A stretch of 64,000 nucleotides of DNA, taken from contig JAPPQC010000026.1 of assembly GCA_028817225.1 (NCBI GenBank), positions 8,631 to 72,630 of the forward strand. The letters run 5' to 3'. Positions 1 through 64,000 of this stretch are shown here, in pieces (position 1 is the stretch's first letter; the number at the start of each line of letters is the position of its first letter). Under the pieces are notes generated by a model. That model saw only the letters and a program-made list of their open reading frames with translations. It had not been told where the DNA came from and made no database searches. The stretch is from Gammaproteobacteria bacterium (GTDB taxonomy: Bacteria > Pseudomonadota > Gammaproteobacteria > Poriferisulfidales > Oxydemutatoraceae). The position numbers and the translations under genes were made by a program.

Positions 1-517
1 GCCCGACATGCAGACCGACGCCATTGTCCGCTTCAAGGCCGACAACGCCGCGTGCGCGGCGCTGGCGGCGACGCTGAAACTGGCGGACATCAACGCCGGC
101 GACTACGACGCCGTGTTTTATCCGGGCGGCCACGGGCCGCTGTGGGATCTGGCCGGCGACGCCGACTCGGTTGCGCTGATTGAGGCGATGCACCGCGACG
201 GCAAGCCGGTGGCCGCCGTCTGCCACGGGCCGTGCGTGCTGCTGCGCGCCACCACGCCCGACGGTTCGCCGCTGGTGCGCGGCTGCGCCGTTACCGGCTT
301 TTCCAACACCGAAGAGGATGCGGCGGGGCTGACCGACGCGGTGCCGTTTCTGGTGGAGGACGAATTGAGGCGGCTCGGCGGGCGCTACACGAAGGCCGCC
401 GATTGGCAGGTGTGCGTCGCCGTTGAAGGCAATCTGGTAACCGGGCAGAACCCGGCGTCGTCGGCGGCGGCGGCGGACGAGGTGTTGAAACAACTGGCAA
501 GGCAGCAGGGCGGCTGA
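1..517 (+). CDS. DJ-1/PfpI family protein (class I glutamine amidotransferase-like), 5'-partial at window edge
   Basis: ORF runs into the window start. 'VFYPGGHGP...AVCHGP' matches the DJ-1/PfpI nucleophile-elbow Cys motif. Confidence 0.6.
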   Translation, partial: PDMQTDAIVRFKADNAACAALAATLKLADINAGDYDAVFYPGGHGPLWDLAGDADSVALIEAMHRDGKPVAAVCHGPCVLLRATTPDGSPLVRGCAVTGFSNTEEDAAGLTDAVPFLVEDELRRLGGRYTKAADWQVCVAVEGNLVTGQNPASSAAAADEVLKQLARQQGG

Positions 518-543
518 CCGGGCGGAACCCCCGCCGGGCGCGG

Positions 544-573
544 TTGAGACAGCGGCCCCGGTAACTGGTATAA
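544..573 (+). promoter_or_regulatory. sigma70-like promoter upstream of hflK (GAGACA-N16-TATAAT)
   Basis: TATAAT at 568-573 with a -35-like hexamer 16 nt upstream. A small CCCGG-TTTTT-CCGGG hairpin follows in the leader. Confidence 0.35.
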
Positions 574-619
574 TCCCCCCTCAAGCCCGGTTTTTCCGGG
601 CCTGACGACCGAGAATACA

Positions 620-1786
620 ATGCCTTGGAACCAGTCAAACGGCGAGCGCGACCCGTGGAAAGCGGACGACCGCGGCCCGCCCGATTTGTTCGACCTCTTC
701 CGAAAACTGTTCGGCGGCTTCGGCGGGCGCGGCGGCGGCGGCGGCGGGCGCTTCGGCTCGATGAATATCGGGCTGGTCATCGGGCTGATTGTCGCGGTGT
801 GGCTTTTCTCCGGCATCTACATCGTCAGCGAGGGGCAGCGCGGCGTTGAACTGCGCTTCGGCGCCTACAGCACGACAACGCTGCCCGGCCCGCACTGGCA
901 CATTCCGTACCCGATCGAGACGGTCGAGGAGGTGGATGTGGACCGCATCCGCTCGGCGCAGAACCAGTCGCACATGCTGACGCAGGACGAGAACATCGTC
1001 GAGGTTGAACTGGCGGTGCAGTACCGCATCAAGAGCGCCTCCGATTACCTGTTTCATGTGCGCCTGCCCGATGTCGCCGAGGACTTCCGCGACCAGTCCG
1101 TCGGCACGCTGTTTCAGGTGATGGAAAGCGCGCTGCGCGAGGTCGTCGGCAAGAGCCGCATGGACTTCATCCTCGGCGAGGGGCGCGCCGAAATCGCCGC
1201 GATGATCAAGCAGTTGATGCAGCAGGTGCTGGACGACTACGAATCCGGCCTGGAGGTGGTGACGGTCAATTTGCAGCAGTCGCAGCCGCCGGAGGCGGTG
1301 CAGGGCGCGTTCGCCGACGCCATCAAGGCGCGCGAAGACGAGATACGCTTTATCAACGAGGCCGAGACCTATTCCAACGGCATCATCCCGCAGGCGCGCG
1401 GCGAGGCGGCGCGCATGATGCAGGAGGCGACCGCCTACCGCGAGAAGGTCATCGCCAATTCCGAGGGCGAGGCGCAGCGCTTTCTGAAACTGCACGGGGA
1501 ATACCGCAAGGCGCCGCAGGTGACGCGCAAGCGCCTCTATTTGCAGGCGATGCAGTCGGTGCTGTCGCGCAGCAACAAGGTGATGGTGGATGTCGAGGGC
1601 GGCAACAACATCTTCTATCTGCCGCTCGACCGCCTGATGAAGGGCGGCGATGCGGCGCCGGCGGCGCCGGGCGCGCAGGGCGGCGCGTCGCCGTCCGACG
1701 GCGCGTCGTCGTCGGCGCGCGACAATCTTTCGTCGCAGGTGCGCCAGGCCATACGCGGCGCGCGGGAGGGGCGCAATGCCCGGTAG
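620..1786 (+). CDS. hflK: FtsH protease modulator HflK (SPFH/band-7)
   Basis: N-terminal TM then SPFH domain ('EGQRGVELRFG...'). A Gly-rich low-complexity insert sits near the N-terminus. Overlaps hflC by 11 nt. Confidence 0.9.
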   Translation: MPWNQSNGERDPWKADDRGPPDLFDLFRKLFGGFGGRGGGGGGRFGSMNIGLVIGLIVAVWLFSGIYIVSEGQRGVELRFGAYSTTTLPGPHWHIPYPIETVEEVDVDRIRSAQNQSHMLTQDENIVEVELAVQYRIKSASDYLFHVRLPDVAEDFRDQSVGTLFQVMESALREVVGKSRMDFILGEGRAEIAAMIKQLMQQVLDDYESGLEVVTVNLQQSQPPEAVQGAFADAIKAREDEIRFINEAETYSNGIIPQARGEAARMMQEATAYREKVIANSEGEAQRFLKLHGEYRKAPQVTRKRLYLQAMQSVLSRSNKVMVDVEGGNNIFYLPLDRLMKGGDAAPAAPGAQGGASPSDGASSSARDNLSSQVRQAIRGAREGRNAR

Positions 1787-2636
1787 AATCGCGCTGACCG
1801 TCGCCGGCCTGCTCGCGGTCGTCGTCTATTTCTCGACCTACATCGTGGACGAGCGCGAGAAGGCGCTGCTGTTCCGTCTCGGCGAGATTGTCGAGTCCGA
1901 CATCAAGCCGGGGCTGCACTTCAAGTACCCGCTGATCAACAACGCCGAGGTCTTTGACGCGCGCATCCTGACGCTGAACGCGAGGCCGGAGAGTTTTCTG
2001 ACGGTCGAGAAGAAGAATGTCACGGTGGACTTCTTCGCCAAATGGAGAATCCGCGATGTCTCGCAGTATTACCGCGCCACGCGCGGCGACGAGCGCAACG
2101 CGCAGAGCAGGCTGTCGCAGATCATGAAGGACGGCCTGCGAAACGAGTTCGGCAAGCGCACGATACAGCAGGCGGTTTCCGGCGAGCGCAGCGAGATCAT
2201 GAACATCCTGCGCGGCAAGGCCAACGCGCTGGCCGAGGAACTGGGCATCGAGGTCGTGGATGTGCGCGTCAGCCGCATTGACCTGCCCGACGATGTCAGC
2301 GGCGCGGTGTATTCGCGGATGCGCGCCGAGCGCAACCGCGTGGCGCGCGACTTCCGCGCGCGCGGCATGGAGGAGGCCGAGCGCATCCGCGCCAAGGCCG
2401 ACCGCGAGCGCACCGAGATTGTCGCCAAGGCGTACCGCGACGCCGAGAAGATACGCGGCGACGGCGACGCCGAATCGGCGGCGACCTACGCCGAAGCCTA
2501 CAGCCAGGACCCGGAGTTTTACGCATTCCTGCGCAGCATCAACGCCTACGAGGGCGCCTTCGGCGGCACCGACACGCTGGTGCTTGAGCCGGATTCAGAA
2601 TTCTTCAATTATTTCGGCCAGCAGGGCGGCAACTGA
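1776..2636 (+). CDS. hflC: FtsH protease modulator HflC
   Basis: Internal ATG at 1776 gives 'MPGRIALTVAGLLAVVVYFSTYIVDEREKALLFRLGE', a classic HflC N-terminus. The longer ORF from 1650 is an Arg-rich artefact. Confidence 0.9.
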   Translation: MPGRIALTVAGLLAVVVYFSTYIVDEREKALLFRLGEIVESDIKPGLHFKYPLINNAEVFDARILTLNARPESFLTVEKKNVTVDFFAKWRIRDVSQYYRATRGDERNAQSRLSQIMKDGLRNEFGKRTIQQAVSGERSEIMNILRGKANALAEELGIEVVDVRVSRIDLPDDVSGAVYSRMRAERNRVARDFRARGMEEAERIRAKADRERTEIVAKAYRDAEKIRGDGDAESAATYAEAYSQDPEFYAFLRSINAYEGAFGGTDTLVLEPDSEFFNYFGQQGGN

Positions 2637-2668
2637 AGCCGCCGTCGCTTGCAGCGGGTGACAGCCGG

Positions 2669-2860
2669 ATGAGATGGTCGGACCTGTTCGTCGCCCTCGG
2701 CCTGGTGATGATCATTGAAGGCATCCTGCCGTTTGTCAGCCCCGAAAAATCGCGCGTCGCCGCGAGGGTGACCGAGAGTCTCAGCAACTTCCGGCTGCGG
2801 CTGTTCGGCTTCATCGCGCTGGCGGGCGGCGCGCTGCTGATCTATATCGCCGGATACTGA
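2669..2860 (+). CDS. DUF2065 small membrane protein (YjeT-like)
   Basis: 63-aa protein with two TM segments immediately after hflC, the conserved position of yjeT. Confidence 0.6.
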   Translation: MRWSDLFVALGLVMIIEGILPFVSPEKSRVAARVTESLSNFRLRLFGFIALAGGALLIYIAGY

Positions 2861-2892
2861 ACTCCGCTCGTTGACGAAACCGCAGGCGGGCG

Positions 2893-4098
2893 ATGGCAGG
2901 CCGGGATTCCAGTGCAAACCGATGGCTTTTGCCGGACGGCGTCGAGCAGGCGCTGCCGGGCGAGGCGCGGCGCATCGAGGCCCTGCGGCGGCGCGTTCTT
3001 GATTTGTTTGATGCGTGGGGCTATGAACTGGTCATCACGCCGCTGATTGAGTACCTGGAATCGCTGCTGGCCGACGCCGACGACGAACTGAACCTTCAGG
3101 TCTTCAAACTGACCGACCAGTCGAGCGGGCGCATGCTCGGCATCCGCGCCGACATGACGCCGCAGGTGGCGCGCATGGACGCCCACATGCTGCACCCGCA
3201 CGGCATCAACCGCCTTTGCTACGCCGGCCAGGTGCTGAAGGCGCGCTGCGAGGGCGTTTCCGGGTCGCGCTCGCCGCTGCAATTCGGCGCCGAGATTTAC
3301 GGCCACGAGGGCGTCGGCAGCAGCATTGAGGTGATTCGCCTGATGCTGGCGGCGCTGGAAGCCGCCGGCGTCGGCGGCGTGCACCTGGGGCTTGGGCATG
3401 TCGGCATCTGCCGCGGTTTCGCGCAGGCCGCCGGGCTGGCGCCTGCGCCCAGCGAGCGCCTGCTGGACCTGCTGAACACGAAGGCCGCCCATGAGATCGA
3501 GGCCTACCTGCGCGAGCAGGGCGTGGCGCGCGGCCAGATAGACTGGTTTGTCTCGCTCGCCGACCTCTACGGCGGCGCCGATGTGCTGGAAGAGGCGCGC
3601 AGGCGCTTCGCCGGCGCGGTGCCGCAGGTGGGCGATGCGCTGGACGAACTGCAAAGCGTCGCCGACGCGCTGGCGCGCAGTTGCCCCGGCATTCAACTGC
3701 ATTGCAATCTCGCCGAACTGCCGGGCTACCACTATGAGACGGGTTTGGTGTTTGCCGGATATGTGCCGTCCATCGGCCAGGAAATCGCGCGCGGCGGGCG
3801 CTACAACAATGTCGGCGAATCGTTCGGCAAGGCGCGGCCCGCCGTGGGTTTCAGCAGCGACCTGAAACTGCTGGCCGCGCTCGGCGACGACGCGGCGTCG
3901 GCGTCGGCGTCGGCGCAGACGCCGGCGGCGCCCATCTGCGCGCCGCCCGACGACGACCCGGCGCTGCATGAAAAGATCGCGTCGCTGCGCGCCGCCGGCG
4001 AGCGCGTCGCGGTGCAATTTGACGCCGCCGCGCCCGCCGCCGGCGCGCGCGCGCTGGTGCGCGACGGCGGCAAATGGGTGGTCACGGAACCATCATGA
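2893..4098 (+). CDS. hisZ: ATP phosphoribosyltransferase regulatory subunit HisZ (HisRS paralogue)
   Basis: 'WLLPDGV...DLFDAWGYELVITPLIEYLESLL' class-II aaRS-like core without anticodon-binding domain. Sits between hflC and purA as in many proteobacteria. Confidence 0.75.
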   Translation: MAGRDSSANRWLLPDGVEQALPGEARRIEALRRRVLDLFDAWGYELVITPLIEYLESLLADADDELNLQVFKLTDQSSGRMLGIRADMTPQVARMDAHMLHPHGINRLCYAGQVLKARCEGVSGSRSPLQFGAEIYGHEGVGSSIEVIRLMLAALEAAGVGGVHLGLGHVGICRGFAQAAGLAPAPSERLLDLLNTKAAHEIEAYLREQGVARGQIDWFVSLADLYGGADVLEEARRRFAGAVPQVGDALDELQSVADALARSCPGIQLHCNLAELPGYHYETGLVFAGYVPSIGQEIARGGRYNNVGESFGKARPAVGFSSDLKLLAALGDDAASASASAQTPAAPICAPPDDDPALHEKIASLRAAGERVAVQFDAAAPAAGARALVRDGGKWVVTEPS

Positions 4099-4111
4099 CG
4101 GCGGCGTTTAG

Positions 4112-5398
<1,287 letters not shown>

Positions 5399-5399
5399 G

Positions 5400-6377
5400 T
5401 CAGGCGACGCGGTCGGGCAGGTCGCCGCCGTCCAGCCACGCGCGCAGGTTTTTCAGCACGCGCCGCCCCATCGCAATCCGCGTCTCGCGCGACGCGCTGC
5501 CGAGGTGCGGCAGCAGCACGGCGTTTTCCAGTTCCAGAAAGCCCGGGTCAAGGTTCGGCTCGCCTTCAAAGACATCCAGGCCGGCGCCGGCGATGACGCC
5601 TTTTTTCAGCGCCTCAATCAGCGCCTGGTTGTCAATGACATCGCCGCGCGCGGTGTTGATCAGGAACGAGCCGGGCTTCATCAGCGCGATGCGCTCGCGG
5701 TTCATCAGGTGGCGGGTCTTGTCGCCGCCGGGGCAGTGCAGCGACAGGAAGTCGGCGTCCGGTATCATCTCTTCAAGCGTCGGGTACGAAGTGGCGCCGA
5801 CTTCGCGCACGGCCTTTTCCGGCGGCTCGAACGGGTCGTGGAACAGTATCTTCATGCCGAAGCCGAAGTGCGCGCGGCGCGCGACGGCGCAGGCGATGCG
5901 CCCGAAGCCGACCAGCCCCAGCGTCTTGCCGGTGACCTTCGTGCCGAGCATGTGCGTCGGGCGCCAGCCGCTCCACGCATTGGCGCGGACATGGCGCTCG
6001 CCCTCGCCGATGCGCCGCGCCGCCGTCAGCATCAGTATCATGGCGATGTCGGCGGTGCAGTCGGTCAGCACTTCGGGCGTGTTGGTTACGCGAATGCCGG
6101 CCTTCTTGGCGGCGTCAAGGTCAATGTGGTTGAAGCCGACGCCGAAGTTGCCGAGAAATTGGCAGCGGATGCCGTCGGCGCCGAGCGTCTCGGCGTCCAT
6201 CGGGTCGGTCACCGTCGGCAGCACGCAGTCGGCGCTGCGCAGCGCGTCCTGCAATTCGCCGCGCGACATCGGGCGGTCTTCCTCGTTGAGGCGCACATCG
6301 TTGCACATCTCGCGCAGTTCGTCCTCTACGACGGACGGCCAGCGCCGCGTGACAATGACGGTCGGTGTTTTGCTCAT
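5400..6377 (-). CDS. hprA: D-isomer-specific 2-hydroxyacid dehydrogenase (hydroxypyruvate/glycerate dehydrogenase by context)
   Basis: NAD Rossmann 'GLVGFGRIACAVARRA' and catalytic R/E/H pattern. Last gene of the serine-cycle cluster. Strong SD 'AGAGGAAA' 6 nt upstream. Confidence 0.8.
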   Translation of the reverse strand: MSKTPTVIVTRRWPSVVEDELREMCNDVRLNEEDRPMSRGELQDALRSADCVLPTVTDPMDAETLGADGIRCQFLGNFGVGFNHIDLDAAKKAGIRVTNTPEVLTDCTADIAMILMLTAARRIGEGERHVRANAWSGWRPTHMLGTKVTGKTLGLVGFGRIACAVARRAHFGFGMKILFHDPFEPPEKAVREVGATSYPTLEEMIPDADFLSLHCPGGDKTRHLMNRERIALMKPGSFLINTARGDVIDNQALIEALKKGVIAGAGLDVFEGEPNLDPGFLELENAVLLPHLGSASRETRIAMGRRVLKNLRAWLDGGDLPDRVA

Positions 6378-6395
6378 GGCGGTTTCCTCTTGCTT

Positions 6396-7286
6396 TTATT
6401 TGCGGTCTTTCAGCACTTTGGCCATCGTCGCGCCCAGTTCCGACGGGTTCGGCGCGATGACGACGCCGGCGTTTTTCAGTATTTCGGTCTTCTCGGCGGC
6501 GCTCTCGCCCTTGCCGGAGACGATGGCGCCGGCGTGGCCCATGCGCCGCCCCTTCGGCGCCGTCAGCCCGGCCACATAGGCGACCACCGGCTTGGTCATG
6601 TAACTGCGGATGTATTCGGCGGCCTCGGCTTCCTGCGGGCCGCCGATTTCGCCGATCATCATCACCGCGCGGGTTTCAAGGTCGGTCTCGAACATCTCGA
6701 GGATGTCGCGGTGCGAACTGCCGTTGATGGGGTCGCCGCCGATGCCGACGCTGGTGGAGATGCCGATGCCAGCGGCCTGCATCTGCGACGCGGCCTCGTA
6801 GCCGAGCGTGCCGGAGCGGGCGACGACGCCGATGTTGCCGGCCTTGTAGATGTGGCCGGGCATGATGCCGAGCATCGCCTTGCCGGGGCTGATGGTGCCG
6901 GCGCAGTTGGGGCCGGTCAGCACCATTTTCTTCTCGCGGCGGTAGCGGCGCATGAAGCGCTTGACGCGCATCATGTCGAGCGCCGGGATGCCGTCGGTGA
7001 TGGCGACGCAGTAGCGAATGCCGCCGTCGGCGGCCTCCATGATGGAGTCGGCGGCGGCGGCGGCGGGCACGAACAGCACGCTGGCCTCGGCGCCGGTCTC
7101 GCGCACCGCGTCCTTGACGGTGTTGAAGACGGGCTTGCCGAGGTGGTCGGCGCCGCCCTTGCCGGGCGTCACGCCGCCGACGATGCGGGTGCCGTATTCC
7201 ATCATCTCCTTGGCGTGGAAGGTGCCGATCTTGCCGGTGAAGCCCTGCACGATGACGCGGGTTTTGTCGTCTAACAGTATGGACAT
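6396..7286 (-). CDS. mtkB: malate--CoA ligase (malate thiokinase) alpha subunit (SucD paralogue)
   Basis: CoA-binding/SucD-type alpha subunit ('VIVQGFTGKIGTFH'). Called Mtk rather than Suc because of the adjacent mcl/sga/hprA. Confidence 0.72.
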   Translation of the reverse strand: MSILLDDKTRVIVQGFTGKIGTFHAKEMMEYGTRIVGGVTPGKGGADHLGKPVFNTVKDAVRETGAEASVLFVPAAAAADSIMEAADGGIRYCVAITDGIPALDMMRVKRFMRRYRREKKMVLTGPNCAGTISPGKAMLGIMPGHIYKAGNIGVVARSGTLGYEAASQMQAAGIGISTSVGIGGDPINGSSHRDILEMFETDLETRAVMMIGEIGGPQEAEAAEYIRSYMTKPVVAYVAGLTAPKGRRMGHAGAIVSGKGESAAEKTEILKNAGVVIAPNPSELGATMAKVLKDRK

Positions 7287-7305
7287 GGTCGTTTCTCCGC
7301 GGCGC

Positions 7306-8472
7306 TCAGCGCCGGCTGGCGGCCTCGACGGCCTTGTGGGCGGCTTCGCCGAGCGTTTCCGTCGAGACCAGCGGCAGGCCGCTGTCTTTCAGCATCTTGC
7401 GCCCGACTTCTACATTGGTGCCGGACAGCCGCACGACCAGCGGCACCTTCAGGTTGATGGACTGGATGGCCTTGATCAGGCCCTCGGCGATCCAGTCGCA
7501 GCGGTTGATGCCGGCGTAGATGTTGACCAGCATCGCCTTGACGCTCTTGTCTTGCAGCACCAGTTCAAACGCCTTGGCGACGCGCTCCGGCGACGCGCCG
7601 CCGCCGATGTCGAGGAAGTTGGCGGGTTCGCCGCCGGCGTGCTTGATCATGTCCATCGTCGCCATCGCCAGGCCGGCGCCGTTGATCATGCAGCCGATGT
7701 TGCCTTCCAGGCCGACATAGCTGAGGTCGTGGTCGGAGGCGCTGGTCTCGCGCGGGTCTTCCTGCGACTTGTCGCGCATCTCGGCGATTTCCGGGTGGCG
7801 GAACAGCGCGTTGTCGTCCACGATCATCTTGGCGTCGAGCGCGATCAGTTCGCCGCCCTTGGTGATGACCAGCGGGTTGACCTCGACGAGGCTGGCGTCG
7901 GACTTGATCAGCGCGCGGTAGCAGCCGGTGATGGCGCGTATCGCGTCTTTCAGCAGGGTTTTCGGGATGTTCAGCGCGAACGCGAGTTCGGCGGCCTGAA
8001 AGCGGCGCAGGTCCACCGCCGGGTCAATCGGGATGCGGACAATCGAGTCGGGGCGCTCGGCGGCGAGTTCCTCGATGGCCATGCCGCCGCTGGCCGAGGC
8101 GACGGCGACGATGCGCTCGCTGGCGCGGTCGAGGACGAAGGCGAGGTAGAGTTCGCGGTCAATGTCGGTGCCGGCCTCGATATAGACCTTCTCGACAATC
8201 TTGCCCTGCGGCCCGGTCTGCACCGTCGCCAGCCGCGTGCCGATCATCTGGTTGGTGGCTTTCTGCACCTCTTCCTCGCTTTTGCACAACTTGACGCCGC
8301 CGGCCTTGCCGCGCGCGCCGGAATGAATCTGCGCCTTGACGACGCACGCCGGCGTGCCCAACTGGTGGTAGCAGGTGGTCGCCTGCGCCGGGCTGTACGC
8401 CAGTTTGCCGGCGGCGATGGGGACGCCGTATTGCTGCAAGATTTCCTTCGCCTGGTATTCGTGTATGTCCAC
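7306..8472 (-). CDS. mtkA: malate--CoA ligase (malate thiokinase) beta subunit (SucC paralogue)
   Basis: 'MDIHEYQAKEIL...VVKAQIHSGARGKAGGVKL' ATP-grasp beta subunit. 'AQIH.GARGKAGG' is MtkA-like rather than SucC-like. Confidence 0.72.
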   Translation of the reverse strand: MDIHEYQAKEILQQYGVPIAAGKLAYSPAQATTCYHQLGTPACVVKAQIHSGARGKAGGVKLCKSEEEVQKATNQMIGTRLATVQTGPQGKIVEKVYIEAGTDIDRELYLAFVLDRASERIVAVASASGGMAIEELAAERPDSIVRIPIDPAVDLRRFQAAELAFALNIPKTLLKDAIRAITGCYRALIKSDASLVEVNPLVITKGGELIALDAKMIVDDNALFRHPEIAEMRDKSQEDPRETSASDHDLSYVGLEGNIGCMINGAGLAMATMDMIKHAGGEPANFLDIGGGASPERVAKAFELVLQDKSVKAMLVNIYAGINRCDWIAEGLIKAIQSINLKVPLVVRLSGTNVEVGRKMLKDSGLPLVSTETLGEAAHKAVEAASRR

Positions 8473-8537
8473 TGGTTTTGTCTCCTGTCGCGGCGGCGCG
8501 CGGGCGCGCCGGGCGTGGTTGGTTCAGCGTCGCCGGT

Positions 8538-9485
8538 TCAGCCTTGCCTGGCCTCGATGACCCGGGCCATCTTGACGACATTCTCGGCCATGCGCGCCGA
8601 CGCCGCGTCAATCATCTTGCCGTCGAGCGACGCCGCGCCGCGGCCTTCGGCGGCGGCTTTTTCCAGTTCCTCGAGGATGCGGCGCGCCTTGTTGACCTCG
8701 GCTTCGGGCGGCGAGAACACCTCGTTGGCGAGCGCGATTTGCGACGGGTGGATTGCCCACTTGCCTTCAATGCCGAGCGCCGCGGCGCGGCGCGCCGCCA
8801 GCGTGTAGCCTTCGGCGTCGTTGAAGTCGCCGAACGGGCCGTCTATCGGGCGCAGGCCGAAGGCGCGGCACGCCACCGTCATCCGCGTGATGGCGGCGTG
8901 CCACTGGTCGCCGGGGTAGTCGGGGTTGAGGCCGCCGATGTTGACGGTGCGCGCGCGGTTGCTGGCGGCGTAGTCGGCGACGCCGAAATGCAGCGCCTCA
9001 AGCCGCGTGCACGGCGACGCCGCGATGCGCTCGACATTGGCCATGCCGAGCGCCGTCTCAATCAGCGCCTCGAGGCCGATGCGGTGGCCGATGCCCTTGG
9101 CCTCCTCGATTTGCGACACCATCACATCCACGGTGTAGAGGTCGTCGGGCACGCCGACTTTCGGCACCAGGATGGTGTCCAGATGCTGTCCGGCCTGTTC
9201 GACGACATCCACGACATCGCGGTACATGTAATGCGTGTCAAGGCCGTTGATTCGCACCGACACGGTCTTGCCGGCGTTCTTCCAGTCAAGCGAGTTGAGC
9301 GCCTCGATGATGTTCTTGCGCGCCTGCAACTTGTCGTCGGGGGCGACGGCGTCTTCCAGGTCGAGGAACACATAGTCGGCGTCGCAGGCAAGCGCCTTTT
9401 CAATCATGCGCGGGTTGGAACCGGGCACCGCCAGTTCGCTGCGCTGCAAGCGCTCGCGCGCCGGTTCAAATCTTGTGTGGCTCAT
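8538..9485 (-). CDS. mcl: L-malyl-CoA/beta-methylmalyl-CoA lyase (HpcH/HpaI-CitE aldolase family)
   Basis: 'YVFLDLEDAVAPDDKLQARKN...' CitE-like TIM-barrel lyase in a serine-cycle context. Confidence 0.8.
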   Translation of the reverse strand: MSHTRFEPARERLQRSELAVPGSNPRMIEKALACDADYVFLDLEDAVAPDDKLQARKNIIEALNSLDWKNAGKTVSVRINGLDTHYMYRDVVDVVEQAGQHLDTILVPKVGVPDDLYTVDVMVSQIEEAKGIGHRIGLEALIETALGMANVERIAASPCTRLEALHFGVADYAASNRARTVNIGGLNPDYPGDQWHAAITRMTVACRAFGLRPIDGPFGDFNDAEGYTLAARRAAALGIEGKWAIHPSQIALANEVFSPPEAEVNKARRILEELEKAAAEGRGAASLDGKMIDAASARMAENVVKMARVIEARQG

Positions 9486-9572
9486 CGCGTGTTCTCCGGC
9501 ACGGCGCGGACGGCGGACTTGCGGGCCTTGCGCGCCGGCAATCTTGTGTGGTTCATCTTTGCGTCCCCTGCG

Positions 9573-10835
9573 TCAGCGCCGCACGATGGCGGATTTGGAC
9601 GCCTTGCGGCGGCCTTTCTTCGGCGCCGGCGCCGCTTTCGCGCTGGACAGTTTGGCTTTCAGCGGCGGCGCCGTGCGGCGGTAGTATTCCAGCGCGGCGC
9701 CGACGCCCGCGCCCGGCTCGATGCGAAGCCCGGCGTCGCGCATCGCCATCTCGGCGGTGGCCAGCGCCGCCAGCACCGAAGTCTCGTTGTGGTCGCCCAG
9801 GTGGCCGATGCGAAACGCCTTGCCGGCCAGCACCGACAGCCCGGCGCCGAGCGACAGGTTGTAGCGGTGGTAGGCGATTTCAATGACATCGCGCGCGTCA
9901 AAGCGCGGCGGCACGCGGATGGCGGTGACGGTGTCGGAATGCCATTTCGGGGCCTTCGCCACCAGTTTCAGGCCCCAGGCGTCCACCGCGCGGCGCACGC
10001 CCTCGGCGAGGCGGTGGTGGCGCTTGAAGATGTTCTCCAGCCCTTCCTCCTCAAGCAGGATTTGCAGCGACCGTTTCAGGCCGTGCAGCAGCGGGATGGA
10101 CGGCGTGTACGGAAAGAAGCCGTCCTTGTTGGCGTTGATGTGGTCCTGGATGTCGAGAAAACACCGCGCGCATTTGGCGGTGTTTCGGGCGCGCAGCGCG
10201 CGGCGGCTGAAACAGACGATGGCCATGCCCGCCGGCAGCATGAAGCCCTTTTGCGAGCCGCTGACGGCGACATCCACTTCCCATTCGTCCATGCGGAAAT
10301 CAATGCTGGCGATGGAACTGACGCCGTCCACATAGAGCATCGCCGGGTGGCCGGCGGCGTTCATCGCGCGGCGCAGGCCGGCGATGTCGCTGGTGACGCC
10401 GGTGGCGGTCTCGTTGTGGCACACCATGACGGCCTTGATCTCGTGCTTGTGGTCGCGTTCAAGGCGGCGTTTGAAACGCTCGACCGGCACGCCTTCGCCC
10501 CACGGCACATCAATCGTCTCGACATCAAGGCCGATGCGAACCGCGAGATCCCACCACAGATGGCTGAACTGGCCGAAGCGCGATGTCAGCACCTTGTCGC
10601 CCGGCGACAGCGTGTTGCTGAGCGCGACTTCCCAGCCCGCGGTGCCGGTGGCCGGAAACAGGAAAGTGCGCCCGCTGCCGGTCTTGAAAACGCGGTTGAC
10701 ATCCTTCAGCATCGGTTTCGTCAGTTTGGCGAAATCGGGCCGGCGGTGGTCTTCCTGCGGAATGTTCATCGCGTTCTGAATCGAGACCGGAATGTTGGTC
10801 GGGCCCGGCACGAACAGGAAATTGCGTCCTGGCAT
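9573..10835 (-). CDS. sga: serine--glyoxylate aminotransferase (class V aminotransferase)
   Basis: 'MPGRNFLFVPGPTNIP', PLP-Lys region 'SGSQKGFMLPAG'. Start placed at the internal ATG at 10835, which has a GAGGA SD. Has an unusual Lys/Arg-rich C-terminal tail. Confidence 0.85.
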   Translation of the reverse strand: MPGRNFLFVPGPTNIPVSIQNAMNIPQEDHRRPDFAKLTKPMLKDVNRVFKTGSGRTFLFPATGTAGWEVALSNTLSPGDKVLTSRFGQFSHLWWDLAVRIGLDVETIDVPWGEGVPVERFKRRLERDHKHEIKAVMVCHNETATGVTSDIAGLRRAMNAAGHPAMLYVDGVSSIASIDFRMDEWEVDVAVSGSQKGFMLPAGMAIVCFSRRALRARNTAKCARCFLDIQDHINANKDGFFPYTPSIPLLHGLKRSLQILLEEEGLENIFKRHHRLAEGVRRAVDAWGLKLVAKAPKWHSDTVTAIRVPPRFDARDVIEIAYHRYNLSLGAGLSVLAGKAFRIGHLGDHNETSVLAALATAEMAMRDAGLRIEPGAGVGAALEYYRRTAPPLKAKLSSAKAAPAPKKGRRKASKSAIVRR

Positions 10836-11001
10836 GGTGGTTTGGTCCTCTGTTGTTGTGACTTGTCGTCGTTGGTTGTGGAATTGAAGCCCGGCTGTCG
10901 CGCCCGCCAAAGGCCGCTGCGGGGGCGCAATTATGCCCCAACAACGGGGTGATGCCAAGCCCCCCCTGATGGGGTGCCCCCGGTGCGGGCGTTGCCGCCG
11001 G

Positions 11002-11784
11002 TCAGCGGCGCACGCCCAGCACGATGCCCTTGGCGGCCAGCATCTCCAGTGTTTGCTGGCCGCCTTGCAGCGCCTTTTCGGTGTCGGCGACCTTCAGGTC
11101 GGCGACGACGCGGCGGATTTGTTCGGCGCCGCTGACATCGCCGCCGTCGGTGATTTTCTCCAGCAGCAGCGCGCTCGGCAGGTTCAGTTCCATGAAGCGG
11201 ACGCGGTCGTCGTCAGCGCGCCACACCACCAGCCAGGTCGGCGTCTTGCCCGGTTCGCGCGGCGTGAAGTGCGGGCCGATGCGGTGCACCGGCCATTCGT
11301 AGGCGTGCTGCCACGCCAGCGGCGACGCCACCGGCACGCCGGCCAGCAGGTCGCCGTCGCGGTCAATGGCGCTGTGGTCGGCGGCGTCGTCGGCGCGCGC
11401 CAGCGCCAGTTCCAGCCATTCATAATGCGCCAGTTCCAGCAGGAACGGCGGGTCGCAGGGGCGCGCCTCGTGTTCGTTTTCCAGGTAATCAATGAATTCG
11501 CGCGAGATTTCGGCGAAGTACGGCGAGTGGCAGCGGTGGCGCGCGTAGAAACGCCGCGCCAGTTCGCGCCAGTCGTCCTTGCGGTAGAGCGTTTTCAGCA
11601 CCGGGAAGGCGTCGGTCAGAAAGCCCTCCATATTGCGGATGAACAGGCCGCGATAGACTTCAAGACGCCGCTCTTCAAGCCCCGGCGGCGGCGGTTTGGA
11701 CGGGTCGCGCAGATGCGCGGCAAACTGGCGCTGAATGGCGCGGAAGTTGCCCGGCGGTGTTTCGGGTGGCGTTTTTTCAGGCAA
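11002..11784 (-). CDS. DUF2063 domain protein (MbnC/BufC-like partner of MNIO enzymes)
   Basis: Typical DUF2063 length and sequence. Immediately downstream of the DUF692 gene. Apparent TTG start. N-terminus built from CCTGAAACA-type repeats ('PEKTPPETPPG'). Confidence 0.7.
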   Translation of the reverse strand: MPEKTPPETPPGNFRAIQRQFAAHLRDPSKPPPPGLEERRLEVYRGLFIRNMEGFLTDAFPVLKTLYRKDDWRELARRFYARHRCHSPYFAEISREFIDYLENEHEARPCDPPFLLELAHYEWLELALARADDAADHSAIDRDGDLLAGVPVASPLAWQHAYEWPVHRIGPHFTPREPGKTPTWLVVWRADDDRVRFMELNLPSALLLEKITDGGDVSGAEQIRRVVADLKVADTEKALQGGQQTLEMLAAKGIVLGVRR

Positions 11785-11878
11785 TGTTTCAGGCGGTGTT
11801 TCGGGCGGCCCTTGCAGGCGTGTTTCAGACGGCGTTTCAGGCGTGTTTCAGCCGCGTTGTTTCAGGCATGTTTCAGGC
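11757..11878. repeat. Degenerate tandem array of about 10 units of (N)GTTTCAGG(C) (minus strand CCTGAAACA) spanning the DUF692 3' end, the intergenic region and the DUF2063 5' end
   Basis: Direct reading: ggtgtttcggg/ttttttcagg/caatgtttcagg/cggtgtttcggg/.../catgtttcagg. Unit length 10-15 nt. Confidence 0.7.
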
Positions 11879-12721
11879 GGCATCCGGCACCGGGTGCTGG
11901 TCTTGCAGTGCGCGGATGCGGTTCACCTCGTCCAGCAGGCGCGGCAGCGGCGGGAAATTGAAGTCGCGCTCCAGCAGCGTCGGCACCGCGCCGAACAGCG
12001 AGTAGGCTTTTTCAAGCAGGCGCCAGACCGGGGCGATGACATCGGCGCCGTGCGTGTCCACAATCAGGTCGTCGGCTTCGTTGTAATGGCCGGCGATGTG
12101 GCACCAGGCGATGCGCTGCGCCGGCAGTTTTTCAAGGTAGTCTTCGGCGTTGAAGTGGAAGTTGACCGAATTGACATAGACATTGTTGACATCCAGCAGC
12201 AGGTCGCAGTCGGCTTCCTCGAGCACGAGGCGGAGGAAGTCGGTTTCGTCCATCTCGCGGCCCGGCGCGAGGTAGGCCGACACATTCTCGACGGCGATGC
12301 GCTGGCCGAGAAAGTCCTGCACATCGCGGATGCGCGCGGCGACATGGCGCGCGGCCTCTTCGGTGAACGGAACCGGCATCAGGTCGTAGAGGTGCGCCTC
12401 GTCGGCGCAGTAGCTCAGGTGCTCGCTGTAACGGCGGATGCGGTGCTCGCGCAGGAAGCCGCGGATGTCGGCCAGCAGTTTCATGTCGAGCGGCGCCGGG
12501 CCGCCGAGCGACAGCGACAGGCCGTGACAGACGAACGGCCAGCGCTCGGTGAAGCGGCGAAAACGCCGTCCCGACGCGCCGCCGACGCCGATCCAGTTCT
12601 CCGGCGCGGTCTCCATGAACGACACCTGCGAAGGCCGCGCGGCCTCGAGTTCGTCCATCAGGCCGCGCCGCAGGCCGAGGCCGGCGCCGGCGACCGGGTA
12701 ACTGCCGGCGGCGTGCGTCAC
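11873..12721 (-). CDS. DUF692 family multinuclear non-heme iron oxidative enzyme (MNIO; MbnB/BufB/TglH-like)
   Basis: N-terminal 'AGAGLGLRR' and TIM-barrel xylose-isomerase-like fold signature. GTG start overlapping the doxX stop (GTGA). Confidence 0.8.
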
Positions 12722-13176
12722 CGCCGGTCGCGCCCGGCGATGATGTGGTCAATGCTGAATTTTCCGGCGCCGCTGAGCAGCAGCGGAACCAGCATCACCA
12801 TGAAAATCAGCGGCAGTTTGTAGCCGTTGTCGCAGACATTGTAGCCGCTGCCGGCGTGCACGCTGGCCCACGCCACCGCGTCGAGTATGATCAGGGCGGC
12901 GGCCCAGAAGCGCGTGCCGAGACCGAGCGCCAGTCCGAGCGCGCCGATGATCTCGACCCAGGTCGCAAGAAACCAGCTGACGGCGACCGGCAGCACATTG
13001 AACGGAAACGGAAAGTCGTCGGCGATGTTGGCGAACCAGTTCTCGCCCTGCAACTTGGCGAGGCCGGCCTCGTAGAATTCCCACGCCAGCAGCAGGCGCA
13101 GCCCCAGCAGCGACAGCCAGGCGCCGATGGAGGACAGGCCGCGGTTCAGCGAGCAGATTGTGCTTTGAAGGCTCAT
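12718..13176 (-). CDS. DoxX family membrane protein
   Basis: Start placed at the internal ATG at 13176 (GGAG SD), giving a 152-aa 4-TM DoxX-like protein. The longer ORF from 13341 is probably an artefact. Confidence 0.75.
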
Positions 13177-13364
13177 CGGAGGCTGCTCCGGGGGCCGGGT
13201 TGGGGGTGGGGTGTGGAAGTCATGGTGGGTCTCCTTTATGTAGGTTGGCCTGACGCTGGTGGGGGTTATTATAACCCCCTCCCTCTCTGTTGCCCGCCGC
13301 GCCCGCAAAGCAGATATAATCGGCGATACGCCAACCCGCAACCCACCTGGAAGGATTATTTATT

Positions 13365-13973
13365 ATGAGACCACAATCCCGTCATCAGACCCTTCACCAA
13401 CCCATCTATCAACACTTCGTTGCCTTCGGCCTGGCCGCGGTGATGCTGTTCGGCTGCTCCGCGACGCAGGAGGTCGGCATGGAGGAACCGCAAACCGGGA
13501 CGCCGGGCGCCGGTGACGGCGCGGGCGGGACGCAGACCGCGCGCTATCCGGAGAGCGCCGCGGCCACCGCCGAACAGTTGTACGGCGCCGAGCCGGGCAC
13601 GACCAGCGAGGCGTACCGGCAAGCGATGGAGCGCAACGAGGCGCTGCGTTACAACATCATTTATTTTGAATACAACTCGTCGGTCGTCAACGACGACGGG
13701 CGCGATGCGCTGTCGCACCACGCCGCCTTCATGCAGGACAACCCCGGCGTCACGCTGCGCCTTGAGGGCCACGCCGACGAACGCGGCAGCGCGGGCTACA
13801 ACCTGGCCCTCGGCGAACAGCGCGCGAAGTCGGTGCGCAGCATTTTGCAGGCGGGCGGCGTCGAGGCGGTGCGCATCTCGGTCATCAGTTACGGCGAGGA
13901 ACGCCCCGCCGTTGACGGCTACACCGAAGACGCCTACAGCCGCAACCGCCGCGCCGAGTTAATCTACCAATGA
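13365..13973 (+). CDS. OmpA-family peptidoglycan-associated lipoprotein (Pal-like)
   Basis: Lipobox 'LFGCS', OmpA-like C-terminal domain 'LRLEGHADERGSAGYNLALGEQRAKSV'. Not embedded in a tol operon. Confidence 0.75.
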   Translation: MRPQSRHQTLHQPIYQHFVAFGLAAVMLFGCSATQEVGMEEPQTGTPGAGDGAGGTQTARYPESAAATAEQLYGAEPGTTSEAYRQAMERNEALRYNIIYFEYNSSVVNDDGRDALSHHAAFMQDNPGVTLRLEGHADERGSAGYNLALGEQRAKSVRSILQAGGVEAVRISVISYGEERPAVDGYTEDAYSRNRRAELIYQ

Positions 13974-14120
13974 GGGCCGCCGCCCGCCGGTAGCGGCGAG
14001 CGGCTACTGTGGCGGCAAACGGTTGCTGTGGCGCTGCCAAAAACCGGCCATCTGTCGCTGCCGGCAGCGGGACGCCAGGATGCCGGGACGTCAAGGAAGA
14101 AACGCGGCAGCCGCCCGCCG

Positions 14121-14903
14121 CTACCGGCGGGTGGCGGGTGGTCTTCTCTTCAGGTTCCACTTGCAGTCCATTTCCCACCAGTGCTCCGGCACCTCGTTGA
14201 ACTGGCCGTCCTTGAGTATGCCCCAGCCCTTCGCCGCCAGCGTGTAGTTCGCGGACAGCAGCCGGTTGAACGCGGCTTCATGGTTGTCCGGCAGGTCGCT
14301 GTAGCAATTCCGGTATTTGTCTTTTGTCACCTCGCACGAGATGCTGCCGATTCTGCCGCGCCGGATGAGCGGTTCCAGGGTTTTCAGCACCTCAAGATCC
14401 ATTCCCTGTATGTCGCTGATGTAATCGTCAATGTAGTCAACGCCTTGTTGTTCAAGGAAACGGCACAGGTTCACGCACGGCACCCGGATTGTCTTGACGA
14501 TGCGGATTTCATCGTTGAAATTTTCGTCGAGGCGGCCGATTGAAGAGGAGGCGCCGCCATCGTTGCTGGTGATGTTGAATTCAATCTCGCCGTCGCGGTC
14601 GGCGGCGGCGAGATTGAAAAGGCGGACATTCGGGCATGACCGGTATTCCTCCTGAAGTTCCGCGAACAATTCCGGGTTGGCCTCGAACCCGTAGCACACC
14701 CGGTACCTGTGGAACAGCGGCCTGAACGAACGCCCCGTGTGCAGGCCCACATAAACCAGGACATCTTTTCTTCTTTTCGCCAGATTGCGGGTGAAATCCA
14801 TTGCCTGCTTCAGCATTCTTTTGCCGTTCGGCTTTTTGCCCGCGAGCAGCCCGCGCAGATGGAACAGCAGGAAGCCGGCGATGGGAGGGCGGCGGGATTT
14901 CAT
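14121..14903 (-). CDS. FkbM family methyltransferase
   Basis: Methyltransf_21-like sequence. Noticeably lower GC (about 55%) than its surroundings. Start overlaps the pfp stop (ATGA). Confidence 0.7.
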   Translation of the reverse strand: MKSRRPPIAGFLLFHLRGLLAGKKPNGKRMLKQAMDFTRNLAKRRKDVLVYVGLHTGRSFRPLFHRYRVCYGFEANPELFAELQEEYRSCPNVRLFNLAAADRDGEIEFNITSNDGGASSSIGRLDENFNDEIRIVKTIRVPCVNLCRFLEQQGVDYIDDYISDIQGMDLEVLKTLEPLIRRGRIGSISCEVTKDKYRNCYSDLPDNHEAAFNRLLSANYTLAAKGWGILKDGQFNEVPEHWWEMDCKWNLKRRPPATRR

Positions 14904-16228
14904 TTCTTCGGAGGCGCGCCGGTCTGTTGCCGCGGGTTAAGGCGCTCTTTCAGTTTCTTCGGCACCGGCGCGTGCGCCGGACGCGCATAGCACGGCAGGC
15001 CGTTTTTGTAGGGCGGGTAGTCTTCGCCTTCAATCAGCGGGCGCAGGTAGGTTTTGCAGGCGTCGGTGATGCCGAAGCCGTCTTCGCTGATGTAGTCGCG
15101 CGGCAGTTTCTTTTCGCGGTTGGCGACATCCGCCAGCGGCGCGCTGCCGGTGCGCCAGCGGTAGGGGTTGTCGGATTCGCGCACGATGGTCGCCATGACG
15201 GCGTCCTGGCCGGCAAGCGCCATCTCAATGGCGGCCTCGCCGAGCGCGCGCGCCTGCTCGACATCGGTGCGCGAGGCGATGTGGCGCGCCGAGCGTTGCA
15301 GGTAGTCGGCCACCGCCCAGTGGTGTTTGTGGCCGAGTCGTTCGGTCATTAATTGCGCGATGCGCGGCGCGGCGCCGCCGAGTTGGGCGTGGCCGAATGC
15401 GTCGCGCGTGCCGGCCTCCGACAGAAAGCGCCCGCCGGCGTCGCGCACGCCCTCGGAGACGACGATAACGCAATGGCCGTGTTCGGCGACGCAGCGCCCG
15501 GCCTCGCGCACGACGCGCTCCTCGTCGAACGGAATCTCCGGGAACAGAATCAGGTGCGGGGCGTCGCCGTCGCGCTCGCGCGCAAGGCCGGCGGCGGCGG
15601 CGATCCATCCGGCGTGGCGCCCCATCACTTCCAGCACGAAGATCTTCGTCGAGGTCTTCGCCATTGAGGCGACATCAAGCGCCGCCTCGCGCGTCGAGAC
15701 CGCGACATACTTCGCGGTCGTGCCGAAACCCGGGCAGCAGTCGGTCAGCGGCAGGTCGTTGTCCACCGTCTTCGGGATGCCGATGCAGGTCAGCGGGTAG
15801 TCGTAGGCGCGCCCGAGTTGCGAAATCTTGAGCGTCGTGTCCTGCGAGTCGCCGCCGCCGTTGTAGAAGAACCAGCCGATGTCGTGCGCGCGGAAGACAT
15901 CCAGCAGGCGGCGGTATTCGGCCTCGTTTTCCTCGAGGCTTTTCATCTTGTAGCGGCAGGTGCCGAAGGCGCTCGCCGGCGTGTGCGCGAGCGCCGCGAT
16001 GTCGTCGTCGCCGAGGGCGGCGGTGTCCATCAGGTCTTCGTCGAGCGCGCCGAGGATGCCGTTGTGCGCGGCATAGACGCCGCCGATGACATCACCGCGC
16101 CTGCGCGCCGCCGCAATCAGCCCGGCGGCGGTGGCGTTGATAACGGCGGTAACACCGCCCGACTGGGCGTAGAGGGCGTTGCGCCCCGTCGCCGGCCCCC
16201 TGGTTGGCTCCTTTCCCGCTGCGTTCAT
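14900..16228 (-). CDS. pfp: pyrophosphate-dependent (or ATP) 6-phosphofructokinase
   Basis: 'SGGVTAVINATAAGLI', 'IGIPKTVDNDL', 'MGRHAGWIAA' PFK motifs. Start taken at the internal ATG at 16228; 16285 is an alternative. Divergent from adk. Confidence 0.8.
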   Translation of the reverse strand: MNAAGKEPTRGPATGRNALYAQSGGVTAVINATAAGLIAAARRRGDVIGGVYAAHNGILGALDEDLMDTAALGDDDIAALAHTPASAFGTCRYKMKSLEENEAEYRRLLDVFRAHDIGWFFYNGGGDSQDTTLKISQLGRAYDYPLTCIGIPKTVDNDLPLTDCCPGFGTTAKYVAVSTREAALDVASMAKTSTKIFVLEVMGRHAGWIAAAAGLARERDGDAPHLILFPEIPFDEERVVREAGRCVAEHGHCVIVVSEGVRDAGGRFLSEAGTRDAFGHAQLGGAAPRIAQLMTERLGHKHHWAVADYLQRSARHIASRTDVEQARALGEAAIEMALAGQDAVMATIVRESDNPYRWRTGSAPLADVANREKKLPRDYISEDGFGITDACKTYLRPLIEGEDYPPYKNGLPCYARPAHAPVPKKLKERLNPRQQTGAPPKK

Positions 16229-16311
16229 CGGCGCAATTATAATGGACAACCGCAATCCGCTATAATTCGCACGGCCCGCATTCATTGGGTTCGGGCCGGA
16301 AGAACTTTCTG

Positions 16312-16956
16312 ATGAGAATCATCCTGTTGGGCGCGCCGGGCGTCGGCAAGGGCACGCAGGCGCGGCTGCTTTGCGAGCACCACCGGATTCCGCAAATCTC
16401 CACCGGCGACATGCTGCGCGAGGCGGTGCGCGCCGATGGCGCATTGGGGCGCCGCGCCGCGGGCTTCATGAACCGCGGCGAACTGGTGCCGGACGAGGTC
16501 ATCGTCGGCCTGGTCAGCGAGCGCATCGCCGCCGGCGACTGCCGGCGCGGGTTTTTGTTCGACGGCTTTCCGCGCACGCTGGCGCAGGCGCGCGCGCTGG
16601 AATGGAAGCGCGTGGCGATTGACGCCGTCGTCGAGATTGTCGTGTCGGACGAGGAGATCATCCGCCGCCTCGGCGGGCGGCGCACGCACCCGGCATCGGG
16701 GCGCGCCTACCACATTGAATACCATCCGCCGAAGGTTGATGGCGTGGACGACCTGACCGGCGAGCCGCTGGTGCAGCGCGACGACGACCGGCCCGGCGTT
16801 ATTGCGCGCCGCCTTGAGACCTACCACGAACAGACCGCGCCGCTGGTCGGTTATTACCGCGACATCGCCGACCAGGGGCGCTTGCGCTACCTGGCGGTGG
16901 ACGGCGCCGGCGACATCCGGCAGGTGGGGCAACGGATTCTTGAACAGATTGCCTGA
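16312..16956 (+). CDS. adk: adenylate kinase
   Basis: 'MRIILLGAPGVGKGTQA' P-loop and LID domain. TATAAT at 16261-16266. Confidence 0.92.
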   Translation: MRIILLGAPGVGKGTQARLLCEHHRIPQISTGDMLREAVRADGALGRRAAGFMNRGELVPDEVIVGLVSERIAAGDCRRGFLFDGFPRTLAQARALEWKRVAIDAVVEIVVSDEEIIRRLGGRRTHPASGRAYHIEYHPPKVDGVDDLTGEPLVQRDDDRPGVIARRLETYHEQTAPLVGYYRDIADQGRLRYLAVDGAGDIRQVGQRILEQIA

Positions 16957-17003
16957 GCGCCGTCCGCCGGTGGCGGCGGGCGGCGTGTGCGAGACGGGGC
17001 GTG

Positions 17004-18002
17004 ATGGGTTACCGGGTTCGCTTTGAAGGCCATGACACCGAGGCCGTCGTTGAGCACGGCGAGTCGGTGCTTGAGGCGGCGGTGCGCGCCGGTCTTGCGG
17101 TGGATTATGGTTGCAGCGGCGGCAACTGCGGCCTGTGCATCGCGCGCCTGATGGACGGCGAGGTGCGCCAGGTCAGCGACTGGGACTATGTCTTTGAGCG
17201 CGGCCAGCGCGATGGCCGCCATTTCCTGATGTGTTCGCACACCGCCGCCGCCGACCTGCGCCTGGAGGCGAGCATCGCCGGCGCCGCCGGCCAGATTCCG
17301 GTGCAGCGTTTTCGCGCGAAGGTCAGGCGGGTGGACGAGGCGTCGCCGCAAATCGCGGTGCTGCGCCTGCGCGTGTCGAGAAGCCACCGCCTGCGGTTTC
17401 TGGCCGGGCAGGAGGCGAGTTTGTCGCACCCGCGCTGCGGCGATGCGCGCCTGCCCATCGCCAGTTGCCCGTGCGACGCCGGCGAACTGGAGTTTCATCT
17501 GCGCGCGCGCGGCGGCGTGCGGGACGACGCCTTCGCCGCCTGTGTCGCGCAGCAATGCCAGAGCGGCGAATGGTTTGATGTGGAGGCGCCGCACGGCTCG
17601 TTTGTGTTCACCGGCAACATGGAAAGGCCGGTTGTGCTGCTGGCGTGGGACACCCACTTCGCCTTCGCGCGCAGTCTGCTGGAACACATTGTCGCGCAGG
17701 AGAGCGACTTGCCGATTCATTTGTACCGGTCGGGCGCCGATGAGCCGCCGTATTATCTCGACAACCTGTGCTGCGCGTGGCATGACGCGCTTGATCAACT
17801 GGAGTACACGGCGCTGCCGCCGTCCGCCGCCGGCGACGATGACGCGGCGGATTCGTGGGCCGAACGCATCGCCGCCGACCACGCCGATCTCGCCGAAAGT
17901 GATTACTACCTGTGCCTGCCGCCGCCGCAGGCGCAGCGCGCGGCGCAGGCGCTGGAACGCCGCGGCGCGCGGCCCGGACGCATCTTCCGGGCCGAATCAT
18001 GA
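17004..18002 (+). CDS. 2Fe-2S ferredoxin domain fused to FNR-like FAD/NAD(P)-binding reductase
   Basis: 'CSGGNCGLC' plant-type ferredoxin motif, then a flavin reductase-like domain. Confidence 0.65.
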   Translation: MGYRVRFEGHDTEAVVEHGESVLEAAVRAGLAVDYGCSGGNCGLCIARLMDGEVRQVSDWDYVFERGQRDGRHFLMCSHTAAADLRLEASIAGAAGQIPVQRFRAKVRRVDEASPQIAVLRLRVSRSHRLRFLAGQEASLSHPRCGDARLPIASCPCDAGELEFHLRARGGVRDDAFAACVAQQCQSGEWFDVEAPHGSFVFTGNMERPVVLLAWDTHFAFARSLLEHIVAQESDLPIHLYRSGADEPPYYLDNLCCAWHDALDQLEYTALPPSAAGDDDAADSWAERIAADHADLAESDYYLCLPPPQAQRAAQALERRGARPGRIFRAES

Positions 18003-18009
18003 GCGCGCC

Positions 18010-20107
18010 ATGACAACGCCGAAACCGCCGGTCGCAAAACGCCGCCCGCGCCACTGGACGCTGCACGGGCGGCGGATGACGGACGACTACGCCTGGCTGC
18101 GCGACGACAACTGGCGCGAGGCGATGAACGACATCGGAAAACTCGACGCCGGCATCCGCGCCCACCTTGAGGCCGAGAACGACTACACCGACGCCGTCAT
18201 GCGCGACACCGAGGCGCTGCAAGCGCAACTGTTCGCCGAGATGAGAGGGCGCATCAAGGAGGACGACGACTCGGTGCCGGATCTTGACGGCGACTATGCG
18301 TATTACTTTCGCTACCGCGAGGGCGGGCAGTATCCGCTGCGCTGCCGCCACCCGGCGCGCGCGCCCGCCGCCGAGGAGGTGTTGCTGGACGGCGACGCCG
18401 AGGCCGCCGGCCTTGCGTATCACCATGTCCGCGGTTTCAGGCACAGCCCCGACCACCGCCGCATCGCCTGGTGCGCCGACGACGACGGCGCCGAGTTCTA
18501 CACGCTGCGCGTGCGCGACATTGCAAGCGGCGCGTTGCTGGACGAGGCGATACCGCGCGTGCAGGGCGACATCGCGTGGGCCGCGGACGGCCTGCATCTG
18601 TTCTACACGGTGCTTGACGGGCACCACCGCCCGTACCAGGTTCGCCGCCACCGCCTCGGCGACCCGGTCGCGCGCGACGCGGTGATTTACGAGGAGACCG
18701 ACCCCGGCTTTTTTATCGGCGTCTCGCGCACGCGCTCGGGGCGCTTGATCACAATCCACACCGGCGACCAGCGCACGACCGAGGCGTGGCTGATTCCGGC
18801 GCACGAGCCGCGCGCCGCGCCGCGCCTGGTGCAGGCGCGCGAGCGCGATGTGGAATACGCGGTGGACGAACGCGAGGGCCAACTGCTGATTGTCACCAAC
18901 GCCGGCGGCGCCGAGGACTACAAACTGGCGGTCGCCGACCCGGCGCGCCCCGCGCGCGAGGCGTGGCGCGATTTGTACCTGCCGGGCGACGGCGTGCTGC
19001 TGGAGAATGCGGTCGCGTTCAGGCGCTGGATTGTGCGCCTTGAGCGCGAGGACGCGCTGCCGCGCCTCGTCGTCATGGAGATGGACGAACGCGGGCGCTG
19101 CGTCGGCGAGAACACAATCGCCTTTGACGAGGCGTGCTACGAACTGGCGCCGCTCGCGACCTTCGCCTACGACAGCGACATCCTGCGCTTCACCTACGCC
19201 TCGATGACGACGCCGTACCGCGTGTTTGACTACGACATGCGCCGGCGCACGCGCCGCCTTCGCAAGCAGCAGCCGGTGCCGAGCGGCCACGACCCGGCGG
19301 ACTACGAGACGCGGCGGCTGTTCGCGCGCGCCGCCGACGGCGAGCGCGTGCCCATCAGCCTGCTGCGCCGCAAGACGACGCCGCTCGACGGCGGCGCGCC
19401 GCTGCTGCTCTACGGCTACGGCTCCTACGGTTCATCAATGCCGGCGTACTTTTCGGGCAACCGCTTGTCGCTGGTGGATCGCGGCTTTCTCTACGCCATC
19501 GCGCATGTGCGCGGCGGCATGGAGAAGGGCTACCGCTGGTACCGGGACGGCAGGATGGAGAACAAGCGCAACACCTTTCTTGACTTCATCGCCTGCGCCG
19601 AACACCTGGTGCGCGAGGGTTGCACGCGCCCGCAGCGGATGGCGGCGCACGGCGCCTCCGCCGGCGGCCTGCTGGTCGGCGCCGTCGTCAACATGCGCCC
19701 CGATTTGTTCGGCGCGGCCATCGCCGAGGTGCCGTTTGTGGACGCGCTGAACACGATGTGCGACGCCACGCTGCCGCTGACGCCGATTGAATGGCCGGAG
19801 TGGGGCAACCCCGTTGAGGACGCCGAAGCCTTCGAGCGCATCGCGTCGTGGTCGCCGTACGACAATGTCGCGCGCCGCGACTACCCGCACCTGTTTGTCA
19901 GCGCCGGTTTGAGCGACATGCGCGTGACCTGGTGGGAGCCGGCCAAATGGGTCGCGAAACTGCGCGCCTGCGACACCGGCGGCGGCCTGCTGCTGCTGAA
20001 GACCAACCTGTCCGCCGGGCACGGCGGCTCTTCCGGGCGCTTTGATTACCTGAAGGAAGTGGCGGAGAAGTACGCCTTTCTGCTGAAGGTGTTCGGCGCC
20101 GCCGGCG

Positions 20108-20118
<11 letters not shown>
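18010..20118 (+). CDS. ptrB: oligopeptidase B (S9A prolyl oligopeptidase family)
   Basis: Beta-propeller N-domain plus C-terminal catalytic 'GASAGGLLVGA' (GxSxGG). Start at ATG 18010; the 17443 extension is an artefact. Confidence 0.85.
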
Positions 20119-20890
<772 letters not shown>

Positions 20891-20910
20891 GGGCGGGGGC
20901 GCCGCCGGCG

Positions 20911-21414
20911 TCAGCGCGGTTCCTTTTTGTCGGGGCGCAGCGTCAGCCGGACGCGGTTTTTGTCCTTGGTGGCCTTGACGATTTTTTTGCGCGCGTCATA
21001 GACGATGTGGTCGCCCGACAGCGCCTTCCAGCCGTCGGCGATGCGCGCCTTGCCGCGCAGGTCCATGATGCCCTCGTCGGCGCGGTATTCAATCCGCAGC
21101 GCCTCGGCGCGCAGCGTCTGGCCGTCGCGGCGGCGCACCAGGCGGCTCGGGCCGGCGGTGGCGACGAGTTTGGAGATGGCGCCGTCCTTTGTGAAGACCT
21201 CAACGGTGTCGCCTTTCAGCGTGATTTCACCCTGGACAATCTTGACATTGCCGCGATAGACGCTGATGCCGGTTTCCTCGTTATAGACGACGCTGTCGGC
21301 CTCCAGTTCAAGCGGCTCGCCGCTTTGCTGCGCGGCGGCGGCGGCGGCGAGCGTTGCGGCCAGCAGCAGCGCCGCAAGGCGCGTGATTTCAGGGCGCATG
21401 GGTGACGCGGACAT
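20911..21414 (-). CDS. lptA: LPS transport periplasmic protein LptA
   Basis: Signal peptide and OstA-like beta-jellyroll. Lies between lptC and lptB. Confidence 0.8.
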   Translation of the reverse strand: MSASPMRPEITRLAALLLAATLAAAAAAQQSGEPLELEADSVVYNEETGISVYRGNVKIVQGEITLKGDTVEVFTKDGAISKLVATAGPSRLVRRRDGQTLRAEALRIEYRADEGIMDLRGKARIADGWKALSGDHIVYDARKKIVKATKDKNRVRLTLRPDKKEPR

Positions 21415-21949
21415 TGGCCAGCAGGCGAATCTCGCCGGTGCCGAGGTCGGCGGACATGCCGTCGCCCTGCGTCAGCGTGGCGCCGCGGCGCAGCACCGCG
21501 CGTTCGCCGGTGTGCGCGACCTTGCGTTCGGTTTCAACGGTGACATCGCGGGTGTCGAGCGTTTCCGCCGCGCGCGCGCCGTGGCGCGGGCGTTCGACGA
21601 CGACGGCGCCGGTCAGGTGGATGACGCCGTTTTTGCCGATGCGCCCGGTGTCGGCGGACAGCCGCAGGCCGGGGCCGGGCTGCGAATGGTACTCAAGGCG
21701 CGGGCGCTCAAGGTGGAAGTCCGGCGCGTGCGGCGCGTGGCGCAGGTGCGGGCTGCTGAGCCGGTAGAGCAGTTCGCCGCCGCCGCCGTAGGCGTTGATG
21801 ACGGCCTCGTGGAAGCGGTTTTCGGTCTCGCCCGCCGCCGCCCGCTGCGCGGCCACCGACGGCATCGCCGCCAGCGCCGCGCCGAGCGCGGCCAGCGCGC
21901 CGAGGTAGAGCGCGAACAGCGCGTGGCTGCGTATCGTGTGCAAAGTCAT
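21389..21949 (-). CDS. lptC: LPS export system protein LptC
   Basis: N-terminal TM anchor plus periplasmic domain. Position upstream of lptA. Confidence 0.7.
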   Translation of the reverse strand: MTLHTIRSHALFALYLGALAALGAALAAMPSVAAQRAAAGETENRFHEAVINAYGGGGELLYRLSSPHLRHAPHAPDFHLERPRLEYHSQPGPGLRLSADTGRIGKNGVIHLTGAVVVERPRHGARAAETLDTRDVTVETERKVAHTGERAVLRRGATLTQGDGMSADLGTGEIRLLANVRVTHAP

Positions 21950-22115
21950 CGGGTGGTGCGTCGGTGTCCCTTGTTCAGGCGGCGTATTTTACACCATGGC
22001 CTGGCAGTGCTCCGCCATGGCCCGCCGACGCCCGCCACGGCCTGCCATCTCGCCACCGGCGCTGTTTTGCGCCGCCATCGGCCTGGCATGGCCTGGCATG
22101 GCCCGCCATCAGCGT

Positions 22116-22715
22116 TCAGCGCGGCGCCGGCGGCGCCCAGCCGTCGTTGCAGACGCGGCAGAAGATGCGCGCCGTCATTTCGGCGTCGTAGAGCGCCGAG
22201 TGCGCCTCGGCCTCGTCCCAGCCGAAGCCGGCGGTCTCGGCGATTCTCGACAGCACCGTCTGCTGGTAGGCGAGGGCGCCCAATGTCACCGTGTCAAGGC
22301 TGCTGAAGCGGTGGAACGGGTTGTTCGTGATGCGGGTGCGCCGGGTCGCCGCGTGCAGGAACTTCAGGTCGAACGAGGCGTTGTGGCCGGTCAGGATCGC
22401 GCGCGAGCAGCGGTGGCGCGCGAGCGCGCGCCGCACTTCATCAAACAACTGCCGCAGCACCGTCTCTTCCGGCTGCGCCAGCCGCAGCGGGTGGAACGGG
22501 TCAATGCGGTTGACCTTCAGCGCGGCCTCGTCCAGGTTGGCGTTCTTGAACGGCTCGACATGAAAGTGCAGCGTCTTCTCCGGCAGCAGGCGGTTGTTCT
22601 CGTCGGGGGCGATCAGCACCGCCGCGAGTTCCAGCAGCGCGTCGGTTTTCTCGTTGAAGCCGCCGGTCTCGACATCCACGACCACCGGCAGAAAGCCGCG
22701 AAAGCGCGTCCGCAT
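22116..22715 (-). CDS. rnt: ribonuclease T (DEDDh 3'-5' exoribonuclease)
   Basis: 'FRGFLPVVVDVETGGFN...TDALLE', 'GHNASFDLKFL', 'HSALYDAEMTA' align with E. coli RNase T. Start chosen at the internal ATG by homology. Confidence 0.85.
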   Translation of the reverse strand: MRTRFRGFLPVVVDVETGGFNEKTDALLELAAVLIAPDENNRLLPEKTLHFHVEPFKNANLDEAALKVNRIDPFHPLRLAQPEETVLRQLFDEVRRALARHRCSRAILTGHNASFDLKFLHAATRRTRITNNPFHRFSSLDTVTLGALAYQQTVLSRIAETAGFGWDEAEAHSALYDAEMTARIFCRVCNDGWAPPAPR

Positions 22716-22762
22716 CCAGTCGCCGTCGCCGGCGGCGGCCTTGCCGGTGTCCGCCGCGGCGT

Positions 22763-23806
22763 TCACCGGCGCACGCGCCACGCGACTTCGCGCCCGCCGA
22801 GCAGCGGCACGATTTCGGCGCCGCCGGCGGCGACGCGGCGCGGCACGGTTTCGGCCTCGCGCACCAGCGTGATGCGGTCGCGGTTGACCGGCAGGCGGTA
22901 GAAGCGCGGGCCGTTGAGGCTGGCGAAGGCCTCCAGGCGGTCGAGCGCGCCGGCTTGCTCGAAGATGGCGGCGTAGAGGCCGAGGGCGGCGGGCGCGTTG
23001 AACACGCCGGCGCAGCCGCAGGCGCTTTCCTTGTCATGGCGCGCGTGCGGCGCGCTGTCGGTGCCGAGAAAGAACGACGCCGAACCGCCGCACGCCGCCG
23101 CCACCAGCGCGCGGCGGTGCGCCTCGCGCTGCGGCAGCGGCAGGCAGTAGCGGTGCGGGCGCAGGCCACCGTCGAACAGCGCGCTCCTTGAATAGAGCAG
23201 GTGGTGCGGCGTGATGGTCGCGGCGCTGCGCTCGCCGGCGCCGGCGATGTAGTCCGCCGCGTCGCTTGTCGTGATGTGCTCAAGGACGACGCGCAGCGCC
23301 GGGAAATCCGCGCGCAGCGGAATCAGCGTTTTGTCGAGGAATATTTTTTCGCGGTCGAAGGGGTCAATGCCGGCGCCGGCGGCCTCGCCGTGAATCAGCA
23401 GCGGCAGGTCGTGGCGCTGCATCGCCTCGAGCACGCCGCCGATTTTGCCGGTGTCGCCGACGCCGGCGCCGGAATGCGTCGTCGTGTCTTTCGGGTAGAG
23501 TTTGACGCCGTGGACAAAGCCGCACGCGGCGGCGTCGGCGATGGTTTGCGGCGTTGTCTGTTCGGTCAGGTAGAGCGTCATCAGCGGCTCGAAGCCGGGC
23601 GGCGCGGCGCGCAGGATGCGCTCGCGGTAGGCCGCGCACAGGGCGACATCGGTGACCGGGGGGTCGAGGTTGGGCATGATGATGGCGCGGCGGAACACGC
23701 GCGCGGTGAAAGGCAGCACCGCGCGCAGGGTCTCCCCGTCGCGGAGGTGCAGGTGCCAGTCGTCCGGGGCGGCGATGGTCAGTTCGTCCTGTGGTGTGGA
23801 AGGCAT
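22763..23806 (-). CDS. pyrC: dihydroorotase (homodimeric type)
   Basis: 'DDWHLHLRDG' and 'FLGTDSAPHARHDKESACGCAG' align with E. coli PyrC. Start chosen by homology (MPSTPQDEL...). Confidence 0.85.
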   Translation of the reverse strand: MPSTPQDELTIAAPDDWHLHLRDGETLRAVLPFTARVFRRAIIMPNLDPPVTDVALCAAYRERILRAAPPGFEPLMTLYLTEQTTPQTIADAAACGFVHGVKLYPKDTTTHSGAGVGDTGKIGGVLEAMQRHDLPLLIHGEAAGAGIDPFDREKIFLDKTLIPLRADFPALRVVLEHITTSDAADYIAGAGERSAATITPHHLLYSRSALFDGGLRPHRYCLPLPQREAHRRALVAAACGGSASFFLGTDSAPHARHDKESACGCAGVFNAPAALGLYAAIFEQAGALDRLEAFASLNGPRFYRLPVNRDRITLVREAETVPRRVAAGGAEIVPLLGGREVAWRVRR

Positions 23807-23874
23807 GGGTTTGGCGATTGCGCTGATTTTGATTATCATAGCACCCGTTGCCGGTTCAAGGCCGATTCAAACCG

Positions 23875-25089
<1,215 letters not shown>

Positions 25090-25195
25090 CGAGGGCCGGG
25101 CGGCGGCGCGGCGGCATCGGAGCGGCGTGAAAGTGTTATACTTGGTTGTGAGCCATTTCATGACATCGGGCGCTGCCCGGAGGAGGCGAGAAGTC

Positions 25196-25912
25196 ATGCA
25201 GAAAACAGCATTCATCCTCATTGCCCTTGTCGCGCTCGGCGGCTGCGCCGTCAAGCAGGCGAGCCACGACCCCGCCGACCCGTGGGAGGGTTACAACCGC
25301 GGCGTGTTCGCCGTCAACGACGCGCTGGACAAGGTGGTCGTCAAGCCCGCCGCGCAGGGTTACGGGTTTTTGCCGGCTTTTATTCGCACCCGGATCGGCA
25401 GTTTCTTCGGCAACCTCGGCGACTTGCCGAACGCGGCCAACAACCTGCTGCAAGGGGAGATTGAGCGCGCCGGCAGCGATGTGATGCGCGTCGTCATCAA
25501 CACCACTTTCGGGCTGGTCGGTTTTTTCGATGTCGCGTCGTTCATGAAACTCGAGAAACACGAGGAGGACTTCGGGCAGACGCTGGCGGTCTGGGGCATC
25601 GGGTCGGGGCCTTATTTTGTGATTCCGGTGCTCGGCCCGGCCACGCTGCGCGACTTCGCCGCCGGCGTTGTGGATTTCCTGATGTCGCCGCTGAACTATC
25701 TGGACTTCGGCGTGTCGCACGCCACGCTGAGCGTGGTCGAGACGCTGGATGCGCGCCAGCGTTTCATCGCCAGGGAAGCGCTGGTGCGCGAGATTTCGCC
25801 GGATCTGTACAGCGCGGTGCGGTCTTTTTACCTGGAGAACCGGCGGCGGATGATCAGCAACAGCGAAGATGTTGACGACGACATTATTTACGAGGATTAT
25901 GACGACAACTGA
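25196..25912 (+). CDS. mlaA: MlaA/VacJ family outer-membrane lipoprotein
   Basis: Lipobox 'ALGGCA', 'DPWEGYNRGVFAVND' VacJ motif. GGAGGAGG SD before ATG 25196. Confidence 0.8.
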   Translation: MQKTAFILIALVALGGCAVKQASHDPADPWEGYNRGVFAVNDALDKVVVKPAAQGYGFLPAFIRTRIGSFFGNLGDLPNAANNLLQGEIERAGSDVMRVVINTTFGLVGFFDVASFMKLEKHEEDFGQTLAVWGIGSGPYFVIPVLGPATLRDFAAGVVDFLMSPLNYLDFGVSHATLSVVETLDARQRFIAREALVREISPDLYSAVRSFYLENRRRMISNSEDVDDDIIYEDYDDN

Positions 25913-25954
25913 CGGCGCGCGGCGGCGGCGCCCGGACGCGGGCGCCGCGCGCCA

Positions 25955-26563
25955 ATGCGCGGGCGCGCGGACAAAACAATGGACACGGTGAACGGCAACG
26001 ACAGACTCGCCGACCTCGTCAACCAGCTGCTGCTGGAACTGGGCGAGGACCCGACGCGCGAGGGCCTGGTCAAGACGCCGCAGCGGGTCGCCGACGCGCT
26101 GCGTTTTCTGACCGGCGGCTCCGCCGTCAAGGCCGCCGAAGTCGCGCGCGACGCGATGTTTGATGTCAATTGCGATGAAATGGTCATCGTCAAGGACATT
26201 GAGTTCTATTCGCTTTGCGAGCATCACATCCTGCCGATCACCGGCAATGTGCACATCGGCTACCTGCCCGCCGGCAAGGTCATCGGCCTCAGCAAGATCG
26301 CGCGCGTGGTGGATGTGTATGCGCGGCGCCTGCAAGTGCAGGAGCGCATGACCAACCAGATCGCCGAAAGTCTGATGGAACTGCTGGATGCGCGCGGCGT
26401 CGGCGTCGTCGTCGAGGCGGTGCATTACTGCATGGTCATGCGCGGCGTGCAGAAGCAGAACAGCAAGACCGTGACCAGCGCCATGCTCGGCTCTTTCCGC
26501 GACGATTCCCGCACCCGCACCGAGTTCATGGAACTCATCAAAAGCCGCACCCGGGGGCTATAA
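25955..26563 (+). CDS. folE: GTP cyclohydrolase I
   Basis: '[12 protein letters not shown]...[19 protein letters not shown]' FolE signature. The start could be ATG 25979. Confidence 0.85.
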
Positions 26564-26620
26564 TGCGGCCTTAGTGTGCGCTTCGTTCGCGCGGCGCGGG
26601 CGGCCCCGGCGGCCCGCGCT

Positions 26621-26653
26621 GTGTATAATAATGTTGGTGGCAATTTGCACCAA
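26621..26653 (+). promoter_or_regulatory. Extended -10 promoter (TGtgTATAAT) followed by inverted repeat TTGGTG-N8-CACCAA (candidate operator)
   Basis: TATAAT at 26624-26629. Perfect 6-bp dyad arms at 26634-26639 and 26648-26653. AGAGGGA SD before ATG 26704. Confidence 0.4.
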
Positions 26654-26703
26654 ATTTCATTGCCCGCCCTGCGGCGGGACTGGACTTTAAGAGGGACCAA
26701 AAA

Positions 26704-29028
26704 ATGACATTGAGCACCAAAATACAGGCGCCGGAGGGGCATTCGGTACACCATGTGCCGTGCCCGCACGATTGCCCGGACACCTGCTCCATGCTTGTGA
26801 CGCGCAACGACAAGACCGGCAAGGCGGTGAGGGTGCAGGGCGACCCGAGCCACCCCATCACCAAGGGTTACCTTTGCAACAAGGTCAACCATTATCTTGA
26901 ACTGGTTTACAACGAAAACCGCGTTCTCTATCCGCACAAACGGGTCGGCCCCAAGGGGCCTGGCGCGAAATTCGAGCGCATCGGTTGGGACGAGGCGCTG
27001 GACACGGTGACCGGCGACCTGAAGGAAACCATCGCCCGCCACGGCCCGCAGGCGGTGCAGCCGTATTCGTATTCCGGCACGCTCGGGATGCTCGGCTACT
27101 GGGGCATGGACCAGCGCTTCTGGAACAAGATGAACGCCGCCCGCCTTGAGCAGTCCATCTGCATTTATGCGGCGATGTGGGCCGGCATCTACACCTACGG
27201 CATCGCCAACGGGCCTTCAATTCACGAGGCCTGCGGGGAGGCCGACCTGATCATCCTGTGGGGCGCCAACCTGGTCAGCACCGGCGTGCATGCGATTCCG
27301 TTCATTCAGAAGGCGCGCGCGCGCGGCGCAAAACTGGTCGTCATTGACCCGCGCATCACGCGCACGACGATGATGGCCGACTGGCACCTTCAGCCGCGCC
27401 CGGGCACCGACGGCGCGCTGGCGCTCGGCATGATGAAGATCATCGTGGACGAGGGGCTGCACGACCTGGACTTCCTGAAAGAGCAGACCAAGGGGTGGGA
27501 GGAGTTTCTGGAGAAGAAACTGCCGGATTACCCGGTCGAGCGCGTCGCCGAAATCACCGGGCTTGGCGCCGATGTCATCCGCAAGTTCGCGCTGGAGTAC
27601 GCCGGCACGAAGAAAACCTTCATCCGGGCCAACTACGGGCTGAACCGGCATCAGAACGCCGGCCAGATGTGCCGCGCGATTCTGACGCTGCCGTGCATCA
27701 CCGGCGCGTGGCGCGAGAAGTGCGGCGGCACCGCCTTCGGCACGCTGGAGGAGATGTGGATGAAGTTTCCGCTCGCCAAATTGCAGCGCCCCGACCTCGG
27801 CAACCGCGCCGAGTCGCGCGTTGTCAACATGGTGCAGGTGGGGCGGGCGCTGTCGGAGGACATCGGCGCCGACGATGAAAAACTCGACCCGCCGATCAAG
27901 CATCTGTTTGTGTACAACTCCGACCCGGCCAACTGCGCGCCGAACACCAACAGCGTTCGCAAGGGCCTGATGCGCGACGACCTGTTTGTCACCGTCCACG
28001 AGACCTTCTGGACCGACACCTGCGACTACGCCGACATCGTGCTGCCCGCCGACACGCAACTGGAGCGCATGGATTTGCACGCGGCCTACGGCCACTACTA
28101 TTTCAACATGAACAAGCCGGTCATCGAGCCGCTCGGCGAAAGCGTCTGCAACACCGACTTGTTCAGGAAACTGGCGCAACGCATGGGTTATGTGGAGGAG
28201 GGCGACAACGCCTTCACGCAGACCGACGAGGAGATGGTGCGCGAGATCATAGACGACAAGGACAATCCGCTGATGGAGGGCATCACCTACGAGCAACTCG
28301 AGGAAAACGGCTGGGCCAGGGGAAAGGTTGAGTCGGAGCGGCGTGACTATCTGAAAAACGGCTGGCCAAGCCCCAGCGGCAAGATCGAGATTTACAGCGA
28401 GGCCATCAAGGAGTTGGGGCAGGATCCGCTGCCGACCTACACCCCGGAGGAGGAAGGCCAGGAGGACCACGAGCGCCGCCGGCAATATCCGATCCAGGTG
28501 CTGAGCAGCGCGACGCATTACTTCATCGGCGACTCGTTCCAGTCGGTGCCGCGCCTGCGGGCGATGATGTCGCGCCCGACCGTTGAATTGAGCACGCAGG
28601 ACGCCGCCGAGCGCGGCATCAAGGACGGCGACCTGGTGCGCCTCTACAACGACCGCGGCGAGACCTATTGCCACGCGGTGATTATTGACGGCCTGCTGCC
28701 CGGCGTCTGCGGAACGCAGAAGCAGTTCAAGGGCAGCCACACGGCGGGCGGCGTCAACGCCAACGCGCTCAATTCGCAGCGGCTGACCGATTTCGGCATG
28801 AGCCCGTGTTTTTACTCGGTGCTGGTCGAGATTGAGAAGGCCGAGAACGCCGACCAGTTCACCCGGCAGAAGTTGCTGCAGATGGGCGGCATTGAGGGCT
28901 ATATCCGCGCCTGGCGCAACGACCCCGCCAACGCCGGCGTCGAGGCGAGCGACGAGGAGATCATCGAGTTTGCCAGGAGCCGGCACCCGAGTGTGTTCGC
29001 CGAGGTGCGGAGGTTCGGCAATGAGTGA
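26704..29028 (+). CDS. molybdopterin (bis-MGD) oxidoreductase catalytic subunit with N-terminal 4Fe-4S motif
   Basis: 'CPHDCPDTCS...C' N-terminal Cys cluster. MopB-type molybdopterin dinucleotide-binding domains. 774 aa. Substrate unknown. Confidence 0.8.
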   Translation: MTLSTKIQAPEGHSVHHVPCPHDCPDTCSMLVTRNDKTGKAVRVQGDPSHPITKGYLCNKVNHYLELVYNENRVLYPHKRVGPKGPGAKFERIGWDEALDTVTGDLKETIARHGPQAVQPYSYSGTLGMLGYWGMDQRFWNKMNAARLEQSICIYAAMWAGIYTYGIANGPSIHEACGEADLIILWGANLVSTGVHAIPFIQKARARGAKLVVIDPRITRTTMMADWHLQPRPGTDGALALGMMKIIVDEGLHDLDFLKEQTKGWEEFLEKKLPDYPVERVAEITGLGADVIRKFALEYAGTKKTFIRANYGLNRHQNAGQMCRAILTLPCITGAWREKCGGTAFGTLEEMWMKFPLAKLQRPDLGNRAESRVVNMVQVGRALSEDIGADDEKLDPPIKHLFVYNSDPANCAPNTNSVRKGLMRDDLFVTVHETFWTDTCDYADIVLPADTQLERMDLHAAYGHYYFNMNKPVIEPLGESVCNTDLFRKLAQRMGYVEEGDNAFTQTDEEMVREIIDDKDNPLMEGITYEQLEENGWARGKVESERRDYLKNGWPSPSGKIEIYSEAIKELGQDPLPTYTPEEEGQEDHERRRQYPIQVLSSATHYFIGDSFQSVPRLRAMMSRPTVELSTQDAAERGIKDGDLVRLYNDRGETYCHAVIIDGLLPGVCGTQKQFKGSHTAGGVNANALNSQRLTDFGMSPCFYSVLVEIEKAENADQFTRQKLLQMGGIEGYIRAWRNDPANAGVEASDEEIIEFARSRHPSVFAEVRRFGNE

Positions 29029-30166
29029 TTTTGAGGGGTTTCACGATCCGGCCAGGCATCTCGCCGGGCGGCGGTTGCCGTCGCCCGACAAGACCGTGTA
29101 CGGGTGCCGCGTTGACACCCATCGCGGCAGCGTCAAGAGCGTCAGGAGTCTGACCGACGACACCTATGAACTGGTGGTCGAGTGCGGCGCCGACGCCCAG
29201 GCGGCGCTCAACGCCAAAGCCGGGCAGTATGCGGCGCTGAAGGTGGCCGGCCTCGACAAGCCGCGCTCCTATTCCTTTGCGCGCGCGCCCGAGTGCGAGG
29301 CCGCCGGCCAGAGCACCTTCTTCATCCGCCTGGTTCCGAACGGCAAGTTTTCCGGCTGGCTGTTCGAGAAAGACCGCACCGGCGAGGAGATTGTGCTGAG
29401 CGGCCCGCTCGGCGCCTTCGGCCTTGATCCGTCGTCCGACCGGATGCTGTGCGTCGCCGGCGGCAGCGGCATGAGCGCGATTTTCTCGATACTGGAGCAT
29501 GCGTGCAACGAGCAGGTGGCGCGCGATGCGCTGTTCTTTTACGGCGCCCGCACCCACAAAGACCTGTATTGCCTGGACGAACTCGCCGAGATCGGCAAAC
29601 GCTGGCATTCGGGCCACAGTTTTGAGTTCATCCCGGTTTTGTCGGAGGAGCCGGAAGACAGCGGCTGGGACGGCGCCCGCGGCTTTGTCACCGACTACAT
29701 GAAGAAGACCTGCCTGGACAATGGCAGGATTGATCTCGCGCAATGCAAGGCTTATTTCTGCGGGCCGCCGCCGATGATAGATTCCGGCATCAAGGTGCTG
29801 ATGGACGCGGGCATGTCCGGGTCCGGCATTTTTTACGACAAGTTCGAGGACGCCGCCTCGCCGGCGCCGGTGATAGACAACACGAAGTGCGTGCTGTGCG
29901 ACGAGTGCCTGCTGGTCAAGCCGACGGACAACTGCATCATTGAAGTGTCGAAACTCATCCGCAACAGCGGGCCAGGCTCCGACCGCTACGAGGTGGTCAA
30001 TCCGTCCGAGACCTCCGGGTTGTATTACAATACGCTCTACATAGACGAGGAAAAGTGCATACGCTGCTATGCCTGCGTGGATGCCTGCCCCGCGAACGCC
30101 ATCAGTCCGGACTACGACAAGACGCCGAAGACACTGAGAGGCGTCGCGGCCCGCGGCATTACATAG
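29021..30166 (+). CDS. FAD/NAD(P)-binding (FNR-like) oxidoreductase with C-terminal 2x[4Fe-4S] ferredoxin domain
   Basis: 'RSYSFA' FAD motif, 'GGSGMSA', 'YFCGPPPM', then 'CVLCDEC' and 'CIRCYACVDACP'. Start overlaps the upstream stop by 8 nt. Confidence 0.75.
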   Translation: MSDFEGFHDPARHLAGRRLPSPDKTVYGCRVDTHRGSVKSVRSLTDDTYELVVECGADAQAALNAKAGQYAALKVAGLDKPRSYSFARAPECEAAGQSTFFIRLVPNGKFSGWLFEKDRTGEEIVLSGPLGAFGLDPSSDRMLCVAGGSGMSAIFSILEHACNEQVARDALFFYGARTHKDLYCLDELAEIGKRWHSGHSFEFIPVLSEEPEDSGWDGARGFVTDYMKKTCLDNGRIDLAQCKAYFCGPPPMIDSGIKVLMDAGMSGSGIFYDKFEDAASPAPVIDNTKCVLCDECLLVKPTDNCIIEVSKLIRNSGPGSDRYEVVNPSETSGLYYNTLYIDEEKCIRCYACVDACPANAISPDYDKTPKTLRGVAARGIT

Positions 30167-30219
30167 CGGCGCCGGCGTCTGCCGATTTCCTCCCGGCAAA
30201 GTGCTTGGCCGGCCTGTGA

Positions 30220-30296
30220 GCGCCCGTAGCTCAGTTGGATAGAGTACCTGGCTACGAACCAGGTGGTCGGAGGTTCGAATCCTTCCGGGCGCGCCA
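30220..30296 (+). tRNA. tRNA-Arg (anticodon ACG)
   Basis: Cloverleaf folds. Anticodon loop CU-ACG-AA. Close to E. coli argV. Ends in CCA. Confidence 0.9.
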
Positions 30297-30342
30297 ATTC
30301 CCATTGTTTTTTTGAGATGCGGTATCATGGCGGTTTGTGACC

Positions 30343-31167
30343 ATGCGGTATTCGGCATTTTTGTTGTGGCCGGTGTGGTTGTGCGCCGCGGTTCTCGGAG
30401 CCGTTGCGGTTTCCGCCGACCCCCTTGATGAAGCATCGGACCTCGTCCGCGACGGGGTCGAGAAGGGCGCCGCCTCGCAGCGCGCCATCAACCGGATTGA
30501 CGACGAGACGCGCCGCCTGCGCGAGGAGCGGCGGGCGCTGCTCGCCAGGGTCGAGTCCCTTGAAACCTACCTGCGCCAACTGCGCGCGCTGATTGACGAC
30601 CAGCAGGGCGCCATCGAGCGCTACCGCGACGGCATCGCGCGCGCGCGCGACATGGAGCGCGAGATTCTGCCGCTGGCCGAAAGAATGGTCGGCGCGCTGG
30701 ACGAGTTTGTCCGGTTGGATGTGCCGTTTCTGCCCGGCGAGCGCGGCGCGCGCGTGGAGCGGCTGAAGGCGATGCTGCCGAAGTCCGGCCTGTCGGCGTC
30801 GGAGAAATTCCGCCGCATTCTGGAAGCCTACGGCATTGAGGCCGATTACGGGCGCACCATCGAGGCGCGGCGCGGCGAACTGGGCGCGCCGGAAGGCGGC
30901 GGCGGCCAAGTCGTGGATTTCCTTCGCGTCGGCAGGAATATCCTTGTCTATCAGACGCTGGACGGCGGGCGGCTCGGTGTCTGGGATTCCGCCGCAAAGT
31001 CGTGGCGTCCGCTCGGCGACGAATACCGCCCGGCGGTCCGCCGCGGCCTGCGCATGGCGCGCGAGACGGTGTCGCCCGGCCTGCTGGTGCTGCCGGTGCG
31101 GGCCGCAGACGCGCGCGATGAGGGCGCACGCGATGAGGCCGTGCGCGACGGAGAGGCGGCGCAATGA
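30343..31167 (+). CDS. DUF3450 family periplasmic protein (TtpB-like, TonB2-system associated)
   Basis: Signal peptide, coiled-coil. First gene of the TonB2-type cluster. The ORF track starts at GTG 30337; ATG 30343 is preferred. Confidence 0.65.
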   Translation: MRYSAFLLWPVWLCAAVLGAVAVSADPLDEASDLVRDGVEKGAASQRAINRIDDETRRLREERRALLARVESLETYLRQLRALIDDQQGAIERYRDGIARARDMEREILPLAERMVGALDEFVRLDVPFLPGERGARVERLKAMLPKSGLSASEKFRRILEAYGIEADYGRTIEARRGELGAPEGGGGQVVDFLRVGRNILVYQTLDGGRLGVWDSAAKSWRPLGDEYRPAVRRGLRMARETVSPGLLVLPVRAADARDEGARDEAVRDGEAAQ

Positions 31168-32558
31168 AGCAATACCTCGCGGCGCTGATGCTGGCGTGGA
31201 TGTTGTGCGCGCCGGTTTCTGCACAGCAACCCGCGCAGCAACCCGCGCAGCAAACACCGCCGCCGGCGTCGTCGTTCAAGCAACTGCTGGAGAAAATCCG
31301 CGGCGATTACCGCGAAGACCTTGCACAGCGCCGCCAACGCGAGAGCCGCTTCGCCGGCGACAGGGACCAGCAGGCGCAGGCGCTGGCCGCGGCGCAGCGG
31401 CGTCTTGACCAATTGATGAAGGAAAGCGCGGCGCTGGAGGCGCGCTTCAACGACAACGAGGAGAAACTGCTTGAACTGCGGCAGTTGCACCGCCAGCGCG
31501 CCGGCGATCTGGAGGAACTGTCGGCGGTGGTCGTGCGCAGCGTCGCCGACATCCGCGCGACTTTGGCGGAATCGTTCATGACGCTGCTGCTGCCCGGCGC
31601 CGACGACCAACTCGCGCGCCTGATGCGCCAGGACGGCCTGCCCGACCTCGCCGGCCTTGAAGACCTGTGGTATCTGATGACCGAAATCATGACGCTGCAG
31701 GGCGGCAGCCACCGCTTTGAGGCCGATGTCATCCTGTCCGACGGGCGCCGCGAGCGCCGCGAGGTGACGGGCATCGGCCCGTTCACCGCGATCTCGCAGG
31801 GGCGCTTCCTGAAATACCTGCCCGACAGCCGCGGCCTCGCCGACCTCGCCCGCCAGCCGGCGTCGCGTTATCTGGCCGCCGCCGAGACCGTCTCGCAAGC
31901 CGGCGCCGATTCGGGCTTTGTCGCGGCGCCGGTGGACCCGTCGCGCGGCGCCATTCTGGCGACGCTGGTCCAGGCGCCGACGCTGGTTGAGCGCATCGGC
32001 CAGGGCGGCTGGATCGCCTACCTGATTCTGGCGCTCGGCCTCGCCGGCCTGCTGCTGGCGGCGGAGCGCATCGTGTCGCTGACGCGCGCGGTCGGCGGCG
32101 TGCGCCGGCAGAAGGACGCGCCCGAACCGTCGCCGGCCAATCCGCTGGGCCGCGTGCTCGGGGTTTCGCGCGAGCACGACGGCGCCGATGTGGAAAGCCT
32201 TGAACTGAGCCTGCACGACGCCGTCATCCGCGAAATGCCGCCGCTTGAACGCGGCCTCGGCGCCCTCAAGGTGCTGGCCGCGATTGCGCCGCTGCTGGGG
32301 CTGCTCGGCACCGTCGTCGGCATGATCGAGACTTTCCAGGCAATCACGCTGTTCGGCACCGGCGACCCGCGCACGATGGCCGGCGGCATCAGCCAGGCGC
32401 TGGTGACGACGGCGCTGGGGCTGATGGTCGCGGTGCCGCTGCTGCTGCTGCACACCTTCGCCGCCGCGCGCAGCCGTGAAATCCGTCAGATTCTCGAGGA
32501 GCAAAGCGCCGGCATCGTCGCGCTGCACGCGCGCCGCGGCGCCGCCGGGGGGGCGTGA
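31164..32558 (+). CDS. MotA/TolQ/ExbB family protein with large N-terminal periplasmic domain (TtpC-like)
   Basis: Signal peptide and a periplasmic domain of about 270 aa, then the ExbB signature 'LAAIAPLLGLLGTVVGMIETF'. Confidence 0.75.
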   Translation: MKQYLAALMLAWMLCAPVSAQQPAQQPAQQTPPPASSFKQLLEKIRGDYREDLAQRRQRESRFAGDRDQQAQALAAAQRRLDQLMKESAALEARFNDNEEKLLELRQLHRQRAGDLEELSAVVVRSVADIRATLAESFMTLLLPGADDQLARLMRQDGLPDLAGLEDLWYLMTEIMTLQGGSHRFEADVILSDGRRERREVTGIGPFTAISQGRFLKYLPDSRGLADLARQPASRYLAAAETVSQAGADSGFVAAPVDPSRGAILATLVQAPTLVERIGQGGWIAYLILALGLAGLLLAAERIVSLTRAVGGVRRQKDAPEPSPANPLGRVLGVSREHDGADVESLELSLHDAVIREMPPLERGLGALKVLAAIAPLLGLLGTVVGMIETFQAITLFGTGDPRTMAGGISQALVTTALGLMVAVPLLLLHTFAAARSREIRQILEEQSAGIVALHARRGAAGGA

Positions 32559-33091
32559 TGCCGGCGCTGCACACGCTGGTCTGGCCGGTGCAGGATTTTC
32601 TGGCGCTGGGCGGCCCCGTGCTGTTCGCCGTCATGCTCGTCACTTTCGTGATGTGGTTTCTGATTGCCGAGCGCTACTGGTATTTCGCGACCTGGTCGCC
32701 GCGCGCGATGCGGCGCTACGCGGCGATGTGGCGCCAACTTGTGGATGCGCCGGCGTGGCGGCGGCGCGCCGTTCGCCGCTGCTGGCTGTCCGAGTACCGC
32801 GTCGAGAACGAAAGGCGCCTGGCGCTGATTCGCGCGCTGGTGCGGCTGAGTTTGCTGCTCGGCCTGCTGGGCACGGTGGTCGGCATGATCGAGGTCTTCG
32901 ACGCGCTCGCCTCGACCGGCTCAAGCGACGCCCGCACCATCGCGTCGGGCGTTTCCAGGGCGACGATTCCGACGATGGCCGGCATGGTCGCGGCGCTGTC
33001 CGGCTTTTATTTTTCGGTGCATCTGCGCCACCGCGAAAAGCGCATGCTCGGGCGGCTCGAGGAACACTTTCACCGGGGCGCCGCCGCATGA
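32555..33091 (+). CDS. exbB: biopolymer transport protein ExbB
   Basis: 3-TM ExbB with 'LLGLLGTVVGMIEVF'. Confidence 0.85.
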   Translation: MMPALHTLVWPVQDFLALGGPVLFAVMLVTFVMWFLIAERYWYFATWSPRAMRRYAAMWRQLVDAPAWRRRAVRRCWLSEYRVENERRLALIRALVRLSLLLGLLGTVVGMIEVFDALASTGSSDARTIASGVSRATIPTMAGMVAALSGFYFSVHLRHREKRMLGRLEEHFHRGAAA

Positions 33092-33101
33092 GGGGCCGCG
33101 C

Positions 33102-33515
33102 ATGAGACAGCGATCCCTGTCGCGGCGGCCCGGCGAGGAGGAGGCGGACATCAACCTGACGCCGATGCTGGATGTCGTTTTCATCCTGCTGATTTTCTTC
33201 ATCGTGACCGCGTCGTTCGTCAAGGAGGCCGGCGTCGAGGTGTCGCGCCCGACCGCGGAGTCCGCCGTGCGCCAGGAACACGCCTCGATCCTGGTCGCGA
33301 TAGACGCCGGCGGCGGCGTCTGGATAGACAAGCGCACTGTGGATATCCGCGCGGTGCGCGCCAACATTGAGAGACTGCACCTGCAAAACCCGCAGGGTTC
33401 GGTCGTCATCCTCGCCGACCGCATGTCGAACAACGGCGTGCTGGTCGAGGTGCTCGACCAGGTGCGGCTGGCCGGCGTCGAGAAAATCGCCATCGCCGCG
33501 CGCAACGATGAATGA
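33102..33515 (+). CDS. exbD: biopolymer transport protein ExbD/TolR
   Basis: 'DINLTPMLDVVFILLIFFIV' TM with the conserved Asp. Confidence 0.85.
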   Translation: MRQRSLSRRPGEEEADINLTPMLDVVFILLIFFIVTASFVKEAGVEVSRPTAESAVRQEHASILVAIDAGGGVWIDKRTVDIRAVRANIERLHLQNPQGSVVILADRMSNNGVLVEVLDQVRLAGVEKIAIAARNDE

Positions 33516-34122
33516 CGCCGCCGCCGCGCGCCTGCTGGGCAGTCTGCTGGCGGCGGCGGCGGTCACCTACGGGTTGTTTCTGCTGATGTCGCGGCTGGTT
33601 GGCACCGACGCGCTGAGCGAACTGGAGACGCCGCCGCCGCTGCTGGTGGACTTCATCCGCGTCGAGCGCGACGAACAGACGGTGCCCGACCGCCGCCCGC
33701 CGCCGCCGGAGCCTGACAAGACCGAGCCGCTGCCGCCGACGATACGCAAGTTCACCGTCAACAAGCCCGCCGCCGCGCTGCCCGGCCTGGACGCGAGCCT
33801 CGCGCGTGCGCTCGACATCCGCACCGACCTGTCGGGTTTCGCCGTCGGCGACGGCGGCACGCCGCTGGTGCGGGTCAGCCCGGTGTATCCGCTGCGGGCG
33901 TCGAGCCGCGGCATCGAGGGCTGGGTCGAGATTGAATTCACGATCGCCGCCGACGGAGGCGTCGTCGCGCCGCGCGTCGTCGAGTCGGAGCCGCCGGCGG
34001 TGTTCGACCGCGCCGCGCTGCGCGCGGTTTCGCGGTGGCGCTACCGCCCGCCGGTGCAGGACGGGCGCCCGGTGCGCCGCGACGGGGTTCGCGTCGTCAT
34101 CGAGTTTCAACTGGAACGATGA
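33508..34122 (+). CDS. tonB: energy transducer TonB
   Basis: N-terminal TM, Pro-rich spacer 'RRPPPPEPDKTEPLPP', C-terminal TonB domain. ATGA overlap with exbD. Confidence 0.75.
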   Translation: MNDAAAARLLGSLLAAAAVTYGLFLLMSRLVGTDALSELETPPPLLVDFIRVERDEQTVPDRRPPPPEPDKTEPLPPTIRKFTVNKPAAALPGLDASLARALDIRTDLSGFAVGDGGTPLVRVSPVYPLRASSRGIEGWVEIEFTIAADGGVVAPRVVESEPPAVFDRAALRAVSRWRYRPPVQDGRPVRRDGVRVVIEFQLER

Positions 34123-35321
34123 GGCCGTTTGCGCGCCGCTGTCCCGCCGCGCTGCTCGCCGCCGCCTTGTGCGCGGCGCCGGCGCAGGCCGCCTGGCTGC
34201 TGTCGCAGAAGGTGTACGACGCCGTCGCCGCCGCCGCCGCGCAGGCCGAAGACGGCCAGCACGACGCCGCCCGCGCGGCACTGGAGCGGCTGGCGGCGCG
34301 CGGTTCGCTGAACCCCTACGAACGCGCGGCGGTCGAGCAGCAACTCGGCGCCTTCGCGTCGGCGCGCGGTGATTACCCCAAAGCGGCGTCGCATTTCGAG
34401 ACGGCGCTCGCCGCCGACGGCCTGCCGGAAGCGTTCGCCGGCCAGTTGCGCTACAACACCGCGCAGATTTACCTTGCGCTGGACCGCGCCGGCGACGCGC
34501 TTGCGTTGCTGAAACCGCTGTTTGACGGCGACGCCGAGCCGCCGCCGGAAAGTTACTTCTCGATGGCCTCGGCGCTGCACTATCTTGAACGCGACGCCGA
34601 GGCGCTGGAATGGGCCGAGCAGGGCCTGCGCGGCCATCCGTCGCCTGCGGAGGGGCATTATGCGCTGGTTTCCGGGCTGAACCTGCGGCTGGAACGCTGG
34701 CGCCGCGCGCGCGAACTGCTGCAGGAAATGATCCGGCGTTTCCCGGACAAGGCGGTGTACTGGCGCCAACTGACGGCGGTGTGGATGGAACTGGGCGACG
34801 ACAAGCAGGCGCTGGTCGTCGGCGAACTCGGCCACAGCCGCGGCGTGCTGGCGCAAGGCCGCGATGTGCTGCAACTGGCGCGGCTGTATCTCTACCACGA
34901 CTTCCCGCACAAGGCCGCGCACCTGTTGCAGCGCGGCCTTGACGACGGCGTCGTCGCCGGCAAGGCGGCGCATTGGGCATTGCTCGCGTCGGCGTGGAGC
35001 AACGCCCGCGAACACGCGCGCGCGGTGGCGCCGCTGCAAAAGGCGGCGCAATTGTCCGACACCGGCGAATTGTTTTTGCGGCTGGCGCGGCTGCGCGTGG
35101 AAGACGAGGACTGGCCGCGCGCGCACCGCTCGCTGGCCGCCGCTCTCCGGCGCGGCGGTCTCGCCGACGAACCCGGCGCGCGCCTGCTGAACGGCATCGT
35201 GCTGGCGAAACTTGACCGCACCGCCGAGGCCGAGGCCGAATTCTCGTACTGCCTGGGCTTTAAAACAACGCGCACCGACGCGACGCGCTGGCTGGAGTAT
35301 CTCGGCCAGGCGAACCGCTGA
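34119..35321 (+). CDS. tetratricopeptide-repeat protein (TtpD-like, TonB2-system associated)
   Basis: Signal peptide plus multiple TPR-like helices. Overlaps the tonB stop. Confidence 0.7.
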   Translation: MRPFARRCPAALLAAALCAAPAQAAWLLSQKVYDAVAAAAAQAEDGQHDAARAALERLAARGSLNPYERAAVEQQLGAFASARGDYPKAASHFETALAADGLPEAFAGQLRYNTAQIYLALDRAGDALALLKPLFDGDAEPPPESYFSMASALHYLERDAEALEWAEQGLRGHPSPAEGHYALVSGLNLRLERWRRARELLQEMIRRFPDKAVYWRQLTAVWMELGDDKQALVVGELGHSRGVLAQGRDVLQLARLYLYHDFPHKAAHLLQRGLDDGVVAGKAAHWALLASAWSNAREHARAVAPLQKAAQLSDTGELFLRLARLRVEDEDWPRAHRSLAAALRRGGLADEPGARLLNGIVLAKLDRTAEAEAEFSYCLGFKTTRTDATRWLEYLGQANR

Positions 35322-35328
35322 CCGGCGC

Positions 35329-36921
35329 CTACGATTCGCCGTCGAGGACGATGCGAAAGCCGATGCGCGGCGAGTGGAACGATGCCGGCACGCGGTTCTC
35401 GAAGTCGATGCGCGCGGTTTCTTTGCCCGGCAGCGAGAAGTTGCCGCCCTTGACGACGACCGCGTAGCCGTTGCCGGAGACGCCGATGCTGCGGGTCCAC
35501 TCGGAGACATTGCCGCCCATGTTCAGGATGGCGCCGTGCGGCGTGACATCGCCGCGGTTTTCCAGCGCCGGCAGCGGCGCGGTCGCCGGGTTCTCGGCGG
35601 TGGCGGCGCGGCCTTTCTCGTAAAAGGCGCCCCACGGATAGGCGTAGCGCCCGTTGGACGACGCCGCCGCGGTCCATTCGGCGGCGCTCGGCAGGCGCCC
35701 GCCGGCCCATCTTGCGAACGCATAGGCCGACCACCAGTCAATGCCGGTCGCGGGCAGGCGGTCGTCGTCCGTCTCCGGCCACGGCGGCGGGCGGTAGTCG
35801 TGGTCTTTCGGTTCGTTCTCGTTGGCGTAGAAGCCGAGTTGCGCGATCGGGTCTTGCAGAAAACGGCGGTACTGGGCGCGCGTCACCTCGTGGCGCAGAA
35901 TGCGGAAGGTCTGTTGCCGGCGGTCGCGGTCGAACAGTTTCTCGATGACTTCAAGATGCCGGCGCGACAGCGCCGCCAGCAGCCCCGGAATTCTCGCGTC
36001 CTGCGGCAGGCCGAGCGGGTAGGCGCCCGGCGCAATCCGCGCGATTGGCGTGTCTTGCTGCGACCACGGCGGTCTTTGCGGCGCCCGCTCATAGACGCAG
36101 CGAAAACCGACATAGGGCGAGCGGTAGGCCGGCGGCGCGTGGCGGTAGAGCGCGTTCAGGCTGTAGATTTCATACGGGCGGTTGAAGGCATTGCCGCCGT
36201 GCAGGCTCGGGCGCGGGTCGTCGCGCGTTCCCTGCGCCCATTCGGACACATTGCCGCCGAGGTCGTGCAGCCCCTGCGGCGTGTCGAGGCCGGGGTGCAC
36301 GCCGCACCGCTGCGCCGCGTTGAGGCGCGCGTCGAGGTGCGGCCAGCCGGAGGCGTTGAAGGCGCCGCCCCACGGGTAGAGCCGCGCCTCGACGCCGCCG
36401 GCGAGCGCCATCCATTCGCGGCGCGTCGGCAGGCGGCCTCCGGCGGCGCGGCAGTAGGCGTGGGCGTCGTAATAACTGACGCCGTTGGCCGGCGCCGCGA
36501 GACGCCCGCTGATCTTGTGGTCGCGGCTGGCGCTGTCGTAGCTCCAGCCGCCGGGCTGGCCGGGCGCGGCGATGCCCGGCGGGCGGTGCAGCGCCTGCCA
36601 TTTTGAGAACTTGTAGAAATTCTCCTGGCGCACCTCGCAGCGGTCGGCCCAGAGGGTGCTCTGGTTGTGCGTGAACGGCTTCCCGGCCAGCAGGTGGTCG
36701 AACGAGCGGATGTACTCGAAGGCGCGGAGGTTGGACAGCAGAATGCGGTCGAGTCGCCGGCCCTGCGTGTCGCCGCCGCCGGCATTGCCGTCGCCGCCGC
36801 GCACGGCGACGGTGTCGAAGTCGTGGAAGGTGACGCGCAGTTTGTAGTAACTGGCGACGGCGATCGCGAGCACGAAAAGCGCCAGCGCGGTGTTCAGCAA
36901 CGCCGAAAAAACGCGCTTCAT
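35329..36921 (-). CDS. membrane-anchored protein with two tandem FGE-sulfatase (SUMF1/EgtB/PvdO) domains
   Basis: N-terminal TM, then two domains each carrying 'RLP...EW' and 'GGNVSEW' FGE-like motifs. ATGA overlap with the upstream gene. Confidence 0.75.
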   Translation of the reverse strand: MKRVFSALLNTALALFVLAIAVASYYKLRVTFHDFDTVAVRGGDGNAGGGDTQGRRLDRILLSNLRAFEYIRSFDHLLAGKPFTHNQSTLWADRCEVRQENFYKFSKWQALHRPPGIAAPGQPGGWSYDSASRDHKISGRLAAPANGVSYYDAHAYCRAAGGRLPTRREWMALAGGVEARLYPWGGAFNASGWPHLDARLNAAQRCGVHPGLDTPQGLHDLGGNVSEWAQGTRDDPRPSLHGGNAFNRPYEIYSLNALYRHAPPAYRSPYVGFRCVYERAPQRPPWSQQDTPIARIAPGAYPLGLPQDARIPGLLAALSRRHLEVIEKLFDRDRRQQTFRILRHEVTRAQYRRFLQDPIAQLGFYANENEPKDHDYRPPPWPETDDDRLPATGIDWWSAYAFARWAGGRLPSAAEWTAAASSNGRYAYPWGAFYEKGRAATAENPATAPLPALENRGDVTPHGAILNMGGNVSEWTRSIGVSGNGYAVVVKGGNFSLPGKETARIDFENRVPASFHSPRIGFRIVLDGES

Positions 36922-38636
36922 TGCGTGAACGGCAGCCGTCCGAATCTGCGTAAAAGCCCCAGCACCAGCAGCAGCGCGGCGATGCCGCTGGCGAGGAACA
37001 TCTCGCGCTCCTTGCGGTGGCGCACCGGCGGGCGGTAGGTCATCCACGACACTTCGTTGACGCGAATGCCGTTTTCGTCGGTCGCCAGCCGCAGGCGCCC
37101 GTCGCCGTCAAGCGCCGCATAGACGAACGCGATCAGGTAGTCGTCCCTTTCCGGGCTGACGAAGGTCGCGACGCGCCAGCGCCAGGCGCGCGGCTCGCGC
37201 TGCGCCGGCGGCATCAGCACCAGGGTTCCCTGTTTCAGCGGCGTTTGCAGGCCGCGGTAAATCGCCGGGTACAGTCCGAGGCGGCTGGTGACCTCGGCCT
37301 CGCCGGGCAGGAAGGCGAGGGCTTCCTGGCGTTCGTTGCCGGCGAGTTCCGCCTTTTTCAGCGGGCGGTTGCGTTCCAGCGCCAGTTGGTTGTCGGCGAG
37401 GCCGGGCGCCGTTTGCTGCGACACGCGCAAAGGCCGGCCCGCGGAGACGGTTTGCACCTGCTCGCCGAGTTGTTTCAGCAGCGCCAGTTGCGCCGGGTCG
37501 CGCGGCAGTTGCGTCGCCGCCGCCGGGGTCAGCACATCGCGGCGGAAGTCAAACCGTTCCAGCGTCAGGTAGCGGCCGCTGTCGGCGTCGTTTTGCGCCT
37601 TTTCCATGAAACCGAACAGCGCGGCCAGCAGCCGGGTGTAGTCAATCCGGTTTTCGCCGCCGCCGCGCGAGGTCTCGACGATTTCGCTGTTTTTCCTGTC
37701 CGCCGACTTGCTCGCCGACGGCACCGCCGTGCGGAAGCGGATGACCGACGGCGCCTGCCCCTGCTGCGCGCCCGGGTTCATGGCCTGTCCCATCAGTTGC
37801 GACAGCGCGTTGAACATCGCGTCGCTGCGGCGCGACAGTTCGCTTTGCTCGGCGCGCCCGTCGCCGGGCAGGTCGGACGGCGGCGTTTCGGCATCCCACG
37901 CGAGGTCGTCGAACGGGTACGGCTCGCTCGCGGCGTCGCCGGACAGGTCGGTGTCCTGCGGAAACGCCTGCCACGCCTTGCCGCCGTGGCGCGGGCCGTC
38001 GTCGGCCCGGCCCTCGCCGGGTTCGGCGGGCGGCTTCTCCTCATCGGCCCCGTCCGCCGGTTCGCCGCCCGCCGCGGCCCAATCGGCGCCGGGCACCGGC
38101 GCGCCGTCTTCGTAGCCGATGAAGTGCCAGTGCCCGGGCAGCCGCCCGTGGTGCTGGCGCAGGATGGACATCGTGATGTAGAACATCCGCACATCGTAGA
38201 TGTCCACGCGAATCCGCGCCTTCTGCTGCGGCGTCATCGCCGCGAGGAAATGGTCGAAGGCGTTGTTCTGTTTCAGCAGTTCGTCGCGCCGGAACACGCG
38301 CTTGCTGTAATAGTCGCGCACGAAGTCGGTGTGGAGTTCAATGATCGGCATGACCCGGAAGTCGAGCACGCGGTCAAGCGGCGAGTTGTGGTAGTCGTGC
38401 AGCCGCGCCGGCGCCGAGGTCGGCAGGCCGTTCATGACCACCGATGTCGCCAGGTCGCGGCTGAGCAGCACCGAGATGTCCTCGACCTCGGCCAGGCGCT
38501 CCTGCTCCTGCGCGTGCTTGGTCGCAATCGTGATCACAATCAGGATGATGATGATGGCGACGCTGTTGGCGAGGATGTCGGCCAGCGCGATGCCGGCGAA
38601 ACCCGGGAAAAGACGCGGCTGTGCGCGGCTGCTCAT
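36918..38636 (-). CDS. hypothetical 572-aa protein with ExbD/TolR-like N-terminal TM (Asp-containing), long acidic linker and C-terminal TM
   Basis: 'FAGIALADILANSVAIIIILIVITIA' resembles the ExbD/TolR TM segment. Low-complexity D/E/P/G linker. Ends with a hydrophobic helix. Confidence 0.55.
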   Translation of the reverse strand: MSSRAQPRLFPGFAGIALADILANSVAIIIILIVITIATKHAQEQERLAEVEDISVLLSRDLATSVVMNGLPTSAPARLHDYHNSPLDRVLDFRVMPIIELHTDFVRDYYSKRVFRRDELLKQNNAFDHFLAAMTPQQKARIRVDIYDVRMFYITMSILRQHHGRLPGHWHFIGYEDGAPVPGADWAAAGGEPADGADEEKPPAEPGEGRADDGPRHGGKAWQAFPQDTDLSGDAASEPYPFDDLAWDAETPPSDLPGDGRAEQSELSRRSDAMFNALSQLMGQAMNPGAQQGQAPSVIRFRTAVPSASKSADRKNSEIVETSRGGGENRIDYTRLLAALFGFMEKAQNDADSGRYLTLERFDFRRDVLTPAAATQLPRDPAQLALLKQLGEQVQTVSAGRPLRVSQQTAPGLADNQLALERNRPLKKAELAGNERQEALAFLPGEAEVTSRLGLYPAIYRGLQTPLKQGTLVLMPPAQREPRAWRWRVATFVSPERDDYLIAFVYAALDGDGRLRLATDENGIRVNEVSWMTYRPPVRHRKEREMFLASGIAALLLVLGLLRRFGRLPFTQ

Positions 38637-39163
38637 TGCGCCCGCTCGCGGACGACCTCGTCAATGTAGGGGGGGATGTCGTCGAGCGAGACCGATTTCA
38701 GCAGTTCCCTGTCGGCGATGATCCAGCCGATGGTCAGGTTTTTGCCGGGCATGATCTGCATCATGCAGTTGCGCGCCTCGGCCATCGTCGCGACGCTGTT
38801 TTCAAGGATGGTGAAGACGATTTGGCGGTCGCGCGCCTGGTAGATGCGGCGCGCGTAGCGCGTGAACGGGCTGTTCCCGGCGCAGATGGCGCCCTTGCGC
38901 ACGGTCTCGGAGGTCTCGGCGATTCGCAGTTCGCCGGGAAAGGCGATGACGACATGGCCGGAGCCGCGCGTGCCCCAGTCCACCTTGTAGGCGCCGCCTT
39001 CGTTGATGTCCGACAGGCGCTCCTGCAGCGACGCCTGCGAGAAGGTGTTGATCAGCAGGAACAGCACCAGCAGCAGCGCGAACACGCCGCCGAAAATCTC
39101 GACCGAGGGCGCGTTGTTCTTTTCCTGGTCGCGCAGGCTGTCGCGGTGGCCTCGTTGTCGCAT
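38633..39163 (-). CDS. hypothetical single-pass membrane protein (ExbD/TolR-like architecture)
   Basis: Basic N-terminus, TM 'VEIFGGVFALLLVLFLLI', periplasmic domain of about 120 aa. ATGA overlap downstream. Confidence 0.5.
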   Translation of the reverse strand: MRQRGHRDSLRDQEKNNAPSVEIFGGVFALLLVLFLLINTFSQASLQERLSDINEGGAYKVDWGTRGSGHVVIAFPGELRIAETSETVRKGAICAGNSPFTRYARRIYQARDRQIVFTILENSVATMAEARNCMMQIMPGKNLTIGWIIADRELLKSVSLDDIPPYIDEVVRERAQ

Positions 39164-39168
39164 CGGCG

Positions 39169-40215
39169 TCAGTCGTTCAGGTTGAGGATGCGGTTCTCGT
39201 AAATCGTCAGCAGGTTGTTTTCCCAGCGTTGCAGCATGGTCTGGAGCAGCGTCAGGACGATGCTGAGCGACAGCGCGATCAGCGTCGTGTCAAAGGCGAT
39301 GCCGAGCGGCGAGATGGCCTTGCCGAGTTCGTTCGACAACTGCGCGAGGCCGTGCTGGTTGCTGATGATCTGCTGGATGCCGTCGGAGGCGAGCGAGATG
39401 CCGAACACGGTGCCGATGAAGCCGAGTATCGGGATGGCCCAGTTGAGGTAGCGCGGCAGGATGTAGAAGTCGCCCGATTTCTTCCAAATCAGGTCGAGGT
39501 AGATCTCCGGCGTCGTGTTGGCGTTTTCGTACATGGTCTGGCGGTAGGCGCGTATCAGCAGCGAGCGCGCCGGCTTCGACAGCAGGCGCTGTTCGCGCCA
39601 CAGCACATAGCCCTTGCCGAGCAGCATCACCAGGCCCCAGCTGAACAGCAGGATGGTCAGCGGCGGAATCGGGCCGCGGTCGAGAAACTTGCCGGTGAAA
39701 AACGCCAGGTCGGGGCGCGCCGCCGCGAGGTTGTGCACCGCGACCAGAATGCCGGTGGACAGCACCACCGCGGCGGACAGCGTCAGCAGCAGCGGCGGCC
39801 CGGACAGCGCCGCCTCCAGTTTGCCGGTGACGCTTTGCGTGTGCTCGTCGGCGGACAGGCGGCTCATCAGGATATAGAACACATAGAGCGCCATCGTCAC
39901 CGCCAGCAGCGGCAGCGAGCGTTCCAGCAGCGCGCTGTGCTTGCCGATCAGCGGAATGAAAATCTGGTAGGCGACGACGGCGCTGATCAGTATCAGCGAC
40001 AGCAGCGTCGTCCATTCCAGCGTCTTGTAGATGGCCAGGCGGTTTTGCAGCGCCAGCGCCGCCAGCGGCAGCGCCCCGGCGGCGACGCCGGCGGCGATGC
40101 CGTAGATGACCGCGGCGCCGGTGGCGTAGAATAAACTGCCGAAGGCCGCCGGGAACAGCAGCAGCGCCAAAACCGCCGGCACGGTTTTCGCCGGTGTCAG
40201 GTCGGGTTTTTGCAT
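39169..40215 (-). CDS. MotA/TolQ/ExbB proton-channel family protein with extended N-terminal TM region
   Basis: C-terminal 'NWAIPILGFIGTVFGISLA...GIAFDTTLIALSLSIV' matches the MotA/ExbB signature. About 200 aa of extra TM helices lie N-terminal to it. Confidence 0.7.
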   Translation of the reverse strand: MQKPDLTPAKTVPAVLALLLFPAAFGSLFYATGAAVIYGIAAGVAAGALPLAALALQNRLAIYKTLEWTTLLSLILISAVVAYQIFIPLIGKHSALLERSLPLLAVTMALYVFYILMSRLSADEHTQSVTGKLEAALSGPPLLLTLSAAVVLSTGILVAVHNLAAARPDLAFFTGKFLDRGPIPPLTILLFSWGLVMLLGKGYVLWREQRLLSKPARSLLIRAYRQTMYENANTTPEIYLDLIWKKSGDFYILPRYLNWAIPILGFIGTVFGISLASDGIQQIISNQHGLAQLSNELGKAISPLGIAFDTTLIALSLSIVLTLLQTMLQRWENNLLTIYENRILNLND

Positions 40216-40283
40216 AACCGCTGATTATAGTCCAGGCGGCGGCGCAATGCACCGCGCACGGCGAAGTCCGTGTGATAGACTGC

Positions 40284-40949
40284 ATGACGAAGATGAACAC
40301 GGCTTCCTTGCACCGGGTCAGCGGCAGGCCGCTGGCGCCGCCGTTTCCCGAAGGCGCCGAACAGGCGCTGTTCGCGCTCGGCTGTTTCTGGGGCGCCGAG
40401 CGCTGTTTCTGGACCTTGCCCGGCGTCTATGTGACGGCGGTCGGCTACGCCGGCGGGCACACCGACCATCCGACCTACGAGCAGGTTTGCGGCGGCGCCA
40501 CCGGCCACGCCGAGGCGGTGCTTGTCGTCTATCGCGGCACGCGCGCGGCGTGGCCGGAATTGCTGAAGGTGTTCTGGGAGGCGCACGACCCGACGCAGGG
40601 GATGCGCCAGGGCAACGACATCGGCAGCCAGTACCGTTCGGCGATTTTCTGCGGCAGCGGCGAGCAACTGGAGTCGGCGCGGCGTTCGCGCGAACACTAC
40701 CAGGCGGCGCTGAGCGCCGCAGGCCGCGGCGCCATCACGACGGAAATCGCGCCGGCGCCGGCGTTCTTCTACGCCGAGGATGTCCACCAGCAGTATCTGG
40801 CGAAGAATCCGCGCGGCTATTGCGGGCTGGGCGGCACCGGTGTCCGCTTTGACGGTTTCGACGCCGCGCCGTCACAGGCCGGCGCCCAGCAGGTCGTGCA
40901 TGTTGAGCGCGCCGACCAGCGTCTTGCGGTCGTCAAAGACCGGCATTGA
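40284..40949 (+). CDS. msrA: peptide-methionine (S)-S-oxide reductase
   Basis: '[12 protein letters not shown]' active site. The C-terminus is extended by about 30 aa and overlaps the convergent kdsD by 78 nt. Confidence 0.88.
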
Positions 40950-41846
40950 ACTGATTTTTTTCGCCTCCATCAGGTTCAGCGCCTCGACGGCGAGGTCGTC
41001 GCGCCCGACGGAGTGGAAGGCGCGCGTCATCATCGTGTCAATCGTCGCCCCCATGATGTCGGTGTCGTTGTCGAGCGCGCGCCGCAGGTCGCCGTCGGTG
41101 AACAGGCCGTGCACGGTGCCGGCGTCGTCCACGACCAGCGTCATGCCCAGCCCCTTGCGCGACATTTCGTAGAGCGCGTCGGTCAGTTGCGCGCCCGGCG
41201 GCACCCTCGGGATGGCGTCGCCGGTGCGCATCAGGTCGGCGACTTTCAGAATCAGGCGCTTGCCGAGATGGCCGCCGGGGTGCGAGCGCGCGAAGTCCTC
41301 GGCGGTGAAGTCGCGGTTGCTGAGCAGCGCGATGGCGAGGGCGTCGCCCATCGCCAGCGCCGCCGCGGTGCTCGCCGTCGGCGCCAGCCCCAGCGGGCAG
41401 GCCTCCTGCTCGACGGCGGTGTCGAGGCACACATCGGCGGCCCTGCCGAGGGTCGAGTCGCAGTTGCCGGTCAGCACAATCAGCGGCGTGCGCAGCCTTT
41501 TCAGCGACGGCAGCAGCGAGTTGATTTCGGCGGTCTCGCCGGAGTGCGACAGCACGACAATCACATCGTCGCCGCTGATCATGCCGAGGTCGCCGTGGCC
41601 GGCCTCCGCCGGGTGAATGTAGAAGGCGGTGCTGCCGGTGCTCGCCAGCGTCGAGGTGATCTTGTTGGCGATGTGGCCGGATTTGCCGATGCCCATCAGC
41701 ACGATGCGCCCGGCGCATTCGTTCAGCAGGCGGCACGCGCGGTGGAAGTTCTCGTCAATCCGCCCGCGCAGCGCGCGGATGGCCTCGGCCTCGGTGTCGA
41801 GCACCGCGATGGCGAGTTTTCGGACTTCCTCGAATTCAAATTTCAT
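40872..41846 (-). CDS. kdsD: arabinose-5-phosphate isomerase (SIS + tandem CBS)
   Basis: '[17 protein letters not shown]' SIS motif and C-terminal CBS pair. Start at the internal ATG 41846. The 723-aa ORF extension is an artefact. Confidence 0.88.
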
Positions 41847-42811
41847 GGCAGCGCGGCGACCTCCTGCCGGTAGAGCAGCCACTGATACAGGCAGAAACCG
41901 CCGAGCAGCAGCGCCCCCTTCAGCCTGTCCAGTTGCAGGCGCCGCGGAACCAGCGTCAGCAGCAGCAACAGCGCGACCGTCAGTGTAACACTGGCGAAGA
42001 AATCGCGCTGCAAGACCTTGCCGGGCAGCGTCGTCGGGCTTAGCAGCGCGGCGATGCCGACGACGCCGAGGCTGTTGAAAAGGTTGGAGCCGAGAATGTT
42101 GCCGACGGTGATGTCGTGGTGTTTTCTCCAGGTGCTGGCGACGGTCGCGGCCAGTTCCGGCAGGCTGGTTCCGACGGCGACGATGGTCAGGCCAATCAGC
42201 AGTTCGCTGACGCCGAAATGGTGCGCGATGCCGGTGGCGGAGCGGACGATCAGGTGCGACGCCAGCAGCAGCACCGCAAGCCCGCCGGCAAACCACGCCC
42301 ACGCGCGCGCCGCGCCCGGATGCCGCACATCCTCCTCCACCGCTTCCTCGGCTGCGGCGGGCAGCGTCCTGACCAGCAGGTAGAGAATCAGGAACAGCGC
42401 CGACACCAGGATGACGCCGTCGTCCACGCCGAGTTCGGAATCGGCCAGCACCAGTCCCAGCGTGACGGTGGCGGCGGCCAGTATCGTGAACTTGACCGTC
42501 ATCACCGGCGCCTTGACGGTGATGGCGTGGGTGATGGAGACGGCGCCCAGCACCAGGCCGATGTTGGCGATGTTGGAGCCGATGGCGTTGCCGACGGCGA
42601 TTTGCGGCGTGCCGCCGAGCGCCGCCAGCGCCGACACCAGCAGTTCCGGCGCCGAGGTGCCGAAGCCGATGACGATGCCGATGCCGACCGCCGAAATGCC
42701 CAGCAGGCGGGCGACGACGACCGCGCCGCGCATCATGCGGTCGGCGGACCACATCAGCAGCCCGATGCCGGCGGCGAGGCCGAGCCACAGCGGTGTCATT
42801 CCGGTCAGCAT
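41843..42811 (-). CDS. yrbG: Na+/Ca2+ exchanger family inner-membrane protein (YrbG-like)
   Basis: Two alpha-repeat regions 'GTSAPEL' and 'GTSLPEL'. Conserved position upstream of kdsD. Confidence 0.8.
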   Translation of the reverse strand: MLTGMTPLWLGLAAGIGLLMWSADRMMRGAVVVARLLGISAVGIGIVIGFGTSAPELLVSALAALGGTPQIAVGNAIGSNIANIGLVLGAVSITHAITVKAPVMTVKFTILAAATVTLGLVLADSELGVDDGVILVSALFLILYLLVRTLPAAAEEAVEEDVRHPGAARAWAWFAGGLAVLLLASHLIVRSATGIAHHFGVSELLIGLTIVAVGTSLPELAATVASTWRKHHDITVGNILGSNLFNSLGVVGIAALLSPTTLPGKVLQRDFFASVTLTVALLLLLTLVPRRLQLDRLKGALLLGGFCLYQWLLYRQEVAALP

Positions 42812-42833
42812 TTGTCGGTGGGGGTTCGGGGCG

Positions 42834-42863
42834 CTTGCAACGCGCGCAGGCGCGTATTATAAT
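42834..42863 (+). promoter_or_regulatory. candidate sigma70 promoter TTGCAA-N18-TATAAT upstream of the tRNA-Ile/tRNA-Ala/23S unit
   Basis: Same -35 hexamer (TTGCAA) as the promoter in front of the 5S gene. Confidence 0.35.
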
Positions 42864-42868
42864 GCCCC

Positions 42869-42899
42869 GGTCATGCCGTTGCGGCATGGCCGTTTTTTT
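42869..42899 (+). terminator. terminator-like hairpin (10-bp stem GGTCATGCCG/CGGCATGGCC, loop TTG) followed by a U-tract
   Basis: Direct reading. Function ambiguous because it lies just downstream of the candidate promoter. Confidence 0.35.
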
Positions 42900-42965
42900 G
42901 ACGCAGTCCGTGTGGACCGGGGGCATGCAATCCGGGTGTTGACGCCCGTTGCCGTGAAGACAACC

Positions 42966-43042
42966 GGGTCTGTAGCTCAGCTGGTTAGAGCACACCCCTG
43001 ATAAGGGTGAGGTCGGTGGTTCAAGTCCACCCAGACCCACCA
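42966..43042 (+). tRNA. tRNA-Ile (anticodon GAT)
   Basis: Near-identical to E. coli tRNA-Ile(GAU). Anticodon loop CU-GAU-AA. Confidence 0.92.
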
Positions 43043-43060
43043 CGATGCACCGCGATGCGC

Positions 43061-43136
43061 GGGGCCGTAGCTCAGCCGGGAGAGCGCCTGCTTTGCAAGC
43101 AGGAGGTCAGGAGTTCGATCCTCCTCGGCTCCACCA
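43061..43136 (+). tRNA. tRNA-Ala (anticodon TGC)
   Basis: Near-identical to E. coli tRNA-Ala(UGC), 'GCCTGCTTTGCAAGCAGG'. Confidence 0.92.
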
Positions 43137-43307
43137 GCGGGGCGGCGAAACCCAATGCCGTTTTATTTGCAAGCCGCATTGGGCTTCGCTGCAAGCGAAG
43201 GGTTTTTTGACAATTAGCAAAGCCAGGATTCGCGGAAACATCCCGTTTCCGTGAATAACATTGTATCCAACACCAGTAACCTCGGCGGAGACTGCTTGAG
43301 GTTATAT

Positions 43308-46192
<2,885 letters not shown>

Positions 46193-46257
46193 TAACACTC
46201 AAGCACTTTCGTGCCTGTTGCAATGTGATTCAATGTGATTCCCGGCTTTGTTCATGT

Positions 46258-46291
46258 CAAAGGCGCCGCCCGCGCGGGCGGCGCCTTTTTT
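46258..46291 (+). terminator. rho-independent terminator directly after 23S (GGCGCCGCCCG-CGC-GGGCGGCGCC + T7)
   Basis: Perfect GC stem followed by TTTTTTT. Confidence 0.7.
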
Positions 46292-46380
46292 TGTGCGTTT
46301 TTGCGTGTTTTGCCGGCGGCGGCGCGGCGCCGGGGAAGGGCGGTTTTGCGAAAAGCGCGGCCTGTGTGTGTTCTCCGCTA

Positions 46381-46423
46381 TTGACTTTGGCATAGAGGGG
46401 GGTAGCATGGCGCATTCCACCCA
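46381..46423 (+). promoter_or_regulatory. promoter/operator motif copy 1 (TTGACT-N16-TAGCAT + GCGCATTCCAC)
   Basis: Conserved with the 48838-48881 copy. GGAGGA SD before ATG 46442. Confidence 0.4.
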
Positions 46424-46441
46424 TAACTCATCTGGAGGAGA

Positions 46442-47746
46442 ATGATGATATTAACCAAAAATTTCGCTCGTGGATTCAAACGGGCATCTTCGGGGCTTGG
46501 TTACGCAATGGTTTGTTTTTCCGCCGTCATGGCTTGTTTCTCATCCGTTGTCGCCGCTCCGAAGGTCGCTCACGAGACGGTGTTGTCCAATCTCGACAAT
46601 CCATGGGACATGGCGTTTCTGCCGGACGGAACAATGTTCTTCACCGAGAAATGTCACGGCCTTTCGGTGCGGCTGCCTTCGGGCAAAGTCAACAAATTGC
46701 TCGGCATGAAAGACAGCAAGGGTTACGCCTCGACCGCGCGTGATCTCTTCTGCGAGGGCCAGGCCGGCATGCAGGGCGTGGCCGTTGACCCCGATTTTTC
46801 CAAAAACCGGCAGATTTATGTCTATTCCACATCCGACAAGAGCGCATCCGGCAGCAACCGCCTGATGCGGATGAAGGTCAACAGCGGTTTCAGCGGCGTG
46901 TCCGGCAGGACCGACATCATTGACGATGTCCCGTACAAGCCGAAGGCGACCAATCACCCGTTCGGCGGGCCTGGCGCGCACAACGGAGGCCGTGTTCGTT
47001 TCGGGCCGGACGGGTATATCTACCTGACCACCGGCGACACGCACAACGGCAAGGTTCCGCAAAGCCCGACGCTGCTCGGCGGCAAAGTGCTGCGCGTTGA
47101 CCGCGACGGCAAGGCGGCGTCCGGCAACAAGCCGCCGAAAGGCTACGACAAGCGCATCTACACCTACGGGCACCGCAATGTGCAGGGCATCGCCTTCCGC
47201 CCGGGTGACGGCACGCCGGTGGTGGCCGAGCACGGCCCCTGGCACTCCGATGAAATCACCGTGCTGAAGAACGGCGGCAACGCCGGCTGGGATCCGCGCC
47301 CCAATGTGGCCGGTCGCGGCGACTGCCCGAACGGCTACTGCGGCTACATGCCGAACCAGATGGAAGGCGTGAATCCGATGGAACGGGCAAAATACATGCC
47401 GATGACGGATCTCAAGACCTACCCGGACGCCATGCGCCCGGCCTGGGTCAACAAAGGGCTGTCGCAGGGCACCTCCAGCGCCGCGTTTCTGACCGGCAAG
47501 CAGTGGGGCGACTGGAATGGCCGTCTCGCCGTCGGAATCCTCGGAATCGGTTTCGGCGGGACGCCGGTCGGCCACCGCATTGATGTGATTGAACTCTCCA
47601 AAGACGGCATGTCCGCGGGCGAAGTCATCCCGATGTCGCTGCCGATGGCATCGGGCCGCTTCCGGTCGGTGGTGCAGGGGCCGGACGGCAGCCTCTACGC
47701 AGCCGTGGATGAAGGCGCAATCTTCAAACTGACGCCCAGGAGTTAA
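46442..47746 (+). CDS. PQQ-dependent sugar dehydrogenase (soluble aldose/glucose-sorbosone dehydrogenase family)
   Basis: Signal peptide and six-bladed beta-propeller GSDH motifs. AT-rich 5' end. Confidence 0.8.
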   Translation: MMILTKNFARGFKRASSGLGYAMVCFSAVMACFSSVVAAPKVAHETVLSNLDNPWDMAFLPDGTMFFTEKCHGLSVRLPSGKVNKLLGMKDSKGYASTARDLFCEGQAGMQGVAVDPDFSKNRQIYVYSTSDKSASGSNRLMRMKVNSGFSGVSGRTDIIDDVPYKPKATNHPFGGPGAHNGGRVRFGPDGYIYLTTGDTHNGKVPQSPTLLGGKVLRVDRDGKAASGNKPPKGYDKRIYTYGHRNVQGIAFRPGDGTPVVAEHGPWHSDEITVLKNGGNAGWDPRPNVAGRGDCPNGYCGYMPNQMEGVNPMERAKYMPMTDLKTYPDAMRPAWVNKGLSQGTSSAAFLTGKQWGDWNGRLAVGILGIGFGGTPVGHRIDVIELSKDGMSAGEVIPMSLPMASGRFRSVVQGPDGSLYAAVDEGAIFKLTPRS

Positions 47747-47775
47747 TCAACCCGGCTCTGCCGCGCCGCCCGGCG

Positions 47776-48132
47776 GTGCGGCAGGGTCTTGCGCCTGTTC
47801 AATCATCAATGAAAGCGTTGGCATTTTCCGCCGCCGTTCTTGTGCTGATGCCCGTTGCGGCGTCAGCGCAGGAGACGGGCGCCGACACCGTGGCGAAGGT
47901 TTATGCGGAGGTGTGCTCCAAGTGTCACGGCCCGACCGCGCGGGGAATGGCGAGTTTCCCGCGGCTTTCGGACAAGGAGAAGGCGTATCTCGCCGACCGG
48001 CTCAGGCGATACCGCGCCGGAGAAATGGTCGGCCCCAATACCCCCCTGATGATGCCGCACGCGGTCAACCTGACCGACGCCGAGATTGACGAACTGGCGG
48101 CCTATATTTCCACGGCTTTTGCAGGGAACTGA
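47776..48132 (+). CDS. class I c-type cytochrome
   Basis: Signal peptide and a single 'CSKCHG' CXXCH haem motif. Start ambiguous (47776 or 47809). Confidence 0.7.
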   Translation: MRQGLAPVQSSMKALAFSAAVLVLMPVAASAQETGADTVAKVYAEVCSKCHGPTARGMASFPRLSDKEKAYLADRLRRYRAGEMVGPNTPLMMPHAVNLTDAEIDELAAYISTAFAGN

Positions 48133-48235
48133 AGAACCGCCCTGGCTGGCCGGGGAGCGGCGATTCGTTGTGATTCAGCGCGCCGCCTGACACCGGCGCC
48201 GCACCCCGGCAATGCCTGCCGGTTTTGTACATGTC

Positions 48236-48270
48236 AAAGGCGCCGCCCCGCACGGGCGGCGCCTTTTTTT
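48236..48270 (+). terminator. rho-independent terminator between the convergent cytochrome c and SRPBCC genes (near-copy of the 23S terminator)
   Basis: GGCGCCGCCCCG-CAC-GGGCGGCGCC + T7. The about 55 bp around it repeat the element at 46247-46295. Confidence 0.6.
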
Positions 48271-48292
48271 GTCGCCGGCGCCGGCGCCCCGC

Positions 48293-48823
48293 TCAGTTGA
48301 AGTGGCGCGCGAGGCTGCCGAGGCCCGCCTCATAGACGCCGGCCATCGTCTCGACGGCTTTTTCGTCCGGCGCGTCCTTGGCGTCGAAAGTGCCCGACCA
48401 GGTCACCGTGGCCTTGCCGCCCGGCGCGCCTTTGACGGCAACGACCGACTCGTAGTTTTTCACCGGCAGCGGCCCGCCGGTAATCCGGTAGGTGTAACTC
48501 TTGTCGTAGTCGCTGTGTTTGACCAGCACCTCAGTCACTTCGGCGCCGTCGGCCAGCGTCAGCACGCGCACCGCGCCTTCCTTGTTGTGTTGCCCCTTCT
48601 TGAGGGTGCTCATGACGACGACGGGGTGCCAGACATCAAGATGGTTGAAGTGGCCGATCATCTTCCAGGCCGTTTCCGGCGATGCATTGACCGTCGTCTG
48701 TTTCTCGACGCTGAGTTTTCCGCCGGCCTGCGCGGACGGCGCCGCAAGGCACAAGGCCGCGGCCAGTGCGATGCCGGTTGCGATTCCGGAAAAGGGCGAT
48801 TTTGTGCAAAGTGTGTTTTTCAT
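48293..48823 (-). CDS. SRPBCC (Bet v1-like/polyketide cyclase) family secreted protein
   Basis: Signal peptide then the SRPBCC fold. Start at internal ATG 48823 with a GGGAGAA SD. Confidence 0.6.
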   Translation of the reverse strand: MKNTLCTKSPFSGIATGIALAAALCLAAPSAQAGGKLSVEKQTTVNASPETAWKMIGHFNHLDVWHPVVVMSTLKKGQHNKEGAVRVLTLADGAEVTEVLVKHSDYDKSYTYRITGGPLPVKNYESVVAVKGAPGGKATVTWSGTFDAKDAPDEKAVETMAGVYEAGLGSLARHFN

Positions 48824-48837
48824 GTTTTCTCCCAGTA

Positions 48838-48881
48838 TTGATTTTGGTATAGGAGAGGGTAATATAGCGCATTTCCACGCC
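48838..48881 (+). promoter_or_regulatory. promoter/operator motif copy 2 (TTGATT-N16-TAATAT + GCGCATTTCCAC); partial third copy at 48897-48925
   Basis: Aligns position for position with copy 1. Upstream of the TonB-dependent receptor. Confidence 0.4.
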
Positions 48882-48960
48882 GCTCTTTCCCGAATATTGA
48901 CTTTGACGGGGGTGGCATTCGGCACATTTTTACACCCCGAAAACCTCAAGGAGTCCCGAC

Positions 48961-51357
48961 ATGCAAGCATTGCACCACGGCGGGCACGGTTGCAAAACCG
49001 CCGCCGCCGCTGCCGCGCTTCTCTGCGTTCTGACAGGCGTTCCCGCGCCGGTGCAGGGCGCGGAGGCCGAGAAAATCATCGTCATCGGCACCACGCCGGT
49101 GCGCCAGGACGACCTCGACGCGGGCGACTTTCCGGGGCGCATCCAGAGCGCCGGCAGCAAGGAACTCGGCGCCAGCGTCAGCGCCGACATTTCCGGCTAC
49201 CTGAACCGCTATTTCGGCGGCGTGCACATCAACTCGGCGCAGGGCAATCCGCTGCAGGTGGATTTGTACTACCGCGGCTTCGCCGCATCGCCGCTGCTCG
49301 GCCTGCCGATGGGCATGGCGGTGTACCAGAACGGCGTGCGCCTGAACGAACCGCTCGGCGACACCGTGAACTGGGATCTGGTGCCGATGAACGCCGTCGC
49401 CGGCCTCAGCCTGCTGAGCGGCTCCAACCCGCTTTACGGCCTCAACACACTGGGCGGCGCAATCGTGATTGAGATGAAGAACGGCTTTACCCATCCGGGG
49501 CACGCGGTCGAGGCCGAGGGCGGCTCGTATGAGCGCTTCATCGGCAACTTCGAGAGCGGCGGCAACAACGGCGAGTTCGCCTGGTATGTCAACGCGCAGC
49601 GCTTCTACGAGGGCGGCTGGCGCGACTTGTCGAAGTCGTGGGCCGAGAACCTCTACGCGAGTTTCGACTGGCGCGGCGACGGAGCGACGCTCGGGCTGAA
49701 CTACCACCGCGGACGCTCCGACCTGAAGGGCAACGGCCTGCTGCCGGCGGGCCTGCTCGACGGCGAGCGCGATGCGATTTTCACGGCGCCCGACATCACC
49801 GAGAACGATATGTACCTGTGGGCGCTCCGGGGCGACTATCAAATCGGCGACGATGTGCGCCTGTCGGGCAACCTCTATTACCGCGACAACGCCACCGACT
49901 CGTTCAACGGCGACGGCGCCGAAGAGGAACTGATTGATCCCGCCGACCCGATGGACCGGGTGCAGGCGTGCGAGGACATCTCATGCGACGCGGTCAACAA
50001 CATCAGCGAACGCAGCCAGCGCGCGCACGGCGGCGTGCTGGAACTGGACTTCCCGCTCGACTGGTTCGGCCTTCAGCACGACCTCAACGCCGGCATGGGC
50101 TATTACGAGGGCCGCAGCACCTTCGACTCGCGCGTGCAATACGCCACACTCGACCCGAACACGCGCTCAACGCGCGGGCCGCGATCCGTCGCCGGCGCCT
50201 TCAGCGACGACGACGATGACATCACCGATGTCAAGACGCGCGTCAAGCGCACCTATCTGTATCTCGGCGACAGCATCTCCGTCGGTGACGCCTGGACGGT
50301 CAACCTGGCCGGCTTCTACCACGACAGCGAAATCCGGCTGACCGACCGCACCGGCGACCAGCCCGAACTGAACGGCAGCCACGACTACGACAACTTCAAC
50401 TGGAGCACCGGCGCCGTCTGGCACTGGCGTTCCGACACCGACTTCTACGGCAGTTACAGCGAATCAAGCCGCCTGCCGACGCCGATAGAACTCGCGTGCA
50501 GCGAGGAGATTCTGGCCGCACGGGCCGCTTCCGGCGGCGGCGACGAAGTGGAGTGCCGCCTGCCCAATGCGTTCCTCGCCGACCCGCCGCTTGACGAGGT
50601 CATCTCGGAGACCTTCGAGTTCGGCGTGCGCGGCGCCGCCGCCAACGGCTGGCTGTGGTCGCTGGGCGCGTTCCACACCGAGAACAACGACGACATCATC
50701 TGGCAGACAACGGGCCGCGCCCACGGCGCATTCCGCAATGTGGACAAGACCCGGCGGGTCGGCCTTGAGGCGTCGCTTGCGGGCGACTACGGGCGGCTCG
50801 ATTGGAGACTGAACTACACCTGGCTTGAGGCGACATTCGAGGACGACTTCGAGGCGCTGGTCAGCGAGGACTACGCGGCCCTCGGCGCCACGGTGCGCGA
50901 GGTGTGCCCGAACCGCGGCACCGGATGCGCCGCCGCCGACATGGTGGAGGTCGCCAGTGTCGGCAAGGGCGACGACATTCCCGGCATTCCGCAGCATCTG
51001 TTCAAGGCCGCCGCGGATTACGCGTTCACCGACCGGTTTTCGATGGGAGTGGACATGATCGCGGTTTCCGACAGCCATCTGCGCGGCGACGAGTCCAACC
51101 AGTTGGACGAGGTCAGCGGCTACGCCGTGTTCAACGCGCGCGCCAACTACCGCGCCGGCGGTTTCGAGGCGTTTGTGCTGGTTGAGAACCTGTTCGACCG
51201 CGACTACGAGAACTTCGGCCTGATCGGCGAGGAGCCGGAACTCGGCAGGGAAGTGGGCGGCGACCCGTCGGTGCTGGAACTCGACGACGAAAGAGCGCTC
51301 TACTACGCCCCCGGCGCCCCGTTGTCGGTGTGGGGCGGCGTGCGCTGGCGCTTCTGA
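48961..51357 (+). CDS. TonB-dependent outer-membrane receptor
   Basis: Signal peptide, plug and beta-barrel. Terminal 'RWRF' aromatic residue. AAGGAG SD. Confidence 0.88.
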   Translation: MQALHHGGHGCKTAAAAAALLCVLTGVPAPVQGAEAEKIIVIGTTPVRQDDLDAGDFPGRIQSAGSKELGASVSADISGYLNRYFGGVHINSAQGNPLQVDLYYRGFAASPLLGLPMGMAVYQNGVRLNEPLGDTVNWDLVPMNAVAGLSLLSGSNPLYGLNTLGGAIVIEMKNGFTHPGHAVEAEGGSYERFIGNFESGGNNGEFAWYVNAQRFYEGGWRDLSKSWAENLYASFDWRGDGATLGLNYHRGRSDLKGNGLLPAGLLDGERDAIFTAPDITENDMYLWALRGDYQIGDDVRLSGNLYYRDNATDSFNGDGAEEELIDPADPMDRVQACEDISCDAVNNISERSQRAHGGVLELDFPLDWFGLQHDLNAGMGYYEGRSTFDSRVQYATLDPNTRSTRGPRSVAGAFSDDDDDITDVKTRVKRTYLYLGDSISVGDAWTVNLAGFYHDSEIRLTDRTGDQPELNGSHDYDNFNWSTGAVWHWRSDTDFYGSYSESSRLPTPIELACSEEILAARAASGGGDEVECRLPNAFLADPPLDEVISETFEFGVRGAAANGWLWSLGAFHTENNDDIIWQTTGRAHGAFRNVDKTRRVGLEASLAGDYGRLDWRLNYTWLEATFEDDFEALVSEDYAALGATVREVCPNRGTGCAAADMVEVASVGKGDDIPGIPQHLFKAAADYAFTDRFSMGVDMIAVSDSHLRGDESNQLDEVSGYAVFNARANYRAGGFEAFVLVENLFDRDYENFGLIGEEPELGREVGGDPSVLELDDERALYYAPGAPLSVWGGVRWRF

Positions 51358-51380
51358 CGCCGCGCCGCGCCGCGCGGCGG

Positions 51381-51409
51381 TTGCAATCCACCCCGGCGCC
51401 CGTTATAAT
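51381..51409 (+). promoter_or_regulatory. near-consensus sigma70 promoter TTGCAA-N17-TATAAT in front of the 5S rRNA
   Basis: Direct reading. Only 1 mismatch to TTGACA, with a perfect TATAAT. Confidence 0.55.
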
Positions 51410-51447
51410 CGCCGTTTCCGACAAACCAGACTGTGAGATTTGCAGCC

Positions 51448-51540
51448 ATGATGAAAGTACCGCTGGAAAACATGATCTCGCCGATCATCTTTTTCGCCAT
51501 ATTGGGTTTTCTGGATTACCTGATTGCCACCGCGCGCTGA
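51448..51540 (+). CDS. possible 30-aa hydrophobic leader peptide (MMKVPLENMISPIIFFAILGFLDYLIATAR)
   Basis: ATG-initiated ORF between the promoter and the 5S. No clear SD. Possibly spurious. Confidence 0.15.
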   Translation: MMKVPLENMISPIIFFAILGFLDYLIATAR

Positions 51541-51558
51541 GCTGCGCGACAACCGGTT

Positions 51559-51678
51559 TGCCTGGCGGCCATAGAGTGCTGGTACCACCCGATCCCATTC
51601 CGAACTCGGAAGTGAAACGGCGCATCGCCGATGGTAGTACGGGGCCTCCCCGTGTGAGAGTAGGACACCGCCAGGCAT
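51559..51678 (+). rRNA. rrf: 5S ribosomal RNA
   Basis: 'TGCCTGGCGGCCATAG...GAAGTGAAAC...GATGGTAGT...GAGAGTAGGACACCGCCAGGCAT' aligns with E. coli 5S along its whole length. Confidence 0.9.
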
Positions 51679-51696
51679 TGTTTTTGCGCGCGCGCG

Positions 51697-52482
51697 ATGG
51701 ATTTTGACCTTGAATTTTTTCTGGTGCTCGGGACGCTGGTCACCGGGCTGGTCGCGCTCGCCGCGCGCCTGTCCGCCAGGCGCACGCAGGACGAAGACAA
51801 GGCGGCGGAAAAGCCGGCCCGCTTCGGCTGGGCCGTGGACGGCGCGCGGTCTTTCTTTCCGATTCTGCTGATTGTCCTTCTGCTGCGAAGTTTCGTCGTC
51901 GAGCCGTTCCGGATTCCGTCCGGCTCGATGCTGCCGACGCTGGAAATCGGCGACTTCATACTCGTCAACAAATACACCTACGGCCTGAAACTGCCGGTTT
52001 TGCACGACACCATCGTTCCCGTCGGCGCGCCGCGCACCGGTGATGTCGCCGTGTTCCGCTACCCGCGCGACGCCAGCCAGGACTACATCAAGCGCATCGT
52101 CGGCGTGCCCGGCGACCACATCATCTACCGCGACAAGCAACTCCAGATTAACGGCGAGGTCATCGGGCAGGCCGAACGGGAGGACCTCGGCGTGTTTTCG
52201 GAGATGCTGCCGATTGAGATGCAGCGCAGGAGCGAATCGCTGCCGGGCGCCGGCCACGACATTCTGCTGGCGCCGTCGGTCAGCCAGCCGATGGGGCAGT
52301 GGCGCGTGCCGCCCGGCCACTATTTCGTCATGGGCGACAACCGCGACAACAGCAACGACAGCCGCGCCTGGGGATTTGTTCCGGAGGCCAACCTCGTCGG
52401 CAGGGCGTTCCTGATCTGGATGCACTGGGACTACGGCGCGGGCCGTTTTGATCTCTCGCGCATCGGCACGGTCATCCGCTAA
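51697..52482 (+). CDS. lepB: signal peptidase I
   Basis: 'IPSGSMLPTL' Ser box, 'KRIVGVPGD' Lys box, 'GDNRDNSNDSR'. Confidence 0.88.
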   Translation: MDFDLEFFLVLGTLVTGLVALAARLSARRTQDEDKAAEKPARFGWAVDGARSFFPILLIVLLLRSFVVEPFRIPSGSMLPTLEIGDFILVNKYTYGLKLPVLHDTIVPVGAPRTGDVAVFRYPRDASQDYIKRIVGVPGDHIIYRDKQLQINGEVIGQAEREDLGVFSEMLPIEMQRRSESLPGAGHDILLAPSVSQPMGQWRVPPGHYFVMGDNRDNSNDSRAWGFVPEANLVGRAFLIWMHWDYGAGRFDLSRIGTVIR

Positions 52483-53202
52483 ATGCCGGCGCTCGAAGAT
52501 CTGCTGAAACCGGGTTTTCTCGACCAGCCGCTGTTCCGGCGGGCCGTCACGCACCGCAGCGCCGGCAGCGGCCACAACGAACGCCTTGAATTTCTCGGCG
52601 ACGCGGTGCTGCAACTGGTCATCACCGAGACGCTCTACGAACGCTTCCCCGAAGCCGACGAGGGCGCCCTCAGCAAACTGCGCGCGCACCTCGTGCGCCG
52701 CGAGACGCTGTCGGCCATCGCGCGCCGGTGGCGCCTTGGCGACAATCTGGTGCTGGGGCCGGGCGAGGTCAAGAGCGGCGGCGGCGCGCGCGAGTCCATT
52801 CTTGCCGATGCGTTCGAGGCCGTCGTCGGCGCGCTGTATCTGTGCGAGGGCCTGCGCGCCGCGCGCGGTTTCATCGCCGCCGTCTTCGGCGAGCGGCTGT
52901 CGTCGCCGGCGCCCGCCGGGCGCTTGCAGGACGCCAAAAGCCAGCTGCAGGAATACGCGCAATCGCGCGGCGCGCAACTGCCGGTGTATCAGGTCATCGC
53001 GCAAGACACGCGCGGCGGCGACCGCTTCTTCCGCGTCGCGTGCACGCTGCCGGGCCTCGGCGTCGAGGCGCGCGGCGAGGGCGCGTCCAAGCGCAAGGCC
53101 GAACAAAACGCCGCCGAATCCGCGCTGCGGTGGATTGCCGATGACCGCCATGGCGAGGCCGATCATCGCTGCGGCGATGCCGATGACCGCGACGGCGATT
53201 GA
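52483..53202 (+). CDS. rnc: ribonuclease III
   Basis: 'ERLEFLGDAVL' RNase III signature and dsRBD. Unusual acidic C-terminal tail. Confidence 0.9.
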   Translation: MPALEDLLKPGFLDQPLFRRAVTHRSAGSGHNERLEFLGDAVLQLVITETLYERFPEADEGALSKLRAHLVRRETLSAIARRWRLGDNLVLGPGEVKSGGGARESILADAFEAVVGALYLCEGLRAARGFIAAVFGERLSSPAPAGRLQDAKSQLQEYAQSRGAQLPVYQVIAQDTRGGDRFFRVACTLPGLGVEARGEGASKRKAEQNAAESALRWIADDRHGEADHRCGDADDRDGD

Positions 53203-54088
53203 TTGCGCGCCGACGCGCTGCGGCGCCGTCGCCCTCGTCGGCAAGCCCAACGCCGGCAAGTCCACGCTGTTCAACCGCCTGGTCGGGCGGCGCCTGTCGC
53301 CGGTTACGCACAAACCGCAGACGACGCGGCGCAATGTGCGCGGCATCCTGACCGGCGACGACTTTCAGATCATCTTCATTGACACGCCGGGGCTGTACCG
53401 CGGCGGCCACGGCGTGATGGACCGCGTGCTGAACAGAAACGCGCGCAACGCGCTGTCGGAAGTGGACCTGGTGGCGCTGGTCACGCCGGCGCTGCGGTGG
53501 AGCCGCGGCGACGAGGCGGTGCTCGGGCTGGCGCGCGAATCGGGCCGCGCCGTGGTGCTGGTGCTCAGCAAGGTGGACCTGGTGAAGGAAAAGGGGCGGC
53601 TGCTGCCGGTGATGAAGGAATTCTCCGAACAACGCGGCTGCGCCCGGATTGTGCCGGTGTCGGCGCTGACCGGCGAGGGCGTCGCGCGCCTGACGGCGGA
53701 ACTGGCCGAATCGCTGCCCGAGGCCGGCTTCCTGTTCCCGCGCGACTGCGACAGCGACCGCGGCCCGGGCTTCACCGCCTGCGAGTTGATACGCGGCAAG
53801 GTCATGGAAGTGCTGCACCAGGAACTGCCGTACAACACGCATGTCGCGCTCCGCTCGTTTGAGGACGGGCCGTCGCTGCTGCGCATCGCCGCGGTGCTGA
53901 TGGTCGGCAAGCCCGGCCAGCGCGGCATCGTCATCGGCGCCGGCGGCGCGCGGCTGAAACAGATCGGAACGCTGGCGCGGCTGGAACTGGAGCGCGTCTT
54001 TGACAAGCGCGTGTTTCTGAAACTGTCGGTCGAGGTCAGGCCGCACTGGCAGCGCGACCCGGCCATCCTGCGCGAATACCTCGGATAG
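53177..54088 (+). CDS. era: GTPase Era
   Basis: 'GKPNAGKSTL', 'DTPG' G-motifs and a KH domain. Start is 53177 or 53183. Confidence 0.88.
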   Translation: MPMTATAIDCAPTRCGAVALVGKPNAGKSTLFNRLVGRRLSPVTHKPQTTRRNVRGILTGDDFQIIFIDTPGLYRGGHGVMDRVLNRNARNALSEVDLVALVTPALRWSRGDEAVLGLARESGRAVVLVLSKVDLVKEKGRLLPVMKEFSEQRGCARIVPVSALTGEGVARLTAELAESLPEAGFLFPRDCDSDRGPGFTACELIRGKVMEVLHQELPYNTHVALRSFEDGPSLLRIAAVLMVGKPGQRGIVIGAGGARLKQIGTLARLELERVFDKRVFLKLSVEVRPHWQRDPAILREYLG

Positions 54089-54101
54089 CGGGGGCAACGA
54101 T

Positions 54102-54821
54102 ATGCTCGTCTTTGAGGCCGAACCGGCGTTCGTCATCCACAAGCGCCCGTACCGCGACAACAGCAGTCTGGTGCAATTCCTGACGCCGTCGCACGGGCGC
54201 ATCACCGTCGTCGCGCGGCTGTCGTCGAAACTGATCGGCAAGACGCTGCAACCCTTCATCCCGGCGCGCCTGACTTGCAGCGGGCGCGGCAGTCTGCTGA
54301 ACCTGCGCCACTTTGAACCCGAGGGCGCCGGCCTGCTGGCCGACACCCGCCGCCGCATGGTCGGCATGTATGTCAACGAACTGGTCGCGCGGCTGACGCC
54401 GTCGGCCAGCCCGTCGCGGCGGCTGTTTGAACTCTACCGCGAGTGTCTGCAAGCGCTCGCCGCCGCCGCCGACGCATCGGCGGACGAGACCGAGCGCGCG
54501 CTGCGCCATTTTGAGTTGCGCCTGCTCGACCTGACCGGCAACGGCCTGCAACTGGAGCACGAACACGACACGCTGAAGCCCGTCGCCGCCGACGAGGACT
54601 ACCATTACCGCCCCGGCGACGGCCCGGAACGCGCGCGCGCCGCCGCCGGGCGCGCGGTGTACCGCGGCGAAACGCTGATTGCGCTGCGCGGCGAGCCGCG
54701 CCAGTGGCGCCGCGAAATCCTGCCCGAAAGCAAACGCCTGCTGCGCGCGGTGATTGACCACCACCTGCACGGCAACCTCCAGGCGCGGCGGATATTCGAT
54801 TACCTGAAGCACCTGGCGTGA
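54102..54821 (+). CDS. recO: DNA repair protein RecO
   Basis: RecO N-terminal OB fold plus a C-terminal domain. Conserved era-recO-pdxJ-acpS order. Confidence 0.85.
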   Translation: MLVFEAEPAFVIHKRPYRDNSSLVQFLTPSHGRITVVARLSSKLIGKTLQPFIPARLTCSGRGSLLNLRHFEPEGAGLLADTRRRMVGMYVNELVARLTPSASPSRRLFELYRECLQALAAAADASADETERALRHFELRLLDLTGNGLQLEHEHDTLKPVAADEDYHYRPGDGPERARAAAGRAVYRGETLIALRGEPRQWRREILPESKRLLRAVIDHHLHGNLQARRIFDYLKHLA

Positions 54822-54833
54822 GCGGCGCAAACG

Positions 54834-55562
54834 ATGAAAGAGTTCACGACGACCCTCGGCGTCAACATTGACCATGTGGCGACGCTGCGCCAGGCGCGGC
54901 GCACGCCGTACCCCGATTTTGGCGGCGCCATCGAGGCCGTCGAACGCGCCGGCGCCGACGGTGTGACGATGCACCTGCGCGAAGACCGCCGCCATGTTCA
55001 GGACGCCGATGTCCATGCCGCGCGCGAAAAGATCACGACCCACCTGAACCTGGAGATGGCGCCGACGCGCGAGATGCTCGCCATCGCGCTCGATGTCCGG
55101 CCCGACTACTGCTGCCTGGTGCCGGAGAAGCGCGAGGAACTGACGACCGAGGGCGGGCTGGATGTGGCCGCGCACGCCGGCAGAATCGGCGAAGTCTGCG
55201 CGGCGTTGGCCGAGGCCGGCATTCTTGTGTCGCTGTTCATCGAGCCTGCGCCCGAAGTCATTGACCGCGCCGCCGCGCTCGGCGCGCCCATCGTCGAGTT
55301 GCACACCGGCGAATATGCGCTGGCCGGCGGCGACGAGCGGCGGCGGCAGTTGCGCCGCATCGAGCAGGCCGCCGCCCACGCCGCGCGCGCCGGATTGCAG
55401 CCCAACGCCGGCCACGGCCTGCACCGCGGCAATGTGCGCGCGGTCGCCGCCATCGCCGCCGTCGCCGAACTGAACATCGGCCACTCGATTGTCGCCGACG
55501 CCGTCTTTGTCGGCCTGGAGGAGGCGGTGCGCCGGATGCGCGCCGCGATGCGGGGTGAATGA
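54834..55562 (+). CDS. pdxJ: pyridoxine 5'-phosphate synthase
   Basis: '[15 protein letters not shown]' and 'TTEGGLDV' motifs. Confidence 0.9.
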
Positions 55563-55565
55563 CGG

Positions 55566-55937
55566 ATGATATACGGCGTCGGCATTGACATCGTCGAGGT
55601 CGAGCGGGTGCGGCGTGTGCTGCGCCGCCACCCGTCGCGCTTCCCGGCGAAGGTGCTGCATCCGCGCGAGCGCGCGCTCTACGACGGGCAGCGCGACCCG
55701 GCGGCTTTCCTCGCGCGCCAGTTCGCGCTGAAAGAGGCCGTCGCCAAGGCATTGGGGCGCGGTTTCTCGTGCGGCCTGCACCCGTCGCGCATTCTCGTCG
55801 GGCGCGACGGCGCGGGCCGCCCGTATGCGGTGCTGCCGCCCGGCTTTGACGCACACACGGTCGCCGTCAGCGTCTCGGCGGAACGGCGCTACGCCGTCGC
55901 CCACGCCACCGCCTTTGACGCCGCCGGCGCCGGTTGA
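55566..55937 (+). CDS. acpS: holo-[acyl-carrier-protein] synthase
   Basis: 'GVGIDIVEV' and 'FALKEAVAKALG' motifs. Confidence 0.85.
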   Translation: MIYGVGIDIVEVERVRRVLRRHPSRFPAKVLHPRERALYDGQRDPAAFLARQFALKEAVAKALGRGFSCGLHPSRILVGRDGAGRPYAVLPPGFDAHTVAVSVSAERRYAVAHATAFDAAGAG

Positions 55938-55969
55938 CCCGCCGCGACGCAAGCGCCATTATTACCCCG

Positions 55970-56878
55970 ATGAACGATTCACCCGCCACCGCCGCCCCGA
56001 CCATCGCCGACTGCATCGGCAACACGCCGCTGGTGCGCTTGCAGCGCATGGCCGCCGGCACCGGCAGCGAGGTGCTGGTTAAACTCGAGGGCGACAACCC
56101 GGCGGGTTCGGTCAAGGACCGCCCGGCGTTCAACATGATCGCCGCCGCCGAACGCCGTGGCGACATCCGCCCGGGCGACACGCTGATCGAGGCGACCAGC
56201 GGCAACACCGGCATCGCGCTGGCGATGGCCGCCGCCATCAAGGGCTACCGGATGATTCTGATTATGCCGGAGAACATGAGCGAGGAACGGCGCGCCTGCA
56301 TGAAGGCGTACGGCGCCGAGATTATCCTCGTGCCGGAAGAGGCCAGCATGGAGGGCGCGCGCGACCTCGCCGCCGAAATGGGGCGCGACGGCAAGGGCCT
56401 GGTGCTCGACCAGTTCGCCAACCCCGACAACCCGCTGTCGCACTACCGCGGCACCGGGCCCGAGATCTGGCGCGACAGCGGCGGCGGCCTGACGCACTTT
56501 GTCAGTTCAATGGGCACCACCGGCACCATCGTCGGCGTCTCGCGCTTCCTGAAGGAGAAGAACCCGGCGGTGGAAATCGTCGGCGTGCAGCCGGAGGAAG
56601 GCTCGAAAATTCCCGGCATCCGCGCGTGGCCGCCGGCCTACCTGCCGAAGATATACGACGCATCGTGCGTGCACCGCATGCTGGAGGTGTCGCGCGACGC
56701 CGCCGAGGATGTCATGCGCCGGATGGCGGCGGAAGAGGGGATCTTCTGCGGCATCTCGTCGGGCGGCTGCGTGCACGCCGCGCTGCGCGTCGCGCGCGAG
56801 GAGCGCGGGCGCGTCGTCGTCGCCATCGTCTGCGACCGCGGCGACCGCTACATCTCGACGGGGGTTTTTCCGGCGTGA
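55970..56878 (+). CDS. cysM: cysteine synthase B (O-acetylserine sulfhydrylase)
   Basis: Aligns with E. coli CysM throughout ('GSVKDRPAF', 'ATSGNTGIALAM'). Start at the internal ATG. Confidence 0.85.
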   Translation: MNDSPATAAPTIADCIGNTPLVRLQRMAAGTGSEVLVKLEGDNPAGSVKDRPAFNMIAAAERRGDIRPGDTLIEATSGNTGIALAMAAAIKGYRMILIMPENMSEERRACMKAYGAEIILVPEEASMEGARDLAAEMGRDGKGLVLDQFANPDNPLSHYRGTGPEIWRDSGGGLTHFVSSMGTTGTIVGVSRFLKEKNPAVEIVGVQPEEGSKIPGIRAWPPAYLPKIYDASCVHRMLEVSRDAAEDVMRRMAAEEGIFCGISSGGCVHAALRVAREERGRVVVAIVCDRGDRYISTGVFPA

Positions 56879-57645
56879 AAGTGCTGGTGTACGACATCGA
56901 GACGGTGCCGGACACGCAGTCGGGGCGGCGCCTGCTGGGCCTCGGCGACGACCTGCCCGACGCCGACATCGTGCGCGCGCTGGAGCAGATTCAGTTCCAG
57001 AAGAACGGCAGAACCTTCCTGCCGCACCACCTGCACCGCATCGTCTCGATTTCGCTGCTGCTGGAGTCCGCGGCGGAGGAAGAGCCGACGCTGTGGTCGC
57101 TCGACGGCGACGAGACCGAGATACTGGAGCGCTTTTTCACCGGCATAGATCAGTACGCGCCGCAACTCGTCAGCTGGAACGGCGCGCACTTTGACTTGCC
57201 GGTCATCCACTACCGTTCGCTGCTGCACGGCATCGTCGCGCCGCGCTACTGGGAGACCGGCGACGAAGACCGCGAGTTTCGCTACAACAACTACCTCAAC
57301 CGCTACCACTGGCGCCACCTCGACCTGATGGATGTGCTGTCGCTGTACGACTTCCACGCCGCCGCCTCGCTCGACAACATCTCCAAACTGATCGGCGCGC
57401 CCGGCAAGCAGGGCATGGACGGCGGCCAGGTGTGGGAGGCGTTTCAGGCCGGCGAGCGCGAGCGCATCAGCAACTACTGCGAGACCGATGTGCTGAACAC
57501 CTACCTGGTGTTTCTGCGTTTTGAGTTGATGCGCGGGCGCATCGGCAGGGCCGCCTGCGACGACCGCTGCCGGCGGCTGCGCGAGATGCTGGAAGCCTCC
57601 GGCAAACCGCACCTGGAAGAGTTTGCCGCGTCAATGCAGCAGTAG
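56875..57645 (+). CDS. predicted 3'-5' exonuclease (RNase H-like, PolB-exonuclease-related)
   Basis: '[11 protein letters not shown]' DEDD-type exo I motif. GTG start overlapping the cysM stop. Confidence 0.55.
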
Positions 57646-58756
57646 TTTCTCGGCCAGGCGCAGGTAGATGTCGGCCAGCACGCCGAGGTCGGCGGCGGCG
57701 ACATGCTCGTCCACCTGGTGGATGCTCGCGTTGACCGGGCCGAGTTCTATCGTCTGAATGCCGTGCGGCGCGATGAAGCGCGCGTCCGATGTGCCGCCGC
57801 CGGTGGACAGCCGCGGCTCGCGCCCGGTCACCTCGCGCACCGCCTCGCGCGACGCCGCCAGCAATTCGCCGTGCGCGGTGATGAACGGCAGGCCCGACAG
57901 CCGCCATTCAATCCGGCAGTCAAGGCCCTCGGCCTCGATCATCGCGGCTACGCGCCGCTTCAATTCGTCCTCGCCGGTCTCGGGCGAGAAGCGGAAGTTG
58001 AAGTTGATGCGGATGTCGCCGGGAATGACATTGTCGGCGCCGGCGCCGGCGCGCACCGCCGACACCTGGAAGGTGGTCGGCGGGAAATCGCGGTTGCCCC
58101 CGTCCCATTGCTGCGCGCACAGTTTCGCGAGCAGCGGCGCGGCCAGATGTATCGGGTTGCGCGCAAGGTGCGGGTAGGCGACATGCCCCTGTTTGCCGCG
58201 TATCGTCAGACTCGCCGACAGCGAGCCGCGGCGCCCGTGCTTGATGGTGTCGCCAAGATGTTCCTCGCTCGACGGCTCGCCGACGACGCACCACGCGATG
58301 CGCTCGCCGCGCGCCAGCAGCGTGTCCATGACATGGCGCGTGCCGTCGCGGCCCGCGCCTTCCTCGTCGCTGGTCAGCAGCAGCGCGATGGAGCCGCGGT
58401 GGCGCGGGTGCGCCTCGGCGAAGCGCCGGCACGCGCACACCATCGCCGCGAGGCCGCCCTTCATGTCGGCGCTGCCGCGCCCGTAGAGCAGGCCGCCGTC
58501 CTCGGTGGCGTCGAACGGCGGGTGTTTCCATCCCGCGCCGTCGCCCGCCGGCACGACATCGGTGTGGCCGGCGAAGACCAGCAGCGGCGCCGCGCCGCCG
58601 CGCCGCATCCATGAATTGACGACCTCGCCGCAGTCCATCGCCTCGCGCCCGAAGCCGCAGCCCGCGAGGCGCTCGTGTATCAGCCGCTGGCAGCCGGCGT
58701 CGTCCGGTGTCACCGACGGGCGGCGTATCAACTCCTTTGCGAGATGCAGCGTCTCG

Positions 58757-58764
<8 letters not shown>
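57631..58764 (-). CDS. dapE: succinyl-diaminopimelate desuccinylase
   Basis: M20 peptidase motifs 'GHTDVVP' and 'GRGSADMKG'. Confidence 0.9.
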
Positions 58765-59593
<829 letters not shown>

Positions 59594-59677
59594 CGTTCGT
59601 TGATTGGTTTTGTTGTCCGCCGCCGCGGACGGGCGCTACTTTACCGCATTTGCCGCCGCCATGCGCCGCCGCCGCGT

Positions 59678-60442
59678 TCACAACGCCTCGTCCGTGCGCC
59701 GCGTCAGCACCTCGTGGCCGGTTTCGGTTACCAGGATGGTGTGCTCCCACTGCGCCGACAGCGAATGGTCGCAGGTGACGACGGTCCAGCCGTCGGGCAG
59801 CAGGCGCACATGGCGCTTGCCGGCGTTCAGCATCGGCTCGATGGTGAAGGTCATGCCCGGCGCCAGTTCCTCGCCGGTGCCGGGCCTGCCGTAATGCAGC
59901 ACCTGCGGCTCCTCGTGAAACTCCAGGCCGATGCCGTGGCCGCAATACTCGCGCACGATGCTGTAATGGCGGTGCTCGGCGAAGCGCTGAATGGCGTAAC
60001 CGACATCGCCCAGCCGGGCGCCGGGTTTGACCTCTTCAATGCCGCGCTGCATCGCCTCGCGCGCGGCCTCGACCAGGCGCCGCGCCTGCACGCCCGCCTT
60101 GCCGGCCACGAACATGCGGCTGGTGTCGCCGTGGTAGCCGTCCTTGATGACGGTGACATCCACATTGATGATGTCGCCGTTCTTCAGCCGCCGCGGGCCG
60201 GGAATGCCGTGGCAGACCTGGTGGTTGACCGAGGTGCAGACGGATTTCGGAAAGCCCCTGTAATTCAGCGGCGCCGGCACGCAGCCGAGTTCGCCGACGA
60301 TGTAGTCGTGGCAGATGCGGTTGATGGCGTCGGTCGTCACGCCGGGCGCGATGTGGGTCTCGATCATTTCGAGCACCTGCGCGGCCAGCCGCCCGGCCAC
60401 GCGCATTTTGCCGATTGCTTCGGGCGATTTGATGTCAGCCAT
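59678..60442 (-). CDS. map: type I methionine aminopeptidase
   Basis: 'GHGIG', metal ligands D/D/H/E/E. Conserved position next to rpsB. Confidence 0.92.
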   Translation of the reverse strand: MADIKSPEAIGKMRVAGRLAAQVLEMIETHIAPGVTTDAINRICHDYIVGELGCVPAPLNYRGFPKSVCTSVNHQVCHGIPGPRRLKNGDIINVDVTVIKDGYHGDTSRMFVAGKAGVQARRLVEAAREAMQRGIEEVKPGARLGDVGYAIQRFAEHRHYSIVREYCGHGIGLEFHEEPQVLHYGRPGTGEELAPGMTFTIEPMLNAGKRHVRLLPDGWTVVTCDHSLSAQWEHTILVTETGHEVLTRRTDEAL

Positions 60443-60575
60443 TGTCCCGGAAACGGAGTGAACCGCCAGTTTATCACACCGCCGCGCCCGCGGGCGGCGG
60501 GCGCGGCGGTGCTTGCCTTGCGCGGCGTCTTGCGGTTATAATGCCGCGTTTCGGAGGAACCTTATACATGCAGAC

Positions 60576-61334
60576 ATGGAAACGCGGGACATGCCCGAAG
60601 TAACCGTGCGCCAGTTGTTCGAGGCGGGCGTTCATTTCGGGCACCGGCCCTGCTTCTGGAACCCCAAACTCGCCCCCTACATCTACGGCGAGCACAACGG
60701 CGTTCACATCATTGATCTTGACAAGACCCTGCCGCTTCTGAAAGAGGCGCTTAATTTCGTGTCCTCGCTCGCGGCCAACGGCGGCACCATCCTGTTCGTC
60801 GGCACCAAAAAGGCCGCGTCGCGCACCATCCGGGAGAACGCCGAACGCTGCGACATGCCGTATGTGGACCACCACTGGCTCGGCGGCGCGCTGACGAATT
60901 TCAAGACGGTGCGCCGTTCCATCATCCGCTACGGCGAGATGAAGGCGCTGGTCGAGAACGGCAAACTCGAGTCGCTGCGCAAGAAAGAGGCGCAGCGTGT
61001 GCGCCGCAAACTGCAGAAACTGAGCCGCAGTTTCGAGGGCATCAGAAACCTCGAGCGCATGCCCGACGCGATGTTCATCGTGGATGTCGGCTACGAGGAG
61101 ATTGCGGTGAAAGAGGCCGCCAAACTGGGGATACCGGTCGTCGCCATTGTGGATACCAACGGCTCGACCGACCATGTGGACTATGTCGTGCCGGCCAACG
61201 ACGACGCCATCCGCTCGGTGCAGTTGTATGCGACGCTCGTCGCCGACACGATACTCGAGAGCGTGGACGAGGCGAAAAAGAAAACGCAGGACGACAGCCC
61301 GTATGTAGAGGTCGCCTCCGACGAGGCGTTTTGA
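60576..61334 (+). CDS. rpsB: 30S ribosomal protein S2
   Basis: 'LFEAGVHFGH'. Start is 60576 or 60591; 60591 fits the E. coli length better. Confidence 0.9.
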   Translation: METRDMPEVTVRQLFEAGVHFGHRPCFWNPKLAPYIYGEHNGVHIIDLDKTLPLLKEALNFVSSLAANGGTILFVGTKKAASRTIRENAERCDMPYVDHHWLGGALTNFKTVRRSIIRYGEMKALVENGKLESLRKKEAQRVRRKLQKLSRSFEGIRNLERMPDAMFIVDVGYEEIAVKEAAKLGIPVVAIVDTNGSTDHVDYVVPANDDAIRSVQLYATLVADTILESVDEAKKKTQDDSPYVEVASDEAF

Positions 61335-61366
61335 GCGCCGGCGCGGGCGTCCGGGGCGGAAAGACA

Positions 61367-62242
61367 ATGCAGATTACCGCGGCCATGGTCAAGGCGCTGC
61401 GCGAGAAGACCGGCGTCGGCATGATGGAGTGCAAGAAATTCCTGGCCGAGGCCGGCGGCGACATGGAGCGCGCCGTTGAACTGCTGCGAAAGTCGGGGCA
61501 GGCGAGGGCCGACCGCAAGGGCGGGCGCGCGGCGGCGGAAGGCGTGGTGCTGATGGAGACCGGCGACGACGGCGCCGTCGTCATGCTCGAGGCCAACTGC
61601 GAGACCGACTTTGTCGCCAAAGACGCGCAATTCACCGGTTTCTGCAGAAAAGCCGCGCGCGCCGCGCTGGAAAACGCGCCCGCCGACATCGAGGCGCTGG
61701 CGCAACTCGACATCGGCGGCGCCACCGTCGAGGCGGCGCGGCTTGAACTGGTCTCGCGCATCGGCGAGAACATCCAGTTGCGGCGCTTCCTGCGCGTGAC
61801 GCCTGCGGGCGAGCGCTGCGGCGCCTATCTGCACGGCACGCGCATCGGCGTTGTTGTCGAGATGGACGGCGGCGACGACGGCCTGGCGCGCGATGTCGCG
61901 ATGCACATCGCCGCGAGCCGCCCGCTGTGCCTGTCCGAGGACGACGCCCCGGCGGGCGCGCTGGAGCGCGAACGCGAGATTCTGACGGCGCAGGCCGGGC
62001 AGACCGGCAAGCCCGCCGACATCGTCGCCCGCATCGTCGAGGGGCGCCTGCAGAAATACCTGCAGGAGATTGCGCTGCTGAAACAGCCGTTTGTCAAGGA
62101 CGAAGACCAGTCGGTCGGCCAGTTGCTGAAGCGGCATTCGGCCACGGTGCGCGGCTTTCACCGCTACGAGGTCGGCGAGGGTATCGAGAAGAAGAAGGAG
62201 AACTTCGCCGAAGAGGTCATGGCCCAGGCCCGGAGCGGCTGA
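61367..62242 (+). CDS. tsf: elongation factor Ts
   Basis: '[24 protein letters not shown]' UBA-like N-terminus. Confidence 0.92.
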
Positions 62243-62253
62243 CGCGCGGTGCG

Positions 62254-62982
62254 GTGTCCAATCTTCGCATTCTTCTGAAGTTGAGCGGCGAGGCGCTGAC
62301 GAGGGGGCGCTCGCGCGGCATTGACATCGAGGCGGTCGAGCGCCTCGTCGGCGAAATCAGGGCGGTGCGCGCCGCCGGCGTGGAAATCGCCATCGTCATC
62401 GGCGGCGGCAACATCGTTCGCGGCGGCGACTTCGCCGCCACCGGCATGGACCGCGTCGCCGCCGACCAGATGGGCATGCTGGCGACCGTCATCAACGCGC
62501 TGGCGCTGCAACAGGCGCTGGAACGCCAGGACATTCACACGCGGGTCATGTCCGCGGTCGAGATTAAGCAGGTGTGCGAGAGTTACATCCGCCGCCGCGC
62601 GGTGCGCCACCTGGAGAAGGGGCGCGTCGTTGTTTTCGCCGCCGGTACCGGCAACCCGTTCTTCACGACCGACTCGGCGGCGAGTCTGCGCGCGGTCGAG
62701 ATCGGCGCCGGCCTGCTGCTGAAGGCGACCAAGGTGGACGGCGTCTATGACGCCGACCCCGGCGACAAGCCCGGCGCCGAACGCTACGAGCGCCTGACCT
62801 ACGACAAGGTGCTGCAAGACCGTCTGGAATTCATGGACGCCACCGCCATTGTCATGTGCCGCGACCACCGGATTCCGATTCGCATTTTCAACATGAACGA
62901 GCCGGGCGCCCTCGGCAGAATCGTCGGCGGCGAGCCTGTCGGCACGCTGGTCGCGGGGCGCGGGGCGGAGGACGCGCAATGA
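62254..62982 (+). CDS. pyrH: UMP kinase
   Basis: '[11 protein letters not shown]', 'GGGNIVRG'. GTG start. Confidence 0.9.
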
Positions 62983-63536
62983 TCGAGGAAATCAAAAGCC
63001 AGGCGGGCGAGCGGATGAAGAAAAGCGTCGAGGTGCTGCGCTCGGAACTCGCCAGGATACGCACCGGGCGCGCGCACTCGAGTCTGCTCGACCACATCAC
63101 GGTGGAGTACTACGGCAGCGAGGCGCCGCTCAACCAGGTTTCCAACATCACCGTCGAGGACGCGAGGACGCTGGTCATCAATGTCTGGGAGAAGGACATG
63201 GTGAAGAAAATCGAGAAGGCGATTCTGGAGTCGGACCTGGGGCTGAACCCGGCGGTCAGGGGCGCCGTCGTGCATGTGCCGATGCCGCCGCTGACCGGCG
63301 AGCGGCGCAAGGAACTGGTGAAACTGGTGCGCCAGCAGGGCGAGAACGCGCGCGTCGCGGTGCGCAATGTGCGCCGCGACGCCAATCAGAAGATCAAGGA
63401 GAAAATCAAGGCGAAGGAACTCGGCAAGGACGACGAGAAGGCGGCGCACGACCTGGTCGAGAAAATGACCGCCGACTGCGTGCGCTCGATTGACGAAATT
63501 CTGGAAGAGAAAGAGAAAGAATTGACGGAGATGTGA
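62979..63536 (+). CDS. frr: ribosome recycling factor
   Basis: Aligns along the full length. ATGA overlap with pyrH. Confidence 0.92.
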
Positions 63537-64000
63537 CCGCGCCCGTGTCGATTGAGAAAAAGCGGCCGCGGCATGTTGCCATCATCATGGACGGAAACGG
63601 CCGCTGGGCCGAGACCAGGCGCGAGGAAAGAATCCACGGCCACCGCAAGGGGCTTGACGGCGTGCGCATGGTCATCGAGACCAGCGTTGAGTACGGCATC
63701 GCGGCGCTGACGCTGTTCACTTTCAGCAGCGAGAACTGGCGCAGGCCGCGGCGCGAGGTTCGCGGCCTGATGGACCTTTTCGTGCGCGCGCTGCGCGACG
63801 AGGTGGACGAACTGGCCGGCAACGGCGTGCGCATCCGCTTTCTCGGCGACACCACGGCCTTCGGCCCGGTGCTGCGCGACGAAATCCGGCGCGCCGAGGA
63901 GCGCACCGCCCGCCTCGACCGCCTGCGCCTGAACATCGCCGCCAATTACGGGGGCCGCTGGCACATCGCCGACGCGGTCGAGCACCTGTTGCGCGAGCAG
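63533..64000 (+). CDS. uppS: undecaprenyl diphosphate synthase, 3'-partial at window edge
   Basis: 'HVAIIMDGNGRWA' cis-prenyltransferase motif. GTG start overlapping the frr stop. Confidence 0.85.
   Translation, partial: MTAPVSIEKKRPRHVAIIMDGNGRWAETRREERIHGHRKGLDGVRMVIETSVEYGIAALTLFTFSSENWRRPRREVRGLMDLFVRALRDEVDELAGNGVRIRFLGDTTAFGPVLRDEIRRAEERTARLDRLRLNIAANYGGRWHIADAVEHLLREQ

Follow-up and report, generated by a model that had tools for sequence, protein, structure and literature searches.

Duplicated terminator elements around a dehydrogenase and cytochrome c cassette behind an orphan 23S rRNA gene in uncultured Gammaproteobacteria

Dispersed rRNA genes and the cassette between them

We analysed a 64-kb stretch of DNA (hereafter the window) from an uncultured clade of Gammaproteobacteria whose rRNA genes are fully dispersed; all features given below lie on the forward strand unless otherwise stated. 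The 23S rRNA gene is present at full length (43308-46191; Rfam RF02541, 2854.6 bits) and is preceded by tRNA-Ile(GAT) and tRNA-Ala(TGC) (42966-43136, found by ARAGORN), which are the usual tRNAs of the 16S-23S spacer, with no 16S gene upstream of them. Ahead of this tRNA-Ile/tRNA-Ala/23S unit, a consensus scan predicts a promoter-like site, TTGCAA-17-TATAAT (42835-42863), which is also kept in the relative L065. The 23S gene is followed by a 3' trailer (46192-46250), predicted by co-folding to be the 3' strand of the leader/trailer processing stem. In detail, TGTGAT, CAATGT and GGCTTTG of the trailer are predicted to pair with the 23S leader (43216-43322), and this stem is also predicted for L065, where the position following CAATG carries a compensating change.

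The 5S rRNA gene is located elsewhere (51561-51676; Rfam RF00001), 20 nt upstream of lepB. Between the 23S and the 5S genes stand an SRPBCC/polyketide-cyclase-like gene on the reverse strand (48293-48823; gene calls and Pfam PF10604) and a gene for a TonB-dependent receptor (48961-51357; Pfam, with synteny in L065, L068 and L073). The 5S gene has the same position in L065-L068, L073 and L155, and all the relatives examined have it immediately before lepB, among them L066, L067 and L155, which have no 23S gene nearby; throughout the clade it is tied to lepB-rnc-era, being embedded upstream of these genes behind a conserved 30-codon ORF. The preliminary description of this DNA had attributed the separation of 23S and 5S to the insertion of the cassette described below. 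This attribution does not hold, since the SRPBCC and TonB-receptor genes stand between 23S and 5S in the relatives with an empty site as well, and the separation is therefore older than the cassette insertion and independent of it. As for the 16S gene, no SSU rRNA is detected in the window (Rfam), in L001 or in L065. The distance of more than 1500 bp between 16S and 23S by which unlinked rRNA genes are recognized (PMC7761764) is thus exceeded, as no 16S gene lies within 43 kb upstream of the 23S gene. Unlinked rRNA genes, with 16S apart from 23S-5S, occur in many symbionts and slow growers, and in Thermoplasma all three rRNA genes are apart (PMC7761764). The present clade resembles these systems in its distant 16S gene but differs in that 5S is also detached from 23S, and a 5S gene placed upstream of lepB-rnc-era behind a 30-codon ORF is not described in the surveys of unlinked rRNA genes that were consulted. 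The genomes of two distant clade relatives, L009 and L010, are available on contigs of about 2 Mb.

Comparison with the relatives delimits, between the 23S gene and the SRPBCC gene, a cargo of about 1.83 kb (46331-48161) that is missing from the empty-site relatives. Its left junction is placed at about 46313-46335, given as a range because the surrounding sequence is G+C-rich and of low complexity; the BLAST match of the adjoining repeat (copy A below) to L068 extends to 46313. The first gene encodes a PQQ-dependent soluble glucose/sorbosone (aldose sugar) dehydrogenase with a signal peptide (46445-47746; Pfam PF07995, E = 5e-57), whose product of 433 aa has an exact match on record (P0001). 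The second encodes a small c-type cytochrome (47809-48132; Pfam PF00034 and PF13442), a conserved partner of the dehydrogenase, with homologues beside the dehydrogenase gene in L009, L010, L154 and 49 of 80 metagenome loci. A promoter-like site for the cassette, TTGACT-16-TAGCAT, is predicted by consensus scan at 46381-46408. The dehydrogenase is 70-86% identical across phyla, and the cassette belongs to a widely transferred family. GC3 is 0.78 in one gene and 0.76 in the other, whereas 50 window genes average 0.858 (sd 0.038), a deviation of only about 2 sd. Homology with L154, L009 and L010 was also tried as a means of placing the cargo ends and was dropped, as only the ribosome-binding site and the coding regions align. 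On this dehydrogenase in sponge symbionts, no directly applicable literature was found.

The repeat pair and its terminators

The cargo is bracketed by two homologous elements, copy A (46227-46294) and copy B (48162-48272). The preliminary description had reported two near-identical elements, each preceded by 'gtgattca', flanking the two cargo genes as direct repeats, and the repeat coordinates together with the Pfam assignments bear this out. Local alignment of the two copies yields a core of 54 nt with 92.6% identity (46242-46294 against 48219-48272), a match with E of about 7e-14 by blastn-short against 212 kb of clade DNA. Both strings quoted earlier are found with small offsets, 'ttgttcatgtc...' on the A side beginning at 46248 instead of 46247, and 'ttgtacatgtc...' on the B side spanning 48225-48274 instead of 48218-48277. 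The motif 'gtgattca' is located at 46225-46232 on the A side, where it is contained in the 23S trailer together with GGCTTTG, and at 48170-48177 on the B side. Besides, A and B have in common an upstream motif, GATTC..TGTGATTC, and the wider flank motif, GATTCAATGTGATTC in A and GATTCGTTGTGATTC in B, matches at 13 of 15 positions, a score reached in 0 of 500 shuffles. A 23-nt 5' part common to both copies has exactly two matches in the 64 kb (0 expected in 100 shuffles), and their hairpin pattern likewise has exactly two matches in the window. The divergence between the copies, about 7% plus two indels, is nearly the same as that of the window species from L068 and L073. A downstream extension of the repeat, GCCGGCGGCGGCGC, scored well against shuffles and was dropped, because 12-15-mers of this G+C-rich stretch recur throughout the window; an 8-nt match at both cargo ends, GCCGGGGA, was left unused, having a rough chance probability of about 0.1. 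The whole arrangement is present in eight independent contigs (L001, L002, L003, L005, L069, L070, L071 and the window), which shows that it is not an assembly artefact.

According to alignment and BLAST, copy A is composed of the native trailer end and the rrl terminator. Terminator A (46259-46292) has a 13-bp G+C hairpin with a GCGC loop and a T7 run (folding, -29.9 kcal/mol, z = -3.0) and begins 67 nt past the 23S end. Behind copy A follows the rest of the native 23S-SRPBCC spacer (46295-46330), namely the T-rich GCGTTTTTGCGTGTTTT and the following bases, orthologous to L068/L073 in the alignment. Copy B, as aligned, consists of the trailer relic already given as its flank motif, then about 42 extra nt, in which there is a small hairpin (48206-48222), and then the 54-nt core. 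Terminator B (48236-48270; folding, -29.3 kcal/mol) has the same 13-bp stem, a CGCAC loop and a T7 run, and is placed between the convergent cytochrome c and SRPBCC genes, 103 nt past the cytochrome stop codon. The stem includes 10 G-C pairs among its 13 bp, and the loop has 4 nt in A and 5 nt in B. Both elements thus have the structure and the position of a Rho-independent terminator, and termination is predicted at both of them. Intrinsic terminators close rRNA operons, for example T1/T2 of E. coli rrnB, and terminator A is alike in being a strong G+C hairpin with a U-run just after the last rRNA gene of its unit, a short way beyond the leader/trailer processing stem. The differences are that the unit stops at 23S with no 5S, and that the terminator is duplicated and would serve a foreign protein-coding cassette.

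On sequence comparison, copy A is native to the orphan tRNA-Ile/tRNA-Ala/23S unit, whose 3' trailer and terminator it provides, being 98% identical to the single copy of L073 and 92% to that of L068. Copy B has its origin in the 23S trailer too, and is a duplicate of it without a leader to pair with, unlike the 5' part of A, for which such a partner is predicted.

Filled and empty sites among the relatives

Overall, the cassette is carried by all eight contigs at identities of at least 98.8%, and empty sites with a single A-like copy are found in L068 (91% nucleotide identity over 4.9 kb), L073 (90%) and L065 (78%). In these three the order is the 23S gene, one spacer with one terminator, and the SRPBCC gene, whose stop codon lies 131-152 nt past the 23S end. 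The alignment with relatives lacking the segment, which the preliminary description had proposed as a check, thereby supports its view that the repeats are the footprint of an insertion at the 23S terminator with target duplication. Furthermore, A and B have common states missing from L068 and L073, that is, a tandem CAATGTGATT unit and an A-T pair at the stem base (G-C in L068, A.C in L073), which indicates that B derives from the window lineage's own A. Wherever the two copies disagree, A has the state of L068 and L073, which means that B carries the derived changes. None of the close dehydrogenase homologues among the best 120 matches is located on the 1.48-Mb L065 contig.

Among more distant relatives, the same cassette is found downstream of the orphan 23S gene in two, adjoining it in L154 and at a distance of 3 kb in L009, and the window dehydrogenase groups with those of L154 and L009 in a neighbour-joining tree. 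In neither of them do such repeats surround the cassette, and no 23S-terminator repeat follows the cytochrome c gene there. The idea that the cassette generally travels with 23S through rRNA-homology integration was rejected, as none of the 80 metagenome loci has 23S or 5S near the dehydrogenase, and the trailer of copy A is native and not donor-like. L009 also has a separate insert of 2.1 kb, missing in L154, which lies between the two copies of a direct duplication of about 320 bp, and the duplicated target is a promoter plus a signal-peptide coding sequence.

Gain by duplicative insertion and its alternatives

The explanation we favour, with a probability of about 0.65, is that the cassette was gained in the ancestor of the window species by an insertion with long target duplication, which created copy B. 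A cassette of about 1.8 kb, acquired by horizontal transfer and bringing the genes for the PQQ sugar dehydrogenase and its cytochrome c and probably also a promoter, would have been inserted at the far end of the short 23S-SRPBCC spacer. The insertion would have re-copied most of this spacer, starting within the processing-stem strand and including the hairpin and the T-run, giving copy B. The 23S transcription would still end at A, which would shield the cassette from the strong rRNA promoter, and the cassette transcription would end at B, which would separate the cassette from the convergent SRPBCC gene. We infer a gain and not a loss because the cargo GC3 is low and the family widely transferred, and because the filled sites occur in all the contigs at or above 98.8% identity while L068, L073 and L065 have the single A-like copy. 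With respect to the mechanism, template switching or Campbell-type single crossover gives long duplications of variable length with no dedicated recombinase. Such a recombinase-independent duplicative insertion may have taken place here, either through a replication template switch to the incoming DNA and then back to an upstream point, or through one crossover with a circular molecule that contained the spacer. The likeness lies in the order spacer-cargo-spacer and in the long duplication, and the independent event in L009 with the same signature lends support; the difference is that no junction microhomology, other mechanistic trace or circular form was found at this locus. On long duplications in illegitimate recombination, no directly applicable literature was found.

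The history might also have run in the opposite direction, with the cassette and its repeats ancestral behind 23S and the cassette lost from L065 and from the L068/L073 lineage through A-B homologous recombination that left a hybrid spacer. Judging from the sequences, the position next to 23S could indeed be the ancestral one and the empty sites the result of deletion, given that L154 and L009 also have the cassette behind an orphan 23S and that their dehydrogenases cluster with that of the window, with 0 of the 80 other loci near rRNA. Deletion between direct repeats would yield exactly the empty-site structure, and L065, like B, is without the T-rich segment after the T-run. The divergence of A from B, about as large as that between the species, also speaks against a gain. 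Moreover, strain L069 has a B-type loop at the A position, so that the 'shared derived' states could stem from gene conversion between A and B. We nevertheless consider such a loss unlikely: two or more independent losses would be required where a single gain suffices, L068 and L073 each have a single copy that is A-like over its whole length, the cargo GC3 is below that of the host, and L154 and L009 are without such repeats. In addition, A and B share species-specific features and stay 92.6% identical, whereas the orthologous terminator of L065 has diverged beyond recognition.

An islet that adjoins a stable-RNA gene and has direct repeats tens of bases long around it is the classic mark of an integrase island, and the repeats here might be attL/attR-like sites of a small element that has no integrase itself and is moved in trans by a site-specific recombinase targeting the 23S terminator region. 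The cassette adjoins 23S in three lineages, and as with att repeats by tRNA/tmRNA genes and in cis-mobilisable elements, foreign genes are flanked here by the duplicated 3' region of a stable-RNA gene, present as a single copy in the empty sites of relatives. However, this origin is quite improbable, since Pfam reveals no domain of an integrase, recombinase or transposase either in the cargo or in the genes next to it, the terminator repeat is missing after the cytochrome gene of L154 and L009, the target is a terminator/trailer and not the RNA gene itself, and the repeat starts inside the trailer and is imperfect, with indels and without a sharp identical core. The L009 event duplicated an unrelated target, which argues against site specificity. 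Duplications by transposons or IS elements are also direct target repeats, but they span 2-14 bp, in elements that have terminal inverted repeats and encode a transposase, while the repeat here has at least 54-68 nt, the cargo has no terminal repeats and it encodes only the GSDH-family enzyme and the cytochrome; the locus does not fit this class. Hardly credible, finally, is that the element belongs to a dispersed REP-like/terminator family, or is the mobile terminator module that the preliminary description had considered, with no relation to the insertion. The hairpin stem alone is generic and recurs in many bacteria, once each in 54 unrelated species among 185,579 species genomes, a collection without the window species; these 54 occurrences are scattered over unrelated phyla with unrelated flanks, matching at no more than 10 of 20 positions against 16 of 20 for A and B. 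The flank plus half-stem has no match in the metagenome collection, which likewise lacks the window species, and both scans had no power for the window genome, the best dehydrogenase match in the collections being 82%. JGI members of the same 90% cluster exist. Against a dispersed family, there is no third copy in the window or elsewhere in the 212 kb of clade DNA (blastn-short), B holds a relic of the 23S processing stem, and an orthologous single copy stands at the same place in L068 and L073.

Beyond the single event, we tentatively raise the doubtful but wider idea that in this clade genes land repeatedly in the 3' flank of the orphan 23S gene, being added there by recombinase-free duplicative insertion that re-copies tens to hundreds of target bases (about 68-110 nt in the window species, about 320 nt in L009). 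Four additions would be candidates: SRPBCC/TonB, lying between 23S and 5S; the dehydrogenase cassette of the window species; this cassette again in L154/L009; and the L009 protease gene. Among the four, the flanking duplication is displayed only by the window cassette and the L009 protease gene. If this were true, the resident and the incoming genes would both keep a terminator or promoter. The break-up of the rRNA operon is in any case an older event, and the wider context, including three dispersed rRNA genes, a 5S gene ahead of the RNase III gene and the long-duplication insert of L009, may be of more interest than the repeat. With regard to the cassette, the duplicated terminator is predicted to let both the 23S unit and the cassette keep a stop signal, and the locus would be a clean natural example of a foreign operon placed behind what is probably one of the cell's strongest promoters without disturbing the 23S unit.

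The repeat pair and the 23S rRNA trailer

Overall, our analysis shows that the repeat is real, and that it is a local duplication of the predicted terminator of an rRNA unit around an acquired cassette. This unit is composed of tRNA-Ile (start 42966) and tRNA-Ala (start 43061), both found by Rfam and ARAGORN, and the 23S rRNA (43308-46191, Rfam), with no 16S detected by Rfam or ARAGORN in the whole 64 kb; such unlinked rRNA genes are as such already known (PMC7761764). The orphan unit has its own promoter-like site (42835-42863), and directly after this site lies a hairpin with T7 at 42868-42892. Four genes stand between the 23S and the 5S rRNA (51561-51676, Rfam). A glucose/sorbosone dehydrogenase dependent on PQQ (PF07995, E = 5e-57) occupies 46445-47746, and the gene of a small cytochrome c follows at 47809-48132; after them come a minus-strand SRPBCC gene (48293-48823) and a TonB-dependent receptor (48961-51357). 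The 5S is followed by lepB, rnc, era, recO, pdxJ and acpS. Elsewhere in the window, at 20840-20902, there is a 9-nt tandem repeat CGGCAAGGG of about seven units.

Both terminator strings quoted in the preliminary description were found within a few bases of where it had placed them. By local alignment the two copies, hereafter A and B, share a core of 54 nt with 92.6% identity (46242-46294 versus 48219-48272), and for each core a hairpin with a 13-bp stem (about -30 kcal/mol) is predicted, with seven T behind it. The motifs 5' of the core, GATTCAATGTGATTC in A and GATTCGTTGTGATTC in B, are equal at 13 of 15 positions, a score reached by none of 500 shuffles. Within the window there are exactly two occurrences of a 23-mer common to A and B, and likewise two of the hairpin pattern, none being expected by chance. 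Compared with A, copy B has about 42 additional bases between upstream motif and core, and lacks the 17-nt T-rich stretch that follows the T-run in A. A further G+C-rich match downstream was discarded, since 12-15-mers of this kind recur across the window. The same arrangement is seen in independent assemblies of 98.8-100% identity, hence it is not an assembly artefact.

One genome per species was scanned for 185,579 species, which like the metagenome collections scanned did not include the window species; 54 unrelated genomes across many phyla contain the stem of A and B, each a single time. A and B agree in their flanks at 16 of 20 positions, whereas the flanks of these matches reach at most 10 of 20 with either copy, showing that the stem is a generic terminator sequence of repeated origin. 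The stem by itself is uninformative on the homology of A and B, for which the evidence comes from flanks, loop region and tail. In co-folding, the trailer segments TGTGAT, CAATGT and GGCTTTG pair with the 23S leader (43216-43322) and extend the helix of the 23S ends, and the same stem is predicted in the relative L065, with a compensating change beside CAATG. The predicted rRNA processing stem would thus include the 'gtgattca' motif and the nucleotides directly 5' of hairpin A, and on this model copy A represents the native trailer of the 23S. The same motifs are present in copy B with no leader partner for pairing, which argues that it is a copied 23S trailer and not the mobile terminator-like module suggested before as one alternative.

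Filled and empty sites among relatives

Relatives were collected by a LepB search, and the contigs encoding the matches were fetched. Over the shared 4.9 kb, contigs with 98.8% identity or more to the window all have the cassette with both copies. In three others, L068, L073 and L065 (91.1%, 90.4% and 77.6% identity, respectively), the 23S is followed by a single 131-152-nt spacer that contains one terminator and leads to the SRPBCC stop codon without any cassette. The description of direct repeats flanking an inserted segment is supported by comparison with these three sites, where the segment and the second copy are both absent. The single copies of L068 and L073 have 92% and 98% identity to A, respectively, and resemble it along their whole length, GCGC loop and T-rich stretch included, and wherever A and B differ, A agrees with the relatives. 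The tandem CAATGTGATT unit is common to A and B and absent from L068 and L073, and at the base of the stem A and B have an A-T pair where L068 has G-C and L073 a mismatched A.C. In addition, the strain contig L069 (about 99% identity) has at the A position a terminator with a B-type loop (CCCCGCACGGG; 2361-2392) and a third flank variant, GTCCATG; the loop state suggests gene conversion over a short tract between A and B, with an assembly error as a possible alternative.

The simplest reading is a single gain with the spacer re-copied, and we give a probability of about 0.65 to one such gain on the window-species branch, after the split from L068 and L073. The cassette might instead be ancestral beside the 23S, the empty sites having arisen by recombination between A and B. 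In two distant relatives the same cassette starts about 440 nt 3' of an orphan 23S gene (L154, 1-643) or lies 3 kb 3' of one (L009, 3850-10001), a neighbour-joining tree groups the window dehydrogenase with theirs, and rRNA is near the dehydrogenase in none of 80 other loci, so an ancestral adjacency is possible. However, loss requires at least two events, and A and B retain species-specific shared features along with their high identity (92.6%), whereas the orthologous terminator of L065 has fully diverged; we therefore consider it unlikely. The adjacency in L154 and L009 may reflect shared ancestry, site preference or coincidence. The LepB of the L009 genome is 59% identical to that of the window. 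The orphan 23S upstream of the cassette in these two relatives (about 50% G+C) is accompanied by neither tRNAs nor 5S.

Separation of the 23S and 5S rRNA genes

The insertion had also been proposed to explain the distance between 23S and 5S, which fails because L065, L068 and L073 have no cassette and yet have the two genes separated by the SRPBCC and TonB-receptor genes. The 5S is just 5' of lepB in every relative examined, including L155 and the contigs L066 and L067 with no 23S nearby. In the window (51381-51697) the 5S is preceded by a conserved ORF of 30 codons (51449-51541; MMKVPLENMISPIIFFAILGFLDYLIATAR), which has a promoter-like site of its own (TTGCAA-17-TATAAT), and the alignment shows ORF and site likewise in L065, L066 and L067; in L068 and L073 a 30-codon ORF is called just 5' of the 5S. 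As lepB starts 20 nt past the 5S end with no terminator between them, the 5S seems to belong to the leader of the operon lepB-rnc(RNase III)-era.

The 9-mer GACAACCGG lies directly 5' of both tRNA-Ile (about 42955-42963) and 5S (about 51552-51560), in each case downstream of a TTGCAA-17-TATAAT site of similar type, and it does so both in the window and in L065. Either a processing signal common to the two or an ancient promoter-leader duplication could account for it. L066 and L067 (about 9580-9800) have identical LepB and the same promoter-ORF-5S region with wholly different upstream sequences, a NIF3 gene in L066 and in L067 a Na/Ca exchanger block that also flanks the 23S unit of the window, the breakpoint being at the -35 edge of the 5S promoter.

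The cargo and possible routes of its insertion

The dehydrogenase is 70-86% identical to proteins of very different phyla, indicating frequent transfer, and a cytochrome c homologue adjoins its gene in the distant relatives L009, L010 and L154 and in 49 of 80 metagenome loci. The two cargo genes have GC3 values of 0.78 (dehydrogenase) and 0.76 (cytochrome); the mean over 50 window genes is 0.858 (sd 0.038). No close dehydrogenase homologue is present on the 1.48-Mb contig of L065 among the best 120 matches, and Pfam reveals neither recombinase nor transposase domains in the cargo and the genes next to it.

The duplication is at least 54-68 nt and possibly covers nearly the whole spacer. At this length and with no recombinase, transposition does not fit and integrase action fits poorly. 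The structure would fit a replicative template switch, in which copying exits the spacer end to incoming DNA and re-enters upstream; it would likewise fit one crossover with a circular molecule that bears the spacer. A second event bears the same signature: relative to L154, L009 (7247-10107) has a 2.1-kb insert encoding a 538-aa trypsin-like protein and a 56-aa ORF, and on either side of it lie direct copies of about 320 bp with roughly 82% identity. These span the promoter of the dehydrogenase and the coding region for its signal peptide; of the first copy a 49-codon stub is left, and L154 (455-815) has an uninterrupted single copy of this region. L009 also has 18-nt tandem-repeat arrays (about TTGTTTGCGGACTGTTAA) in the 23S trailer region (7029-7406).

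On the whole, the duplication of A and B is of a well-documented and fairly ordinary kind in an unusual genomic setting, and in both the window and L009 the duplications are predicted to leave the resident and the incoming genes each with a regulatory signal.
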